DNA from: an uncultured SAR86 cluster bacterium
Lineage (GTDB): Bacteria > Pseudomonadota > Gammaproteobacteria > Magnimaribacterales > D2472
Assembly: GCA_902610905.1 (NCBI GenBank)
Contig: CACLXS010000001.1
Span: 6,079 to 70,078, forward strand
Length of the DNA stretch: 64,000 nt
Direction: 5' to 3'
In this document: positions 1 to 64,000 of the stretch, piece after piece
How the letters are laid out: each line of letters begins with the position of its first letter
Position numbering within the stretch: position 1 is the first letter of the stretch
Position numbers and translations under genes: made by a program
The notes under the pieces: model-generated
What the model was told of the DNA's origin: nothing
Database searches by the model: none
The model's input: only the letters and a program-made list of their open reading frames with translations

Positions 1-249
1 TTTTGGAAGTGTAGACTTGATTTAGCCCTAGGCAGAATGCCTGTTACACCCAACCTTCCGTCAAGCTGGTATGAAACCAAAAACTTACACCTTTGTACAA
101 TCAAAGATTTTGAAACACTGTGTTTTGAAGAAGATTTTGTTATTAACGAAAAATTTTTTCTTAATGATAAAGGCACTAAGAGCACTTTGGCTTCAACTTT
201 TCCAAATACTTTTGCCTCCGAGGGAGTCTATCTGCTTGCTAAAAAATAA
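1..249 (+). CDS. metW: Methionine biosynthesis protein MetW, C-terminal fragment (gene begins upstream of window)
   Basis: Frame 1 is open from nt 1. FWKCRLDLALGRMPVTPNLPSSWYETKNLHLCTIKDFETLC matches the conserved MetW C-terminal block (GRMPV..LPY.WY.TPNIH.CT..DFE.LC). Followed by rdgB-hemW, as in pseudomonad metXW neighbourhoods. Confidence 0.75.
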   Translation, partial: FWKCRLDLALGRMPVTPNLPSSWYETKNLHLCTIKDFETLCFEEDFVINEKFFLNDKGTKSTLASTFPNTFASEGVYLLAKK

Positions 250-832
250 TAAAGTTCTTCTTGCTTCATCTAATCAAGGAAAAATAAGGGAATTTAAAAA
301 AATTTTTAAGGGCTTTGATGTTATATCTCAAGTAGATTTGGGAATTGATGACGCTGTTGAGGACGGAATTTCATTTTTTGAAAATGCACTAAAAAAAGCT
401 AGACATGGTTCAAATAAATCAGGGCTCTTAACAATTGCCGATGACTCTGGATTGGTTGTACCAGAGTTAGACTATGAACCAGGAATCTATTCAGCAAGAT
501 ATGCAGGCGAAGGAGCCTCAGATAAAGATAATAGGGATAAAATTATTAATCAATTAAACAAAAAAAATGTATCTTCTCTTGAAGCCTTTTATATATGTGT
601 CTTAGTTGGCGTTCGCTCAGATTCAGACCCTATCCCTCTTTACTCTGTCGGTGAAATTCATGGAAGAATATCAACAAAAAATTCAGGCGATGGGGGTTTT
701 GGCTATGACAAAATTTTTTATCCGAATGGATATGATGTATCTATGGCCTCTATTGATCCTGAAGAAAAAAATAAAATAAGTCATAGAGCTATTGCTGCAA
801 AATCATTCATTAAAGAGCTTGAAAAACTTTAA
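236..832 (+). CDS. rdgB: dITP/XTP pyrophosphatase (Ham1/RdgB family)
   Basis: KVLLASSNQGKIREF N-terminus, ADDSGL, GGFGYDKIF and SHRA motifs. There is no in-frame ATG near the N-terminus. TTG at 236 is preceded by GAGGGAG (220-226). The frame is open from 71, so the start is uncertain. Confidence 0.85.
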   Translation: MLKNNKVLLASSNQGKIREFKKIFKGFDVISQVDLGIDDAVEDGISFFENALKKARHGSNKSGLLTIADDSGLVVPELDYEPGIYSARYAGEGASDKDNRDKIINQLNKKNVSSLEAFYICVLVGVRSDSDPIPLYSVGEIHGRISTKNSGDGGFGYDKIFYPNGYDVSMASIDPEEKNKISHRAIAAKSFIKELEKL

Positions 833-1952
833 TCCAAACAAAGTACCTATATCACTTTATATTCATCTACCCTGGTGTGAGAAAAGATGTCCTTACTGTG
901 ACTTCAATATCAATACCAATAAATTAGATGGAGATGAAGAAAGGCTATTGGCTGCTCTTAATCAGGATTTACAAGACTCAATGAAATATATTCAAAAAAG
1001 AAAATTCTGCTCTGTTTACTTTGGGGGCGGAACCCCGTCATTGGTATCTTCAAAGATAATAAAAAGAATTATCAAAAATTTAAACGATATGGGCCATTTA
1101 AAAGAAGAATGTGAAATAAGCTTTGAGTTAAATCCAAAAGAAGTGTCTCACTCTTATTTGAATGAAATTATTGCTGCTGGGGTTAATAGAGTTTCAATAG
1201 GTATACAAAGTTTTGATCAAGGAGTGTTAGATAGCTTAGAAAGAAACCATAGTACTAATGATAGTTACCAAGCAATTAAGATTGCTTCTGAATTTAAAAA
1301 CATCAATATTTCAATTGATTTGATTTATGCAGTTATGAACCAATCAATTGCTTCTCTAAAACAAGATATTGAAATATTCTGCAAAAATAAAATTGATCAC
1401 TTATCTCTTTACCAGCTAACAATTGAACCTAATACAATTTTTTATAAAAAAGAATTAAATATCCCATCTGATAAGACCATAGAGTCAATGGAATTGACTG
1501 CAAAAGATATTCTCAATAAAAATAATATTTTTCAGTATGAGGTTTCATCATGGTCAAAAAATAACAAAGTAAGTAAACATAATATGAATTATTGGCTATA
1601 CGGTGATTATCTTGGTATAGGTCCAGGTGCTCACAGTAAAATTACAACAGAAAATTCAATAACGAGGATGATTAAATTAAAAAAAGTTGGGTCTTATATC
1701 AATAATCCGTCAAAGATAAAAATTATTAAAATAAATGAGTCAACATATGATCTTGATCTTGCAATGAATGTCTTGAGGGTTAAAAGCGGCACTTCGTTTG
1801 AGGATCTTAAAAAAAGAGGTATTTATATATCAGATACTTTTAAAGAAAAATTATGTATAGGCTATAAAAAAGGTTTAATAGAAAAGAATTTAATTAAGGC
1901 AACTAATCAGGGATATAAGTTTCTGAACGACACTGTAAATACTTTTAACTAG
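792..1952 (+). CDS. hemW: Radical SAM heme chaperone HemW / HemN-like (YggW)
   Basis: CEKRCPYCDF radical-SAM CxxxCxxC, YFGGGTPS, 386 aa, positioned after rdgB. TTG starts are possible at 792 or 819. Confidence 0.85.
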   Translation: MLQNHSLKSLKNFNPNKVPISLYIHLPWCEKRCPYCDFNINTNKLDGDEERLLAALNQDLQDSMKYIQKRKFCSVYFGGGTPSLVSSKIIKRIIKNLNDMGHLKEECEISFELNPKEVSHSYLNEIIAAGVNRVSIGIQSFDQGVLDSLERNHSTNDSYQAIKIASEFKNINISIDLIYAVMNQSIASLKQDIEIFCKNKIDHLSLYQLTIEPNTIFYKKELNIPSDKTIESMELTAKDILNKNNIFQYEVSSWSKNNKVSKHNMNYWLYGDYLGIGPGAHSKITTENSITRMIKLKKVGSYINNPSKIKIIKINESTYDLDLAMNVLRVKSGTSFEDLKKRGIYISDTFKEKLCIGYKKGLIEKNLIKATNQGYKFLNDTVNTFN

Positions 1953-2611
1953 GTTTTCTGTAATGAAAAGGGATAAATTTTTCTACCCTCTTCTATAGCC
2001 CTTTGCTGAAACTTAGTTAATGTTATGTTCTCATAAGGGGAAGAGTTTAAAATTTTGAAATCTGAATTTTGATTAATAGATTCATTGATTGATTCTGCAT
2101 AATTTTCCCAATCTGTTGACATAAAAAGATGACCATCTGAATTTAATACTTTATAAATTGAATCTAAAAACTCTGAGTTTATCATTCGTCTTTTGTGGTG
2201 TTTTAACTTGGGCCAAGGATCGGGGCATATTATTAAAACTTCATCAAAGACTGATTCATTAATTTTGTCTATCAATAGTCTTATATCGCCTGTTATTAAT
2301 CTAATATTGGTTAACTCATTAGCATTGATTGCTCCAAGAACTTGGCCAATCCCAGCCATATATACTTCTGAACCTATGTATAAATTTTGCGAATTTTCTT
2401 TAGCTAAGTTTATAAGGTTCTCTCCATTGCCAAAGCCTATTTCTAAAATAATCTTTTTAAAATTGCTTTTGTCGAGAAGTATCTGGGCGTGAGAGGTTAT
2501 ATGATATCTATGTAAAAATTTAAGATTATCTTCTTGGCTTTTAGTTATGCGCCCCTTTCTTTGAACAAAAGATGGCAGAAATTTGTTGCGCATTTGTAAA
2601 TGAAATAACAA
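1949..2611 (-). CDS. trmB: tRNA (guanine46-N7)-methyltransferase
   Basis: EIGFGNGE SAM motif and PDPWPKLKHHKRR signature; 220 aa. Confidence 0.9.
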   Translation of the reverse strand: MLFHLQMRNKFLPSFVQRKGRITKSQEDNLKFLHRYHITSHAQILLDKSNFKKIILEIGFGNGENLINLAKENSQNLYIGSEVYMAGIGQVLGAINANELTNIRLITGDIRLLIDKINESVFDEVLIICPDPWPKLKHHKRRMINSEFLDSIYKVLNSDGHLFMSTDWENYAESINESINQNSDFKILNSSPYENITLTKFQQRAIEEGRKIYPFSLQKT

Positions 2612-2620
2612 TGAATTATA

Positions 2621-3481
2621 TTAAGCAGCACTTACCATTATGGCTTTTAATTTTTTTAATGCTCCGTTTTCGATTTGCCTAATTCTTTCTGCAGAAACTT
2701 CGTACTCTTCAGCTAACTCATGTAATGTTGCTTTATCGTCTGCTAAATATCTTCTTTGAAGAATGTCTTTGCTCCTATCATCTAACATTTTAAGAGCTTC
2801 AACTAATTCACTCTGATTCATATCATCAGCTTCAGCATTTGCAACAATAACCTCAGGATCATATGTTTTGTCTTCAATATATTGCGAAGGTGACATCATT
2901 TCATCATCATCACCAGAAGGAACGGGAGTATCAAATGAAGCATCGTTTGATGAGAGCCTGTTTTCCATGTGAAGAACATCCTTGACTTCTACATTGAGAT
3001 CTTTAGCAATATTTTCTGCTTCTTCTTTAGTAAGCCATTCAAGACTCTTTTTCTTGCCTCTAAGGTTAAAAAATAATTTTCTTTGAGCTTTAGTTGTTGC
3101 TATTTTTACAAGTCTCCAATTCTTAAGAATGTACTCATGTATTTCAGCTTTAATCCAATGAACAGCAAAAGAAACCACTTTTACTCCTCTGTGTGGATCA
3201 TATTTATCAACCGCTTTCATTAGTCCAACATTACCTTCTTGGATAATATCAGCCAAAGGAAGTCCATAACCTTGATATGACCTTGCAATATGAACAACAA
3301 ATCTTAGATGATGAATAACTAACTGTCTTGCAGCATCTAAATCATCTTCTTCATATAGTTTGAGAGCTAATTCCTGCTCTTCTTCTTTAGACAATATAGG
3401 AATTGAATGCACAGAAGCTAAATAGGACTCAATATCCTTGCCAGGACTATTTAACTGAGATGGTTGTAACTGAGTTCCCAT
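2621..3481 (-). CDS. rpoH: RNA polymerase sigma-32 (heat shock sigma factor)
   Basis: Sigma-70 regions 2-4 (QEGNVGLMKAVDKYDP), RpoH box QRKLFFNLR; 286 aa. Confidence 0.93.
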   Translation of the reverse strand: MGTQLQPSQLNSPGKDIESYLASVHSIPILSKEEEQELALKLYEEDDLDAARQLVIHHLRFVVHIARSYQGYGLPLADIIQEGNVGLMKAVDKYDPHRGVKVVSFAVHWIKAEIHEYILKNWRLVKIATTKAQRKLFFNLRGKKKSLEWLTKEEAENIAKDLNVEVKDVLHMENRLSSNDASFDTPVPSGDDDEMMSPSQYIEDKTYDPEVIVANAEADDMNQSELVEALKMLDDRSKDILQRRYLADDKATLHELAEEYEVSAERIRQIENGALKKLKAIMVSAA

Positions 3482-3539
3482 ACTTATTATATATTTTATT
3501 TATAATTAATTATATTATTCATTAATGTTTAATACAAAA

Positions 3540-4352
3540 TTATACCAATTTTTTATAAAACTCGCTCAAAATAGAAAAATATTTGTCTTTTATGGTTTTA
3601 TTTCTAAATGCTACAAAAGCTGGATTTAAGATGCTTTCCTCTTTCGAGTATCTTAGATCTTCAGTATTGGCCATTTGAGAGATACTTCCGCCATATGCAT
3701 GTAATATAGCGTGTCCAGCTGCTATATCCCACTCTGAAGTGGGCCCAAATCTTGGATATATATCAGCTTTATTGTCTGCAAGTGCACACAATTTCAATGA
3801 GCTACCCTTTTCTATTATTTCATAAGAAACGTTTAAACTATTAAGGTAATCAAGAAACATTTTGTCTTTATCTGTCTGATGGCTTTTACTCATTACAATT
3901 CGTAAACTATCTGGTATCGTTTCTTCGATACTATAAATATGAAATTTAGATCCAAGCCAAATTTGACTTGAACTTGGTGCACATATTATTCCAAAAATAG
4001 CTTTCGTTTTTTCTATAAGAGCAATATTTACAGTAAAGTCTTTTGACTTATTTAAGAACTCTCTTGTTCCGTCTAAAGGGTCAACCAACCAATATGGGAT
4101 GCTGGGTATATCTAATTCTTTTTTATAAGTTTCTTCTGAAACTATCGGAATGTTTGGAGTAATTTCTTTAAGCGCGCTGACAATGATGTTATTTGCATTG
4201 TTATCAGCTTCTGTGACAGGAGAACCATCTGATTTTATTTCGCTTTCAAACTCATCTTTTCTATAAACGTCCATAATTGCATTTGCTGCATCTTGCATGG
4301 TTTTTTTTAGTGGCTGGTTTAGGCTTTCTAGAAATTCTGCATCAATTGACAT
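3540..4352 (-). CDS. cysQ: 3'(2'),5'-bisphosphate nucleotidase (inositol monophosphatase family)
   Basis: WLVDPLDGTREF and EWDIAAGHAIL motifs; 270 aa. Confidence 0.8.
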   Translation of the reverse strand: MSIDAEFLESLNQPLKKTMQDAANAIMDVYRKDEFESEIKSDGSPVTEADNNANNIIVSALKEITPNIPIVSEETYKKELDIPSIPYWLVDPLDGTREFLNKSKDFTVNIALIEKTKAIFGIICAPSSSQIWLGSKFHIYSIEETIPDSLRIVMSKSHQTDKDKMFLDYLNSLNVSYEIIEKGSSLKLCALADNKADIYPRFGPTSEWDIAAGHAILHAYGGSISQMANTEDLRYSKEESILNPAFVAFRNKTIKDKYFSILSEFYKKLV

Positions 4353-4356
4353 AACG

Positions 4357-5214
4357 TTAATTTATTTTATCTTTTGGCTTGAGCGCTTCCAGCCTCATTT
4401 GCATAAGCCCATCTTCTGTATCTGGATACTCATTATTATATATTGATGCCTCCCATCTTCCATACATCGGATTGGTAATCATGAACCATTTTGAACCCCA
4501 CATATGTTTGTAGGTGTCAGCCAGTTCTTTTCTTGCATCTAATTCAAGTGTTGTTTCATCTAGTGGCAAAAAATCACCTAGCTGATCGCCAATAAGTAAT
4601 AAAATTCTATAATCTTTTGCAACCAATTTTCTTCTTGAAATCTTGTCAGAGGTCCAACCATTTTCATTCTTCATTAATAGAACATCTCTATCCGTATCAA
4701 GAGGAAGTCCAAGTTTCTTTAGGTTATTGCGTGTTGCATCCTCTGCTACTGCAATCCTATTTGTCACATAAAAAATTTTTACACCTTTGCTTTGTGAATA
4801 CTCTAAGAAATCTGATACTCCAGCAACAGCATCGGAAGATTCTTCAAGCATCCAATCAAGCCATCCTGTGGGATAGGATTGGCCGTCTATAATAGATCTA
4901 GCTTGAAAAGGAACATTATTTAAGACTGTTTCATCAATATCCAAAATTATTGCAGGTGGTTTATTTTCAAAATTATCTTTTTGTTCTATTGCTGCAGTCC
5001 AGGTGACATCATTCAATGCTCTATCAAGTGCTGACTTTGCATTAACGTATGTTTGTATATTACTCGCCTCATATTCTGCTGAAGACTGGGCGTAAAGGAC
5101 CGAAAGCATTGATTGGGCTTGAAGAGAATTATCAAACTCTTCTCCTTTTGCATAAATATTATCAATAAACGTGTAAAGGATAAGACAGAAATATAATAGA
5201 TTCCGTGATTTCAT
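4357..5214 (-). CDS. Secreted class C / e(P4)-type acid phosphatase (HAD IIIB)
   Basis: N-terminal signal peptide; AIILDIDETVLNN, YVTNR and GDQLGDF motifs. Confidence 0.75.
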   Translation of the reverse strand: MKSRNLLYFCLILYTFIDNIYAKGEEFDNSLQAQSMLSVLYAQSSAEYEASNIQTYVNAKSALDRALNDVTWTAAIEQKDNFENKPPAIILDIDETVLNNVPFQARSIIDGQSYPTGWLDWMLEESSDAVAGVSDFLEYSQSKGVKIFYVTNRIAVAEDATRNNLKKLGLPLDTDRDVLLMKNENGWTSDKISRRKLVAKDYRILLLIGDQLGDFLPLDETTLELDARKELADTYKHMWGSKWFMITNPMYGRWEASIYNNEYPDTEDGLMQMRLEALKPKDKIN

Positions 5215-5231
5215 AGATTAAGAGCATTATA

Positions 5232-5426
5232 ATGCCAATAATTATATTTAAGTCACAAAAAGCTATGAATAATGAACTATTAGAGAATCTTAATAAACTA
5301 AAAAAAATGCTTGTGTTGTTAAGTAAAGACAGAAAAGTTGTAATGTCTCACCATAAGACATTTGAGCATGTGGAAAAGATGCGCAACATTGTTAATGAAT
5401 CAATAGAAATTGCTGAAAATGAGTAA
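5232..5426 (+). CDS. Hypothetical small helical protein (64 aa or shorter)
   Basis: ORF only. Its TAA (5424-5426) overlaps the ATG (5419) of the downstream crotonase gene. No recognisable motif. Confidence 0.25.
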   Translation: MPIIIFKSQKAMNNELLENLNKLKKMLVLLSKDRKVVMSHHKTFEHVEKMRNIVNESIEIAENE

Positions 5427-6276
5427 ATATTCTTGTTTCGAAGTTCAAATTAATGATGGCATTGCCCATCTTATTATGAACAGGCCTGATCAATTAAACT
5501 CAATGACAAGAATCTTTTGGAAAGAGCTGCCAGAGATAGTTAAAGATATTGATAAAAAGTCTGATGCAAGAGTTTTAATATTATCTGGTCAAGGTAGACA
5601 CTTTAGTGCTGGTATGGATTTTGCTAACTTTGCACCTCCAAAAAAATCTGAAAAAGAAATTGATCCAGCAAGAAAAAGAGAAGCTTTCTATCATGAAGTC
5701 CTAGAACTACAGGATACTTTTACAGTGCTTGAAGAATGCAGAATGCCCACCATAGCTGCAATTCAAGGTGGATGTATTGGTGGAGCCATAGATATGGCTT
5801 CGGCATGTGATATGAGATATTGCTCTGAAGATGCTTTTTTTAAAATTGCAGAAGTTGATATAGGTATTGCAGCTGATGTTGGCACACTTCAAAGACTGCC
5901 ATCTTTAATTCCTTTGGCTGTTTTAAGAGAACTTGCATACACAGGAAGAAAATGTGACTCTGACGAAGCTAAATCTCTTGGTCTTGTTAATGAAGTGTAT
6001 TCGTCTGTAGAGGACATGATGGAAGAGGTACAGAAATTAGCTCAGACAATTGCAAGCAAATCACCTCTTGTAACTAGAGTAATTAAAAAACAAATTAATT
6101 ATGCTAGAGATAATTCCGTCAGAGACTCTTTAGAGTATCATGCTATGTGGAACGCCAGCTTAATAAGTAATAAAGATACAGAAACTGCACTAACAGCATT
6201 TATGAATAAATCTGAAGGTGAATTTGATGATCTAGAAGAGCTAAAGTCTTTTTGGGAAAAAGAGGGATTAATTTAA
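5419..6276 (+). CDS. Enoyl-CoA hydratase/isomerase (crotonase) family protein, dienoyl-CoA-isomerase-like
   Basis: LNRPDQLNSM, GQGRHFSAGMD and IAAIQGGCIGGAIDMASACDMRY crotonase fold motifs. ATG at 5419; TTG at 5410 is also possible. Confidence 0.85.
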   Translation: MSKYSCFEVQINDGIAHLIMNRPDQLNSMTRIFWKELPEIVKDIDKKSDARVLILSGQGRHFSAGMDFANFAPPKKSEKEIDPARKREAFYHEVLELQDTFTVLEECRMPTIAAIQGGCIGGAIDMASACDMRYCSEDAFFKIAEVDIGIAADVGTLQRLPSLIPLAVLRELAYTGRKCDSDEAKSLGLVNEVYSSVEDMMEEVQKLAQTIASKSPLVTRVIKKQINYARDNSVRDSLEYHAMWNASLISNKDTETALTAFMNKSEGEFDDLEELKSFWEKEGLI

Positions 6277-7040
6277 TCTCTTAAAAACACTGGCTCAGTA
6301 GCCGTTGATTCAGCTTTGGAGTAATAATAGCCATCTGAGTTGAAACCAGAAATTTTCTCAAAGTCTTTTATATTGTTCTCAATAATCCATCTAGCCATGA
6401 GACCTCTTGCCTTTTTAGCATAAAAACTAATTATTTTATATTTACCGTTTTTGAAGTCTTTGAATACAGGTGATACAACATTTACATAGTCTGGCATTTT
6501 GCCCAGAACGCTAAAATATTCTTTAGAAGCTAAATTGATTAATAGATCAGATTTTTGGGATTGTAAATCATTCATTACATTTTCTTGAATTGAGTTACCC
6601 CAAAATTCGTACAAATTTTTACCCTTACTGGTTTCTAATTTTGTCCCCATTTCTAGTCTGTAAGGTTTAATAACATCCATAGGTCTTAATATTCCATATA
6701 ACCCAGAAAGAATTCTCAAATGCTTTTGAGCAAATTTAATTTGCTTAGCATTAAAAGTTTCAGCATCAAGCCCTTGATAAACATCCCCCTTAAAAACTAG
6801 CAATGAGGGCTTACTATCTTCAGATACAGTTTTAGATGCTTTCCATGATTGATAGCGATCAAAATTTAAAGCTGCCAACTTATCACTTAAGCCCATTAGA
6901 CTAGCAATATCTTTTGGCTCCTTGTCTTTGAGAGTTTTTATAAGGCTTGAAGATTGGCTTAAAAACTGGGGTGCAGTATGATTGCTTTTAGAATCAACTT
7001 CATAATCCAAAGTTTTAGCTGGTGAAAGTATAATTATCAT
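6273..7040 (-). CDS. yaaA: Peroxide stress protein YaaA (UPF0246)
   Basis: MIIILSPAKTLDYE aligns with the E. coli YaaA N-terminus MLILISPAKTLDY. FKGDVY, YRLEMG and ISFYAKKARGLMARWIIEN also match. The ORF extends to 7073 but the homologous start is 7040. Confidence 0.9.
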   Translation of the reverse strand: MIIILSPAKTLDYEVDSKSNHTAPQFLSQSSSLIKTLKDKEPKDIASLMGLSDKLAALNFDRYQSWKASKTVSEDSKPSLLVFKGDVYQGLDAETFNAKQIKFAQKHLRILSGLYGILRPMDVIKPYRLEMGTKLETSKGKNLYEFWGNSIQENVMNDLQSQKSDLLINLASKEYFSVLGKMPDYVNVVSPVFKDFKNGKYKIISFYAKKARGLMARWIIENNIKDFEKISGFNSDGYYYSKAESTATEPVFLRD

Positions 7041-7076
7041 GATAAACATTCTAACTAAATCTGAGTCAGACATCTA

Positions 7077-7550
7077 ATGAAAGTTCTAGAAAAGTATATA
7101 AATTTTGTAGGTGAAAAAATATCTTACCTAATACCAGTGATGGTTGCTTTGATGGTATTTGTAATTATTAGTAGGTATTTTTTTGGCATTGGGAGAACTG
7201 ATATCCAAGAGCTGGTGATGTACTTTCATGCTTTGGTTTTTCTTGGTTGTGCTGGGTATGTAATGAATAATGATGAACATGTAAGAGTTGATATTTTTTA
7301 TAGAAATGCATCTGATAGCTATAAAAAGAATATAAATACTATATTTGGTTTATTGTTTTTAATACCTCTAATTATTGTTACATTTTTTTATTCTATTGAA
7401 ACAATCGAAGCTTCTTGGAAAATGAGTGAAGCTTCTACAGAAGCTGGTGGTTTGGCATATGTATACATTCAAAAAACATTAATGATTCTATTTCCGCTAA
7501 CACTTTTAGCAGCGCTAATTAATCAATTTATCAAAACAAAATGGAAATAA
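7077..7550 (+). CDS. TRAP transporter small permease (DctQ family)
   Basis: 157 aa with 4 predicted TM segments. Overlaps and precedes the DctM gene. Confidence 0.8.
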   Translation: MKVLEKYINFVGEKISYLIPVMVALMVFVIISRYFFGIGRTDIQELVMYFHALVFLGCAGYVMNNDEHVRVDIFYRNASDSYKKNINTIFGLLFLIPLIIVTFFYSIETIEASWKMSEASTEAGGLAYVYIQKTLMILFPLTLLAALINQFIKTKWK

Positions 7551-8878
7551 TTCCTTTATTACTTTTAGTTTTAATATGTCTAGCTCTTTTGTTTGGATAT
7601 CCAGTTGCATTCACACTTTCTGGTGTCTCTATTCTGTTTGCTCTAATCTGTATACCGTTTGGAATATTTGATGAATCAATTTTGAAAAGCATCCCTCTAA
7701 GGATATTTGGAATTATGAATAATGTGACTCTACTTGCAGTTCCCTTGTTTATATTTATGGGGACTGTTCTTGAAAGATCGGGCATTGCTGCAAAAATGTT
7801 AGAAAACATGGCTTTGGCATTTAAGAATATTAGAGGCGGTCTAAGCATTTCTATAATTGCTGTAGGCGCTCTATTAGCAGCAAGCACAGGTATTGTTGGC
7901 GCAACAGTTGTAACAATGGGTCTTATGTCTCTGCCGATACTTATACAACAAGGTTATAAAAAAGATTTCTCATCGGGCCTAGTTGCTTCAACTGGAACCT
8001 TAGGACAGATTATTCCTCCTTCAATTGCATTAGTGCTTTTGGGCGATGTTATGTCTAATGCATATCAAAGAGCTCAAAACAACATGGGTATTTTTTCTCA
8101 ACAAACTGTTACTGTCGGAGATTTATTTATTGGTGCCATAGTTCCTGGAATTATGATTTGTATTGGGTATCTGATTTATGCGATCTATCAAAACTATAAA
8201 AATCCAAATATCTTGTTTGAGCCAGAAGCAAATTCAGCATCATTCAAAGATATTCTTAAGACTCTTGCCCTGCCACTACTTTTAATTGTTTTAGTTTTGG
8301 GTTCTATTATTGCTGGAATAGCAACTCCAACAGAGGCATCTGCTATTGGAGCTGCTGGCGTACTTTTGATAGTTCTTATCAATGGCAAATTCTCTTTAGG
8401 CTTTATAAAAGAAACTAGCCAGAAAACAGCAATTGTCTCAACAATGATCTTCACAATACTAATTGGTGCTTCTATTTTTTCATTAATTTTTAGAGGAGTT
8501 GGTGGAGATGACCTAATTGATCTAATATTTGGCTCTCTTCCTGGTGGATCATATACAGCATTAATTTTTGTTTTAATTTTTGTTTTTTTGCTTGGTTTTA
8601 TTTTAGACTTTATTGAAATTTGCTACGTAATCGTTCCTTTGGTAGCACCGCCTCTATTGATGATGGGCTTTGATCCTGTTTGGCTGGCAATTCTTATTGC
8701 AATTAACCTCCAAACTTCTTTCTTAACACCACCTTTTGGATTTTCATTGTTTTACTTGAGGGGCGTTGCAGATGAATCAATACAGACTTCAGAAATTTAT
8801 AGAGGAGTTATTCCATTTATTTTTATACAGTTATTAGTATTAATTACTGTTTTATTTTTACCGTTCTTGGTTTTATAA
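7541..8878 (+). CDS. TRAP transporter large permease (DctM family)
   Basis: 445-aa polytopic membrane protein with typical DctM blocks (AVPLFIFMG, LLAASTGIVGATVV, TPPFGFSLFYL). Confidence 0.88.
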   Translation: MEIIPLLLLVLICLALLFGYPVAFTLSGVSILFALICIPFGIFDESILKSIPLRIFGIMNNVTLLAVPLFIFMGTVLERSGIAAKMLENMALAFKNIRGGLSISIIAVGALLAASTGIVGATVVTMGLMSLPILIQQGYKKDFSSGLVASTGTLGQIIPPSIALVLLGDVMSNAYQRAQNNMGIFSQQTVTVGDLFIGAIVPGIMICIGYLIYAIYQNYKNPNILFEPEANSASFKDILKTLALPLLLIVLVLGSIIAGIATPTEASAIGAAGVLLIVLINGKFSLGFIKETSQKTAIVSTMIFTILIGASIFSLIFRGVGGDDLIDLIFGSLPGGSYTALIFVLIFVFLLGFILDFIEICYVIVPLVAPPLLMMGFDPVWLAILIAINLQTSFLTPPFGFSLFYLRGVADESIQTSEIYRGVIPFIFIQLLVLITVLFLPFLVL

Positions 8879-8880
8879 GA

Positions 8881-9843
8881 TTATAGACCAGCGTTATTTT
8901 TTTCTAATGCTCTTTCAGCTCTATAACTTGATCTAACCATAGGGCCTGAGACAACTTCCAAGAATCCTTTTTTCAATCCAATCTCTCTATAAGCTTCAAA
9001 TTCATTCGGGGTTACCCATCTTTTAATGGGTAGATGGTTTAGGGTTGGTCTTAAATATTGTCCAATTGTTAGAATATCTACTTTATTAGCTATTAGGTCG
9101 TCCATCGTTTGTTCTATTTCTTCATTAGTTTCACCAAGACCAAGAATAAGACTAGTTTTTGTTAAAACCTCGGGATTAATTTTTTTTGATTCTGCTAAAA
9201 CATCAAGCGTCTGTTGATAGCCAGCTCTAATATCTCTGACAGGATGGGTAAGCCTTTCTACAGTTTCTATATTTTGTGCAAAAACTTCTAACCCACAGTT
9301 CACAATAGTATCTATTGAAGATGGCAAACCCTTGAAGTCTGGTGTCAGAGCTTCAACTGCAGTTCCGGGATTAAGGTCTTTTATAAGTTTTACTGTATCT
9401 GCAAAATGTTTTGCACCTCCATCAGGAAGGTCATCTCTATTAACAGATGTTAAAACAACATATTTTAATTTCATTATTTGAACAGCTTTAGCGGTGTTTA
9501 ATGGTTCTTCAGAATCTAACCAGCCTTTAGGGTTACCAGTATCTACTGAACAAAATTTACACGCTCTTGTACAAACTGAGCCCATTAACATAAATGTTGC
9601 AGTTCCTGCCGACCAGCATTCAGATATATTTGGACAATGAGCTTCTTCACAAACTGTATTCAATCTCTTTTCGCTCACCTGGTTTTTTATCTTATGGAAA
9701 TTTGGATTAAATTGAGCTTTAATCTTAAGCCATTCAGGTTTTTTTAGATTAGGAATATGGGAATATTGATTACCCTTTTGGCCATTCTTTACAGCCTTAA
9801 CACCATCTCTATTGATGATTTTTTGTGTTGGAATGATTTCCAT
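8881..9843 (-). CDS. lipA: Lipoyl synthase
   Basis: [12 protein letters not shown] and CTRACKFC cluster motifs; 320 aa. Confidence 0.95.
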
Positions 9844-9845
9844 AT

Positions 9846-10448
9846 CTAAAATATAGGCTCTAAAAGTTGAATTGCAAGACTCTCAACATCTTTAATTGAG
9901 ATATCATTTTTATAGTCTTTTATTTGTGCTGCCTCAAGCCCTTCATAACCACATGGATTAATTAGGCTAAATGGGGTTAAGTCCATGTCAACATTTATGC
10001 TTATGCCATGATAGGTTTTGCCTTTCGAAATCCTGAGCCCTATTGAGGCTATCTTTTTATCATCTACGTAAACTCCTGGAGCTCCTTCAATAAAATTAGA
10101 CGCTATTGAGTAATTTTCTAATAAAGATTTTGTAAACTCCTGAAGGGTTTTTACTAGAGTCTTAGGTCCTAGACTAGACTTTTTTATATCGAGTAAAAAG
10201 TATATTACTAACTGGCCAGGGCCATGATAAGTAACTTCTCCACCCCTGTCTGATTGAAAAATAGGAATATCTCCAGCATTTAAAATATGTTTTTGATCAG
10301 CTGCAGTGCCTAAAGTAAAAATTGGTGGGTGTTCTAAGAACCATATTTCATTTTTAAAATCTTCATTGCTAATATGAGTTTTCATCATATGAAGAGTTTC
10401 GCCGTATTCGCAAAGACCTAGTGATTTAAAGCTTAAACTTTCAGACAC
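9846..10448 (-). CDS. lipB: Octanoyltransferase
   Basis: [14 protein letters not shown] and KIASIG motifs. GTG start overlaps the upstream stop (TAGTG). Confidence 0.92.
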
Positions 10449-11539
10449 TACTTATTTCTGGCTTCAATAAAAGAATCTTCAGAGATTTTATGATATTCGG
10501 TAACATTGTCTTTAAATTCAATGTAAGAATCATAGACTTTACCAATTACCTCATCTTCTTTAGCTAGATCGCTCAGTATTTCATTGGAAATAACTCTAAA
10601 TTCCTCGATAACATCATCTGGCAATTTTCTTAGCTCAACGCCATGAACCTCAATCAGCTCAGTTAGAGCTTGATTGTTTCTTGCTAAATACTCATCTAGA
10701 GTATCTTGATTTACTGCTTTGGTTGCTGTCTCGATTATTACTTGAAGGTGTTTTGGCAGACTGTTCCAAGCATCCATATTAATTAATAGCTCTAACATCG
10801 GTCCTGGTTCATGCCAGCCAGGATAATAGTAATATTTTGCAGCTTGATGAAAACCAAAAGTAAGATCATTGTAAGGTCCAACCCATTCTGTAGCATCAAT
10901 TACGCCTGTTTGAAGCGCTGTAAATAATTCGCCCCCAGGAAGAGTAACTGGAATTCCGCCTGCTTCTTTTAAAACTTCTCCTCCAATTCCTGGAATACGC
11001 ATTTTAAGACCCTTAACGTCCTCTAATGAATTGATTTCTTTGTTAAACCAACCAAACATTTGGGTTCCTGTATTTCCAGCAGGAATAGGGTAAATGTTAA
11101 AAGGCTCGTATATTTCTCTCCATAGTTCTAAGCCGCCGCCTCTGTTTACCCATGCATTAATTTCATCTGCTGTTAATCCAAAAGGAACGCTAGTAAAAAA
11201 CTGTGCAGCAGGAACTTTTCCCTTCCAAAAATATCCTCCGCTATGGCCCATTTGATGTGATCCGCTCGAAACAGCATCAAAAACTCCAAAAGCAGGAACC
11301 TGTTCACCTGCACCATATACAGTTATCTGCATTTGGCCATCACTCATCTCTTTAACTAAATCAGCTATTCTCTCTGGAGCCATTCCAAGACCTGGATAAT
11401 TTTTTGGCCAAGATGTAACAAGCCTCCACTTGTAGGTCTTATAATCCACAGCATTGATTGAATTAGATGCTTCTTGACCGCCGGAACAACCAGCAATTAT
11501 TCCAATCAAAAAAACAAACATAAAAATTTTTTTCATCAT
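10448..11539 (-). CDS. TRAP transporter periplasmic solute-binding lipoprotein (DctP-related, COG4663-like)
   Basis: MMKKIFMFVFLIGIIAGCSG lipobox; WRLVTSWPKNYPGLG block typical of this SBP subfamily. The start ATGATGA overlaps the uvrD stop. Confidence 0.8.
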   Translation of the reverse strand: MMKKIFMFVFLIGIIAGCSGGQEASNSINAVDYKTYKWRLVTSWPKNYPGLGMAPERIADLVKEMSDGQMQITVYGAGEQVPAFGVFDAVSSGSHQMGHSGGYFWKGKVPAAQFFTSVPFGLTADEINAWVNRGGGLELWREIYEPFNIYPIPAGNTGTQMFGWFNKEINSLEDVKGLKMRIPGIGGEVLKEAGGIPVTLPGGELFTALQTGVIDATEWVGPYNDLTFGFHQAAKYYYYPGWHEPGPMLELLINMDAWNSLPKHLQVIIETATKAVNQDTLDEYLARNNQALTELIEVHGVELRKLPDDVIEEFRVISNEILSDLAKEDEVIGKVYDSYIEFKDNVTEYHKISEDSFIEARNK

Positions 11540-13710
11540 AGTTTCTCTAAATTTGCATAGGCCATAACTAACCACTTTGTTCCTGCTTGATCAAAATTAA
11601 TTTGGACTCTGGCAGCTTCACCTGAGCCTTCATAATTTAGAACCACGCCTTCACCAAAAGATTTATGCATAACTCTTTGTCCAAGTGATATGCCAATCTC
11701 ATCCTCAAACTCAAGCTTAGTTTCTTTAAAGTCTTTCCTATTATAAGGTATGTGTGTCTGTGCTCTCGGTCTAATTTCATTAATAAGCTCTTTGGGAATT
11801 TCTTTAATAAATCTTGACGGTGGATTAAAAGTATCAGAACCATGCAATCTTCTTGATTCTGCATGAGTTATATAAAGTTTTTCCATGGCTCTAGTAATAC
11901 CAACATAACAAAGCCTTCTCTCTTCTTGCAGCTGTCCTGGATTTTCCATTGATCGCCCATGAGGAAATAAAGTTTCTTCAAGGCCGGTCATTAAAACCAA
12001 TTTAAACTCTAGTCCCTTCGCTGAATGCAGTGTCATAAGTTGAGCAGCATCATCATGCTCTGAAGCCTGTCTATCTCCAGAATCAAGAGAGATCATATCT
12101 AGATAATCTTCAGCAATTTCAATATTTGTTTTGTCTTCTCTAATACTTTGCTCAAAGTTTGTAGTTGCAGAAACTAGTTCTTCTAGATTCTCTACTCTTG
12201 TCTTACCTTTTTCACCTGGTTCTTTTGCATGATAGGCAACTAATCCTGAAGTTTTAATTATTTCTTCCATTAAATCTGAAAGAGAATTCTCTTCTATAAA
12301 TTCTTTGCATCGGGCAATGAACTCTAAATAAGATTTCAGGCCTGTTCCGCCTCTACCAGATATTGCGCCCTCATCAATTAGTTTGGCTGATGCTTTTATA
12401 TATGAAATATTATATTTAGTGGCCGTAGAACGAATCTTTGCTAAAGTTTTTTCCCCAACGCCTCTTGTGGGATTTGATATTGATCTCTCAAATGCAGGAT
12501 TATCAGAGTTATTGAAGATAATTTTTAGATAAGCAATAGCATTTTTGATTTCCATTCTTTCATAGAACCTTTGGCCACCATATATTCTGTAAGGGATACT
12601 TGATCTTAGCAGAGCCTCTTCAAGGGCTCTTGATTGAGCATTAGATCTATACAAGACAGCAGCATCAGAATACATTTCTCCTTTACTCATCCAGTCTTTT
12701 AAAATGTCAGCAACAAACCTAGCCTCATCCTGCTCATTGAATGCCTGGTATAAAATAATTTGTTCACCTTCAAGCTTGTCGGTCCAAAGATTTTTACCGA
12801 GCCTATCAGTGTTGTTTTCAATTAAAGCGTTTGCTGCACCCAAAATAATATTTGTAGATCTGTAATTTTGTTCTAATCTTATGATCTCTGCTGTATCAAA
12901 AGTTTTTGTGAATGATTCTACATTTTCAACTTTAGCGCCACGCCATCCATAAATGGATTGGTCATCATCTCCGACTGCTGTTATTGATGCTTTTTCAGAA
13001 GCTATCTCAAGAAGCCAGTTATATTGAATAGTATTAGTATCTTGAAACTCGTCCACTAATATTGATTTAAATCTAGAGTGAAAGAAAGCTTTCACAGATT
13101 CATTATCACGAATTACCTCATATGATTTCAGTAATAATTCACCAAAATCAACAAGATTATCTCTCAAGCATGTTTTCTCATATTCTTTATATATCTTGTT
13201 AAGATTTTCTTTAAAATAATCACCCCTATCATCTACAGAACTGCTTCTATGACCCTCATCTTTCCATGCATTTATCTGCCATTGACTTTGACGAGATGGC
13301 CAGACAGATTCATCTAAACCTGCCTCTTTGGAGATTCTTTTTATAATTCTTAGTTGATCATCTGCATCTAAAATTGTGAACCCGCTGCTTAATCCAGCTT
13401 CTTTATGAAATCTTTTAAGCATCCTATGAGCTAATCCATGAAAAGTACCAACCCATCCATCCATCATTGGGGCTTCTAACAATTCTTCAATTCTAGATCT
13501 CATTTCAAGAGCAGCCTTATTTGTAAAAGTTACTGCCATAATAGAGGCAGGGTTCATTTTTAGTGCTTCAACTTCCCATGCAATTTTGTGAACCAGTACT
13601 CTTGTTTTTCCTGACCCTGCTCCAGCTAATACCATTAGATGCTGTTTTTCAGACGTAACTGCTGCGCGCTGTTGATCATTAAGATGTTCTAAAATGTGTG
13701 ATACGTCCAT
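11536..13710 (-). CDS. uvrD: DNA helicase II (UvrD/Rep superfamily 1)
   Basis: AGAGSGKTRVL Walker A, VDEFQDTN, LEQNYRS, MTLHSAKGLEF and CYVGITRA motifs; 724 aa. Confidence 0.93.
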   Translation of the reverse strand: MDVSHILEHLNDQQRAAVTSEKQHLMVLAGAGSGKTRVLVHKIAWEVEALKMNPASIMAVTFTNKAALEMRSRIEELLEAPMMDGWVGTFHGLAHRMLKRFHKEAGLSSGFTILDADDQLRIIKRISKEAGLDESVWPSRQSQWQINAWKDEGHRSSSVDDRGDYFKENLNKIYKEYEKTCLRDNLVDFGELLLKSYEVIRDNESVKAFFHSRFKSILVDEFQDTNTIQYNWLLEIASEKASITAVGDDDQSIYGWRGAKVENVESFTKTFDTAEIIRLEQNYRSTNIILGAANALIENNTDRLGKNLWTDKLEGEQIILYQAFNEQDEARFVADILKDWMSKGEMYSDAAVLYRSNAQSRALEEALLRSSIPYRIYGGQRFYERMEIKNAIAYLKIIFNNSDNPAFERSISNPTRGVGEKTLAKIRSTATKYNISYIKASAKLIDEGAISGRGGTGLKSYLEFIARCKEFIEENSLSDLMEEIIKTSGLVAYHAKEPGEKGKTRVENLEELVSATTNFEQSIREDKTNIEIAEDYLDMISLDSGDRQASEHDDAAQLMTLHSAKGLEFKLVLMTGLEETLFPHGRSMENPGQLQEERRLCYVGITRAMEKLYITHAESRRLHGSDTFNPPSRFIKEIPKELINEIRPRAQTHIPYNRKDFKETKLEFEDEIGISLGQRVMHKSFGEGVVLNYEGSGEAARVQINFDQAGTKWLVMAYANLEKL

Positions 13711-13752
13711 TTAGGGATTCATTTTTTTGCTTAAGAGAGATATTCTAACCTT

Positions 13753-14595
13753 ATGCCGACAAAATTATTGAGACAAATTAAAAATACTCTACCGGAATTA
13801 AGAAAATCTGAAAAATTGGTTGCAGATTTTGTTTTAAAAGATCCAAAATCAGTTATTACCATGAAAACTGCAGAAGCGTCTTCCGCTATAGGCATAAGTG
13901 AGCCAACTTTAATAAGATTTTGTAAAGCTCTGGGCTTTTCCGGTTATCAAGAATTTAAAATTAATTTATCTCAACAATTAGCAGCTGACGATTATTTTGT
14001 GATGTATGAGATCGAAGAGGATGATAGTATTCATGAGCTTTGTGAGAAAGTCTTTGATACAACAATCAGTGAAATATTAAACGTCAGGTCACAAATTAAC
14101 CAAGGTGTTCTTGAATCTGCAATAGAGGCATTAGCTAATGCTAAACGAGTGGAGGTTTATGCCTTTGGCGGCTCTGCACCAGTAGCTATGGATGCACAAC
14201 ATAAATTTTTTAGGTTAAAGATTTCATCATCATTTATTTCAGATCCGCATATACAATTAATGTCAGCAAACTCACTGTCAAAAGATGATGTTGTTTTAGC
14301 TATCTCACAATCTGGAACTACTTCAGCCTTAATTGACAGTGTTAAAATAGTTCGAAAATCAGGTGTGAAAGTTATAGGAATCATGCCTGAAAATTCGCCG
14401 CTTGCTCATATTTGTGACTATCCAATTAGCATAAATATTGGAGATAATTACAGAATTACTAAACCTCATACTTCAAGGATTGCTTATACTGCTGTTATTG
14501 ATGTAATGACAATGGGGATAGCTCAATTAAAACCTGAGGCACAAGAGCATTTATATAATATTGTAGATAGTCAAAGATCATTAAAGATTAAATAA
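13753..14595 (+). CDS. RpiR/HexR family transcriptional regulator (HTH + SIS domain)
   Basis: N-terminal HTH_6-like region (SAIGISEPTLIRFCKALGFSGYQEFK) and SIS domain (AISQSGTT). Confidence 0.85.
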   Translation: MPTKLLRQIKNTLPELRKSEKLVADFVLKDPKSVITMKTAEASSAIGISEPTLIRFCKALGFSGYQEFKINLSQQLAADDYFVMYEIEEDDSIHELCEKVFDTTISEILNVRSQINQGVLESAIEALANAKRVEVYAFGGSAPVAMDAQHKFFRLKISSSFISDPHIQLMSANSLSKDDVVLAISQSGTTSALIDSVKIVRKSGVKVIGIMPENSPLAHICDYPISINIGDNYRITKPHTSRIAYTAVIDVMTMGIAQLKPEAQEHLYNIVDSQRSLKIK

Positions 14596-14615
14596 AATTT
14601 ATAGAGGAGTTATTT

Positions 14616-15032
14616 ATGAGCCAAGAAGTTAAAGATTTTTTTACAACCTATAGCGACTTTGTAACAAAAGTCACTAGTGAACCAAGTCTTGATATAGAAG
14701 CGCTCAAGAAAAGCATGGATGACATTGAATCAATTTCTGATGTAAAAATACCAAGATTGCTTACAGCTGCTCTTGGTCTTGGTAGTGAATCAGGCGAATT
14801 TGTTGAAATAGTAAAAAAAATGATTCTTCAGGGAAAGCCGGCTTCAGAAGAAAACATCTTTCATATGAAAAGAGAGCTTGGGGATATTATGTGGTATTGG
14901 ACAACTGCTTGTGCCTCTCTAGGATTAGATCCATATGAAGTGATTAGTGAAAATCAAAAGAAGCTTGAAGCTAGGTATGGCGAAAAGTTTGAGGTACAAA
15001 GCAGTGAAGTTAGAAAAGAGGGAGACTTGTAA
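14616..15032 (+). CDS. MazG-like nucleotide pyrophosphohydrolase domain protein (single-domain, 138 aa)
   Basis: GLGSESGEFVE and ELGDIMWYW EExxE/D-type MazG motifs. GAGGAG RBS at about 14606. Confidence 0.75.
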   Translation: MSQEVKDFFTTYSDFVTKVTSEPSLDIEALKKSMDDIESISDVKIPRLLTAALGLGSESGEFVEIVKKMILQGKPASEENIFHMKRELGDIMWYWTTACASLGLDPYEVISENQKKLEARYGEKFEVQSSEVRKEGDL

Positions 15033-15039
15033 ATCTTGC

Positions 15040-15189
15040 ATGACAAACAAATCAAAAGATCATAAAGATATTTCTCCATCAGCAACTGAGGATTGTGCCG
15101 ATGTGACTTCAAGATATGAGCGATATAAAAAACAAAATAAAAAAACTCAGTTCCCACCTATTAAATATGAAAAACCGCCCCACCATTAA
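15040..15189 (+). CDS. Hypothetical 49-aa basic protein
   Basis: The ATG at 15040 lies within a longer frame. Its TAA directly abuts the ATG of the next gene (TAAATG). No homology recognised. Confidence 0.25.
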   Translation: MTNKSKDHKDISPSATEDCADVTSRYERYKKQNKKTQFPPIKYEKPPHH

Positions 15190-15558
15190 ATGATTATTTT
15201 TTTGGCGTTCGCATATGTTCTTTCTGCTTTTGTATATTTTTACTCAAATAAAGCTGGTTATAGTTTTCTTAGATATATCTTGAAAAGAAAAAATATAAAT
15301 ATTTATCTTTCATTAGAAATCTTCTATTTAATTCTTACTTCATTTATTGTTTTTTCAAGCAATCCTTTAAACTGGATTGTTGCAATTTTAATGTTTTTGC
15401 ATCTTTTAGGCATTGCATGGATTGTAGCCAGTCCTGATAGTTTTTATAGTAATGCAGAAGAGTCTATTGGCATGGACAATATTATGTTTGAGAATATGGT
15501 TGTAATTACTTTCTTGATATATGCAGGATTGGCATTGTTTTCAAGAGTATTATTTTAA
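15190..15558 (+). CDS. Hypothetical membrane protein (about 4 TM, 122 aa)
   Basis: ORF with hydrophobic segments only. Confidence 0.45.
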   Translation: MIIFLAFAYVLSAFVYFYSNKAGYSFLRYILKRKNINIYLSLEIFYLILTSFIVFSSNPLNWIVAILMFLHLLGIAWIVASPDSFYSNAEESIGMDNIMFENMVVITFLIYAGLALFSRVLF

Positions 15559-15562
15559 TCCA

Positions 15563-15757
15563 CTAATTATTTTTGTTTTCTTCTTCTTGATATTTTTTTA
15601 AGTCTTCCCAATCGTGTGGGGTTCCAGCATTAAGATTGATAACTGATTTTTTTGCCCTGAATAGGCTCTGTGTTCTTAATTTGCTTTTGTCTTCTTCTTT
15701 GCCAAATAATTTATTCCAGCCTTCTTTAAAATGCTCTCGTAAATTTCTTTTGGTCAT
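15563..15757 (-). CDS. Hypothetical small charged protein (64 aa)
   Basis: ORF lying 9 nt downstream of the preceding small gene. No motif recognised. Confidence 0.35.
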   Translation of the reverse strand: MTKRNLREHFKEGWNKLFGKEEDKSKLRTQSLFRAKKSVINLNAGTPHDWEDLKKYQEEENKNN

Positions 15758-15766
15758 ATATTGTTT

Positions 15767-15940
15767 TTAAACTATATATTCTTCTCTGTCTTTTTTTGCA
15801 GTTCTTTTAATTCCTGACTTTGTAATATACTCATCAGTAATACCTTTTGAGCCGCCCTGGCCTTCTTTGCAAACATGCATCATGTTAACGACTGCTCCCC
15901 CAGCAAGTGCGCCTATTAAAATTAATATTATTGTCTCCAT
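15767..15940 (-). CDS. Hypothetical small membrane protein (57 aa from ATG 15940)
   Basis: GGAGGAGAA RBS immediately upstream of ATG 15940; one TM (IILILIGALAGGAVV). Follows the NMO gene closely. Confidence 0.45.
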   Translation of the reverse strand: METIILILIGALAGGAVVNMMHVCKEGQGGSKGITDEYITKSGIKRTAKKDREEYIV

Positions 15941-15957
15941 TTCTCCTCCAAACAATA

Positions 15958-16923
15958 TTATTTTTTGTTAAATTCTAGTTTTGCTTGATTATACTCTTCC
16001 TTGAGTCTAGTTACTAAATCTTTAACACTTGGATCATCTTTTATACCTCCAATCCCTTGACCTGACCCCCAAATATCTTTCCAAGCTTTTGCATCAGTAT
16101 TACCGCCTGAGCCAAAATTCATCGTTGATTTATCTGCATCGGGCAAATTATCAGGATCTAAACCAGCATTTTTAATTGATGGTTTTAAATAATTACCAGA
16201 AACACCGGTAAATAAACTTGAATAAACAATATCATCAGCTGCGCTATCAATCAGCATTTGTTTATACCCTTGGTCAGCATTAGCTTCTTTTGTTGCAATA
16301 AATCTTGTTCCCATATAAGCAAAGTCAGCTCCTAGTGCTAATGATGATGCTATGGAATAACCATCACCAATTGACCCGGACAAAATAACTGTGCCATCAA
16401 ACCACTCTTTAACCTCTCTCAATAGTGCGAATGGCGAAAGAGCACCAGCATGGCCTCCAGCGCCAGCACAAACTAGTATCAAACCATCAACACCTTGTTC
16501 AGCGGCTTTTTTTGCGTGCCTTACATTAATAACATCATGATAAACTAACCCGCCATAACTATGAGCTGCCTGAACTAATTCTTCAGGAGGTCTTAAAGAG
16601 GTAATAATAATCGGGACTTCTTGTTTTACACATGTAGCCATATCATCCATTAATCTATCGTTAGAGGCATGACATATTTGATTTACAGCAAATGGTGCAA
16701 CTTTTGCGTCTGGATTTTGTTCTTTGTACTCAGCAAGTTCTTTTTTTATTCTAATTATCCACTCTTCAAGCACGTGCTGCGGTCTAGCATTCAAAGCTGG
16801 GAAAGAGCCTATTATACCTGCTTTACATTGAGCAATAACAAGCTCTGGACCTGAAACTAGAAACAAAGGAGATCCAATAACTGGAATAGATAAATTTTCC
16901 TGTATGTGTTTAGGTATTGCCAT
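15958..16923 (-). CDS. Nitronate monooxygenase / NAD(P)H-dependent flavin oxidoreductase (NMO/FabK-like)
   Basis: LVCAGAGGHAG and YMGTRF motifs; 321 aa. Confidence 0.85.
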   Translation of the reverse strand: MAIPKHIQENLSIPVIGSPLFLVSGPELVIAQCKAGIIGSFPALNARPQHVLEEWIIRIKKELAEYKEQNPDAKVAPFAVNQICHASNDRLMDDMATCVKQEVPIIITSLRPPEELVQAAHSYGGLVYHDVINVRHAKKAAEQGVDGLILVCAGAGGHAGALSPFALLREVKEWFDGTVILSGSIGDGYSIASSLALGADFAYMGTRFIATKEANADQGYKQMLIDSAADDIVYSSLFTGVSGNYLKPSIKNAGLDPDNLPDADKSTMNFGSGGNTDAKAWKDIWGSGQGIGGIKDDPSVKDLVTRLKEEYNQAKLEFNKK

Positions 16924-17075
16924 TTTTACTCCATTTTTAATAGTCTAAATTTTATTATTAATTTGATAATTAAGATAGATTTTTATTCTTTTGCATATTT
17001 TATATATTTTTTGTAAAAACTGATTAATTAAGAGTTTTAAGACTATAATGCCTGCTTTTTAAAAAGACTCACTTC

Positions 17076-18866
17076 ATGGATATAAATAAGTTAAGAAATA
17101 TTGCAATCATTGCCCATGTTGATCATGGCAAAACAACTCTTGTTGATAGGCTTTTACAACAATCAGGCACATTGGATAGAAAGAATATGGATTCTGAGAG
17201 AATTATGGATTCCAATGAACAAGAAAAAGAGAGAGGTATCACAATTACAGCAAAAAATACCTCTATAAATTGGAATGATCATTTAATAAATATTGTTGAT
17301 ACTCCAGGACATGCTGATTTTGGAGGAGAGGTTGAAAGAGCTCTTTCTATGGTTGATTCAGTATTGCTGCTTGTTGACGCAGTCGACGGTCCTATGCCCC
17401 AAACACGATTTGTGACACAAAAGGCTTTTGAAAAAGGATTAAAGCCTTTAGTAGTTATAAATAAAATTGATAGGCCAGATGCAAGGCCTGACTGGGTGTT
17501 AGATCAAGTTTTTGATCTATTTGATCGTCTTGGTGGAACTGATGAACAATTAGATTTTCCAGTTATTTATACCTCTGCAATTGAAGGGATTTCTGGTCTT
17601 GAGTCTGATCAAATGACTAGCGATATGAAACCATTAATTGAAATGATAATTGAAAAGGTTCCTGCACCAGAAGTTGTAAAAAATGCTCCTCTTCAATTAC
17701 AAATAAGTGCATTAGATAGCAATAGTTATGTTGGTGTAATAGGTATTGGAAGAATAAAACAAGGCTCAGCAAAACCAAATGATCAGGTATCTATTATTAA
17801 TAGGGATGGCGAAATAAGAAAAGGTAAAATTCTTCAAGTAATGGGATATATTGGTCTTGATAGGGTTGAAGTAACAAAAGCTGAAGCTGGTTCAATAGTC
17901 TGCATTACTGGTATCGATAAGCTCAATATTTCTGACACGATTTGTGATCCCATGAACGTTCAGTCACTACCTCCTCTTTCTGTTGATGAACCAACAGTAA
18001 GTATGACTTTTCAAGTAAATGATTCCCCTTTTGCAGGCCGTGAAGGTAAATTTGTTACGTCTAGAAACATAAAAGAAAGATTAGAAAAAGAGTTAATCTC
18101 AAATGTTGCACTAAGAGTTGCTCAAGGAGATAGTCCAGATAAGTTTATTGTGTCTGGTCGAGGTGAACTCCATTTATCAGTATTGATTGAAACTATGCGA
18201 AGAGAAGGTTTTGAGTTAGCTATATCTAAACCACAGGTGGTTCAAAAGAATGTTGGAGATGAGATACATGAGCCGTTTGAACAAATTGTTATTGATGTTG
18301 AAGATATACATCAGGGATCTGTAATAGAAGAACTTGGCCCAAGAAAAGCAGAGCTAAAAAAAATGGAACCAGACGGCAAAGGAAGAGTAAAGTTAGAGTT
18401 TATAGCACCTTCAAGGGGCATTATAGGCTTCAGGTCACATTTTTTAACAATTACTAGCGGCACTGGGATTATGACAAGCGTATTTGATCATTATGGACCA
18501 GTAAAAACTGGTGAAATTGCAAAAAGAACTAATGGTGTTATGTATGCTATGACAGCAGGAAAGACTTTAGCTTATGCTTTATTCAATCTACAAAATCGAG
18601 GGAAGCTATTTCTTGGTCATGGTCAAGAAGTTTATGTGGGTCAAATTGTAGGCTTACACTCAAGAGACAATGATTTGCCAGTCAATCCTACAAAAGCAAA
18701 ACAATTAACTAACATAAGGGCTGCTGGAACAGATGAAAATTTAATTCTAGTTCCTCATATAAAACATACTTTAGAGCAAGCTTTAGAGTTTATAGAAGAT
18801 GATGAGTTGGTAGAGGTTACTCCTGAATCTATTAGATTGCGAAAAAAGGGAAAAGTAAGAACCTGA
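17076..18866 (+). CDS. typA: Translational GTPase TypA/BipA
   Basis: [18 protein letters not shown] and NKID G-motifs; 596 aa with EF-G-like domains. Confidence 0.95.
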
Positions 18867-18918
18867 AAAATTAATCAATTAAGATTATATACGCTTATAA
18901 ACTTCTTACTTAATTTAA

Positions 18919-19125
18919 TTAGATAGAACAAGACATATCATTACCACAACATAGTGGTGATTTTATCTTTCCGTTAAAATTTAAACACTCTACTTGTTTG
19001 CATTGAGATATCCTAACTTGAGAGCCATCATCCAAATCTAATAAACCATCCTGTAACGGATTATCACATTCACCACATGAAGTTTTGACTGACATTCCAC
19101 ACTCATTACATTTATAAATTGACAT
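18919..19125 (-). CDS. Cysteine-rich small protein (68 aa, 11 Cys; zinc-ribbon-like CxxC..CxxC N-terminus)
   Basis: CNEC-x8-CGEC followed by C..C..CC..C.C. ORF only; family not recognised. Confidence 0.5.
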   Translation of the reverse strand: MSIYKCNECGMSVKTSCGECDNPLQDGLLDLDDGSQVRISQCKQVECLNFNGKIKSPLCCGNDMSCSI

Positions 19126-19209
19126 TAATCAAGACTAATCATTTTTAGGTTTACTGTAAAGGCTATATTAGAAATTTATTAACTATTAAACTTCTGATAA
19201 CATGATTTT

Positions 19210-19899
19210 ATGAAAAATCTGTTTACAATACTTTTGTTTTCTTTTTCATTAAATGCTTTAGTTGAAGATGATACTTCAAGAGAAGAAAACTATTACAAAT
19301 ACAACTATCTAGGTATTGATGCCATTAGTACAGAGAATACTGAAATAGGAGTAAGAATGTCTTTATCTCTTCCAGGGCCCTTGTATCTTATTCTTGAAAG
19401 AAAAACAGAAGGTGTTAATGAAGAGATAAATGACTATGAAAGAATTATTGATGGTATTAGGCTTGGAGTTCATGCAGGAATAGGTGATATCTTTAGTAGC
19501 ATGTCAGCAAGTGGTATCAGTTTAGAAATCAAAAATATATTTGACGTATATACTGAGTTCGGAATTAAAAATGTTGAGTTTGACGATAAAGATAATTCAT
19601 TTTTAGAAGATGAAGCTCAAGCTAATCTGATTGCGGGCATAAGATTCGGTAACAGTAATGGATGGGAAGGTAAATTTTTTGTTGACTACTCAAAAGATTT
19701 TAATGTCGTTCAAAAAGAATGTCCTTCAGAGGCAGTATGCCCTGCAGTTGTTGAATTTGAACTTGAGGAAAAATCTGATCAAAGGCTTGGCGCCGGTGTC
19801 TTGTATAACATTAATAAATATAGTGCTGTAACACTTGAAATATCTTCAAGTAAAATCTTAGATAATAATTTTAAGCTTGGCTATCAAATCAACTTTTAA
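19210..19899 (+). CDS. Putative outer-membrane beta-barrel protein
   Basis: Signal peptide (MKNLFTILLFSFSLNA), alternating beta-strand-like pattern and C-terminal ...GYQINF aromatic terminus. Confidence 0.5.
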   Translation: MKNLFTILLFSFSLNALVEDDTSREENYYKYNYLGIDAISTENTEIGVRMSLSLPGPLYLILERKTEGVNEEINDYERIIDGIRLGVHAGIGDIFSSMSASGISLEIKNIFDVYTEFGIKNVEFDDKDNSFLEDEAQANLIAGIRFGNSNGWEGKFFVDYSKDFNVVQKECPSEAVCPAVVEFELEEKSDQRLGAGVLYNINKYSAVTLEISSSKILDNNFKLGYQINF

Positions 19900-20402
19900 T
19901 TTTTTCTTAGATAAGTAACGGAGTGAGTCTTAAATGAACAATCTCCCACCCGCTGAAACCCCAGCGAGGAATGAAAGCCTAAAGATATTTTATTTTCTGG
20001 TCTTGTATTAACTTCACAGCAAACTGGGATATTCTCTTTTTTTATAGTTTTAAATATATGTTGATATACATATTTTCCAATTCCTTTATTTCTCTTGCCC
20101 TGCTTTACTACAACTCTATCTATATATAAGAACTCTCTTTCTAGTTCAGAGAAAAATTTATAATTTAAAGATTTATATTTCGTTTTTTCTCTAAGACAGA
20201 TGATAAAACCAATAATTTCATCTTTTATAGAAAAATATAAAGCATTTGAGCTCATATCAATTAAATCTTGAAGCATATTTATAGATGACAAACTTCCTAC
20301 TTCAGGAGTGTTTTTTTGATTAAGTTTATAAAGACTTTCAATCAAGTCCGGTATTAAAGACTGCTTGATATCTAATATTTTAACTTCATTGCTTAGGCGC
20401 AC
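19896..20402 (-). CDS. GNAT family N-acetyltransferase
   Basis: VVVKQGKRNKGIGKYVY acetyl-CoA binding motif (Q/RxxGxG); GTG start. Confidence 0.75.
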   Translation of the reverse strand: MRLSNEVKILDIKQSLIPDLIESLYKLNQKNTPEVGSLSSINMLQDLIDMSSNALYFSIKDEIIGFIICLREKTKYKSLNYKFFSELEREFLYIDRVVVKQGKRNKGIGKYVYQHIFKTIKKENIPVCCEVNTRPENKISLGFHSSLGFQRVGDCSFKTHSVTYLRKN

Positions 20403-20443
20403 AATATATTAAATAATTGATCATTAAATTTTAATTTATAACT

Positions 20444-21067
20444 TTAATAGTTTTCCGGACGCTTAGCTTGATATTGCATAAAATAATTCCTGACCCACTG
20501 TAAATCTTTTTCACTATCGCCCGATGGCTCATAGAACTTATCAAGAAATATTCTTTTCTTACCAAAATCAAAGACGCCAAGAAAGATTTTTCCCTCAACT
20601 GCCTTGGCAATTCTTAAAAAACCTGATTTCATCTTTTCTGTTTTTGCTCTTGTACCTTCAGGAGCCATAGCTATTAATGAGCCGTTTAGTTTTTTCATAT
20701 TTTGAATTGCGACTTCTGTTAACCCAGATCCAGGTTTTGTTTTATCAACGGGTATGCCCCCCATATACTTTAGAAATTTTCCAAGAACAGGTTTGGTAAA
20801 GAGGCTATGTTTTCCAAAAAAAGAAATTTTTGCATCTAACCCTAATATTGCTGCAAATCCAAAAATACCGTCCCAGTTTGATGTATGGGGTCCTGCAATA
20901 ATGATTAAATTTTCATTACCTTTAACAGGTGGAACAAAACCATCAACCTTCCACCCAAATATCCTTAAAAAACATCTAGCTGTCCATTGGACTATTTTAG
21001 GTCTAGAGGCCCGATATCTTGCAGGAATTTGTTTAGTTGAAACTATATTGTTCTGATTGGGCTGCAT
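20444..21067 (-). CDS. Lysophospholipid/1-acylglycerol-3-phosphate acyltransferase family protein
   Basis: HTSNWD (HX4D) and APEGTR motifs. Confidence 0.75.
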   Translation of the reverse strand: MQPNQNNIVSTKQIPARYRASRPKIVQWTARCFLRIFGWKVDGFVPPVKGNENLIIIAGPHTSNWDGIFGFAAILGLDAKISFFGKHSLFTKPVLGKFLKYMGGIPVDKTKPGSGLTEVAIQNMKKLNGSLIAMAPEGTRAKTEKMKSGFLRIAKAVEGKIFLGVFDFGKKRIFLDKFYEPSGDSEKDLQWVRNYFMQYQAKRPENY

Positions 21068-21071
21068 TGAA

Positions 21072-21755
21072 CTAATTTTGCCTTCTATCTTTAATTAAAT
21101 ATGGTAGATACATTGCGTAACATATAAGAATTGCGGCTATGTATAGATCAATAATATGGAAAGGTTCTGCTCTCATAAATGAAGTTATGTTGTCGCCAAC
21201 TGGCTTTTCAGCTAAAAACCAATAATTAGTTCCAAGAATATAATTCATAAAATGCGTAAAAATTAACAACACTGAAGCATATAAAAGAGCTTTAAATACA
21301 TCATTGATATATGGTCTTTGTTCGTCGATGACCATTGCATATGTTACTCCCAACAATATCATTGTATGGCCAATTTGACTCTGAATATAACCTACATATG
21401 GAAACCCATATATTGTGTCTGGAGTTAGAATTGACATGCCGCCACCTGCTATTCCAAAAAAGAATGCAAATACGAAAAAATTCCTATTTTGCGTTAGAAA
21501 ATAAAGAATGATTGCCATAGTTGAAAAGTCGCATAGATGAAGCGGCAAACCTTCTTGCCATTGATTAGAAAGAATTCCTTCTCTATAAAAATCCATTCCC
21601 TGATTTATTAATAGAACAAATATTATGGAATTCATCAAAGCCTTTTTATGCTTTTGTGATTTATTTACAAAATATTTTGGTATAAAAATTATAACTAATA
21701 AGCTTAGTAAAACTGATGTTATATGAGACGGACTCAGTAAAACTAGCTCATTCAT
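21072..21755 (-). CDS. Polytopic integral membrane protein of unknown function (possibly YwaF/TIGR02206-like)
   Basis: 227 aa with about 7 hydrophobic segments. The family call is from memory only. Confidence 0.45.
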   Translation of the reverse strand: MNELVLLSPSHITSVLLSLLVIIFIPKYFVNKSQKHKKALMNSIIFVLLINQGMDFYREGILSNQWQEGLPLHLCDFSTMAIILYFLTQNRNFFVFAFFFGIAGGGMSILTPDTIYGFPYVGYIQSQIGHTMILLGVTYAMVIDEQRPYINDVFKALLYASVLLIFTHFMNYILGTNYWFLAEKPVGDNITSFMRAEPFHIIDLYIAAILICYAMYLPYLIKDRRQN

Positions 21756-21773
21756 TGTGAAAAAATCTATTAC

Positions 21774-22265
21774 TTATGGGGACTCTGGAAGAGATTCATA
21801 ATTTAATTCTTCATATGGATTTTGAACGCCAATTGCATCAGGATGGACAACTGAAATATCTATGTCGCTTCCATAATCTCCTGCAATAAATCCGGCAACA
21901 GTATCACGAGGTGATATGTATATGGTAGCGAACCTGCCACTTTTTGCATAAACAAGAGTTACCTCTTCTCCTACTTTAGAAGATATCAACTGCCAACCTG
22001 TTGAGAGTGTTTCGGTTCCATAAAAAATTAAATTTTCTGCAGGACTATACCCAGATGTTAATATAATTCTTCCAGAGATAGATTCTCCGGTTCCTAATAA
22101 TACAGTTGGCGCTTTTATAATTTCAGCATCTTCTGGTAAGGGTAAATCTTCAAGCAGGAATGCAATAACTTTTCTCTGATTTGCCTGATATTCATCAGTA
22201 ATAATCGCGCATCCAGAAAAAATTAATAGGGCTATAAATGAGGTTAGGAAATTTTTATTTATCAT
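21774..22265 (-). CDS. Hypothetical lipoprotein
   Basis: Lipobox LLIFSGCA. Confidence 0.55.
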   Translation of the reverse strand: MINKNFLTSFIALLIFSGCAIITDEYQANQRKVIAFLLEDLPLPEDAEIIKAPTVLLGTGESISGRIILTSGYSPAENLIFYGTETLSTGWQLISSKVGEEVTLVYAKSGRFATIYISPRDTVAGFIAGDYGSDIDISVVHPDAIGVQNPYEELNYESLPESP

Positions 22266-22411
22266 GATTGCTTATATTACACTTTTTATATCAATTTACA
22301 TCTAAATATATACTTGGCCATACTTATTATCAACAAAATCGTCCCAATAGGTAATTCCACCAATCATATTTATATCTCTCCAATATATATATTTATTTAG
22401 GATATATTTTA

Positions 22412-23200
22412 CTATATTTTAGACAAAAGATATTTTTGTAATATTCTTACTTTTTTTTCACCACCGAAATAATTTATTTCTTCTGCGTCGAAAGTATTTA
22501 TGCTAGTAATTAAATTCCGTTTTTGTTTGGGGTATCTATGAATTAATGAGAGTGGTTGAAACATAACATTGATAGTAAATAATGAATATTCTTCATGAAA
22601 TCTGCACAATGTTTCTTTCTCAGATCTTATAAACCATTTTGCTGGATCATCAAACAATGAATCTTCTTCAACAAGATGAAACCTTTCTGTGTCTCCATGA
22701 ACTAACCAATTTTGCCTTGCAAATGGCTTCATGAGCGGAGCTTGTTTTATGAATGTAGAAATTCTATCTCCAATTTTTTCATTGAGTGTTGTTACAGGAT
22801 GATGGATTTCTTTTAGCGGCTTTCCTATTTTTAACTTAACATTCCAATAACTTGGAGAGCAAATGCTGGCAGCTAAAAGCTCTTGATCTCCTTTTGCTCT
22901 GATTAGACACAAATCATCTTGAATGAGTAAGCTTATATCAGCAATTAGATCATTATAAATTGACTCTTTTAAGTTAAATTTCTTACTTAAAATTTCTTGT
23001 GCTTCAAGAGAGTCGCTAGTTACTGCAATAACATCATTATATTTGTTGTCTAGTAATTCTTTCTTATACGAATAAAGGCTGGGTCCAATTCTTCTATTCA
23101 ACCATTCATCTTTAGATATTGGCTTAAGTCCTAATCTATATTTTTGTTTGCCATCTCCCCAGGGAGGGTTCTCCCAAAAGAAAGAGTCAACATCAAGCAT
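22412..23200 (-). CDS. DUF3445-like protein (heme-dependent oxidative N-demethylase alpha-subunit-like family)
   Basis: About 260 aa with N-terminal ...YRLGLKPISKDEWL... pattern typical of DUF3445 as recalled. The start abuts the upstream stop. Confidence 0.5.
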   Translation of the reverse strand: MLDVDSFFWENPPWGDGKQKYRLGLKPISKDEWLNRRIGPSLYSYKKELLDNKYNDVIAVTSDSLEAQEILSKKFNLKESIYNDLIADISLLIQDDLCLIRAKGDQELLAASICSPSYWNVKLKIGKPLKEIHHPVTTLNEKIGDRISTFIKQAPLMKPFARQNWLVHGDTERFHLVEEDSLFDDPAKWFIRSEKETLCRFHEEYSLFTINVMFQPLSLIHRYPKQKRNLITSINTFDAEEINYFGGEKKVRILQKYLLSKI

Positions 23201-24022
23201 TTAAACCTTTTCAGTTTTCGGTTCCTGCGGAGATCTGAAGATTGGCCAAAATAATTGGGTTAGCGCAGATACTTCTGACAAGTTTTCAACTCCAACTTCT
23301 TTTGGATACTCCCTTGTTATCTTTGCAGTGCCAAAAATTATATCCCACAAAAATAATAAATTACCGTAGTTACCTTTGTAATGAGTATTCTCATCAGTTA
23401 AGTGTTTTCCATGATGCATCCAGTGAGTTGAAGGTGTAGATATAGTTCTCTCAAGGACCCACATAATTGGACTCATCCATTTAATCTCATAAAGTTTTTT
23501 ATCCCATCTTAAATCTGTATGAGCTCCGTATATTACAGCTTGCTTTACTACAATATAAACAGCATAAACCCATCCTGATCCTAAATAAAAAAGGGCTCCT
23601 GCAAACCAAAGTCCTGGCATTAATATGTAATATAAGAGAGCATTCCTGTAAACGATTCGAATAGACATGTACTCAGAGTCATGATGGGCTCTATGAAGGT
23701 TGTATAAAGCTGGAACATTGTGGCAGGTTCTATGCCACCAGTATTGTGTTAAATCATCAAAAATTAAAAGCAAGCCAAATATTGCAAAAAAGCCCCATTC
23801 AGAAATTAGACCCTTGGTGGCTGGAAAAAACGTTTCAGTTAAACCATAGCCAAAACCAAAAACCAATGGGAGCACAAGAAAATTCAATTGAAAGAATCCA
23901 AATAGCTCAACCACTCCATCTTTTGACTTTTGATTATGTTTGGAAAAGAAATTTGTATATACGATTTCTAAAAGCACAAGGCCAAAGAATAGCCCCAAGA
24001 TAACTATTTGATATGTTTCCAT
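23201..24022 (-). CDS. Fatty acid hydroxylase / sterol desaturase superfamily membrane di-iron oxygenase
   Basis: Histidine boxes HRTCH, HRAHH and HWMHH; N-terminal TM segments. Confidence 0.85.
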   Translation of the reverse strand: METYQIVILGLFFGLVLLEIVYTNFFSKHNQKSKDGVVELFGFFQLNFLVLPLVFGFGYGLTETFFPATKGLISEWGFFAIFGLLLIFDDLTQYWWHRTCHNVPALYNLHRAHHDSEYMSIRIVYRNALLYYILMPGLWFAGALFYLGSGWVYAVYIVVKQAVIYGAHTDLRWDKKLYEIKWMSPIMWVLERTISTPSTHWMHHGKHLTDENTHYKGNYGNLLFLWDIIFGTAKITREYPKEVGVENLSEVSALTQLFWPIFRSPQEPKTEKV

Positions 24023-24028
24023 TAGGTA

Positions 24029-24334
24029 TTAAAAAATCTTATGTTTGCCCTGAAGTATTTCTAAATACATCTTATGATCACCAATAAAACTCCAAAAAGG
24101 ATATTTAAAGGTTGCTGGTTTATTTTTTTCAACAAAAAAATGACCTATCCATGCAAACCCATATCCAGCTAATAATGAATACAATAAATACATTAAATCA
24201 AAGGTCATGAAGAACCTTATGTAAAGATAAATGGCTATAGTAGTTCCAATGAAATGTAATAATTTTGTTGTTTTGTTGCTATGTTCGCTTAAATAGTATG
24301 GATAAAAATCTTTAAAATTCTTATATCTTTCCAT
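24029..24334 (-). CDS. DUF962 (Mpo1-like) membrane protein
   Basis: FKDFYPYYLSEHSNKTTKLLHFIGT... and GHFFVEKNKPATFKYP pattern typical of the DUF962/Mpo1 family; 101 aa. Confidence 0.7.
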   Translation of the reverse strand: MERYKNFKDFYPYYLSEHSNKTTKLLHFIGTTIAIYLYIRFFMTFDLMYLLYSLLAGYGFAWIGHFFVEKNKPATFKYPFWSFIGDHKMYLEILQGKHKIF

Positions 24335-24431
24335 ATCAGTCCCCCAGTGAACTATAAAGATAACCTTAATTTATCTTATAAACAATATTAAAGACTATTC
24401 AAATATGCTAGCAAGCTTTTCAATTTTAAGC

Positions 24432-24464
24432 AGGCGCTGCCTTCAAGCAGCGCTTCTTTTTTTA
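24432..24464 (+). terminator. GC-rich hairpin + T-tract (intrinsic-terminator-like)
   Basis: GGCGCTGC (24433-24440), loop CTTCAA, then GCAGCGCT (24447-24454), followed by TCTTTTTTTTATTT. The T-tract is on the + strand, although both neighbouring genes are on the - strand. Confidence 0.45.
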
Positions 24465-25076
24465 TTTAGGTGCTGACTCTGGTTGGTAATCGTAATAACC
24501 ATTAACTGGAATCATAAGATGAACATAAGGCGAACCTTTGAACATTACATATGGAGCTCCTGTTGTATAGTCAGTAGATTGGCCATCCATTGAAGATGGA
24601 TCTTTTGGCATCAACATTAAATGGGCACCGGATTCAATAAAATGCTTATGTCCTGCATCTTTTTGTCCATCAGTGTAAGGCTTAAAATTGTCTACGCCCA
24701 AATCACCATGGAGCATCCAGATCCAACCATCTCCATCTAATTCTGGCTTAGTATTGGATTTGTATGCATTCGCCCAGGCAACAGCATTCTTATCTGAGCA
24801 TGCAGCTGCAGATTCGTGTGGGTCTTTAAAGCCGTCTTTTGGCATAGGCATAAAAGGCTCGCACCTCCATCCATTTGTGCCCTCTCTCAACACTTTTCCT
24901 GAAGCCCCAATAACAGTAGCATGGTCTCCAATAAATGCAGGCGCAGCTGATGTGTATGCTTTTATCTCCCAGTCCTCTGAGTTACCCATACCGCCATGAC
25001 TATGAGATCCATGATCTCCAGCGGTTAGGCTAATCGAAGTAAACAAAAACAATACTCCTAATAATTTATTTTTCAT
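24462..25076 (-). CDS. Secreted protein of unknown function with His-rich N-terminus
   Basis: Signal peptide MKNKLLGVLFLFTSISLTAG followed by DHGSHSHGGMG. GGGGGT RBS lies 7 nt before ATG 25076; the ORF is open to 25091. Confidence 0.6.
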   Translation of the reverse strand: MKNKLLGVLFLFTSISLTAGDHGSHSHGGMGNSEDWEIKAYTSAAPAFIGDHATVIGASGKVLREGTNGWRCEPFMPMPKDGFKDPHESAAACSDKNAVAWANAYKSNTKPELDGDGWIWMLHGDLGVDNFKPYTDGQKDAGHKHFIESGAHLMLMPKDPSSMDGQSTDYTTGAPYVMFKGSPYVHLMIPVNGYYDYQPESAPK

Positions 25077-25167
25077 GATTTCTACCCCCATGTATTTAAA
25101 TTAATTTTTATAGTTATAACATCTTGAGTGAACTATTAAAAATATAAAAATTATATTTATTATTTAG

Positions 25168-25719
25168 CTACTCTATTAATTTTAATGCATTGATAAGGTT
25201 AGACTCCATTAGGTTTTTAGAAAGACACCTTCTATAAGGCTCAGCTCCGTATGCTGGCGTCCCAACTAAAATTAATTTGGATTCATTCGTTGCAAAATTC
25301 CATCTTGTTCCCGTTTCAATAGATGTAAATTGATAATTTGAAATAATCTCTATTTCTAAAGAATTATTTAATGGGGTTGCCTCAATAGTTGTTTCAATGA
25401 TCAAAGATGATTCAAAAATTCTTTGAATATAATTTACATACAGTTCGTCATTCATTTTTCCACAATCTATATAGTCTTGAATATTTTTTGGATTAATTAC
25501 AAAAGATGCTTTTTTATTACTTTTATCAAAATTAATCTGTTGATTATCTAAAAGATTGATCTTTGATGTCCTTGTCCAGAACTCATTGACTTCAAGATTT
25601 ATATAAAACTTGTTATTAAAAAATTCTTTTTCAGCAGGAGGTGTGTATTTGTTTTCTTGAAGTGACTCCTGACATGAAAATACTAATATAGTGCAGATGA
25701 CTAAATATATTTTTGGCAT
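25168..25719 (-). CDS. Hypothetical lipoprotein
   Basis: Lipobox ILVFSCQ; 183 aa. Confidence 0.55.
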   Translation of the reverse strand: MPKIYLVICTILVFSCQESLQENKYTPPAEKEFFNNKFYINLEVNEFWTRTSKINLLDNQQINFDKSNKKASFVINPKNIQDYIDCGKMNDELYVNYIQRIFESSLIIETTIEATPLNNSLEIEIISNYQFTSIETGTRWNFATNESKLILVGTPAYGAEPYRRCLSKNLMESNLINALKLIE

Positions 25720-25721
25720 TT

Positions 25722-26918
25722 TTAATCAATACTTTTTGCTATAGCTCTAAACATAGCGACATGAGCTGCCTTTGAATATTCTTTTTCAGCAGTAAACCTA
25801 TGGTTTGAAGATGTTTTTGCAATAACAATATTTTTAATTGGGTCAACATATATGTACTGATTATAAATACCCGATGCAGTGAAGTCTGTATCAGGAAATC
25901 CAGGCACCCACCATTGAAAGCCATATCCCCATGGTGATGATGAAAGCTCGTGTTCTCCTGGTAATAAATGAGGAGCATCTGTTTCATGTGATGCATCAAT
26001 CCATGAAGATGGCACAATCTCCTCTCCATTCCATCTGCCTCTATTTGCATACAATAAACCGAACTTTGCATAATCTCTTAATGTTGCATTAAGGCCTCCT
26101 AGAGCCATTTCAACACCATTATTATCAACAATAAAATAGGCCTCATCCTCCATTCCAATCTTGTTCCAAAGCTTTTCATATAGGTAATCTTTTAGGGACA
26201 TGCCTGTTACCTCGGTAAGCAAGAACCCTAAAATTTGAGTATCAATACTTACATAATGATGAAAAGTTCCTGGCTCCTTTTCCCTTTTGAGGCTTTTAGC
26301 AAAATCTCTAAATGAAGAGCCTTTTGCAATGGTTCTTCCATATCTATTTATGTCAGAGTTTGGATCAGCATAATCTTCGTTCCATTTAACACCTGAAGAC
26401 ATTTGTAGAATATCTTTAATGCGCACTCCCTCATATCCTGTATCATTAAAGTCAGGTAAATATTTTGTAATAGGGTCTTCTATGCTTGCAATTAAGCCCT
26501 CATCATGAGCTATGCCGACTAAAGCTGAAACAAATGACTTGGTAACCGAAAAAGCTATGTGTTGGCTATCTGGCCTGTTACCATTCCAATAATTTTCATA
26601 CAACAAATCTCCCTTATGCAAAACCATCAAACCATCAGTTTTAAAATGCAATAACCCTTGCTCAAGGTTTACATCTTCACCCTCAAAATAATACGTATCT
26701 GGAAGGTGAAAATCTTTTCTAGGAAAGATGTGAGGATTATCTGAAGATGGTATTCGCTCAGAGATTGGAAAGATCTTGTCTATAGTAATGAAGTTGCTTG
26801 AAATTTTATTCTCATTATAGAGATTTGCTAGTTTGTATAATCTTAACGCCTTTGGCCCATAAAAAAAAGACGCAAAAATTAATAAAATAAAAAAAATAAT
26901 AAAAACTGTCTTAGTCAT
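25722..26918 (-). CDS. Beta-lactamase-related serine hydrolase (class C / esterase-like), membrane-anchored
   Basis: SVTKSF (SxxK) motif, N-terminal TM; 398 aa. Confidence 0.8.
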   Translation of the reverse strand: MTKTVFIIFFILLIFASFFYGPKALRLYKLANLYNENKISSNFITIDKIFPISERIPSSDNPHIFPRKDFHLPDTYYFEGEDVNLEQGLLHFKTDGLMVLHKGDLLYENYWNGNRPDSQHIAFSVTKSFVSALVGIAHDEGLIASIEDPITKYLPDFNDTGYEGVRIKDILQMSSGVKWNEDYADPNSDINRYGRTIAKGSSFRDFAKSLKREKEPGTFHHYVSIDTQILGFLLTEVTGMSLKDYLYEKLWNKIGMEDEAYFIVDNNGVEMALGGLNATLRDYAKFGLLYANRGRWNGEEIVPSSWIDASHETDAPHLLPGEHELSSSPWGYGFQWWVPGFPDTDFTASGIYNQYIYVDPIKNIVIAKTSSNHRFTAEKEYSKAAHVAMFRAIAKSID

Positions 26919-27332
26919 TTATTTTTTATTTCTTGGAAAAGTATACATAGTACAAATTTTATTCCCTGATGGATCTAGTAAATATGCTAAATAATATTTC
27001 ATGCCCATGCTCTCTCTTATGCCGGGTGGGTCACATAATTCTGCATCAGTCCCTCCTGCATTTTTACCAGCTTCATACCATGCATCAATCATCTCAGGAC
27101 TGCTAGCATGAAATCCAATAGTGGCTCCATTTCCATGACTTGCATCCTGATCATTAATTGGTTCAGTAATTAAAAAACTATTTTTATAATCAATAAAATA
27201 TATGTATCTTTTTCTTTCATCATGTCCTAGTGTTAATTTTCCAGGCCTGGCACCAAGAACACCAAGTGTCTTGTCATAGAAAATTTTTGATTTTTCAATG
27301 TCAGTTGCCCCTAACATTACATGGCTAAACAT
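26919..27332 (-). CDS. VOC (glyoxalase/bleomycin resistance/dioxygenase) family protein
   Basis: MFSHVMLGATDIEKSKIFYDK N-terminus typical of VOC; 137 aa. Confidence 0.75.
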   Translation of the reverse strand: MFSHVMLGATDIEKSKIFYDKTLGVLGARPGKLTLGHDERKRYIYFIDYKNSFLITEPINDQDASHGNGATIGFHASSPEMIDAWYEAGKNAGGTDAELCDPPGIRESMGMKYYLAYLLDPSGNKICTMYTFPRNKK

Positions 27333-27346
27333 ATAAACTTCCCCAA

Positions 27347-27988
27347 TTAATTTTTATTAAATAATACTACGTCTTTAGCAATTATTTCACAATGCCAATC
27401 TCTTTGCTGAGCTATAACATAAAATGTTTCTTCAGCATAAAATACAACATGGGTTGGGTCTCTTCTGTAGTGCCATAAATCAAAAGTATCATAAGACGTC
27501 AAAAAGCATGTCATCACACCAAGCCATCCGTCTTTTTTTAGCAATGTATTAATAAGGTCAAATTCTTTTTTTGGATTAAAGAAATGTTCAGCTGTTTCTG
27601 TGCAAGTTATAAAGTCATATGTTTTAGAGAAGATTTCTTTATTAGGGAAAAAGAATGGATCATACAGATCTATTAGATATTTATTCTTTATAAATATATC
27701 TGCTAGAGCTGGTCCATGACCACAACCAAAATCTAAACCCTTTGAATTTGGATTAATTTTATCCATTAAAGGGCTCGAAAGTTTGGACAAAAAATTCCTA
27801 TAGCCCTCATCCTCAATAATATTTTCATGCTCTAAATATCTTTTCTTTTCAGAATCCTCATCAATATGATGTTTTTTGTCTAAAAACCTGGCTCCGCATG
27901 AATTACAGTGCCAGTAGTTTAAACAATCAGATGTCTGAAATGACTCGACTAGATTACTACTACATACTATACAATCTTGGGTATTCAT
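27347..27988 (-). CDS. Class I SAM-dependent methyltransferase with N-terminal CxxC..CxxC zinc ribbon
   Basis: CIVCSS...CNSCGARF, then GLDFGCGHGPAL motif I. Confidence 0.75.
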   Translation of the reverse strand: MNTQDCIVCSSNLVESFQTSDCLNYWHCNSCGARFLDKKHHIDEDSEKKRYLEHENIIEDEGYRNFLSKLSSPLMDKINPNSKGLDFGCGHGPALADIFIKNKYLIDLYDPFFFPNKEIFSKTYDFITCTETAEHFFNPKKEFDLINTLLKKDGWLGVMTCFLTSYDTFDLWHYRRDPTHVVFYAEETFYVIAQQRDWHCEIIAKDVVLFNKN

Positions 27989-28089
27989 TTATAACTTTGG
28001 TGCTTTAACCAATTATATAGGCTCTCAAAAGAGTTGTTTTTTTATAATATAATCTTACATCCAATCATGCCAAAAATATTTTTTTATAA

Positions 28090-29406
28090 ATGAAAGACTC
28101 CAATATCAAAGATGAGCTAAAAACTTTTGATAACACGTTAGATCAAATTCTTGAGCTTCTAGATTCTGATACTCAACAATTCATTTACCTCACAGGAGCA
28201 GCTGGAACTGGTAAAACCACTCTAATTGAAAGGGTCCTTGATGAAAATAATCTCAAAATGATGGTTGTAGCTCCAACCGGAGTTGCTGCACTTAATATTG
28301 GAGGGAGTACAATTAATTCTGCTTTTAGAATAGGCTTTGATATTTTCCCTCAAATTCAAGAGTCTAATGACCCAAGATTTAAAAAATTACTTAAAAAACT
28401 AGAGTTACTAATTATTGATGAGATCTCTATGGTCAGGGCTCCAATGCTTGATGCTATATCCGACACCTTGAAACTGCATAGAAACTCTTCAGAACCCTTT
28501 GGCGGCATTCATGTTTTGGCATGTGGAGATCTTTTTCAGCTTCCTCCAGTAGTAAAGGATAACGAGATTGATGCTATTGATGAAAAATATGAGTCTGTAT
28601 ATTTTTTTAGCTCCAATAGCTTTAAAGAAATAGAGGCTCCAGCTTTTTTTGAGCTTACATATTCTTTTAGACAAAGTGAGGATGAAGGCTTTTATTCTTT
28701 GCTGAACAATATACGACTAGGCAAGGATCTTTCGGAAACTATAAATAAAATAAATAGAAGATGCTTTAATCCAGAGTTTGAAAATGAGTCTTCATTAATA
28801 ATCACAACTAGAAAGTATAGGGCTGATCAAATTAATGAGGCAATGCTTAACGAAATAGATGGCCCTGCTATCTCTGCAAAATCTGAAGAGCTTGGAGAGT
28901 TTAACGACAATGATCTTCCTGCACCAAGAAATCTCAGAATAAAAAAAGATGCAAAAGTAATGTTTATTAAAAATGATAGTGAGGGAAGATGGGTAAACGG
29001 GACTATTGGGATCGTCACAAACTGTTCTGATAAAAAAGGAAGGTTTTTAAAGATACAAGTTGGAGACGAAATATTTAAGGTTAAAAGAGAAGAGTGGAAT
29101 AAGATTAAGTATGTATACGACGAATATAATGATGAAATGGAAGAAGAGATAGTTTCATCTTTCAAACAGTTTCCATTAAAGCTTGGTTGGGCTGTAACTA
29201 TTCATAAGGCACAGGGCTTAACTTTAGAAAGTTGTTCAATTGATCTTGGTAATGGTGCTTTTGCTACAGGTCAAACATATGTAGCTTTAAGTAGATGCAA
29301 AACTCTTAATTCAGTTAACTTATACCAAGAACTTAAAGAAAGAGACGCTTTAGTAGACTCGGCAATAAAAGATTTCCACAAAGAAAACTTTAACTCTTCG
29401 GCTTGA
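28090..29406 (+). CDS. Pif1/RecD-like SF1B DNA helicase
   Basis: GAAGTGKTT Walker A, LIIDEISMV, GDLFQLPPV, TIHKAQGLT and QTYVALSR motifs; 438 aa. Confidence 0.85.
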   Translation: MKDSNIKDELKTFDNTLDQILELLDSDTQQFIYLTGAAGTGKTTLIERVLDENNLKMMVVAPTGVAALNIGGSTINSAFRIGFDIFPQIQESNDPRFKKLLKKLELLIIDEISMVRAPMLDAISDTLKLHRNSSEPFGGIHVLACGDLFQLPPVVKDNEIDAIDEKYESVYFFSSNSFKEIEAPAFFELTYSFRQSEDEGFYSLLNNIRLGKDLSETINKINRRCFNPEFENESSLIITTRKYRADQINEAMLNEIDGPAISAKSEELGEFNDNDLPAPRNLRIKKDAKVMFIKNDSEGRWVNGTIGIVTNCSDKKGRFLKIQVGDEIFKVKREEWNKIKYVYDEYNDEMEEEIVSSFKQFPLKLGWAVTIHKAQGLTLESCSIDLGNGAFATGQTYVALSRCKTLNSVNLYQELKERDALVDSAIKDFHKENFNSSA

Positions 29407-29559
29407 TTCTTCTTAAGTAAAGAACTCCAAATAACATGGTATAAATAGTGGCTTTAGTTTTACCATGAGGAGATTTAGCAATAAGGTTTTTAAATATTAA
29501 GCATTCTATAAAATGAATAAAAAACCAAGCAAAAACCAGGTAGGTAAAAATTTCCATTC

Positions 29560-29991
29560 CTAATTTTCAGGACTCTTTTCTTCAGCGAATTCTTTTTTCT
29601 TTTCCAGACTAACTTTGTCCTTCAGGCTCATAATATATGCAGCTACAGCTAATATAAGAACAGCACTTGCCTCCCCTATAAGCATAAGGGCATCCATCTC
29701 TTTTCCTTGCATAACTATCAATCTGCATAGGGCAGTTATTGCAATAATTATTGGTAAGGTTACAGGTATTCTATTCGTGCTATAAAAAGCCCCTACCATG
29801 CCAATAATTTCTACATAAATAAAAAGCAGAAATAAATCTGATAATAATATTTCTCTTGCTTCGAACATTTGGAACAAATACTGAGCAGCAGCAACACATG
29901 TTGCTATTCCAATAATTGCCAAAAGAACTTTTTCACTAGCAACCGTGGTCCAGTGAAGATTTTTTACAGAGAATGGAAACTTAAATTTCAT
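29560..29991 (-). CDS. PsiE-family (phosphate-starvation-inducible E-like) membrane protein
   Basis: FLLFIYVEIIGMVGAFY....PVTLPIIIAITALCRLIVM parallels the E. coli PsiE core; 143 aa. Confidence 0.6.
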   Translation of the reverse strand: MKFKFPFSVKNLHWTTVASEKVLLAIIGIATCVAAAQYLFQMFEAREILLSDLFLLFIYVEIIGMVGAFYSTNRIPVTLPIIIAITALCRLIVMQGKEMDALMLIGEASAVLILAVAAYIMSLKDKVSLEKKKEFAEEKSPEN

Positions 29992-30019
29992 GGTTTTTAG
30001 AATACTTAAACTTTATCTA

Positions 30020-30406
30020 CTAGTCTAGCTTCTGGTGAATAAAAAACTCTGCTTCAAGGAGAATTGATTTAGGCAATTTAAAGGCTCCTCTTTGAATTTG
30101 CCATGACTTTTCTATATCTTCAACCATTAAATAACCGTACAAATGACCAAAAAAACCCTTACGCTGACTATCGGTGCCGGCTTGTTCATATTTTAAATTA
30201 GATTGAATTTTACTCATTTTAGGCAAAAGCAAAACAACCTCTTCATGATGGGAAAAGTATAATTCTAGACTTGCAGCCAATTGATTAGCGTTTGAAAAAT
30301 GAATAAAGCCATCTTCTTGATCTAGATCTGTGATTATAAATCCTGATTTTTGAGCCTCGCTCCATTCTTCAAGACTCAAAATTTTATAGATATTTTGATA
30401 TTTCAT
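30020..30406 (-). CDS. DUF952 domain protein
   Basis: IYKILSLEEWSEAQKSG....DGFIHFS pattern typical of DUF952; 128 aa. Confidence 0.65.
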   Translation of the reverse strand: MKYQNIYKILSLEEWSEAQKSGFIITDLDQEDGFIHFSNANQLAASLELYFSHHEEVVLLLPKMSKIQSNLKYEQAGTDSQRKGFFGHLYGYLMVEDIEKSWQIQRGAFKLPKSILLEAEFFIHQKLD

Positions 30407-30483
30407 TTCTTATCATTGTATACATAAAAATGAGCGTGTTAAAAAATACCGAAATATGCCAAAATCAAAAGAAAAAACTTATT

Positions 30484-31164
30484 ATGAATTTTAAAGAATT
30501 TGCTGAATCAAGAAAAAGTGTTAGAGGCTTCTTAGATAAGCCTGTCTCAAGAGAGTTAATAGATGAAATTATTGATGCTGCCAAATGGGCTCCAACTTCA
30601 TATAACACTCAAACATGGCATATACATGCAGTTACTGGTGATGTATTAAATAAAATAAGAAAGGGTAACATTGAAGAAACGATGGCTGGCAAGCCTCACG
30701 TTAGAGACTTTCCCTATAAAGAAGAATATGAGGGTGTTCATAGAAAAAATCAAATCGATGTTGCTATTCAACTTTTCGAGGCCATGGAAATTGAAAGAGA
30801 TGATAAAGAAAAACGTATGGATTGGATGTTGAGAGGTTTTAGACAATTTGATGCTCCTGTTTCACTAGTGCTTACGTATGATAAATATTTAGAACCAGCA
30901 GCAATTAGTCAATTTGGTCTGGGGTCATTAGCTTATGGAATTGTCTTAGCTGCATGGGACAGAGGAATAGGTTGTGTTATTAACGGGCAAGGAATTATGC
31001 AATCTCATGTTGTCCGAGAACATGCTCAAATACCTGATGATCAAAATATAATGATTTGTATAGCTATGGGCTATCCTGATGATGATTTTCCAGCAAATCA
31101 TGTTCGCTCAATGAGGGCTGATAATAGAGACTTTGTAAAATATATTGGTTTTGAAGACAGCTAA
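30484..31164 (+). CDS. Nitroreductase family protein
   Basis: RKSVRGF... AAKWAPTSYNTQTWH nitroreductase N-terminal motifs. The homologous start is ATG 30484; the ORF is open from 30430. Confidence 0.8.
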   Translation: MNFKEFAESRKSVRGFLDKPVSRELIDEIIDAAKWAPTSYNTQTWHIHAVTGDVLNKIRKGNIEETMAGKPHVRDFPYKEEYEGVHRKNQIDVAIQLFEAMEIERDDKEKRMDWMLRGFRQFDAPVSLVLTYDKYLEPAAISQFGLGSLAYGIVLAAWDRGIGCVINGQGIMQSHVVREHAQIPDDQNIMICIAMGYPDDDFPANHVRSMRADNRDFVKYIGFEDS

Positions 31165-31182
31165 ATTTTTTCTTTTGGAATC

Positions 31183-32028
31183 TTAAAATCGCTCCTTTTT
31201 TCTTGTGTTGGGCGGACCAAAAAATAAATATAAAGAGTGTGATAGGCTTTTTGATTGTTTAATATCATCTAAAATTTCTTTCCACCCCATAAATGTTATT
31301 TTTACAGGGTTATATGTATTAACATTTTTTACTAGGCCAAATCTTACTGATTCTTTTTCAGACTCAAAAGTTCCAAACATTCTGTCCCAAATTATTAAAA
31401 GATTCCCATAATTTTTATCTATATATTGTTCATTAGCTCCATGATGAACTCTATGATGTGAGGGGGTGTTAAAGATCCATTCCAAAGGTCCAAGTTTATT
31501 AATAATTTGAGTGTGTCCAACAATGCCCCATAGTGTGCTTATAACACCTGCGATTGCAATAATTGTTGGGTCTAAACCAATCAAAGGTAAAATAATAAAA
31601 AAAGGTATTTTTGAAATAGGCCCAAACCATGCCTGCCTAAAAGAGACTGCAAAGTTCATCTCTTCGCTTGAGTGATGACTCATATGAATTGCCCAAAGAA
31701 ATCTAACCCTGTGCGACATTCGATGATAAATATAAAAAACAAAATCTATTAAGACAAAGGTCAAAATCCAGTTTATCCACAGAGGAATCTCTTGAAATAT
31801 GTCGAAAAGCTTATATTGGAAAACATAGAAATGAAGCGCTAATGTTATGCCTTTGAAAGCATAAACCATTGTAATGTTGCCAATTAGTAGACCAACGGTA
31901 CATAAAGTATCGCCCTTGGTGTAATAATATTTTTTGTTCCAGTTAGAAGCTATAACTTCAACCAGTATCATTAAAAGAACTATAGGAACTCCTACTGCAT
32001 ATACTTGGTTATAAGTTATATCTGTCAT
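31183..32028 (-). CDS. Fatty acid hydroxylase / sterol desaturase superfamily membrane oxygenase (second copy)
   Basis: His boxes HRMSH, HMSHH and HHRVHH. The start overlaps the upstream VOC gene by 4 nt. Confidence 0.85.
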   Translation of the reverse strand: MTDITYNQVYAVGVPIVLLMILVEVIASNWNKKYYYTKGDTLCTVGLLIGNITMVYAFKGITLALHFYVFQYKLFDIFQEIPLWINWILTFVLIDFVFYIYHRMSHRVRFLWAIHMSHHSSEEMNFAVSFRQAWFGPISKIPFFIILPLIGLDPTIIAIAGVISTLWGIVGHTQIINKLGPLEWIFNTPSHHRVHHGANEQYIDKNYGNLLIIWDRMFGTFESEKESVRFGLVKNVNTYNPVKITFMGWKEILDDIKQSKSLSHSLYLFFGPPNTRKKERF

Positions 32029-32864
32029 GTATGCTGTATTAATAAGGTGGGTACATTGTGTGTGTGGGATTTTAATGTTGCAACCATTGTATTTTCTTTA
32101 ATGCCTTTTTTAATAGGTGTAATTTCTACGCCGGCTTTTTCAAGTCTAGAATGAGCTTCTTTAATGTTATCAACCTCCCATGAAAGTCCCCATAATGAAT
32201 CTTTTGGTTCTTCATCATTTTTCTTCTCTAAAACTTCAATTGTTGTCTTATTGAATCGAAAAAATAGCATTCTGCTCTTCCATTCATCAACAAATTTATC
32301 TAAAGCAAGTCTTATATTAAAAAAATCTCTATAGACTTCAATAAATCCATCTGCATCGTTTGTAGTTATAACAACATGATCTAAATTATTTACCATTGAG
32401 GACTCAAATTTATTTGTAATTGGTAGGTTTCCTTCTGTATGTTCAATTAAAAAAGAAAATATACCTCTTGTGAGCTCTGGTGGCAAAAACAGATTCTTCC
32501 ACTTCCTAATTTTATTATTTTTTAAATTTGCGCCCTCTCCAAAAGAAATATCGCCTAAAGGAAAGCCTTTTTTAGAAAGTTTTTCGTAGGTTTCTTTTAA
32601 ATTATCTGTTCCAAAAACTATTCCTATGAGACCTTCTCCAGTTTCTTGCAAGGCATGGTTGACTAGGGCAGCACCCAAACCCTCACCCTTTGCAGCTAAA
32701 AGTTCAAAATAGGTATTATTAAAATTAAACAAAGAATTTTCAGTACCATATTCTGTATGTTCCCCTCTCCATACAGGATCTATTCCAAAGACTTTGGAAT
32801 AGTTTTTTTCAGCTTCATTAATGTCAGAAACAGCGACTATCAAATGATCCAGAGTTTTTATCAT
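32025..32864 (-). CDS. Two-domain VOC family protein (glyoxalase/dioxygenase fold)
   Basis: LDHLIVAVSDINEAEKNY and a second LDHVVITTND module; 279 aa. Confidence 0.7.
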   Translation of the reverse strand: MIKTLDHLIVAVSDINEAEKNYSKVFGIDPVWRGEHTEYGTENSLFNFNNTYFELLAAKGEGLGAALVNHALQETGEGLIGIVFGTDNLKETYEKLSKKGFPLGDISFGEGANLKNNKIRKWKNLFLPPELTRGIFSFLIEHTEGNLPITNKFESSMVNNLDHVVITTNDADGFIEVYRDFFNIRLALDKFVDEWKSRMLFFRFNKTTIEVLEKKNDEEPKDSLWGLSWEVDNIKEAHSRLEKAGVEITPIKKGIKENTMVATLKSHTHNVPTLLIQHT

Positions 32865-32907
32865 AATTTATGATATTCCTAAAAACCTTTGTTTGAAAGC
32901 TCCGCAT

Positions 32908-33060
32908 TTAAAGCTGCAATATTTTTTTAAGCGTCATTAGTGATGATGAGGCCAGAATAACTAATAAAAGTATAGCAAGCCGCTTTTCATCAACCAGTAC
33001 ACTCACAATTATTGCGGCCGCCCACATAATTGATTGAGAAATGATTAATTTATTATTCAT
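32908..33060 (-). CDS. Hypothetical 50-aa two-TM peptide (below the ORF-track cutoff)
   Basis: Hand-translated as MNNKLIISQSIMWAAAIIVSVLVDEKRLAILLLVILASSSLMTLKKILQL. Its ATG overlaps the stop of the upstream methyltransferase (tATGAATAA). Confidence 0.35.
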   Translation of the reverse strand: MNNKLIISQSIMWAAAIIVSVLVDEKRLAILLLVILASSSLMTLKKILQL

Positions 33061-33781
33061 AATTTTTTCCTTTAAATTTTCTTTTATATAACCTTTCTAA
33101 ATTTCTAATCTTTAACCTCCAATATCTTTTTTGGCTTATTTTACTTTTTTCAATTTCACTAATTTTTTTTAAATTTTCAGAAATTTTAAAGTCAACTTCA
33201 CTATCATCTTTTATGGCAAACCAACTAGGATATTTACAAAAACCTGATGACTCAGTTCTATCGGTGATAAACAGCTTAAGATTGCTTTGCTTTATAAAAT
33301 CATTCACAGCCCACTTAACTAAAGGCCAGTCGTCATGATAATCATCCCCAGCGATTATTCCTCCAACTTTACATTTCTTATACCATTGTAAAATGGTTTC
33401 TCCACCTTCTTCACCAGTATGAGCGTATCCATCTATGTATATAAAATCAAAATGATTGTCTTCAAACAAATCATACGCATCATCAAAAGTCATTCTTAAC
33501 AAATGATAGTTTTCATGAATACCGACGTTGCTTAATGCGTATTTATATTCGTTAACATCATGGATATCGTTATAAACGTCTACACCATAAAATTTACTAA
33601 ACTTCTTTGTCTGTATCATTTTTTTAGAGAAATCGCCTCTTGCAACTCCTAGTTCAATCCCAATATTGTTTGTGCCGATCAAATCATTTACAACGTCATA
33701 TCTAACTGATCCAGTTATTTTTTCCGGAACTATTTTTGGAGAATTTTTTTCTGCGATTAATTTAATATCTTTTTTGTGCAT
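33053..33781 (-). CDS. Class I SAM-dependent methyltransferase (Methyltransf_24-like)
   Basis: GIELGVARGDFS motif I, FDFIYIDG, GGIIAGDDY. Confidence 0.7.
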   Translation of the reverse strand: MHKKDIKLIAEKNSPKIVPEKITGSVRYDVVNDLIGTNNIGIELGVARGDFSKKMIQTKKFSKFYGVDVYNDIHDVNEYKYALSNVGIHENYHLLRMTFDDAYDLFEDNHFDFIYIDGYAHTGEEGGETILQWYKKCKVGGIIAGDDYHDDWPLVKWAVNDFIKQSNLKLFITDRTESSGFCKYPSWFAIKDDSEVDFKISENLKKISEIEKSKISQKRYWRLKIRNLERLYKRKFKGKNYE

Positions 33782-33792
33782 AATTTTCTACT

Positions 33793-34080
33793 TTAGCTTA
33801 TCAGCTTAGGTATTATTCCTAGTTGAGCAAGAATGCCAAAAATAATTAGCAATATAATACTAGAGATTATTTTAAGATTCTTCTTTAGTATCCATTCAAA
33901 TAATTTATCTATTAATTTTCTTATCAATTTATCTGCTTTATCTATCCATATAACAGCTTTTCTTGTCCATGCGTCAGTCATATCGACTAACATGAGAAAG
34001 ATTACTGCGATAACAACCCACACAAAACCATTAAGAAGCATGTCTATAATCCAGCCTGCTGCTATCCAGTTTATTTCCAT
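33793..34080 (-). CDS. Hypothetical small membrane protein (95 aa)
   Basis: ORF with two or three hydrophobic segments. Confidence 0.4.
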   Translation of the reverse strand: MEINWIAAGWIIDMLLNGFVWVVIAVIFLMLVDMTDAWTRKAVIWIDKADKLIRKLIDKLFEWILKKNLKIISSIILLIIFGILAQLGIIPKLIS

Positions 34081-34144
34081 AATTGGATTATGACATAAGT
34101 TAAATTTGAGTTAGTAAATTCTATTCAACAGTAACAGAGTAGAA

Positions 34145-34324
34145 TTAACCCGACCCTTTTTCATTTTTATCATTTGGTTTTCGCCAACCCAGCGCTGCTC
34201 CAATTGCAACACCTACCGCTATCCAAACTGGTTCATTGGTTGTTGCAAAAACTGCTGCGCCTACCGCTGTACCAACACCAATCCAGTTTCCACCGTTTTT
34301 AGAATTCTTTAATCTGTTATTCAT
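34145..34324 (-). CDS. Hypothetical 59-aa glycine-zipper membrane peptide (below the ORF-track cutoff)
   Basis: Hand-translated as MNNRLKNSKNGGNWIGVGTAVGAAVFATTNEPVWIAVGVAIGAALGWRKPNDKNEKGSG. Contains GxxxG/A repeats and is locally GC-rich. Confidence 0.4.
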   Translation of the reverse strand: MNNRLKNSKNGGNWIGVGTAVGAAVFATTNEPVWIAVGVAIGAALGWRKPNDKNEKGSG

Positions 34325-34341
34325 ATTAAATAAACGCCTTT

Positions 34342-34355
34342 ATCTACTCCGCCGT
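34342..34355 (-). repeat. Degenerate third copy of the glmS 3' end (13/14 nt identical to copy A)
   Basis: ATCTACTCCGCCGT compared with ATCTACTCCACCGT at 35077-35090. On the minus strand it reads ACG GCG GAG TAG, versus glmS ACG GTG GAA TAG. Lies 16 nt after the CPBP stop. Confidence 0.4.
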
Positions 34356-34370
34356 AGCCTAATAAATTTA

Positions 34371-35045
34371 TCATGTTTTTCTGGTGTAGTAGGAAACTGT
34401 TCCAGAATATACATCCATAAATATGTGAGCAATTATAGCCACTACTATACTTTCAAAATATAAATATATTCCACACAGCAAAACGCCTACTAGGGTAGTT
34501 TTAATTACATGTTTCCAACCTAGATAAAGGTGCCAAAGGCCAAAAACAAAACTACTAAAAATAACTGCTATCACCCAATCAGACTGAATTTCTATATAGC
34601 TATAAAGAAACCAGCGAAAAATTAACTCTTCGCATATTCCAGCCGAAACGGATACAAGTAATGTGAATAATAAATATTCTTTATAAGACTGGGGCAATAT
34701 ATCAATTAGCGAATTATCTTTTTCTAAAGTATTTAAAACACTAAGCCTAATATTTTCATTTTTTTTGATAGAGAAAATCACGTATTTGGTATACGCAAAA
34801 CATGCAATAAATATAGATACTGATAAGTAAGTTTTCCAATCAGTTGCTGGCAAAATGGGGGGAGGCTTAACAGTTAATGCGCCTTGAAAAAAACAAAATA
34901 GTAAAAAACCTGTCACAGCCCACAACATTAAAGATGTTTTTATATATTCTGAACTTTTAGTTTTGAATTTATATTTTTCCAAGACTAAATCAGCTACTGG
35001 AAAGAGTAACAATAAAGATAGTAATAAGTACTCCAAAAATTCCAT
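34371..35045 (-). CDS. CPBP family intramembrane glutamic endopeptidase (CAAX protease / Abi-type)
   Basis: ICEELIFRWFLY (EExxxR), FGLWHL and IAHIFMD motifs. Confidence 0.8.
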   Translation of the reverse strand: MEFLEYLLLSLLLLFPVADLVLEKYKFKTKSSEYIKTSLMLWAVTGFLLFCFFQGALTVKPPPILPATDWKTYLSVSIFIACFAYTKYVIFSIKKNENIRLSVLNTLEKDNSLIDILPQSYKEYLLFTLLVSVSAGICEELIFRWFLYSYIEIQSDWVIAVIFSSFVFGLWHLYLGWKHVIKTTLVGVLLCGIYLYFESIVVAIIAHIFMDVYSGTVSYYTRKT

Positions 35046-35077
35046 AAGCTAATTACTCAATTGGAAATGATATCAAA

Positions 35078-35099
35078 TCTACTCCACCGTGACTGACTT
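35078..35099 (-). repeat. Direct repeat copy A: displaced copy of the last 22 nt of glmS, including a stop codon
   Basis: TCTACTCCACCGTGACTGACTT is 21/22 identical to 35537-35558. The minus strand reads AAG TCA GTC ACG GTG GAG TAG (KSVTVE*). Confidence 0.8.
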
Positions 35100-35104
35100 G
35101 AACA

Positions 35105-35116
35105 AAACAGTGATTT
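35105..35116. repeat. Inverted repeat, left arm (AAACAGTGATTT)
   Basis: Exact reverse complement of 35522-35533. Lies 5 nt inside direct repeat copy A. Confidence 0.7.
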
Positions 35117-35131
35117 GATTTCTCTTTCATT

Positions 35132-35506
35132 TCAATCTATTGAAATACCAATTTTTTGTCTTGCTAGTGTGTTATTTTCTTCAGAATCGTTTAAAGACCA
35201 TGACTCATTAAGCATTCTGGTTGAATACTGCTTGTTGTATAAGAAAGGCATTATTAATTGGAATAAACCAAAAGTGACTAAAGAGAAAATCAAATGAAGC
35301 ACGCCAATTAATATTTCACCTCTAAAAATAGGCACAAAAAAACCAAAGAAGAAATAAGTCCATGAATATCCAACAAAACAGTTTTTAAGTATGCCAGATT
35401 CATTGTGTTTTACTTTTATTTTCTTCTGCCATCCCATAACCATGCTGCCAATTATTAATGGTGAAAAAATTATTACTAAAATTATTAATAATATTAATAT
35501 TTCCAT
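35132..35506 (-). CDS. Small membrane protein (124 aa; DUF2628-like core suspected)
   Basis: AGGAG RBS (minus-strand AAAAGGAGAAAATAATG). GYSWTYFFFGFFVPIFRGE...NKQY pattern; 3 TM segments. Confidence 0.6.
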   Translation of the reverse strand: MEILILLIILVIIFSPLIIGSMVMGWQKKIKVKHNESGILKNCFVGYSWTYFFFGFFVPIFRGEILIGVLHLIFSLVTFGLFQLIMPFLYNKQYSTRMLNESWSLNDSEENNTLARQKIGISID

Positions 35507-35521
35507 TATTTTCTCCTTTTT

Positions 35522-35533
35522 AAATCACTGTTT
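35522..35533. repeat. Inverted repeat, right arm (AAATCACTGTTT)
   Basis: Exact reverse complement of 35105-35116. Lies 3 nt inside direct repeat copy B. Confidence 0.7.
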
Positions 35534-35536
35534 CCT

Positions 35537-35558
35537 TCTATTCCACCGTGACTGACTT
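35537..35558 (-). repeat. Direct repeat copy B: the functional glmS 3' end (KSVTVE*)
   Basis: TCTATTCCACCGTGACTGACTT; see copy A. Confidence 0.8.
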
Positions 35559-37364
35559 AGCTAGATTTCTTGGTTGATCTATATCTGTTCCTCTTAAAAG
35601 GGCAACTTCGTATGAAAGAATTTGAAGTGGGATGTTATAAACAATTGGCGTCATAAAGAAATCACATTCAGGCATATGGACTAGTTTTCCAGATTTAACA
35701 TCTATATTTACTGAAGGATCGGCACAAACATAAAGAGTTCCACCTCTTGCTTTCACCTCTTCAAGGTTAGAAATTAATTTCTCTGCTATTTCACTTTCTG
35801 GTGCTAATGCTATAACTGGCATGTTTTCATCTATTAATGCAAGCGGGCCGTGTTTTAGCTCACCAGCAGGGTAAGCTTCAGCATGAATGTATGAAATCTC
35901 TTTGAGTTTTAGTGCGCCCTCTTTGGCAATAGGATAAAAAATACCTCTACCCAAAAATAAAGCATTATTTTTATTGGCAATATTTGGGGCTATCTCAATC
36001 ATTTGATCTTTAGAATTTAAGGCTTCTGCTATAGTCTCAGGCAACAGTCTTAATGCCTGAACAATTCTACCCCTAAGTTTTGGGTTTAGCCCTCTGCTTT
36101 TTGCAAGTGATAATGCAAGTAACATCAATCCTGCCAATTGAGTCGTAAAAGCTTTAGTTGAGGCAACACCTATTTCAGGGCCCGCATTAGTAAATAGTGA
36201 AAAATCCGACTCTCTGGCTAAAGAACTTGTTGGTACGTTGCAAATAGTGAGTGTAGAAAGATACTCTTTTTCTTTTGCATAGTTTAATGCAGCCAGCGTA
36301 TCAGCTGTTTCACCTGATTGAGAGATTGTAATTAATAACGAATTTTCATCTACATGTGGATTTCTGTATCTATACTCACTAGCGTAATCAATCTGGCATG
36401 GGAGTTCTGCTATTGATGAAAACCAATTGGCAGCAACTCTTCCTGCATGCAGGCTTGTTCCACATGCAACTATTTGAATACGTTTTACTCTAGAGAATAA
36501 GTCGGTGGAACCTAGACCAAAAATATTATCTAGAACATCTTCACCACCGATTCTTCCGTCTATTGTTTTTGAAACAGCTTCAGGTTGTTCGTATATTTCT
36601 TTCTCCATATAATGTCTGTAGTCACCTTTTGAAGTTGCTTGAGCTGATATATCTATACAAGTGATTTCTCTTTTAGCTTCAATTTTAGATTCATCAAAAA
36701 TTTTATAGCTATTAGCAGAGATCTCTGCCACATCACCGTCTTCTAAAAATATAAAATCATTGGTGTGTTGAGCTATAGCAAGCGGATCTGAAGCTGCAAA
36801 CATTTCATCGGTTCCTATTCCTATTAATAGAGGTGACTTATTTCTTGCTATAACCAAATTAGTACTATCTTTTATATCAATAGCTGCGATTGCATATGCT
36901 CCTTCAAGTTTTTCTTTTGCTGAATACATTGCATCAATCATTGACTGACCTTGGTTGATATATAGATCAAGCAAATGAGCGATTAGCTCTGAATCTGTTT
37001 GAGATATAAATTCATAACCATCATTCTTAAGATCTTCTCTAAGCTCAACATAATTTTCAATAATGCCATTATGAACGATATAAACTGAATCTTTGGATTT
37101 ATGAGGATGGGCATTAATTTCTGATGGCTCTCCATGTGTTGCCCATCTTGTATGAGCAATACCTAATTTACTTTTTGGTTTTTCAGCAATCATTTTTTCT
37201 TCAAGGAGTTGAACTTTTCCAAGAGTTCTAAGATGAGCTATACCATCATCTTGATGAAGAGCAATGCCTGCTGAGTCATATCCTCTATATTCCATTTTGT
37301 GTAGTCCCTGGACTAAAAGCTTGCCAACATTTCTATTTGAGGCAGCAGCTATAATTCCACACAT
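35538..37364 (-). CDS. glmS: Glutamine--fructose-6-phosphate aminotransferase
   Basis: MCGI N-terminal nucleophile, two SIS domains, C-terminal KSVTVE; 608 aa. Confidence 0.97.
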   Translation of the reverse strand: MCGIIAAASNRNVGKLLVQGLHKMEYRGYDSAGIALHQDDGIAHLRTLGKVQLLEEKMIAEKPKSKLGIAHTRWATHGEPSEINAHPHKSKDSVYIVHNGIIENYVELREDLKNDGYEFISQTDSELIAHLLDLYINQGQSMIDAMYSAKEKLEGAYAIAAIDIKDSTNLVIARNKSPLLIGIGTDEMFAASDPLAIAQHTNDFIFLEDGDVAEISANSYKIFDESKIEAKREITCIDISAQATSKGDYRHYMEKEIYEQPEAVSKTIDGRIGGEDVLDNIFGLGSTDLFSRVKRIQIVACGTSLHAGRVAANWFSSIAELPCQIDYASEYRYRNPHVDENSLLITISQSGETADTLAALNYAKEKEYLSTLTICNVPTSSLARESDFSLFTNAGPEIGVASTKAFTTQLAGLMLLALSLAKSRGLNPKLRGRIVQALRLLPETIAEALNSKDQMIEIAPNIANKNNALFLGRGIFYPIAKEGALKLKEISYIHAEAYPAGELKHGPLALIDENMPVIALAPESEIAEKLISNLEEVKARGGTLYVCADPSVNIDVKSGKLVHMPECDFFMTPIVYNIPLQILSYEVALLRGTDIDQPRNLAKSVTVE

Positions 37365-37366
37365 GA

Positions 37367-38722
37367 TTAATCCTTTTTCTTAGGCCAGTTTTCTTTATTG
37401 TCTTGTTTTGATCTTGCAACACCAAGCGCACCGTCTGGAACATCTTTGGTTATAACAGATCCAGCAGCAACTGTTGCATTTGATCCAACTGTAACTGGAG
37501 CAACTAGTGATGTGTTGCTTCCTATAAAGCTTTCATCACCAATAACAGTTTTGTGTTTATCGGTTCCATCATAATTACAAGTTATGGTGCCAGCTCCAAT
37601 ATTTGTTGATGTCCCAACTTCCGTGTCACCAAGATAGGTAAAATGATTGGCTTTTGAGCCATTTCCTAATGTTGTATTCTTGGTTTCTACAAAATTGCCT
37701 ACTTTGGCTGAATTTTCAATATTGCTTCCTTCTCTAAGTCTTGCATAGGGCCCTATAACACAATCATCACCTACTGTGGCAGTATCTAGGTGAGAAAATG
37801 CTTCTATCTTTGAATTATTTCCAATGGTTACGTTTTTTAAAATTGTATTAGGGCCAATATGAACGCTGTCACCCAAAGTAACATTACCCTCTAGTATAAC
37901 GTTGACATCAATTAAACAGTCTTTGCCTGCAACAACCTCTCCTCTTATATCAAGCCTCATTGGGTCAGCGACTGTAACACCTTTATTTATAAGCTCTTCT
38001 GCTTTCATTGCCCTATATATTCCTTCTAGCTGAGCCAACTCAGCCTTGCTATTTGCACCTTTAACCTCGTCGTTGGATGCATTGTATGTTTTAATTTTAA
38101 ACCCATTATTGCTTATTATGGAAACTAAATCAGTTAAATAAAATTCTCCTGCAGCATTATTGTTGTTTAGTTTAGCTAATCCTTTTTCGATAAGCTCTTT
38201 TTGCCCACAAAGAACTCCGGTGAAAATTTCTTTTATATTTTTTTCATCAGCTGACGCATCTTTTTCTTCGACTATTGCTAATGCATTGCCTGAATCGTCT
38301 TTTTTTACCCTGCCGTATCCATAAGGATCTTTTAGTACGGTGGTTAATATTGATAACCCCTCATCTGAGCTATTTATTAACTCTTCAAGGGTCTCTTTTT
38401 TTATAAGAGGGACATCGCCGTAGAGAACTAAAACTTTAGCGCCATCTTCAACCTTGGTTATTCCACACTTCACAGCATCTCCTGTTCCAATTGGTTTTGG
38501 TTGGTCTGCTGTAGAAATTTCAAGATTATATTTCTTAGATTCTTTAATAACCGAATCCTTGTCAAAGCCAACAACTAATGTAATTTTTGGACTGATTGAT
38601 CCGGCTGTTAAACATATTTTTTCAAGCATAGATGTTCCCCCAATCCTTTGGAGGGATTTTGCTTTATTTGACTTCATTCTTGAGCCCTCTCCGGCTGCAA
38701 GAACTATAGTATGAATGTTCAC
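37367..38722 (-). CDS. glmU: Bifunctional UDP-N-acetylglucosamine pyrophosphorylase / GlcN-1-P acetyltransferase
   Basis: LAAGEGSRMKS motif, C-terminal left-handed beta-helix hexapeptide repeats; 451 aa. Confidence 0.95.
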   Translation of the reverse strand: MNIHTIVLAAGEGSRMKSNKAKSLQRIGGTSMLEKICLTAGSISPKITLVVGFDKDSVIKESKKYNLEISTADQPKPIGTGDAVKCGITKVEDGAKVLVLYGDVPLIKKETLEELINSSDEGLSILTTVLKDPYGYGRVKKDDSGNALAIVEEKDASADEKNIKEIFTGVLCGQKELIEKGLAKLNNNNAAGEFYLTDLVSIISNNGFKIKTYNASNDEVKGANSKAELAQLEGIYRAMKAEELINKGVTVADPMRLDIRGEVVAGKDCLIDVNVILEGNVTLGDSVHIGPNTILKNVTIGNNSKIEAFSHLDTATVGDDCVIGPYARLREGSNIENSAKVGNFVETKNTTLGNGSKANHFTYLGDTEVGTSTNIGAGTITCNYDGTDKHKTVIGDESFIGSNTSLVAPVTVGSNATVAAGSVITKDVPDGALGVARSKQDNKENWPKKKD

Positions 38723-38747
38723 AGTTATATAAGGTTAAATATATACC

Positions 38748-39161
38748 TTACTGGTTTTTGCGTAATTTTTGAATAGTTTTTAGTCTCGCTACAGCTTCTG
38801 CTAGCTGAGCGGATGCTTTTGCATAATCAAGACTAGCATCTTTGTTTGCTAATTCTTGTTCGGCTGCCTCTTTGGCTTTAATTGCCTCAGACTCATCAAG
38901 ACTTTCAGCTCTTTCTGCTGTATCAGATAAAACTGTTACGAGATCTGGTTGTACTTCTAAAAAACCTCCTGAGCAGAAAAATGCTTCTTCTTCAGAGCCG
39001 TTTTGTACTCTTACTGGACCAGCGGCCAAACCAGTCAACAAAGGTGTGTGACCAGGAGCTATACCAAGTTCACCAAGAGTTCCGGTTGCATAAACCATAG
39101 TAGCTTCGCCCGAATATATTTCTTCGCTAGAAGAAACTATGTTGATCTTGATAGTGCTCAT
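38748..39161 (-). CDS. atpC: F0F1 ATP synthase subunit epsilon
   Basis: Position and sequence within the atp operon; 137 aa. Confidence 0.93.
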   Translation of the reverse strand: MSTIKINIVSSSEEIYSGEATMVYATGTLGELGIAPGHTPLLTGLAAGPVRVQNGSEEEAFFCSGGFLEVQPDLVTVLSDTAERAESLDESEAIKAKEAAEQELANKDASLDYAKASAQLAEAVARLKTIQKLRKNQ

Positions 39162-39162
39162 T

Positions 39163-41434
<2,272 letters not shown>

Positions 41435-41442
41435 TTTTTATC

Positions 41443-42987
41443 TTAAAAGGTTTGTGTTTTTTTAAAGTCTTCAACAAGTTCTTTGAATTGATTTTCAACA
41501 TCATCATTCCAATCACCCGTTGTATTAATTTGCTGTTCAAGCTCACCCTTCTCAGATGTTAAATATCCATGAAGAGCTTCTTCGAAATCAAGAATTTTTT
41601 CTACCTCAACATCAGCCATATAACCTCTATCAGCTGCAAACAAGCTAAGTGCTTGTTGGGCAACACTCATAGGCGCATATTGCTTTTGCTTTAAAAGTTC
41701 AGTAAACGCTTTACCGTTAGCAAGCTGTTGTTTTGTGGCATCATCAAGATCTGATGCAAATTGAGAGAATGCTGCTAGTTCACGATATTGAGCTAATGCA
41801 GTTCTAACCCCGCCTGCTAGTTTTTTCATAATTTTTGTTTGTGCAGAACCACCAACCCTTGAAACGGAAAGACCCGGGTTAATAGCTGGTCTGACACCTG
41901 CATTAAATAACTCCGTTTCTAGATATATTTGACCGTCAGTAATAGAAATCACGTTTGTTGGAACAAATGCTGATACATCTCCAGCTAAAGTTTCAATAAT
42001 TGGTAAGGCTGTTAAAGACCCTGTTTTGCCCTTAACTTTTCCACTAGTTATTTGTTCAACATAATCAGCGTTAACTCTTGCAGCTCTCTCTAAAAGTCTT
42101 GAGTGAAGATAAAATACATCACCAGGATATGCCTCTCTTCCTGGAGGCCTCTTAAGTAGAAGTGATACCTGTCTGTAAGCAACAGCTTGTTTTGATAGGT
42201 CGTCATATACGATTAAAGCGTCTTCACCTTTATCTCTAAAATACTCACCCATTGTGCAACCCGCATATGCTGAAAGGTATTGCATTGGAGCTGGGTCTGC
42301 AGCGGTAGCTGAAACCACAATTGTGTGCTCCATAGCTCCATACTCCTCAAGCTTTCTAACAACGTTAGCTACTGTTGATTGTTTTTGACCTATGGCAACA
42401 TAAATACATTTAATGCCTGTTCCTTTTTGGTTAATTATTGCATCAACAGCAACAGCAGTTTTTCCTGTTTGTCTATCTCCAATAATTAGCTCTCTTTGGC
42501 CCCTTCCGATTGGCACCATAGCATCAACAGCTTTTAAACCAATTTGAACTGGCTGGTCAACTGACTGACGAGCAATAACACCAGGAGCAACGACCTCAAC
42601 TGGCATATTTTTTTCAGCTTTTATTTCACCCTTACCATCTATTGGTGTTCCTAGAGTATTCACAACCCTTCCAAGAAGAGCCTCACCAACCGGAACTTCT
42701 AAAACTTTTCCAGTACAAACGGCTTTTTGTCCTTCAATAATTTCTAAGTAGTCTCCCAGCACAACCGCACCAACTGAATCCTGTTCAAGGTTTAAGGCCA
42801 TGCCTTTTGTTCCGTTATCAAATTCAATAACCTCACCATACATAACATCGCCCATGCCGTGTATTCTCACAATACCGTCGGAAACGCTAACAACGATTCC
42901 TTCGTTTTTTCTTTCAGCCGAAAGATCAAGACCGGCGATTTTTTCTTTTAATACGCTGGAAATTTCTGATGGATTTAATTGACTCAT
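41443..42987 (-). CDS. atpA: F0F1 ATP synthase subunit alpha
   Basis: GDRQTGKT Walker A; 514 aa. Confidence 0.97.
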
Positions 42988-42996
42988 ATTTTCACC

Positions 42997-43533
42997 TTAA
43001 AAATTTAATTGGTTTACAAGCTTATTAACCTTTCCTCTAATAGAAAGATCTAAAGTTTCGTCGCCTATCTTTATTGACAGGCCGCCCATTATGTCAGGGT
43101 CTTTTGAAAAAGAAATGTTGGCATCATTACCATAAGTAGCTTTTATTTTTTCTTCTATATGTTCTTTGGTAGAGTCGCTTGGATCAACAGCGACAAACAC
43201 CTCAACAGATTTTTGCTTTTTGTGTTGTTCAAGCAAGTCCTGATAAATAGAAAAAATATGTTTGAGAAGGTTTAATCGTTTGTTTTCAGCCAATATTGAA
43301 AGGAGTTTTTTTGACGTTTCTGAAATGCTATCATCAAACAATTTAACCAAGGTATCTACAATCTCTTGTCTGGATAATATTGGGTTCTCGATAGTATTTA
43401 TAACCCCATCTTCTAAAGAAGCCACAGCCATAGTGTTTAATTCAAGGGCCATATCCTCTAAAGTATTAGACTCAATTGCTGAAGCAAACAGTGCTTTTGC
43501 ATATGGTCTGGCTAGTGGGGTTAGTTCTATCAT
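42997..43533 (-). CDS. atpH: F0F1 ATP synthase subunit delta
   Basis: Operon position; 178-aa OSCP-like protein. Confidence 0.9.
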   Translation of the reverse strand: MIELTPLARPYAKALFASAIESNTLEDMALELNTMAVASLEDGVINTIENPILSRQEIVDTLVKLFDDSISETSKKLLSILAENKRLNLLKHIFSIYQDLLEQHKKQKSVEVFVAVDPSDSTKEHIEEKIKATYGNDANISFSKDPDIMGGLSIKIGDETLDLSIRGKVNKLVNQLNF

Positions 43534-43536
43534 TTT

Positions 43537-44007
43537 TTATAGTTCCTCGGCAGCTTTCTGTAAAATAGCTTCGTGTTTCTCTTTTGAAACCTCGTCACCA
43601 AGAATTTTTTGAGTTGTTTCAATAATAATATCTGACATTTGCTGTCTTAGTTCTTCTTTTGCTTTGTTGGTCTCGTTTTCTATATTGATTGCAGCGGCGG
43701 TCAATATTTTTTCGGCTTCAGCTTCAGCTTTTGAAGATGCATCGTTAACTATTTGAGATGCTCTGTTATTAGCTTTTTCAAGAATCTCAGCTGCGTCTGC
43801 TTTTGCTTTGTCTAATTCTTTATCAAAAGCAAGTTTTGCTTCCTCTAAAGAATCATCAGCTTTTTTTGCAGCCTCAAGACCGTCAGATATCTTTTTTTCT
43901 CTTTCTTGCATTGTTGCCAATATTGGGGGATATACATATCTCCAACATATGGCTACAAAAACTATCATTACGACCGCTTGAGCAAGTAAGGTTGCGTTTA
44001 TGTTCAT
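43537..44007 (-). CDS. atpF: F0F1 ATP synthase subunit b
   Basis: N-terminal TM plus a long charged helix; operon position. Confidence 0.9.
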   Translation of the reverse strand: MNINATLLAQAVVMIVFVAICWRYVYPPILATMQEREKKISDGLEAAKKADDSLEEAKLAFDKELDKAKADAAEILEKANNRASQIVNDASSKAEAEAEKILTAAAINIENETNKAKEELRQQMSDIIIETTQKILGDEVSKEKHEAILQKAAEEL

Positions 44008-44029
44008 ATCTAATTAACTAATTATTTTT

Positions 44030-45535
<1,506 letters not shown>

Positions 45536-45567
45536 AAGATCGTATTTTGTATAATTTGTTGCGGTGA

Positions 45568-45596
45568 ATTATAGAAATATATGGTCTTATAAACAA
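45568..45596 (-). promoter_or_regulatory. Putative sigma-70 promoter of the atp operon
   Basis: The minus strand reads TTGTTT, a 17-nt spacer, then TATAAT, about 30 nt upstream of the atpI start. Confidence 0.4.
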
Positions 45597-45630
45597 GTTG
45601 TTTTGTTCTTAAATTGAAAATTTTTTACAG

Positions 45631-46470
45631 TCAGTTTTTTAGTTTAGAAATTATAGACTCAAGCTCATCTTTGGTTTTGTAATTAATAACAACCTTGCCT
45701 GATTTTTTGTTTTTAGCCTCTATCTCAACCTTGTGGCCAAAGTTTTCAGACATTTCCTCTTCAACAATTAAAAGATCTCTATCTTTTGTTTTGGTTTGAA
45801 TTTTTTTATTAGTTTTTTTTGAGGATAACCCTGCTAAATCTTTTACTGTAAGTCTATTTTTTATAATATTATTTGCTGTTTTTTCGGCCTCTAATGGATC
45901 CATTGATGCTAGAAGTTTTGCGTGCCCTTTTTCAATTTTCCCGGAAGAAAGCATATCTAAAACCTTTGCAGGCAAAGACAGTAACCTCAAAGAGTTTGCA
46001 ATTGTGCTTCTAGCTTTACCTGTTGAGGTCGCAACCTCATCCTGGGTTAAACCAAACTCTCTTTTTAATCTGTCATAACCTCTTGCTTCTTCAACAGCGT
46101 TAAGGTCTTCTCTTTGAAGGTTTTCTATTAAAGCTGACTCTAGGGCGTCTTTGTCTTGTTTTTGATCGATTAATGTAGGAATTGTTTTAAGGCCGGCGTT
46201 TTTTGAAGCTCTCAGCCTTCTTTCTCCCGCTATAACCTCATACTTGTTTAGCCCAACCTCTCTAACAAGAATTGGTGAGAGTACTCCGTGGTTTTTTATA
46301 GAGTTTGTTAACTCTAAGAGTTTTTCTTCGTCAAAATTTATTCTTGGTTGAAATCTTCCTGGGTTAATATCTTCAACAGACAGCTCTTTGACGCTTTTTT
46401 GGTTGTTGTTAGTGTTTTGGCCCAACAGAGCGTCTAGGCCTTTATTTAAAATTTTATTTTCTTCAGACAT
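45631..46470 (-). CDS. parB: Chromosome partitioning protein ParB
   Basis: GERRLRASKNAGL ParB box and HTH; 279 aa. Confidence 0.93.
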   Translation of the reverse strand: MSEENKILNKGLDALLGQNTNNNQKSVKELSVEDINPGRFQPRINFDEEKLLELTNSIKNHGVLSPILVREVGLNKYEVIAGERRLRASKNAGLKTIPTLIDQKQDKDALESALIENLQREDLNAVEEARGYDRLKREFGLTQDEVATSTGKARSTIANSLRLLSLPAKVLDMLSSGKIEKGHAKLLASMDPLEAEKTANNIIKNRLTVKDLAGLSSKKTNKKIQTKTKDRDLLIVEEEMSENFGHKVEIEAKNKKSGKVVINYKTKDELESIISKLKN

Positions 46471-47224
46471 ATTCCACCTTTCTTATTAACTCTCCAGCAA
46501 GCGCTAGGTAAGCCTTTGCACCATAGGAGGTTGGCATATATTTAACACCAGAAACGCCATGGCTTGGGGCCTCGGCTAGCTTTATGTTTCTGGGTATAAG
46601 GGTGTTGAAAACTAAGTTTGAAAAATGTTTTTCTAGCTCATCAGACACTTCTTTGGCAAGGTTGTTTCTCATGTCTACCATTGTTCTTATTATCCCCAAA
46701 ACCCTATTAGATGTCAGGTTTTTATCGGAAAGGGTTTGTATTGTTTGCATTAGTCCAGTAACGCCTTCTAAAGAATAGTATTCACATTGAAGAGGGATGA
46801 GGGTTCCTGATGCTGCAAACAGGGCTTCTATTGTGAGCTGATTTAGTGTTGGTGGTGTGTCTATTATTGTATAGTCGAATTCATCATCTATTTTTTTTAA
46901 TTCTGTTGATAAAAAGTTTTGTTTGTTGTTTTCCCTTATTCCCACATCAAGCGCTATAAGGTTTTGGTCTCCTGGTAAGACTTTATAGTTGTCTGATGTG
47001 CTGTATATACAATCATTGATAGGCGTGTTGTTGAAAAAAAGGTCGTACAAGGTGTTTGGTTTTTCTTCTTTTATTCCTGTTGCTGTTGTGGCGTTCCCTT
47101 GTGGATCAAGGTCAATGAGCAAGACCTTTCTTTTGGTTGCGGCAAGGCTTGAGGCAAGGTTTACCGCTGTGGTTGTTTTTCCAACACCGCCCTTTTGGTT
47201 TGCTATTGCTATAACCTTATTCAC
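46463..47224 (-). CDS. parA: Chromosome partitioning ATPase ParA/Soj
   Basis: NQKGGVGKTTTAVNLA deviant Walker A; 253 aa. Confidence 0.95.
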   Translation of the reverse strand: MNKVIAIANQKGGVGKTTTAVNLASSLAATKRKVLLIDLDPQGNATTATGIKEEKPNTLYDLFFNNTPINDCIYSTSDNYKVLPGDQNLIALDVGIRENNKQNFLSTELKKIDDEFDYTIIDTPPTLNQLTIEALFAASGTLIPLQCEYYSLEGVTGLMQTIQTLSDKNLTSNRVLGIIRTMVDMRNNLAKEVSDELEKHFSNLVFNTLIPRNIKLAEAPSHGVSGVKYMPTSYGAKAYLALAGELIRKVEYV

Positions 47225-47804
47225 TTTTTCTTATCTCTAATAGGTGTCTTTCATATTTTTTGTTTTCTAGTTTGATTATTTCATACTTATATTTATTTGT
47301 GTCTATTGTTGCTAGCTCTTCTGTTATTTTTTCTTTTTTTCCTTTAAGCAATACATATTTGCCGTCGTCGTCAAGGTTGTTTAGTGTGAGCTTAAGTATG
47401 TTTGTAGTAGAAGAAAACGCTCTTGCTGTTATAAGGGTATATGAACCAAGGCCGTTTTTTTTACTAATAACTGTATTTAAAACTTTTGCGTTTTTTAATC
47501 CCAAGAGGTCAATTGTTTTGTTTAAGAAGTAGCATTTTTTTTTACTTTTTTCTAAAAGATGAATTTCGCACATCGGCTTAAGGATGGCTATAATTATTCC
47601 TGGAAAGCCCCCTCCAGAACCAAGATCCAATATTTTGTCTGAGTTGTTAATTTTTTGTAGAACGGGCAAACAATCATCTACGTCTTTTTCATAAACCTCT
47701 TTGATTGATTCTCTTACAAAAATGTTGTGTTTTTTGTTGAAAGCTAGAGCTTCATTTACAAATTGTTCTAATTTTTCTGCTTCGGCTTTGTTTTGTTCAT
47801 GCAT
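47217..47804 (-). CDS. rsmG: 16S rRNA (guanine527-N7)-methyltransferase
   Basis: LDLGSGGGFPGI motif; positioned between mnmG and parA. Confidence 0.9.
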   Translation of the reverse strand: MHEQNKAEAEKLEQFVNEALAFNKKHNIFVRESIKEVYEKDVDDCLPVLQKINNSDKILDLGSGGGFPGIIIAILKPMCEIHLLEKSKKKCYFLNKTIDLLGLKNAKVLNTVISKKNGLGSYTLITARAFSSTTNILKLTLNNLDDDGKYVLLKGKKEKITEELATIDTNKYKYEIIKLENKKYERHLLEIRKSE

Positions 47805-49644
47805 TGAGTTTTTCCAACTCTTGTTTTTTTATGTTTATCAGGATCAGGTTTATGGCGGCTGGTGTTACTCCTTCTATTTGTGAAGCTGATCCAATTGTTT
47901 CTGGTTGAGATTTTGTTAGTTTTTCTACCACCTCATTCGAAAGTCCTGATATTTCTTTGTAATTTATTGATGGGGGTATTTTTTTGTTGTTTTGTTTTTT
48001 GTTTTTGTTTATTTCTCTGGTCTGTTTTTCTATATAGCCTTTATACTTTATTTCTGTTGAGGCTCTTTTAAAAAAAGCCTCTTCCTCTGTGCTTAGTTTA
48101 ATAAGGCTGTTTTCATCAACGTCTGGTCTTGCCAAGATTGAAGAAATGCTTCTTTTTTCATCAAGAGAAACGGTTTGTTGTTTTTTGTTTGTAAAGGATG
48201 ATATTTTTATTTTGTTTAGTCTGGTTTTAACAAACTCCGTGTATTGTTTTTCTTTATTTATAAAGGTTGTGTTTCTTTCTTCTGAAATAATACCAAGCTC
48301 AAAAGCTTTACTTAAAAGCCTTTGTTCTGCGTTATTTTGTGAGAGTAAAAGCCTGTGTTCTGCCCTGCTTGTAAACATTCTATAGGGCTCTGTTATTCCG
48401 TGTGTGGTTAGGTCGTCTATTAAGACTCCTATATACGCCTCCTCTCTTTGGAGAACAAAGTCAGGTTTTTTTTGAATAGCCTGAGCTGCATTTAGGCCAG
48501 CAACTAGTCCTTGGGCGGCTGCTTCTTCGTACCCGGTTGTTCCATTAATTTGTCCCGCTAAATAAAAATCATTAAAGTATTTGGTTTCGAGTGTTTTTTT
48601 ATTTGTTCTAGGATCAACAAAGTCATATTCAACAGCGTACCCAAATTCTGTAATTTCACAACACTCCATGCCTTTTATTGTGTGGATAAAATCTTCTTGG
48701 GCTTTTTTAGGAAGGCTTGTTGATATTCCGTTTGGGTATACGAGGTCAACCCCAATACCCTCGGGTTCAATAAAAATTTGATGGCTGTCTTTGTGACCAA
48801 ATTTGAATACTTTATCTTCTATGGATGGGCAATACCTAGGGCCAATTCCTGAAATGTTTCCAGAATACATTGCAGAAAGATGGGTGTTGTCAGATATTAT
48901 TTGGTGTGTTGTTTTGTTGGTTCTTGTTATAAAGCATGATAATTGTTCTTGGTGTTTTTTAACCTCGTCTGTTAATGACATGAATGGGGTAGGTGTTTCG
49001 CCTGGTTGCTCCTCCATAACAGACAAGTCTAAAGTAGACATTTTCACTCTTGCCGGGGTTCCTGTTTTAAGTCGTCCCATTGGAAGCTTTAACTCGTATA
49101 GTTTTTTGGATAGAGGTATAGCAGAATCATCCCCCACTCTTCCACCAGAAGAAACTTCTGACCCTGTGTACATTAAACCGTTCAAAAATGTGCCAGTAGT
49201 AAGAATTGTCTTCTTACCATAAATTTTTTTGTTTTTTGTTATAACCCCTTTTACTGACTCTTGTTCAACAATTAGGTCTTCAACCTCTTCTTCAAAAATA
49301 TTAATACTGGTTGAATTTAATATCTTTTGAATAGCTTTTTTATAAAGATCTCTATCACATTGGACTCTTAGAGCTTGAACGGCATCTCCTTTTCTTGTGT
49401 TCAAAGTTCTGTATTGAATGCCGGACATATCTGTTGCAATCGGCATAATACCGCCCATTGCATCAATCTCTCTAACTATGTGTGATTTTCCAAGCCCTCC
49501 TATAGCTGGATTGCATGACATCTGACCAATTTTACTTTTTTCAAAAGTTACAAGTGCGCAAGAGAGACCGCTTCTGTATACCGCGTATGCAGCCTCTACT
49601 CCAGCATGACCGCCCCCAACAACTACTACATCAAACTTATCCAT
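47797..49644 (-). CDS. mnmG: tRNA uridine 5-carboxymethylaminomethyl modification enzyme MnmG (GidA)
   Basis: VVVGGGHAGVEAA FAD motif; 615 aa. Confidence 0.96.
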   Translation of the reverse strand: MDKFDVVVVGGGHAGVEAAYAVYRSGLSCALVTFEKSKIGQMSCNPAIGGLGKSHIVREIDAMGGIMPIATDMSGIQYRTLNTRKGDAVQALRVQCDRDLYKKAIQKILNSTSINIFEEEVEDLIVEQESVKGVITKNKKIYGKKTILTTGTFLNGLMYTGSEVSSGGRVGDDSAIPLSKKLYELKLPMGRLKTGTPARVKMSTLDLSVMEEQPGETPTPFMSLTDEVKKHQEQLSCFITRTNKTTHQIISDNTHLSAMYSGNISGIGPRYCPSIEDKVFKFGHKDSHQIFIEPEGIGVDLVYPNGISTSLPKKAQEDFIHTIKGMECCEITEFGYAVEYDFVDPRTNKKTLETKYFNDFYLAGQINGTTGYEEAAAQGLVAGLNAAQAIQKKPDFVLQREEAYIGVLIDDLTTHGITEPYRMFTSRAEHRLLLSQNNAEQRLLSKAFELGIISEERNTTFINKEKQYTEFVKTRLNKIKISSFTNKKQQTVSLDEKRSISSILARPDVDENSLIKLSTEEEAFFKRASTEIKYKGYIEKQTREINKNKKQNNKKIPPSINYKEISGLSNEVVEKLTKSQPETIGSASQIEGVTPAAINLILINIKKQELEKLNA

Positions 49645-49718
49645 ATAATAATAAAACCAATAATATCTATATTATATACTTACTGTTAATTCTATTAGTA
49701 CCTAAAGAATTTGTTAAT

Positions 49719-49737
49719 AAGCGCCTTTTACGCGCTT
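49719..49737 (-). terminator. Short GC hairpin between mnmE and mnmG (weak terminator candidate)
   Basis: AAGCGC, loop CTTTTAC, GCGCTT. No clear U-tract on the minus strand. Confidence 0.25.
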
Positions 49738-49811
49738 GTTAAAGCAAAAACACGATTTAACAAACTATGTTTAACTCTGTTAAAAAACTAGAGATACCTC
49801 TCTCAACAACC

Positions 49812-49820
49812 TGTGAATAA
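49812..49820 (-). promoter_or_regulatory. DnaA-box-like 9-mer (TTATTCACA on the minus strand)
   Basis: TGTGAATAA fits TGTGNATAA. Single occurrence in the 213-bp mnmE-mnmG spacer. Confidence 0.3.
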
Positions 49821-49857
49821 AAAAAGAGTTAAAAAACATTAACAACTTAATAACAAC

Positions 49858-51174
49858 TTATTTGCCAATACAAAAAGAGCTAAAAATATCGCCGAGCAAA
49901 GAGTCTGACATTTTAACACCTATTATTTCGTTTAAATCATCCCTGGCCAGTCTTAAATCTTCTGCTATAAGCTCAAGCCCGCCACCCTCACCAAGTTTTA
50001 AAAGCGCATTTTCAAGATGATTAATAGATGATTGAAAAAGACCAATATGCCTATCCCTTACTAAATACATATAGTCCCCAGAAATATCTGACTTAAACGC
50101 TTCAGAAATAAGCCTCTTAAGGCTGTCAAAACCCTCACCGGTTTTAGCTGATACCATGCAGTCAAAAACACCCCTCTCTACAACATGACCCAAGTCTGTT
50201 TTGTTATAAACTTTTAAATATTTTTTTTCTTTAGACAACTCAGAGAACCCATCTAATATAGATTCTTCATCAGAGTCAAAAACACCAATTACCAGGTCAA
50301 CATTATTTAAATGCTCTAATGCAAACCGCATTCCTTTTGACTCAACAATATCATCTGTCTCTCTTAAACCAGCTGTATCAGATATAGAAAAAGAGGTCTC
50401 ATTATAAAAAATTTCAGACTCAACAAGGTCTCTTGTTGTGCCAGGTTTTTCAGAAACAAGAGCTCTCTCAAAACCAAGCAACCTATTAAACACAGAAGAT
50501 TTACCCGAGTTTACAGGACCCACAAACATAACCTTGTTTTTTGCAGAGTGATTTTTTTTATTCAAACAACCCCCAACAAAAAGCTTAAAGTTTTCAACAA
50601 GAAGGGATAACTCATTGGGAAGAGATGAATCAAAAAAGCCTTCCCCTTCATCAGAAAAATCAATTTCACCCTCAACCCTAACGCGAAGGTCGTTTATAAC
50701 ACCCGAGAAACCCAAAACTTTTTCTGTAAAATCACCTGAAAGGGTGTTTGATGATAGAACCACCCCATCCTGATCATGACTATCAATTAAATCAACAACA
50801 GCCTCTGCTTCTGCAAGACTAATCTTGTTATTTAGAAAGGCCCTTTTGGTAAACTCACCCGGGGGAGCCTCATCAAAACCCAAAGACTTAAAAACATCAA
50901 CCAGCATAGCCATAACACCCAACCCGCCATGGGCATACACCTCAAAAGAATCCTCCCCCGTATAACTATCAGGACCCCCAAAAGAAACAATGCCAACTCG
51001 GTCAACAACATCACCAGACTTGTTTTTAACAGGCCTTAAATAAAACTTTTTATTTTTCTCTAAGGGAGAGCCAACAAGCTCAGGAATTTTTGATAGGCAA
51101 CCAGGACCAGACACCCTAAAGATGCATATTGCCGACTTTGCAGGGGGCGTGGCTAGCGCAAAAACCACAGACAC
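49858..51174 (-). CDS. mnmE: tRNA modification GTPase MnmE (TrmE)
   Basis: GPVNSGKSS G1 motif and C-terminal FCIGK; 438 aa. Confidence 0.95.
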   Translation of the reverse strand: MSVVFALATPPAKSAICIFRVSGPGCLSKIPELVGSPLEKNKKFYLRPVKNKSGDVVDRVGIVSFGGPDSYTGEDSFEVYAHGGLGVMAMLVDVFKSLGFDEAPPGEFTKRAFLNNKISLAEAEAVVDLIDSHDQDGVVLSSNTLSGDFTEKVLGFSGVINDLRVRVEGEIDFSDEGEGFFDSSLPNELSLLVENFKLFVGGCLNKKNHSAKNKVMFVGPVNSGKSSVFNRLLGFERALVSEKPGTTRDLVESEIFYNETSFSISDTAGLRETDDIVESKGMRFALEHLNNVDLVIGVFDSDEESILDGFSELSKEKKYLKVYNKTDLGHVVERGVFDCMVSAKTGEGFDSLKRLISEAFKSDISGDYMYLVRDRHIGLFQSSINHLENALLKLGEGGGLELIAEDLRLARDDLNEIIGVKMSDSLLGDIFSSFCIGK

Positions 51175-51179
51175 TAAAA

Positions 51180-52736
51180 CTAACCTCCGGTACCAACCTG
51201 AGTGTCACCCAAGACACCATGTTTTTTATATAAATATCGTTGTTGACCAAGAGAAACGCCCGAATTTATTACAGAGTAAAGACACAGAGCGGCAGGAAAA
51301 ACAAAAAAGAATATAGAGAAAACAACAGGCATGTATTTAATTACTTGTTGCTGCATTGGGTCTTGTGAGGGGGGTGCTGGGCTAAGTTTTTGTGTGGAAA
51401 ACATAATTAAACCAAACAAAACAGGAAGAATAAAAAGAGGGTCAGGAACAGATAAATCAGACATCCAAAATATCGAAGCATGCCTTAACTCAACCATCTC
51501 TCTTAATGCAAAAAAGAACCCAATAAAAAAAGGCATTTGAGCCAAGATTGGCAAACAGCCACCCAGAGGATTAACTTTTTCTGTTTTGTATAGCTTCATC
51601 ATTTCTTGTGAAAGCCTTTGCCTGTCATCGCTATACCTGTCTTGAAGCTCTTTCATTTTGGGGCCAACCTTTCTCATATTGCCCATAGAGACAAACCCCT
51701 TTGCTGTTACTGGAAACAACACAAGTTTTAAAATAAAAGTGAAAACTATTATCGAGAGAGCCCAGTTACCAACAAAACCATTTATTAGATCTAAAAACCA
51801 AACCATGGGTTGCGATATAAACCAAAACCAGCCCATGTCTATAGAGAGCTCTAAATTTTCTGCCCTCTCAGCCAAATCCTTTCTAACTTTTGGGCCAATA
51901 AAAACACGGTGTGAGTGTTTATATACAAGGTTTGAGGCCTCCCCTTTTTCAACAGTATATCCCATTCTATAAACACCAGAATCAGCAGGGTGAACAAAGA
52001 AATTATAAATATTATCTTCCGAGCCAATAAGAGCAGCAAAAAAATATTTTTCTATAAAAGAAACCCAACCAGAACGAGAAAGATAAGATATTGATTCATC
52101 AACGCTTCTTAACCTGGTTGTTTCGTATGGATCTTGATCAGTGCTAAACGCAACCCCTTGATAAGAGCTATTATTCATCATCCCACCCTGGAGCCATGAT
52201 GTTTTTAAATCCAAAGATCTACCCTCTGTTCTATAAAGAGCAGCAAATGCCTTTCCAGAAGTACCAGATGATGAGGTGTCAGTAATCAAAAGCTCATATG
52301 TCTCAGGCAAAAAAGTGAACTCTTTTGTTAAATCCCCGTCTTCTGTTTTTAAAACTACAGAATTGTTGTCATAGCTATGAAGGAGGTATTTGGCCGCTTT
52401 GCCAGTAAAACCTGTTTTTAAATAGTACCTAAATATACTTGTATTCGATGAGCCAAAAACCCTTACCCCTGGCGAACCCTCAATATTTTCTACACCATAT
52501 TTTTTAAGCCTAGACTCAACAACCGAACCAGTGGTTGTTGATATTTTTAATCTTAGTTCGTTATTTTCAAGATAAACATAACCACCATCATTTGTAACCC
52601 GAGAGGCGGCAGCCTCTATATCTGCAACTCTAAGCTGCTCAATCTCAGAGAGCTTTTGGTTTTCTGAGTTCCACTCATAAAACAAAGCCATAGAGAGAAC
52701 AACAATAACTCCAAGATAAACTTTTCTTAAATTCAT
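51180..52736 (-). CDS. yidC: Membrane protein insertase YidC
   Basis: Large periplasmic P1 domain plus the 60-kDa IMP core (GGCLPILAQMPFF); 518 aa. Confidence 0.95.
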   Translation of the reverse strand: MNLRKVYLGVIVVLSMALFYEWNSENQKLSEIEQLRVADIEAAASRVTNDGGYVYLENNELRLKISTTTGSVVESRLKKYGVENIEGSPGVRVFGSSNTSIFRYYLKTGFTGKAAKYLLHSYDNNSVVLKTEDGDLTKEFTFLPETYELLITDTSSSGTSGKAFAALYRTEGRSLDLKTSWLQGGMMNNSSYQGVAFSTDQDPYETTRLRSVDESISYLSRSGWVSFIEKYFFAALIGSEDNIYNFFVHPADSGVYRMGYTVEKGEASNLVYKHSHRVFIGPKVRKDLAERAENLELSIDMGWFWFISQPMVWFLDLINGFVGNWALSIIVFTFILKLVLFPVTAKGFVSMGNMRKVGPKMKELQDRYSDDRQRLSQEMMKLYKTEKVNPLGGCLPILAQMPFFIGFFFALREMVELRHASIFWMSDLSVPDPLFILPVLFGLIMFSTQKLSPAPPSQDPMQQQVIKYMPVVFSIFFFVFPAALCLYSVINSGVSLGQQRYLYKKHGVLGDTQVGTGG

Positions 52737-53035
52737 TTTTTAACCTTATTGTGAGTTAATGATTTTACAGCGTTAATTATCTCAAAAGAAGCCTCTTTAT
52801 AACTTAATTCGGCAAAGGGTTTATGGGCAACTAGCACAAATGAACCTTTATTTAAAAACAGGTGGTTGTTTTTAAAAATTTCTTTCACCCTTCTTTTAAT
52901 TTTATTTCTTGTAACAGCAAGCCTGAAGTTTTTTTTGGATACAACTATTCGCAAACCTGTTTTACCATCTTCAACAAAAAAGATTCTTAAGTTTTTAGAA
53001 GTATGAAAGTGTTTTGAAAGCGAAGGTGTTCGCAA
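52733..53035 (-). CDS. rnpA: Ribonuclease P protein component
   Basis: AVTRNKIKRRVKE RNR motif. TTG start lies 4 nt after the rpmH stop and the 3' end overlaps the yidC start. Confidence 0.88.
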   Translation of the reverse strand: MRTPSLSKHFHTSKNLRIFFVEDGKTGLRIVVSKKNFRLAVTRNKIKRRVKEIFKNNHLFLNKGSFVLVAHKPFAELSYKEASFEIINAVKSLTHNKVKK

Positions 53036-53038
53036 GTT

Positions 53039-53173
53039 CTAGGCAGTTAAAACCTTGCGGCCTTTTTTTCTTCTGTTAGACAGAATTGCCTTGCCTGCCT
53101 TGGAAGCCATTCTTGCCCTAAAGCCATGAGTTCTGCTTCTTTTTAAAGTGCTTGGTTGAAACGTTCTTTTCAT
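53039..53173 (-). CDS. rpmH: 50S ribosomal protein L34 (below the ORF-track cutoff)
   Basis: Hand-translated as [44 protein letters not shown], 44 aa. Confidence 0.95.
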
Positions 53174-53271
53174 AATTTACTGCCTGTAAAAAATAGTTGC
53201 GAATTATAGCCCATAAATTAAAAGATTTCATAGAATTTTAAAAAAACTCAAAAAAGTTTTTTATATACAAG

Positions 53272-53303
53272 TTATCCACAAAAAATTCATTAACTTATCC
53301 TGT
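53272..53303 (+). promoter_or_regulatory. DnaA boxes in the rpmH-dnaA spacer (candidate oriC / dnaA autoregulatory region)
   Basis: Perfect TTATCCACA at 53272-53280 and TTATCCTGT at 53295-53303, in AT-rich surroundings. The transcription strand switch occurs here. Confidence 0.55.
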
Positions 53304-53356
53304 AGATATCTTGTTAGTTTTTTCGTAGACTAGTTGTCTATTAGGAGGAACTAGGA

Positions 53357-54652
53357 TTGGAATTTTGGAATAAATGCTCGGAGAAACTCGAAAACAAGCT
53401 TTCGCAAGAAGATTTTAACACCTGGATCAGACCCCTTAAAGGCAATTTAAATAAAAATACCCTAGAAATAATTGCTCCTAACGACTTTATTCTCAATTAC
53501 GTAGAAACAAACCTTTCCAATGAAATCATGCAAATGATTAAAGTACAATCAAAAAAGGACATAAGTTTGGTTTTTAAAACATTAACAAAGGAAACATTTG
53601 TTGACAAATATAGTAATGATAAAAAATCTGAAGACACCAAACTGGTCGCCTCTTATGTTTTTGATACCTTTGTTGAGGGTAAATCTAATCATGTGGCCTT
53701 GGCAGCATCTAAACAGGTTGCTCTAAACCCAAAAGGTGATTACAACCCACTATTCATCTATGGTGGTGTTGGCCTTGGTAAAACACACCTAATGCACGCT
53801 GTTGGAAACGAAATCCTTAAAAATGAACCAAACAAAAGAATAGTCTATGTTCACTCAGAAAAATTTGTATCTGATATGGTTAAGGCGCTTCAGCTTGGAG
53901 CTATGAATGAGTTTAAATCTTTTTATAGAAATGCTGACGCCCTTTTAATTGACGACATACAGTTTTTTGCAGGAAAAGAGCAATCTCAAGAAGAATTCTT
54001 TCACACATTTAATGCCCTATTAGACAGAAACAATCAAATGATCCTCACTTGTGACAAATACCCAAAAGAAATAGATGGTTTAGAGGAAAGGCTAAAATCA
54101 AGACTTGGTTGGGGGTTGCCGGTAATTATTGATCCGCCTGAGCTTGAAACAAGAGCCGCTGTACTTCTACAAAAAGCATCTTCAATGGGCGTGTCTCTAC
54201 CAAACGATTGTGCAATATATATTGCACAAAGAATTAGATCAAACATAAGAGAGCTTGAGGGCGCTCTTAAGAGAGTTGTCGCCAATGCAAAGTTTACCAA
54301 CCAGGAAATAGACCTTGCTCTTGTTAAAGACGCACTTAAAGATCTCTTTGTAATTTCTGCAAAAATGGTCAGCATTGAAAATATACAAAAGACAGTGGCT
54401 GAATATTACAACATCAAACTTTCAGACCTTTTGTCTAAAAGGAGAAGTCGCTCTATAACAAGACCAAGACAACTTGCCATGGCCTTAACAAAAGAGCTAA
54501 CAAGACACAGCCTTCCAGAAATAGGCGAAGCTTTTAACGGAAGGGACCACACCACAGTTTTGCATGCGTGCAAAAAAATTGCGGAACTGAGAAAAGAAAG
54601 CCCCTCGCATGAAGAGGATTATAGAAACCTTACAAGAGCACTAACCAACTAA
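53357..54652 (+). CDS. dnaA: Chromosomal replication initiator protein DnaA
   Basis: GGVGLGKTHL Walker A and C-terminal DHTTVLHA DNA-binding motif. TTG start lies 8 nt after AGGAGG; 431 aa. Confidence 0.96.
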   Translation: MEFWNKCSEKLENKLSQEDFNTWIRPLKGNLNKNTLEIIAPNDFILNYVETNLSNEIMQMIKVQSKKDISLVFKTLTKETFVDKYSNDKKSEDTKLVASYVFDTFVEGKSNHVALAASKQVALNPKGDYNPLFIYGGVGLGKTHLMHAVGNEILKNEPNKRIVYVHSEKFVSDMVKALQLGAMNEFKSFYRNADALLIDDIQFFAGKEQSQEEFFHTFNALLDRNNQMILTCDKYPKEIDGLEERLKSRLGWGLPVIIDPPELETRAAVLLQKASSMGVSLPNDCAIYIAQRIRSNIRELEGALKRVVANAKFTNQEIDLALVKDALKDLFVISAKMVSIENIQKTVAEYYNIKLSDLLSKRRSRSITRPRQLAMALTKELTRHSLPEIGEAFNGRDHTTVLHACKKIAELRKESPSHEEDYRNLTRALTN

Positions 54653-54654
54653 AT

Positions 54655-55758
54655 ATGGATTTTTATATTACAAAAGAAGAGATAGCTTCATCTCTTAACG
54701 CAACACTTGGGGTTGTAGAAAAACGTCAAACCCTCCCTATTCTTGCTAACGTTCTTTTTGAGGTTGATGAATCAACCTTAAGACTAACAGCAACGGATTT
54801 AGAATCAGAAATATCAACCATTTCAACAATATCTAATTTTAAAAGTGGAGGAAGAATAACAGCACCAGCAAAAAAACTCAGTGAGCTTTGTAGGTTGTTT
54901 AAAATGGGAGATGAAATTCATTTTTTTCTTGACGGAGACAATCTAAAGATAGAAACAAGCTCCGGCAAATATAATTTATCTACATTGCCAAGTGAAGATT
55001 TTCCTGTTTTTGAAAAAGAAGAGGGCGGAAACACTGTTAACATAACAGGACCAAACCTAAAGGCATTAATATACAAAACATCTTTTGCTATGGGTAATCA
55101 AGATTGGAGACATTATCTAAATGGTTTATATATTTCAGTTGAGGATAACGCTATTACAAGCGTAGCAACGGATGCACATAGATTAGCTTTAGCCACTACA
55201 CCACTAAACGAAGGGGTTTCAGAACAAATTACCGGAATAGTCCCGAGAAAGTCGATCAATGAAATAGGCAAGATTGTAAGCGATAGTAGCGAAAACATTT
55301 TATTACAACTAACGCCGAATTCTATTAATGTTAATGTTGCTGGCACTACTTTTTCTAGTAAATTAATTGAAGGTAAATTCCCAGATTATGAGCAAGTGAT
55401 TCCAAGTGGAGAAAGCTCAACACTTTCAATTAATAAAAAAGACCTCTCAGAAAGTCTTAGTAGAGTAAGTGTGCTTTCTAGTGAAAAATTTAGAGGCGTA
55501 AGGATAATAACATCAGAAAATCAAATCAACATATCTGCAAATAATCCAGAAAAAGAACAAGCAGAAGAAAGTGTTGATTGTTCATATACTGGCGAAAGTA
55601 TAGATATTGCATTTAATGTTAATTACATCCAAGAAATATTATCCTCAATTGATGGTGAAAATGTTGAGGTACATTTTTTTGGTTCTGACAAAAGCTGCCT
55701 CATTACAAACCCTGGCTCTGATGACTTTAAATATGTTGTAATGCCTTTATTAATTTAA
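54655..55758 (+). CDS. dnaN: DNA polymerase III beta sliding clamp
   Basis: 367 aa, conserved N-terminus (LPILANVL) and C-terminal MPLLI. Confidence 0.95.
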   Translation: MDFYITKEEIASSLNATLGVVEKRQTLPILANVLFEVDESTLRLTATDLESEISTISTISNFKSGGRITAPAKKLSELCRLFKMGDEIHFFLDGDNLKIETSSGKYNLSTLPSEDFPVFEKEEGGNTVNITGPNLKALIYKTSFAMGNQDWRHYLNGLYISVEDNAITSVATDAHRLALATTPLNEGVSEQITGIVPRKSINEIGKIVSDSSENILLQLTPNSINVNVAGTTFSSKLIEGKFPDYEQVIPSGESSTLSINKKDLSESLSRVSVLSSEKFRGVRIITSENQINISANNPEKEQAEESVDCSYTGESIDIAFNVNYIQEILSSIDGENVEVHFFGSDKSCLITNPGSDDFKYVVMPLLI

Positions 55759-55795
55759 TTGCTTAAAATTAAATTTCTAGTTTTATTAAACTTAA

Positions 55796-59495
<3,700 letters not shown>

Positions 59496-59498
59496 TAT

Positions 59499-60854
59499 CT
59501 ATTCATTTACGCGCTTTATTAGATATTCTGGTAAAGCATCAATAGATATTCTTTCTTGCTTCATGGTATCCCTATCTCTAACTGTAGCTGTATTGTCTTC
59601 TAAGCTCTCAAAATCTATTGTAATACATAAGGGCGTACCAATTTCATCATGTCTTCGATAGCCTTTACCTATATTACCTGTATTTTCTAAAACGATTCTT
59701 CCTATATTTAAACTTTGTAAGCTCTTTTTTAAATCAGAAGCTTTATTAACCAGGTCATCATTATTTTTTTTCAATGGTATTACAGCAGCTTTAACTGGAG
59801 AAAGGTGAGGCTTAAGTTTTAAGACAATTCTTTCTTTTCCTTCGCCCAAATCTTCAACGTTATATGCCTCATTCATGATCGCTAAAATACCTCTTTCTAC
59901 ACCAGCTGAAGGTTCTATGACATAGGGAACTACCCACTTCTTTGACTCTATGTCTTGAATGGCCAATCTTGTATTTGAATTATTATTTGGCATGACTTTG
60001 GCTGATATATTCAGCTCATCTTGATTTTTTGTGTGCGAACCTAAGTCAAAATCTGTTCTATTAGCTATGCCTTCAAGCTCTTCAAGACCATGAGGAAATT
60101 TGTACATAATATCAATTGTACCCTTCGAGTAATGCGCTAACTCGTCTTCAGGAACATCATAGAGCTCTATATTTTCTTCTGGCACACCTTGTTTTTCCCA
60201 CCAAACAAGCCTCTTCTTAACCCATCTCTCATGCCAATCTTCGTCAGTTCCAGGCTTTACAAAAAACTCCAACTCCATTTGTTCAAATTCTCTAACCCTA
60301 AAAATAAAATTTCTAGGAGTTATTTCATTTCTAAATGCTTTACCTATCTGTGCAATACCAAAGGGCAATGTTTTAGACGAAGAATCAATAACATTTTTAA
60401 AATTTATAAATATCTGTTGTGCTGTTTCAGGCCTTAAATATGCAAACGATGAACCATCATCTATTGGCCCTACATTTGTTTTAAACATAAGATTAAACTG
60501 ACGTGCTTCTGTAAAATCACACTTACCTTTATTGCAGTTTTCAGGCAATTGATCTTCTCTAAACCTAGATTTACATGTTTTACAGTCAACCATGGGGTCT
60601 GAGAAAGTATCTTCATGTCCAGAATATTTTAAAACTGTAGGATTTGACAAAATAGAAGCATCTAAGCCTTCAATATTATCATTTTCATAGACCATAGATG
60701 ACCACCAGGCATTCTTGAGATTATTTTTTAGTTCTACTCCCAGAGGCCCATAATCATACATGCCTTGCAATCCGCCGTAGATTTCACCAGATTGAAAAAT
60801 AAAACCCCTTCTTTTACATAACGAAACTAATTCATCCATTGATTTAGCAGTCAA
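59499..60854 (-). CDS. glyQS: Glycine--tRNA ligase, homodimeric alpha2 type
   Basis: [37 protein letters not shown]-terminus typical of single-chain GlyRS; 451 aa. Confidence 0.9.
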
Positions 60855-60984
60855 AACAATCTCCTAATCCATAAAAATGGAACATATGTCTAATAATTTA
60901 TAAACAAATAATTTAGTAATATTTAAATCTATAACAATAAAAATCAATTATGATTATATATCAAACACTGAATAAGTAATCAGA

Positions 60985-61845
60985 ATGAAGTCTTTATTTT
61001 ATATAGCATCTTTAATACCAACATCCTTTTTAAGAAAACTAGTTATATTAGCAAGTAAAACTAAAATATTTAAAACATCGTCAGCTTATAAAGTAACCTT
61101 ACGAAATTTAGAAATGACATATAAACATCTTGATCAGATTGAGCTTGAGCAACTTGCTGAAGAAAGTTTTATTGAAACAATTTTGAGTGGACATGAAACA
61201 ATTAAGTCGTGGAGCAAACCCATACATATTTCTGGGAAAAATATTTTTAGAATTGAAAACAACTATCTCCTCAATAGATATATTGTTGAGGGCAATGGTG
61301 TTGCCGTAATTGCTGTTCATAATAGAAGCGTTGATATGTTGCTTAAATGGATAAATACAAAATGTGAAACAACAACTCTTTACAAAAAAGTAAAAATTAA
61401 AGCACTCGATCGTTTCGTAAGAAAACAAAGAGAGGGTAAAAATAACAATGTATATGAGACCACAATGACCGGTGTACGAAAAATTTTACAAGCTTATAAG
61501 GCAAATAAAACAATATGTATAGCTGCCGATCAAGTTCCAAAAGAAGGAATGGGGGAATATATAAAACTATTTAATATAGATGTATATACAACAACACTGG
61601 CCTCATCTTTAGTTCATAAGACACAGAAACCAGCAGTATTTATTTGCCTGAATTCTTTTGAAAATAATAAATTAGGAGTAACAATAAAACCCTGTAGAAA
61701 AGATATATATAATGAAAGTAAGCACAAACTATCACTCAACAAAAGTATTGAAAATCTAATCAATATCAATCCTAAAGATTACTCATGGGAATATAAAAGA
61801 TATAAAAAACTCTTGTCGGGAGAGAACCCATACAAAGATATTTAA
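60985..61845 (+). CDS. Lipid A biosynthesis (Kdo)2-lipid IVA acyltransferase (LpxL/LpxM/LpxP family)
   Basis: 286 aa, HNRSVD (HX4D) motif and family-typical length and N-terminal anchor. Confidence 0.7.
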   Translation: MKSLFYIASLIPTSFLRKLVILASKTKIFKTSSAYKVTLRNLEMTYKHLDQIELEQLAEESFIETILSGHETIKSWSKPIHISGKNIFRIENNYLLNRYIVEGNGVAVIAVHNRSVDMLLKWINTKCETTTLYKKVKIKALDRFVRKQREGKNNNVYETTMTGVRKILQAYKANKTICIAADQVPKEGMGEYIKLFNIDVYTTTLASSLVHKTQKPAVFICLNSFENNKLGVTIKPCRKDIYNESKHKLSLNKSIENLININPKDYSWEYKRYKKLLSGENPYKDI

Positions 61846-61848
61846 AGA

Positions 61849-63282
61849 TTATTTTTGCCAAAAAATAGGCATTAATAAAACCAATAATGTGAATATTTCA
61901 AGTCTCCCTAATATCATGGCGAAAGACAATATTGCCTTGCCTGTAGCAGTTACAGATGCATATGTTTGAGCAACTTCTCCAAGGCCTGGACCAAGGTTAT
62001 TAAGACAAGCCCCAATGGCAGAAAATGCTGATTGAAAATCAAGCCCGGTTACAACAAGCCCTAACAATAAAATAATAAAAGAAAGTACATATATAGAAAA
62101 GAAGCCCCAAACAGATGCAGCAACATCATTCTCAACATTTTTTGTTCCAATCTTTAATGATATTACGGCATTAGGATGAATTATCTTTTTTAGATTAATA
62201 TATGCGTAATTAATCATAATTAATACTCTCCAAGATTTGATACCACCTCCAACCGAACCAGAACATGCGCCAATAAATGCACCGATCAAAAAAAGGAATC
62301 CTATTGATGGGTTCCACTGATTTGTATCTCCTATTGAGAAGCCAGTAGTTGTTACAATTGATACAGAGTGAAATAACAGCTCTCTTACGGAAGCCTGCTC
62401 ATAGTTTGAGAAATAATTAATTAAAATAGATAACAAGAAAATGCATGCCATTATTGATATAAAAAATCTAAGCTCTGGATCATGTAAATACTTGAGCGGT
62501 TTTTTCATATAAAAAGCAAAATAATGTAATGTAAAGCTTAATGCTGATAAAAGCATAAAAATTATACATACCGTTTCAATTAACCCATTATCGAAATGCC
62601 CAATACTGTTGTTATATGTTGAAAAACCACCAATTGAGACTGTGCTTAAGCTATGAGAAATTGCATCAAATGCATTCATCCCAGCAAAAAAGTAAAAGAC
62701 AGAACAAAAAATTGTAAGTAAAAGGTATATCAACCATAAAGCTTGGGCTGTTTCCTTAATTCTTGGTGTTAGCTTTTGGTCATTCATGGCCCCAGGTATC
62801 TCAGTTTTATAAAGTTGGCCTCCTCCAATGCCCAAGAGTGGCATCACAGCTATAGCTAAAACTATTAAACCCATGCCCCCCATCCACTGCAATAACTGTC
62901 TATATAACAATAAAGATTCTGGAAGAACGCTCAGATTTGGGATTACAGTTGCACCAGTTGTAGTTATTCCAGACATAGATTCAAAAAAAGAATCAATAAA
63001 TGTCATTCCGCTAAGAATAAAAGGAATAGAGCCAGCAGAAGACAACACTATCCAAAAAAGTGTTATAACCAAGAAACCATCTTTGTGGGTCATCTCTTCA
63101 GTATTATTTTTAGAAATAAGCCATCCAAGAAAGCCGACCATAAAAACAACTAAAAAGGTTATAACAAAAATAGATAAAGCCCCATCTTTATATATAAAAG
63201 ACGTGATTATGGGCACAATAAATGAAATACTAAAAAACATTACCAAGATGCTAAATAGCTTCAATAAGGCCTTAAAATTCAT
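61849..63282 (-). CDS. trkH: Trk-type potassium uptake protein TrkH
   Basis: 477-aa polytopic protein with repeated selectivity-filter-like TTTGF/SIGGFST/TTTGAT motifs; adjacent to trkA. Confidence 0.9.
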   Translation of the reverse strand: MNFKALLKLFSILVMFFSISFIVPIITSFIYKDGALSIFVITFLVVFMVGFLGWLISKNNTEEMTHKDGFLVITLFWIVLSSAGSIPFILSGMTFIDSFFESMSGITTTGATVIPNLSVLPESLLLYRQLLQWMGGMGLIVLAIAVMPLLGIGGGQLYKTEIPGAMNDQKLTPRIKETAQALWLIYLLLTIFCSVFYFFAGMNAFDAISHSLSTVSIGGFSTYNNSIGHFDNGLIETVCIIFMLLSALSFTLHYFAFYMKKPLKYLHDPELRFFISIMACIFLLSILINYFSNYEQASVRELLFHSVSIVTTTGFSIGDTNQWNPSIGFLFLIGAFIGACSGSVGGGIKSWRVLIMINYAYINLKKIIHPNAVISLKIGTKNVENDVAASVWGFFSIYVLSFIILLLGLVVTGLDFQSAFSAIGACLNNLGPGLGEVAQTYASVTATGKAILSFAMILGRLEIFTLLVLLMPIFWQK

Positions 63283-63286
63283 TTTT

Positions 63287-64000
63287 TTATTTAAATAGAA
63301 CCTCTATTTCATTAACATTATTTTTATCAGATAAAAATACTACCAAATGATCGTTCAATGTTAATTCAACGCTTGAACTAGGCATTATTAGTTCACCATG
63401 TCTTATAATTGCAGCAATAGCTGTCCCTTCAGGCAAAGGGATTTCTTTGATTGATTTTCCAAATAGTGAAGAGGTAAATTCGTTAGCATGAACAATGCCC
63501 TCAATAGCCTCTGCGCCTGTATTTACTTTTAATATTACATCCTGAGCCACATCACTTTCTCTAAGATCTTGAAGAACAGATGAAACAGTAAGCCTGTAAG
63601 GAGCTATATAAACATCTATAAAGCCTGGCACAAGGCCTAGATATGATGGATTATTGAGAATAATCATCGTCTTCTTAGCGCCCATTTTCTTTGCGAGCAA
63701 TGACGACATGACATTTGTCTCATCATCATCAGTTAAAGCACAAAATATGTCTATATTAGCTATATTTTCACTTTTTAATAGAGATTCATCTGTTGCTGAG
63801 CCATTTAATACAATTGTTTTTTCTAATTCTTTTGATAAAACCTTACATCTCTCACCATCAGAATCAATTAGTTTGACGTTATAGTCTTTCTCAATGCCTT
63901 TTGCCAAAGAAAAACCAACTTTACCACCTCCTGCAATCATAATTCTGGAATATTGGTCTTCATGGTCCCTAAACTCTTCAACAATAGGCCCTATATTAGA
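63287..64000 (-). CDS. trkA: Trk system NAD-binding protein TrkA, C-terminal half (continues beyond window)
   Basis: IMIAGGGKVG Rossmann motif of the second RCK module. The frame stays open upstream of the listed Met to the window end. Confidence 0.88.
   Translation of the reverse strand, partial: SNIGPIVEEFRDHEDQYSRIMIAGGGKVGFSLAKGIEKDYNVKLIDSDGERCKVLSKELEKTIVLNGSATDESLLKSENIANIDIFCALTDDDETNVMSSLLAKKMGAKKTMIILNNPSYLGLVPGFIDVYIAPYRLTVSSVLQDLRESDVAQDVILKVNTGAEAIEGIVHANEFTSSLFGKSIKEIPLPEGTAIAAIIRHGELIMPSSSVELTLNDHLVVFLSDKNNVNEIEVLFK

What the first reader, a model, noticed from the sequence alone, without database searches (positions are those of the whole stretch)
32908..35558. Possible serial cassette array downstream of glmS: each ORF is followed by a glmS-end scar, and the cargo is almost all tiny membrane proteins
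A third, decayed copy of the glmS end sits 16 nt after the CPBP gene stop (34342-34355, ATCTACTCCGCCGT, 13/14 identical to copy A). It shares the C variant of copy A rather than the T of the live glmS end. Reading along the minus strand gives glmS[scar B], 124-aa TM protein[scar A], CPBP protease[scar C], then a 59-aa Gly-zipper peptide, a 95-aa TM protein, a methyltransferase and a 50-aa TM peptide. This resembles flexible islands that grow by repeated integration at the 3' end of a tRNA gene and leave partial 3'-end repeats. Here the anchor would be a protein-coding gene.
Basis: partly seen in the sequence, partly recalled or inferred. Interest (0 to 1): 0.62.

Follow-up and report, generated by a model that had tools for sequence, protein, structure and literature searches.

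The report
Mobile gene cassettes stacked behind glmS
The repeated copies of the end of the essential gene glmS are the joints of three small mobile gene cassettes spliced into its last codons. This is part of a cassette-stacking system found across the SAR86 order of marine bacteria, most likely run by a large serine recombinase that this genome lacks, and I found no published description of it.

Summary
A profile built from other genomes finds exactly these four and nothing else in the 1.02-Mb genome.

They bound three cassettes: a 124-aa membrane protein, a CPBP protease and a 59-aa peptide. The 95-aa membrane gene is the conserved far flank. The methyltransferase and the 50-aa peptide are not cassettes.

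Every joint is a 20-nt core, A.TC.GT.AC.GT.GA.TA., which reads SVTVE-stop with free wobble bases. Each cassette also carries inverted-repeat arms specific to it. Cores are chimeric, and exchange maps to the invariant AC at the centre of a roughly 54-bp dyad.

Across 61 whole SAR86-order genomes the exact core occurs about 115 times. Nearly all are clustered just behind glmS; the exceptions sit on other contigs at likely assembly breaks. The window's first cassette, with an identical protein, occurs in at least seven different neighbourhoods.

Ten large serine recombinases of one clade each sit 5-61 nt before such a core, and attB-, attP-, attL- and attR-type sites were all observed. This genome has no serine recombinase, so its cassettes are non-autonomous. 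No publication was found.

The parts
35538..37364 (-). glmS (608 aa). Its last 11 nt (GGTGGAATAG plus the preceding split) are supplied by cassette 1.
   Evidence: ORF. GlmS is 96-97% identical in relatives. The right half GGTGGAATAG travels with the TM124 cassette in other contexts.
35538..35557 (-). Joint 1 (attL-type). Core AGTCAGTCAC|GGTGGAATAG: the left half comes from glmS and the right half from cassette 1. The central AC is at 35548-35549.
35089..35547 (-). Cassette 1 (459-nt mobile unit). Start arm AAGGAAACAGTGATTT (35522-35537), RBS, 124-aa membrane protein (35132-35506), end arm AAATCACTGTTTTGTT (35101-35116), and the left half-core.
   Evidence: The two arms are reverse complements at 13 of 16 positions (sequence). 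The identical protein occurs in 180 blocks of the collection, and 8 contexts read show at least 7 different neighbourhoods with the same boundaries. It is present in metatranscriptome contigs.
35079..35098 (-). Core AGTCAGTCAC|GGTGGAGTAG: the left half belongs to cassette 1 and the right half to cassette 2.
34354..35088 (-). Cassette 2 (735 nt). Start arm ATTTGATATCATTTCC (35063-35078) and a 224-aa CPBP/Rce1-like intramembrane protease (34371-35045). The end arm is decayed.
   Evidence: Pfam PF02517, E 1.8e-20. The same TM124-CPBP pairing is found on 3 further contigs.
34344..34363 (-). It reads TAGGCTACGGCGGAGTAG in the core register, with 3 mismatches to the consensus, and translates as T A E stop.
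   Evidence: rank 4 genome-wide, E 0.23. The following arm is homologous to ATAAAGGTGTCTA arms.
34131..34353 (-). Cassette 3 (223 nt). 59-aa Gly-zipper peptide (34145-34324) and end arm AAGGGTCGGGTTAATT.
   Evidence: ORF. The end-arm class (gggtggggtaagaac) recurs in many arrays and matches the arms of the P0043 recombinase element.
34121..34140 (-). Intact core ACTCTGTTACTGTTGAATAG; this is the last joint of the array.
33793..34080 (-). 95-aa membrane protein (MEINW...). This is the conserved distal flank of the array, not a cassette.
   Evidence: It follows the last core in G001, G012, G020, G021 (empty site), G023, G024, G025, G026, G028, G034, G036 and G017.
32908..33781 (-). Methyltransferase (242 aa) and 50-aa TM peptide. 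They lie outside the array, in a variable region that has no glmS-end scars.
   Evidence: No joint-like hit above shuffled background. Pfam Methyltransf_24.

Best explanation
The region 34121-35557 is an array of three non-autonomous mobile cassettes inserted by site-specific recombination into the last codons of glmS.

Inferred mechanism: each cassette, when circular, would carry an attP-type site. This is a roughly 54-bp imperfect palindrome made of its end arm, a 20-nt mimic of the glmS end (A.TC.GT.AC.GT.GA.TA.), and its start arm. A large serine recombinase (LSR) of a clade specialised for this target pairs that site with the glmS end. It cuts both at the central, non-palindromic AC dinucleotide of the Thr codon and swaps halves.

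Consequences: glmS then ends with the cassette's own copy of ..V-E-stop, so the enzyme stays intact. This explains why only wobble positions vary. The displaced half-site moves to the far side of the cassette. New cassettes enter next to glmS, so arrays grow from the glmS side, all in one orientation, and are probably read through from glmS.

What is shown: the site anatomy, the chimeric cores, cassette mobility, and the recombinase-to-site association in relatives.

What is inferred: catalysis by that LSR, supply of the enzyme in trans to the recombinase-less cassettes, and expression by read-through. The window's genome has no serine recombinase, so its array is currently passive.
For: (1) Specificity. 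The core pattern gives 92 forward and 0 reverse matches in 21 glmS-downstream loci. Across 61 whole SAR86-order genomes it gives about 115 exact matches and 0 control matches. Nearly all are clustered behind glmS on its strand; G054's two copies and one G037 copy lie on other contigs, read as arrays split by assembly. Non-SAR86 glmS loci hit only at glmS itself.

(2) Arms. The start arm pairs with the end arm of the same cassette (mean score 9.1). Arms facing each other across a joint score 5.6, the same as random pairs.

(3) Chimeric cores. In close cassette pairs with different neighbours, the left half-core stays with the upstream cassette and the right half-core with the downstream one. 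The first difference is most often at the wobble base on either side of AC. The dyad axis of the arms falls between A and C (column counts).

(4) The window's own cassette 1. The identical 124-aa protein occurs at array positions 1, 2 and 7, after a 1044-aa methylase cassette, and after an LSR element. It always keeps GGTGGAATAG plus its start arm, and its end arm plus AGTCAGTCAC.

(5) Enzyme. G200 (same family) carries a 6-kb first cassette ending in a 551-aa protein with Resolvase, Recombinase and Zn-ribbon domains. Ten distinct homologues (35-97% identity) each have a core 5-61 nt after their stop codon. Three of them show glmS immediately upstream of the element.

(6) All four att types were observed. 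attB: empty site in G021. attL: G200, L228, L231. attR with the native arm: L258, L246. attP-type junctions: L255/L257 with 16 of 16 complementary arms, and L254 with about 14 of 15.

(7) No competing enzymes. There are only two Xer-like tyrosine recombinases per genome and no Y1 transposase.

(8) Population data. DNA unitigs break at the cores and continue into alternative neighbours. One metatranscriptome contig spans the glmS 3' part plus the whole of cassette 1. There is no excess of promoters or terminators.
Against: No serine recombinase is present in this genome, and only 9 of 266 SAR86-order genomes have any. Only one of those (G200) sits at glmS. None of 183 cassettes in the glmS-anchored arrays carries one (limited sensitivity).

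I found no LSR element whose arms match the arm class of cassette 1 (AAATCACTGTT...).

Canonical phage LSRs recombine only attP with attB (PMC3783163). Building arrays requires attP x attL-type reactions, which are known for staphylococcal Ccr but untested here.

Circular forms of the small cassettes were not observed. The attP-type junctions seen could come from tandem copies rather than circles.

A minority of junctions switch 3-6 nt to the right of AC. This could be chance identity, later mutation, or a staggered exchange.

The RNA evidence comes from assembled contigs, which may contain DNA.
Confidence: 0.85

Rival explanations
1. The host XerC/XerD recombinases move the cassettes, as with IMEX elements or Acinetobacter pdif modules, using the glmS end plus the start arm as a pseudo-dif site.
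For: XerC and XerD-like genes are the only recombinases present in essentially every genome. The stop codon plus start arm (RTARnTTyrAA) matches the XerD arm of this genome's dif (TTATGTTCAAT) at up to 8 of 11 positions. That register would place XerC cleavage next to the AC. A few junctions switch about 6 nt further right.
Against: The XerC arm in that register is poor (3 fixed matches of 11). The dyad axis of the 54-bp site lies at AC, not at the centre of the putative 6-bp spacer. Xer does not explain the cassette-specific 16-nt arms. A dedicated LSR clade sits next to these sites in 10 of 10 cases.
Confidence: 0.04
2. Only the large LSR-bearing elements are mobile. The small cassettes are leftovers of decayed elements, reshuffled between lineages by homologous recombination that uses glmS, the flank and the 20-nt cores as homology.
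For: LSR-less cassettes vastly outnumber LSR elements. Many small cassettes begin with the conserved left end of LSR elements (...ctttcgttttaacctcgca). SAR86 populations are highly recombinogenic (established knowledge for streamlined marine bacteria).
Against: The identical TM124 unit has exact boundaries at AC in at least 7 contexts. Cassettes keep complementary start and end arms, which only matter in a circular or attP form. Exchange points concentrate at AC instead of spreading over the shared bases.
Confidence: 0.08
3. It is an integron or CALIN-type array: tyrosine-integrase cassettes with folded attC sites.
For: Cassettes are short, mostly single-ORF and co-oriented (median 562 nt, 68% single ORF, 84% of coding residues on the glmS strand). 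Each carries an imperfect palindrome. No local promoters are evident.
Against: No IntI-like gene exists: there are only two roughly 298-aa Xer-like tyrosine recombinases per genome. The palindrome is split equally between the two ends of a cassette, and the crossover is at its centre. In an attC the crossover is at G|TT at one end of a site that sits wholly at the 3' end of the cassette.
Confidence: 0.01
4. Tn7-like transposition into attTn7 downstream of glmS, or chance or regulatory repeats such as terminators.
For: glmS is the classic Tn7 target. One distant relative's locus carries TnsA/TnsB genes after the LSR element (L248).
Against: The junction lies inside the coding sequence (the Thr codon), not about 23 bp past the stop. 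There is no 5-bp target duplication, and there are no Tn7 ends or Tns genes in the window. The repeats are far beyond chance and show no terminator excess.
Confidence: 0.01

Closest known systems
Staphylococcal cassette chromosome (SCC/SCCmec) and composite or pseudo-SCC islands at the 3' end of rlmH (orfX), moved by CcrAB/CcrC large serine recombinases
   Same: A large serine recombinase inserts elements into the last codons of a conserved housekeeping gene and restores its end. Direct repeats of the gene end flank each unit. Tandem arrays include units without their own recombinase, which are presumed to be mobilised in trans.
   Different: The target is glmS, not rlmH. Units are mostly single genes of 0.15-2 kb rather than 20-60 kb. 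The hosts are streamlined marine Gammaproteobacteria. Relatedness of the recombinase to Ccr was not tested; the nearest solved structures are SPbeta SprA, TP901-1 and phiC31 integrases.
Integrons (IntI, attI, attC cassettes)
   Same: The output is alike: a chromosomal platform that stacks small, co-oriented, apparently promoterless single-ORF cassettes, each with its own imperfect palindrome. Newest cassettes lie nearest the platform, and the cassette pool is shared between lineages.
   Different: The enzyme class differs (serine, not tyrosine). The site is double-stranded and dyad-type, cut at its centre and split between the two cassette ends. The platform is the end of an essential gene. 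The recombinase is not resident.
Dehalococcoides ssrA genomic islands (serine recombinase; tandem islands with repeated ssrA 3' ends; PMC3146451)
   Same: A serine recombinase and tandem integration at the 3' end of a single-copy essential gene, leaving direct repeats of that end.
   Different: The target there is an RNA gene, so there is no codon-wobble mimicry. The islands are multi-gene and carry their own recombinase.
Tn7 and attTn7
   Same: It exploits the universally conserved end of glmS as a safe harbour. Recognition tolerates wobble positions.
   Different: Tn7 is a transposon (TnsABCD) that inserts downstream of the gene with a 5-bp duplication. Here the exchange is reciprocal and lies inside the last codons.

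Membership tests
Large-serine-recombinase integrative elements | A recombinase with Resolvase, Recombinase and zinc-ribbon domains encoded next to the attachment site | tested here: met
   Met in relatives. The G200 LSR has PF00239, PF07508 and PF13408. Ten distinct homologues each have a core 5-61 nt after the stop codon. Not met in the window's own genome, which has 0 PF00239 hits.
Large-serine-recombinase integrative elements | Att sites of about 40-50 bp with imperfect dyad symmetry and exchange at a central non-palindromic dinucleotide | tested here: met
   The arms span -20..-6 and +19..+33 around the core, and the axis falls between A and C of the Thr codon. Half-cores segregate on either side of AC. 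All cores share one orientation.
Large-serine-recombinase integrative elements | attB, attP, attL and attR related by one reciprocal exchange | tested here: met
   attB is seen in G021. attL is seen in G200, L228 and L231. attR with the native arm and the native right half TGTTGAATAA is seen in L258 and L246. attP-type junctions are seen in L255, L257 and L254.
Large-serine-recombinase integrative elements | Recombination catalysed by the LSR | not testable with these tools
   This needs an in vivo or in vitro recombination assay.
SCC/SCCmec-type cassette chromosomes | Insertion into the 3' end of a conserved gene with restoration of its coding end, and tandem arrays that include recombinase-less units | tested here: met
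   Intact cores read S-V-T-V-E-stop, whereas decayed ones such as copy C do not. None of 183 array cassettes carries an LSR.
SCC/SCCmec-type cassette chromosomes | Ccr-family recombinase and an rlmH (orfX) target | tested here: not met
   The target is glmS. No Ccr entry appears among the PDB sequence matches. Orthology to Ccr was not otherwise tested.
Integron | An IntI tyrosine recombinase adjacent to the array | tested here: not met
   PF00589 gives two roughly 298-aa Xer-like genes per genome, far from glmS. None is among the window ORFs from 22 to 35 kb.
Integron | An attC at the 3' end of each cassette with crossover at G|TT of the R' box | tested here: not met
   The palindrome is split between the cassette ends and the exchange is at its centre.
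Tn7-like transposon | Tns genes, Tn7 ends, and a 5-bp duplication about 23 bp downstream of glmS | tested here: not met
   No such genes were found in the window. The junction lies inside the Thr codon, and the repeats are 20-nt chimeric cores. TniQ/TnsD HMMs were not run genome-wide.
Xer-dependent elements (IMEX, pdif modules) | A dif-like 11-6-11 site with XerC and XerD arms | tested here: inconclusive
   The XerD-like arm matches at up to 8 of 11 positions, but the XerC arm matches at only 3 of 11 fixed positions. The site's dyad centre is 4 nt away from the centre of the putative spacer.

The most novel reading that the evidence does not exclude
SAR86, and at least Porticoccaceae and other marine Gammaproteobacteria, may run a serine-recombinase counterpart of the integron. 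In this reading the last codons of glmS act as a chromosomal docking and expression platform. A large ocean-wide pool of recombinase-less, mostly single-gene cassettes is enriched in small membrane proteins. Each cassette would carry a full attP-type dyad that doubles as a spare glmS end. The cassettes would be captured, stacked and shuffled by rare, transient 6-9-kb 'driver' elements encoding lineage-specific recombinases whose arm preferences define cassette classes.
Probability: 0.5. Interest if true: 0.88.

Novelty: new variant of a known kind. Interest (0 to 1): 0.8.

Why it matters
SAR86 is among the most abundant bacterial groups in the surface ocean. It has tiny genomes with almost no mobile elements or recombinases. 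A dedicated, precisely bounded cassette platform at glmS would explain how such streamlined cells keep a flexible gene pool at very low cost.

It would also provide a second, mechanistically independent solution to gene capture, using a serine recombinase where integrons use a tyrosine recombinase.

The site logic is unusual. The recombination site is hidden in the wobble-free positions of an essential gene's last codons, so every insertion must rebuild the gene.

Practically, this recombinase clade recognises a target that is conserved in most bacteria. That makes it a candidate tool for safe-harbour integration at glmS.

Tried and rejected
(1) Scanning with the live glmS end as the only query leaves copy C at background. 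It was replaced by a profile built from other genomes.

(2) Tyrosine integrase or integron: there are only two Xer-like genes per genome.

(3) IS200/IS605-type HUH transposase acting on hairpins: Y1_Tnp is absent from 61 of 61 genomes.

(4) Resident serine recombinases of G035, G007 and G018: their C-termini are encoded by a tRNA 3' end (..GIEPRT..). They have no glmS cores nearby and are only about 26% identical to the glmS clade. They are tRNA-targeting islands, not the cassette enzyme.

(5) Xer pseudo-dif reading: considered in detail and kept only as a weak rival.

(6) Viral contigs: two pattern scans for core plus arm found nothing.

(7) Large ORFs inside cassettes (400-676 aa): they are lipoprotein-like, MsrAB-like and similar proteins, not recombinases, judged by reading the sequences rather than by domain search. 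A phmmer run with LSR seeds found none in any array (limited sensitivity).

(8) A second array site away from glmS (G054 contig C2): read as an assembly break inside the array rather than a second target.

(9) Joints in Logan contigs that would show precise excision: none were reported, only unitig breaks and loose ends at the cores.
Full report
**What is in the window**

The window comes from a SAR86-cluster gammaproteobacterium (record titles). The genome is 1.02 Mb, 32.6% GC and 78.6% complete. glmS lies on the minus strand at 35538-37364, behind the atp operon and glmU.

Copy C (34342-34355) is present as described.

It was resolved with comparative data, as follows.

**The motif in relatives**

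I looked downstream of glmS in 20 relatives of the same genus and family. There I found 2-10 further copies of a degenerate motif, TCN GTN ACN GTN GAR TAR, which reads S-V-T-V-E-stop with variable wobble bases.
- At one mismatch or fewer there were 92 forward-strand and 0 reverse-strand matches in these loci.
- An A two bases upstream of the motif was not part of the search pattern, yet it is invariant in 71 of 71 copies.
- Across 61 whole genomes of the SAR86 order, the 20-nt pattern ANTCNGTNACNGTNGARTAR occurs about 115 times, and the reversed control pattern never occurs. Nearly all copies are clustered just behind glmS on its strand, in all four families sampled. The exceptions are two copies in G054 and one in G037 that lie on other contigs; I read these as arrays split by assembly.
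- glmS loci of other taxa (Methylophaga, Flavobacteriia and others) match only at glmS itself, apart from one contig with a single extra copy.

**Statistical check in the window's genome**

I built an nhmmer profile from 83 joints of other genomes and searched the window's whole genome. It gave four hits with E<0.3, all in this array on the minus strand:
- copy A;
- the glmS end;
- copy C (rank 4, E 0.23 genome-wide, which is about 2e-4 for the array interval).

Nothing between 18 kb and 34.1 kb exceeds shuffled controls. The array therefore holds three cassettes: the 124-aa TM protein, the CPBP protease and the 59-aa peptide.

The 95-aa TM gene follows the last core in at least 12 relatives, including G021, whose site is empty. 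It is the conserved flank of the array.

**Anatomy of a cassette**

Each cassette begins directly after a core with a start arm (for example GTTTAAACAGTGATTT). An RBS and usually one ORF follow. The cassette ends with an end arm (AAATCACTGTTTAAAC), four variable bases and the next core.

The start and end arms of the same cassette are reverse complements. Arms that face each other across a joint are not:

| Arm pair compared | Mean pairing score |
|---|---|
| Start arm vs end arm of the same cassette | 9.1 |
| Arms facing each other across one joint | 5.6 |
| Random pairs | 5.6 |

A circularised cassette would therefore carry a roughly 54-bp imperfect palindrome with the glmS-end mimic at its centre.

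The empty site has the same form. glmS coding DNA (CAACCAAGAAATCT) is mirrored by a recurrent 'native arm' (AGAAAGGTTTCTCGGTTG) just after the stop codon.

**Cassette statistics**

From 84 arrays, including metagenome contigs, I extracted 183 cassettes in 138 sequence families.
- Median length is 562 nt.
- 68% have a single ORF of at least 40 aa.
- 84% of coding residues are on the glmS strand.
- Cassette proteins are short (median 137 aa, against 273 aa for the genome).
- 52% have a hydrophobic TM-like segment, against 30% for the genome. Among proteins of 130 aa or fewer the figures are 65% and 26% (a crude hydropathy test).

**Where the exchange happens**

Cassettes of one family occur at different positions and with different neighbours. 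I compared close pairs (at least 88% identical) that have different neighbours.
- The left part of the downstream core (A.TC.GT.AC) stays with the cassette.
- The right part of the upstream core (.GT.GA.TA.) plus the start arm also stays with it.
- Walking outward from a shared cassette, the first difference is most often the wobble base immediately beyond AC. That was the case in 9 of the 16 downstream cases that stay identical up to the AC, and 8 of 17 upstream cases. The remainder fit chance identity or later mutation.
- The dyad axis of the arms (positions -20..-6 and +19..+33, counting the T of TCN as 0) falls between the A and the C of the Thr codon.

Exchange at an invariant, non-palindromic central dinucleotide of a long dyad site is the geometry of a serine recombinase. 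It also explains why every core has the same orientation.

**The window's own cassette is mobile**

The exact 124-aa protein of cassette 1 is recorded in 180 blocks of the public collection. In the eight contexts I read, it occupies these positions:
- first behind glmS (L239, L240, L242, L243, L244);
- second (L236);
- seventh (L235);
- after a 1044-aa methylase cassette (L237);
- after a recombinase element and a 59-aa cassette (L241).

In every case GGTGGAATAG (or a one-base variant) plus AAGGAAACAGTGATTT precedes it, and AAATCACTGTTTTGTTCA plus AGTCAGTCAC follows it. The outer half-cores change with the neighbours. L240, an assembled genome (GCA_902547485.1) carrying the identical cassette, has glmS-TM124-native arm, a one-cassette array.

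**Population and expression data**

In four marine metagenomes the assembly unitigs break at the cores. Their loose ends run into other neighbours, including the native arm.

In four metatranscriptomes cassette 1 is present. One 744-nt contig runs from inside glmS through the whole cassette. This is consistent with read-through from glmS, with the caveat that these are assembled contigs and DNA carry-over cannot be excluded.

Promoter-like and terminator-like sites are not enriched in the array.

**The enzyme: what the relatives lack**

- The genomes have two Xer-like tyrosine recombinases each and essentially nothing else of that class.
- They have no Y1 transposase.
- Serine recombinases occur in only 9 of 266 genomes of the order.
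- Three of those nine (G035, G007, G018) are tRNA-targeting: their C-termini are encoded by a tRNA 3' end and no glmS cores lie nearby.

**The enzyme: the G200 element and its homologues**

G200, from the window's family, differs. Its first cassette behind glmS is a 6.0-kb element with complementary arms (15 of 16). The last gene of that element is a 551-aa protein with Resolvase, Recombinase and zinc-ribbon domains, and it ends 24 nt before the next core. The nearest solved relatives are the SPbeta, TP901-1 and phiC31 integrases.

This recombinase has 376 homologues with E of 1e-10 or lower. I read the contexts of nine further homologues at 35-72% identity.
- All have a glmS-type core 5-61 nt after the stop codon.
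- Where the contig reaches far enough, glmS lies at the other end of the element (L228 from Porticoccaceae, and L231).
- One identical recombinase (P0039) is followed by three different cassettes. Its left half-core is constant and the right halves differ.

**All four att-site types**

- A 16,130-nt contig holds 2.26 copies of a 7,143-nt recombinase element. The internal junctions are attP-type, with 16 of 16 complementary arms. The last junction is attR-type, joined to the native arm with the native right half TGTTGAATAA.
- Adding the empty site of G021 (attB) and the glmS-element junctions (attL) means all four site types are observed.
- Several arm classes of small cassettes equal the arms of particular recombinase lineages: gggtggggtaagaac with P0043, aattgtcgtttaaattt with the L241 recombinase, and gaaagaccgattaaactt with G200. 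This gives a protein-recognition explanation for why the two arms of a cassette co-vary.

**Interpretation**

The array is the product of a glmS-end-specific clade of large serine recombinases. The window's three cassettes lack a recombinase of their own and were presumably moved in trans.

The wobble-only variation follows from the exchange point. The incoming cassette supplies the last 11 nt of glmS, so only cassettes that encode ..V-E-stop leave a viable host.

The joint-profile score tends to fall with distance from glmS. It fell in 24 of 31 arrays, and the correlation with relative position was rho -0.22, p 0.009. This fits entry next to glmS followed by ageing. The trend may partly reflect the arm-less last joint.

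**Open points**

- The enzyme is rare in SAR86 genomes.
- No recombinase was found whose arms match cassette 1.
- The attP x attL reactions needed to build arrays are untested.
- Circles of small cassettes have not been seen.

**Prior knowledge**

Six literature searches found no description of this system.

Earlier notes of this scan reached a similar reading in other genomes. I treated them as leads. I had inferred the serine-recombinase geometry from the site before seeing them.

Noticed in passing
L215 (G035:C1 250674-252236), L216 (G007:C2 322-1878), L217 (G018): A second, unrelated clade of large serine recombinases occurs in SAR86 (about 26% identical to the glmS clade). Their last ~20 residues (..LVELRGIEPRTPC..) look like a translated tRNA 3' end, which would mean islands integrated into a tRNA gene with the recombinase ORF running into it. 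The matching stretch exists in the window's genome at C9:12320-12388.
   Followed up: partly
L226 17184-17645 (G200); L228 3049-3579; L231 5863-6324; L247 8855-9277; L255 5145-5621: The recombinase-bearing 'driver' elements share a small REP_ORF2-G2P (rolling-circle replication initiator-like) gene near their glmS-proximal end, together with conserved 130-aa and ~212-245-aa ORFs of unknown function. The elements may replicate as small circles, possibly via single-stranded DNA.
   Followed up: partly
L255, L257 and L258 (one 16,130-nt metagenome contig): A 7,143-nt recombinase element is present 2.26 times head-to-tail, ending in an attR with the native arm. This is either a tandem multicopy integration or a mixed assembly of circular and integrated forms.
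   Followed up: partly
L248 (Pseudidiomarina taiwanensis PIQG01000004.1) 10001-14708: A glmS-clade recombinase element with type I restriction-modification cargo is followed directly by Tn7-like tnsA and tnsB genes. Two different glmS-targeting mobile systems appear to be stacked at one locus.
   Followed up: no
window 32908-33781 and relatives' regions between the 95-aa gene and the glyoxalase gene (32025-32864): The stretch beyond the array, between the 95-aa TM gene and the conserved glyoxalase/fatty-acid-hydroxylase pair, also differs greatly in length and content among relatives (about 1 kb to 13 kb) but has no glmS-end scars. In G017 a homologue of the 50-aa peptide sits between the last core and the 95-aa gene. 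A different turnover mechanism seems to act here.
   Followed up: partly
genome contig C7, minus strand, about 39585: Likely dif site of this genome: ACTTCGCATAA TATATA TTATGTTCAAT.
   Followed up: no
L200 7544-10228 (non-SAR86 gammaproteobacterial metagenome contig): A single 2.6-kb unit lies between two glmS-end copies. It carries a pair of 133-aa and 138-aa ORFs that by eye resemble a nucleotidyltransferase/HEPN toxin-antitoxin pair (no domain search run) and two coiled-coil membrane proteins, with no recombinase. The same type of insertion therefore occurs outside SAR86.
   Followed up: no
window 34145-35045: The CPBP protease and the 59-aa Gly-zipper peptide belong to separate cassettes joined by a decayed joint (copy C). 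They are found together on the few contigs that carry this CPBP. Whether they work as a pair (for example peptide and immunity or processing protease) was not examined.
   Followed up: no

Follow-up and report, generated by a model that had tools for sequence, protein, structure and literature searches.

A repeat pair at the 3' end of glmS in SAR86 belongs to an array of gene cassettes that probably move by conservative site-specific recombination

Introduction

SAR86 bacteria are among the most abundant uncultured marine heterotrophs, and their streamlined genomes have few recognized mobile elements. The Ccr enzymes are large serine recombinases (LSRs). The glmS gene is the classical target of Tn7, which integrates approximately 25 bp past the stop codon, duplicates 5 bp and requires TnsABCD. 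In Staphylococcus, SCC and SCCmec elements and composite islands are found at rlmH (orfX) (PMC6243372), and among the tycheposons of Prochlorococcus, 27 of 937 carry an LSR, in a report that makes no mention of glmS or SAR86 (bioRxiv 10.1101/2020.12.28.424599).

Here we analyse a pair of repeats at the end of a glmS gene, which had been read from the DNA letters alone as the mark of a one-gene insertion. The window, by which we mean the whole 64-kb stretch of DNA analysed, is assigned to SAR86 (Gammaproteobacteria). We conclude, with a probability of roughly 80 %, that the repeats bound a non-autonomous gene cassette, the first of three, which conservative site-specific recombination has placed at the final codons of glmS, and that an LSR is the most likely enzyme. 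No description of this glmS cassette system was found in the literature searched, and cassette swapping of this kind is widespread and apparently undescribed.

Results

Three cassettes at the end of glmS

The features at the end of glmS are listed below; a slash separates the left and right half-cores, and IR-L and IR-R are the left and right terminal inverted repeats of a cassette.

35538..37364, minus strand: glmS, 608 aa (ORF listing), 81-97% identical to SAR86 glmS; its last seven codons are the docking site
35538..35558, minus strand: core 1 (attL-like), AAG TCAGTCAC/GGTGGAATAG, from the repeat search and cross-genome comparison
35089..35547, minus strand: cassette 1, a 459-bp mobile unit, 97-100% identical in L173, L174, L176-L180, L182 and L183, where its flanks differ
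35522..35537, minus strand: IR-L of cassette 1, aaggaaacagtgattt, from the inverted-repeat search
35132..35506, minus strand: cargo gene for a predicted 124-aa membrane protein (ORF listing), the only ORF between the repeats
35100..35116, minus strand: IR-R of cassette 1, aaatcactgttttgttc; the same end is found in L082-L085
35079..35099, minus strand: core 2, AAG TCAGTCAC/GGTGGAGTAG, its left half from cassette 1 and its right half from cassette 2
34356..35088, minus strand: cassette 2, with a CPBP/Rce1-like intramembrane protease gene (ORF 34371-35045; ORF listing, family search) and weak terminal repeats
34344..34355, minus strand: decayed junction, at which the right half-core ACGGCGGAGTAG alone survives, followed by the IR-L of cassette 3, ataaaggcgt
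34142..34343, minus strand: cassette 3, whose ORF (34145-34324) encodes a small glycine-rich protein of 59 aa; L006 and L029 have it as a separate cassette
34121..34141, minus strand: core 3, TAC TCTGTTAC/TGTTGAATAG, the distal end of the array; identity with L178 stops right after its AC
33793..34080, minus strand: 95-aa gene directly past the array, with homologues after the array in L001, L002, L004, L005, L007 and L034

The predicted duplication of the last 22 nt of glmS is confirmed: the 22-mer TCTAYTCCACCGTGACTGACTT has two exact occurrences in the 64 kb, at 35078-35099 and 35537-35558, both of which read AAG TCA GTC ACG GTG GAR TAG on the minus strand, and the copy at 35538-35558 is the true end of the 608-aa ORF. 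No extra copy with up to three mismatches is present in the window. That this arrangement could not be due to chance holds for the 22-mer, for which 100 shuffles give an expectation of 0, but not for the 12-nt inverted repeat taken by itself, which is indeed exact (35105-35116 and 35522-35533) although 1.3 matches are expected at up to one mismatch. The inverted repeat can be extended to 22 nt with 82% complementarity, and its register is that of the terminal repeats of dozens of other cassettes. Between the repeats there is, as proposed, one gene with a ribosome-binding site (AAAAAGGAG) ahead of it. Its 124-aa product has no match in Pfam or NCBIfam, has 950 metagenomic homologues, and is listed in exact form in 180 blocks of the collection. 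Cassette 1 thus runs from its right half-core through IR-L, the ribosome-binding site, the 124-aa ORF, IR-R and AAG to the left half-core TCAGTCAC.

The third core at 34121-34141 and the decayed half-core at 34344-34355 show that the locus is a three-cassette array in which the 124-aa cassette is the first, and not the single insertion originally envisaged. The decayed junction gives a weak nhmmer match (34327-34370, E 0.21), and its intact counterpart in L182 reads GGCGGAGTAG ataaaggtgtc; in L033 a homologue of the 95-aa gene lies between two cores. As had been noted, no transposase or integrase is present: no recombinase was found in the 64-kb window, and there is no Xer- or integrase-like match.

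Cassette arrays in other SAR86 genomes

Arrays of this type are a feature of most SAR86 genomes, with one to eight cassettes after glmS in 31 of the 34 loci that have more than 1 kb downstream of the gene, an array being scored where there are at least two cores. The cassettes of an array all share one orientation and are separated by cores of the form xAxTCNGTNACNGTNGARTAR, a motif with 102 matches on the glmS strand versus 2 on the opposite strand in 190 kb downstream of glmS, and 8 matches in 285 kb upstream. The upstream matches were rejected as real cores, all of them representing two homologous chance sites inside the glmS ORF that lack arms. The cargo is diverse, amounting to 115 protein clusters in 40 loci, and includes defence-type genes (HNH, T5orf172 and one type IIG restriction-modification gene); 31 of the 149 in-array ORFs are not co-oriented with glmS. 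Promoter-like sites are in no excess over chance, and an Rfam scan of the window and six loci for recurrent non-coding units inside cassettes gave no match. Because most of the cargo is co-oriented with glmS, which is not separated from the first cassette by a terminator, the cargo genes are probably expressed by read-through from the glmUS operon.

No recombinase is among the best 25 of the 53 Pfam families found with 40 representative array ORFs of at least 150 aa, so that on this listing the 39 reference SAR86 loci show none in the 6 kb next to glmS. Cassettes that lack a recombinase of their own could be moved by the host XerC/XerD, as are IMEX elements or the pdif modules of Acinetobacter plasmids, and the CTGTTYRAA of the arms has what we take to be a faint resemblance to the XerD arm of dif. 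However, the core does not have the 11-6-11 layout of dif, its arms being 22 nt apart about the exchange point; the cores here all point in one direction, whereas pdif sites alternate in orientation; and the autonomous versions described below encode serine recombinases. We therefore regard movement by XerC/XerD as very unlikely.

Movement of cassettes between genomes

Cassette 1 is found, at 97-100% identity, at array ranks 1, 2, 3 and 6, with at least five different left and at least six different right neighbours, in genomes whose glmS genes are merely 73-84% identical; these changing neighbours show that it has moved horizontally. Other cassettes are 92-99% identical between genomes with glmS genes of 74-76% identity, and 17 of 18 shared cassettes are at a different array rank. 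A three-cassette block is common to the window and the divergent genome L178, at approximately 99% identity over 1417 bp. The proposal of a site-specifically integrated mobile unit is therefore well founded, and the suggested search for homologues of the 124-aa protein in the same bracketed context recovers the same cassette in the nine loci listed above. The suggested search for an empty site had a mixed outcome: L031 and L032 form an occupied and empty pair, whereas glmS followed directly by the CPBP cassette, the empty site for cassette 1 itself, was not found among the contigs retrieved.

The crossover point

Core 1 is a hybrid in which the left 11 nt are native glmS and the right 10 nt (35547 downward) are supplied by the 124-aa cassette, whose right half-core GGTGGAATAG accompanies it in every other genome. 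The single GAA/GAG difference between the two glmS-end copies is present as reported, but it is not a later mutation, because the right half-core belongs to the cassette on its right. Across the arrays, the wobble bases to the left of the central AC co-vary with the left flank (z 7.5-10) and those to the right with the right flank (z 4-9). Comparison with L178 gives 73% identity in glmS until core position 6 and then approximately 99%, ending just past the AC of core 3; the break in core 1 falls between positions 6 and 9, and an exchange there needs just 2 bp of identity. In the LSR elements L098-L107, CAT TCAGTCAC is constant and the right half-core changes along with the right flank, of which there are ten different ones. 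The wobble-base linkage and the block shared with a divergent genome place the crossover at the AC, and the two glmS-end copies, read at first as a duplication of the end of glmS, are hybrid recombination cores rather than a duplicated target.

These observations bear directly on whether the locus is an element of the transposon or MITE type, bounded by terminal inverted repeats, that duplicates a preferred 21-bp target, possibly with Tn7-like targeting of glmS. The succession of direct repeat, inverted repeat, cargo, inverted repeat and direct repeat has the appearance of such an element, and glmS would be a familiar target. However, each half of the core tracks its own flank, left with left and right with right, so that the copies are not one duplicated target, and the linkage data already contradict this reading. 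A 21-bp duplication would moreover far exceed that of any transposase known to us, and neither the Tn7 insertion site, nor a 5-bp duplication, nor TnsABCD is seen here. Transposition is thus an extremely improbable origin for the repeats.

When the two ends of a cassette are joined they form a dyad of approximately 60 bp that has its axis at the AC with which the Thr codon invariably begins. Junctions were reconstituted for 99 cassettes, and dyad pairing in them extends to 65.8% of positions, as against 49.7% after shuffling, with a covariation score of 0.448 versus 0.209, and register 0 alone works. The complementarity is a property of a cassette's own two ends (a mean of 11.2 of 20 positions, versus 8.8 of 20 for neighbouring or random ends), although terminal repeats are weak in some cassettes, including cassette 2.

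A different view would be that the repeats form a motif with a fixed function, for instance that of a terminator, processing site or translational coupling signal, around which gene content varies by ordinary homologous recombination and not through a dedicated recombinase. The cores do sit between co-oriented genes, and illegitimate or homologous exchange could start at short repeats. Yet the exchange points coincide with one dinucleotide flanked by mismatches, unlike RecA-dependent exchange; the complementarity lies within the ends of a cassette and not between neighbouring ends; and the joined site is also carried by free circular elements. There is no terminator-like structure and no Rfam match, which leaves little to recommend the non-mobile terminator or processing site put forward at the outset as the alternative, and we consider a fixed motif to be very improbable.

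Recombinase-bearing elements with the same architecture

Larger elements of the same architecture encode one LSR and one small serine recombinase, the LSR always being paired with a small enzyme of approximately 195 aa. One of these, L081, is an 8.2-kb element with a core and inverted repeats at its bounds, and encodes a 571-aa protein with Resolvase, Recombinase and Zn_ribbon_recom domains. The LSRs match PF00239 (resolvase catalytic), PF07508 (recombinase) and PF13408 (zinc ribbon), and the catalytic motif YxRVS with its nucleophilic Ser is present as Y[ILV]RVS in seven of eight aligned members, the eighth being a truncated gene call. Residues 175-428 align to the C-terminal domain structures of the A118 integrase (4KIS and 6DNW, E 1e-6), of which 4KIS is the closest solved. 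The best NCBIfam match is XisF, under its cut-off, and the scores of 57 bits against CcrB (cut-off 900) and 46 bits against CcrA (cut-off 700) indicate distant homology only. The LSR clade is small and marine, with eight close cluster representatives.

In approximately 52 of some 63 metagenomic relatives, a core lies 35-83 bp past the LSR stop codon. The 20 distinct sites of LSR elements are 86% dyad-symmetric, with compensatory changes in 13 of 19 pairs; the axis falls between the invariant A30 and C31, register 0 alone works, and the sites have both the imperfect dyad of approximately 50 bp and the 2-bp non-palindromic crossover expected of an attP. Terminal overlaps in L121, L123 and L153 give circles of approximately 5 kb on assembly, and the free circular elements contain the joined site. 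ACN GTN GAR TAR, the part of the core that ends in glmS, is invariant in the sites of these free recombinase elements, in agreement with the proposal that the 3' end of glmS is regenerated.

Some small cassettes have arms in common with these elements: in the ttttgtatgtaacag family, the arms of the L131, L141 and L164 LSR elements are matched by those of the recombinase-less cassettes in L004 and L038, and by the beginning of such a cassette in L002. The arm family most frequent among small cassettes, aaatcactgttyraay, to which cassette 1 belongs, often lacks C11 and C15, bases that are invariant in LSR sites. Its arms are unlike those of all LSR elements found, so that none of these LSRs is assigned to it as cognate enzyme. 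A 5-nt shift, by which the arms of small cassettes would be attB-type half-sites, was rejected, the matrix cross-correlation having its peak at shift 0 (0.365, versus 0.327 at +5). No circle of a small recombinase-less cassette was observed. A viral origin was also considered and rejected, there being no member of the LSR clade in IMG/VR, no common-arm joined site in viral contigs, and no virion genes in a PHROGs search of L086.

Canonical LSRs recombine attP with attB only, and excision requires a directionality factor. Growth of arrays and excision of several cassettes together demand a looser choice of sites, as in the Ccr recombinases.

The serine recombinases also weigh on the possibility that the arrays are integrase-less clusters of the CALIN type, assembled by an IntI-like tyrosine integrase acting on folded single-stranded hairpins similar to attC. 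In favour of such a system are the predominance of single-ORF cassettes, with 118 of 149 ORFs along the direction of glmS, sites that vary in sequence but keep their symmetry, and the absence of a recombinase from the arrays themselves among the best 25 families listed. Against it, elements of identical architecture encode serine and not tyrosine recombinases, and no intI-like gene is present in the window or adjoining glmS in any locus. A reading of the inverted repeats as an attC-like hairpin was rejected, since the crossover coincides with the middle of the palindrome, where a hairpin would have its loop, and does not lie in the stem; in integrons it is in the arm, at the G/TT of R'. The site here is furthermore split over both ends of the integrated cassette, and 2 bp of identity suffices for exchange. 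An integron-type origin is accordingly very unlikely.

Discussion

We favour a conservative site-specific mechanism in which the free form of a cassette would be a circle, with its joined ends forming the dyad IR-R, xAx TCN GTN AC/N GTN GAR TAR, IR-L; for the 124-aa cassette the predicted circle junction is AAATCACTGTTTTGTTC AAG TCAGTCAC GGTGGAATAG AAGGAAACAGTGATTT. Strand exchange by a recombinase would take place at the central AC, with which the Thr codon begins, and the partner would be the same AC in the end of glmS or in any core already in an array. Thr-Val-Glu-stop would then come from the right half-core of the cassette, leaving GlmS intact, and the earlier end would be displaced downstream to generate arrays. 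The enzyme is most likely the LSR of the larger autonomous elements, which are found in other SAR86 cells and as circles of approximately 5 kb; cassettes without a recombinase would be served by it in trans, in the way that SCC elements act on pseudo-SCC. Mobilization in trans, which had been proposed, is thus supported by the LSRs of same-architecture elements found elsewhere, from which we infer the mover of the small cassettes.

More tentatively, and with somewhat less than even confidence, SAR86 may possess an equivalent of the integron that works with a serine recombinase. Its chromosomal capture platform would be the coding end of glmS, on which hundreds of different promoterless one-gene cassettes are stacked and expressed, with sites defined by symmetry, variable in sequence and encoding Thr-Val-Glu-stop; cassettes and blocks would circulate as circles between deeply divergent lineages, and the recombinase would read only the non-wobble bases, a 2-bp match being enough. 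If so, this would be a main route of flexible gene flow in one of the most abundant ocean heterotrophs. The cassette mechanism, if correct, would show how, and at exactly which locus, much of the strain-level gene content of SAR86 arises, and would bridge the SCCmec and integron paradigms through a serine recombinase. Its recombination site would be doubly constrained, by protein recognition and by the rebuilding of the last codons of an essential gene, with the wobble bases alone free to vary. The LSR clade could also be of interest as an integration tool, given its universal and highly conserved bacterial target (KSVTVE-stop) and compact site of approximately 60 bp.

Several known systems share parts of this organization. 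Like Tn7, the cassettes use the universally conserved 3' end of glmS as a safe docking site; unlike Tn7, which transposes to a position past the stop codon, they recombine at a junction within the last codons, leaving a 21-nt hybrid core, and with no Tns genes seen the original distinction from Tn7 stands. With the LSRs of phages and excision systems (A118 integrase, XisF) there is a common set of Resolvase, Recombinase and zinc ribbon domains, and the dyad site of approximately 60 bp with a 2-bp non-palindromic centre follows the logic of attP; here, however, the LSR is always coupled to a small serine recombinase, and its sites apparently take hybrid sites within arrays as recombination partners. 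Tycheposons likewise occupy streamlined marine hosts and use site-specific integrases, and repeated integration at one site drives older elements inwards and leaves partial target copies, but they are multi-kilobase elements with replication modules that use tRNA genes and mostly tyrosine recombinases.

The resemblance to integrons lies in the arrays of small, mostly one-gene, co-oriented cassettes with diverse cargo, each with an imperfect palindromic site that varies in sequence and retains its symmetry. It does not extend to the enzyme or the site: there is no tyrosine integrase, glmU-glmS and not intI lies upstream of the array, the arms do not by inspection fit RYYYAAC/GTTRRRY, the crossover is at the central AC and not at the G/TT of R', and an integrated cassette has one part of the site at each end. 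Moreover, the coding end of an essential gene serves as the platform, and each cassette must encode Thr-Val-Glu-stop.

Of the known systems the SCCmec composite island comes closest, the cassettes here being single-gene units as in integrons; the system appears to work like SCC, without being a member of that family, because direct repeats holding the target end, terminal inverted repeats, tandem composite islands and recombinase-less members are all found. In both, integration is into a conserved housekeeping gene close to oriC, at its 3' end, which the element restores, both accumulate in tandem with direct and terminal inverted repeats at the element flanks, and in both, recombinase-less members (pseudo-SCC) occur beside recombinase-bearing ones. 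The differences are that the site is the 3' end of glmS rather than rlmH (orfX), that a pair of small and large serine recombinases, only distantly related, takes the place of CcrA/CcrB, that most units consist of one gene and measure 0.2-1 kb, with as many as eight in 6 kb, in place of islands of 20-60 kb, and that the host is a streamlined marine gammaproteobacterium.

The glmS end and its repeat

With the gene order dnaA-dnaN-recF-gyrB, atp operon, glmU, glmS, the window is a low-GC gammaproteobacterial origin region, and its glmS is 81-97% identical to those of genomes labelled SAR86 cluster. The original prediction was of a one-gene insertion at the end of glmS, bracketed by direct and inverted repeats. 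The main features of the locus are:

35538-37364, minus strand: glmS, an ORF with C-terminus KSVTVE-stop
35537-35558 and 35078-35099: the two copies of the repeated 22-mer
35089-35547: the 124-aa gene cassette (459 bp)
34121-34141: core 3, from the site model, the distal core of the array, before the 95-aa flank gene

The 22-mer occurs exactly twice in the window, with no other copy at up to three mismatches and none expected by chance; the inverted repeat is perfect over 12 nt and can be followed to 22 nt at 82% complementarity, and between the repeats lies a single 124-aa ORF with a good ribosome-binding site. The cassette is real, but it is one of three rather than a single insertion. With a site model derived from other genomes, three cores and no more (21-nt glmS-end-like sites, xAx TCN GTN ACN GTN GAR TAR) are found in the 64 kb, together with a single decayed half-core lying between the genes for the CPBP protease and the 59-aa protein, so that the array reads glmS, 124-aa cassette, CPBP cassette, 59-aa cassette, core 3 and 95-aa flank gene. 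The genes named dnaA-dnaN-recF-gyrB from order and size only (53357-58794) lie about 18 kb from the array (34121-35558), which is thus origin-proximal; by analogy with SCCmec at orfX near oriC, this position may confer high gene dosage or reflect a shared safe-harbour logic.

Cassette arrays downstream of SAR86 glmS

The genes following glmS differ in almost every genome among the 80 glmS loci retrieved, about 40 of them from SAR86, and in none of the 80 does the 124-aa gene adjoin glmS. A query with the codon-degenerate glmS end (TCN GTN ACN GTN GAR TRR, up to two mismatches) gave 102 matches on the glmS strand downstream of the gene and two on the opposite strand; the eight upstream matches are all two homologous chance sites within the glmS ORF. 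Of the 34 loci that have more than 1 kb downstream of glmS, 31 contain between two and nine cores, spaced 89 to about 3100 bp apart (mostly 200-1000 bp) and mostly enclosing one small ORF (median 124 aa). These ORFs, 118 in the orientation of glmS and 31 opposite, form 115 protein clusters of diverse functions, with no recombinase in the Pfam families listed (the top 25 of 53).

Some of the cargo deserves separate mention. An HNH-type ORF (L033:3903-4658) reads into the next core and ends …NNSVTVE-stop, taking its Ser-Val-Thr-Val-Glu and stop codons from the core. Defence-type cargo includes an Eco57I-like type IIG restriction-modification enzyme, an HNH-HIT fusion, a T5orf172/GIY-YIG-like protein and a C5-methylase fragment, and the arrays may double as defence islands. 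A recurrent unit beginning rGAAAGrTTTCYYGGTTGr follows cores ending GAATAA, often but not always distally; it represents a cassette of very wide occurrence or else the ancestral sequence beyond glmS. Two conserved non-coding stretches, one (…ttttaacctcgcattctgcgggagttt…) at the start of several cassettes and the other (atttaacccaactctgcaat.agtggtgagtgatcgct) at the start of others in L018, L028 and L047, have no match in Rfam and may be cargo in the form of small RNAs or regulatory elements.

L183:265-3399; L019:7831-8808; L025:7859-8467; L047:8934-9431: defence-type cassette cargo
L001:7828-7850; L002:6889; L005:8886; L007:9021; L025:9937; L038:7828; L069:10108; L102:482 and 12388: rGAAAGrTTTCYYGGTTGr unit
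L010:8095; L015:7828; L017:8366; L034:8429; L036:9054; L021:9417; L023:9125: ttttaacctcgcattctgcgggagttt stretch

Outside this group, a Candidatus Beckwithbacteria MAG (L076, CPR) has a second glmS end 787 bp downstream of the first (L076:5112-5132 and L076:5899-5919), within a direct repeat of about 55 bp (gacaagcccagaaacttagcc AAATCCGTSACSGTGAAATAG aacaatttttatt) which has the inverted repeat cctacaaggacag / ctgtccttgtagg on its inner side. The L076 arrangement may represent a separate system for integration at the end of glmS.

Mobility of cassettes

Both single cassettes and a block of three have moved horizontally. An index of public assemblies lists the exact 124-aa protein in 180 blocks. 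Copies of the 459-bp cassette on the contigs retrieved are 97-100% identical to that of the window and occupy array rank 1, 2, 3 or 6; they have at least five different left and at least six different right neighbours, and the glmS genes of their hosts are 73-84% identical except in one near-clonal contig. More distant versions (L081-L085, 80-82% amino-acid identity) retain the same right-hand terminal inverted repeat (IR-R). Different genomes of the reference set share 18 cassette pairs, 17 of them at different rank; of the 17 pairs with a glmS comparison, 10 exceed glmS in similarity by at least five points (98.9% versus 75.8% in one example). The loci L031 and L032 form a clean occupied/empty pair, differing by a 2060-bp cassette between its two cores, and with this presence/absence polymorphism the predicted mobility stands.

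Position of the crossover

Across 100 internal cores, the bases left of the central AC that vary (the three before TCN and the wobble positions of the Ser and first Val codons) change in step with the left flank (z 7.5-10) and show no co-variation with the right flank; on the other side of AC, the second-Val, Glu and stop wobbles follow the right flank (z 4-9) but not the left. An A stands two positions before TCN in 99 of the 100. What moves with the 124-aa gene is the right half-core GGTGGAATAG with the left-hand inverted repeat (IR-L), and IR-R with AAG TCAGTCAC; the other half-cores around it vary with the neighbours. The sharpest case is locus L178, whose glmS is 73% identical to that of the window with its last mismatch at core position 6; from AC onward the two are about 99% identical over 1417 bp, including all three cassettes, and the match stops just past AC in core 3, where position 9 is the first to differ. 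Flank linkage and these breakpoints together confine the exchange to the dinucleotide AC, with no match required of the partners on either side. Serine recombinases make a 2-bp staggered cut and tyrosine recombinases have a 6-8-bp overlap; judged from sequence, exchange confined to AC is serine-recombinase behaviour. An origin of the repeats by target-site duplication is excluded by such exchange between non-matching sides.

Dyad symmetry of cassette ends

IR-L (a stretch of about 16-19 nt that directly follows a core) is the reverse complement of IR-R (about 16-19 nt, ending 3 nt before the next core). Complementarity averages 11.2/20 between the two ends of one cassette, against 8.8 for ends meeting across a core and 8.8 for random pairs, and so belongs to the cassette. 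There are several families of arm sequence (tttgaacagtgattt, tttgaacagagaatt, tttcgtttgcagaatt, ataaaggtgtctactt and others), left and right arms varying together. When the ends of each of 99 cassettes were joined in silico as 61-nt junctions, 65.8% of positions were dyad-paired versus 49.7% after shuffling (none of 500 shuffles as high), with a covariation score of 0.448 versus 0.209. The signal is confined to one register, its axis falling between alignment columns 30 and 31, the near-invariant A and C of the Thr codon (ACN).

Large serine recombinase elements

Autonomous and circular elements encoding a large serine recombinase (LSR) carry the same site. One contig with a homologue of the 124-aa protein is L081, 275 kb long, whose GlmS is 92% identical in protein to the window's. 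There glmS is followed by an 8.2-kb unit laid out in the same way (core, IR-L tcgaagagggtgtagttt ... IR-R aaactacaccctcttaga, core). The unit ends with the genes for a 194-aa protein of resolvase/invertase type and for a 571-aa LSR, the latter with Resolvase, Recombinase and Zn_ribbon_recom domains. The element also holds a metal-resistance-like module (1939-3576; Trns_repr_metal, a MerT-like protein and an HMA-domain protein), and an 81%-identical Trns_repr_metal gene region lies two cores past the 124-aa cassette in a SAG contig (L179:6796-7056).

The LSR clade is small and marine, with eight close representatives, and is absent from IMG/VR. Its members have a conserved catalytic motif, YxRVS, and a C-terminal domain that aligns with the structure of A118 integrase; the nearest NCBIfam models (XisF, CcrB and CcrA) all score far below cut-off. 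Every LSR of the clade is preceded by a serine recombinase of 194-203 aa with an HTH, resembling Gin and gamma-delta resolvase, which could be a partner enzyme or directionality factor:

L081:7125-7709; L086:4574-5185 (as example): small serine recombinase upstream of the LSR

Where coordinates were seen, the two genes overlap by 8 nt (L081, L092-L096) or lie 1 nt (L086-L089) or 104 nt (L097) apart.

About 63 of 73 metagenomic LSR loci include the LSR 3' end, and in about 52 of these a glmS-end-like core lies 35-83 bp past the stop codon, in either an integrated or a joined state. In one integrated, 89%-identical family (L098-L107) the left side is constant (gaaactacacccccttggaa CAT TCAGTCAC) and the right half-cores vary, with ten different right flanks; glmS lies directly upstream of the element in L098. 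Joined contigs have one core each, with reverse-complementary flanks (15-18 of 20). Twenty distinct joined sites are 86% dyad-paired versus 65% when shuffled, with compensatory changes in 13 of 19 pairs and one working register, again with its axis between an invariant A and C; their right half-core AC-GT-GA-TA is invariant and the left half looser, as expected if only the right half must rebuild glmS. Terminal direct overlaps of 78, 47 and 99 nt show that the joined contigs L121 (5007 bp), L123 (4931 bp) and L153 (5221 bp) respectively assemble as circles.

Other glmS genes with an LSR element belong to a SAR86-like lineage of greater divergence (L104) and to a gammaproteobacterium outside SAR86 (L141), whose glmS is 57-59% identical to Methylococcaceae/Thiohalobacter-type MAGs. 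The elements of L127, L139, L154 and L158 lie beside a glmS end in opposite orientation. In L141:3217-8806 the same IR-L (ttttgtttgtaacagtttta) is repeated past the distal core, which suggests a tandem copy or an assembly mixing integrated and circular forms.

A model for cassette movement

No recombinase was found within the 64 kb (the XerD query sequence was approximate), in agreement with the predicted lack of a transposase or integrase there. LSRs of this kind would move the recombinase-less cassettes in trans, the small cassettes would pass through a circular form, and their cargo would be expressed by read-through; no terminator was found between glmS and the first cassette, and promoter-like sites there were not above chance. 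The commonest arm family of small cassettes, including the 124-aa cassette, differs from the arms of every LSR element found and is often without the bases invariant in LSR sites; the arms ttttgtatgtaacag are common to LSR elements and one type of small cassette. Canonical LSRs carry out strict attP x attB recombination and need a directionality factor for excision, so array growth and block excision point either to less strict site selection, of the kind seen with Ccr, or to a role for the small recombinase. Overall, the sequence evidence indicates that the original prediction was essentially right and the finding real.

Comparison with known systems

The cassette system is widespread and, as far as could be told, undescribed; full-text literature searches found no published account of it. 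The choice of glmS is the sole feature it has in common with Tn7. Tycheposons of Prochlorococcus are an ecological parallel, but target tRNA genes and mostly use tyrosine recombinases, and the paper describing them mentions neither glmS nor SAR86 (bioRxiv 10.1101/2020.12.28.424599). Integrons resemble the arrays in cassette size, orientation, diversity and symmetry-defined sites, although their defining intI integrase was not found in the window and their attC layout, with the crossover in R', does not fit. The closest working analogue is the SCC/SCCmec composite islands, which likewise enter an oriC-proximal housekeeping gene at its 3' end and have direct and inverted repeats, tandem accretion and recombinase-less members (pseudo-SCC) (PMC6243372); the glmS system is not a member of that family, since its target is different and the Ccr models fall far below cut-off. 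We rate it as LSR site-specific integration combined with SCC-like accretion and integron-like cassette arrays.
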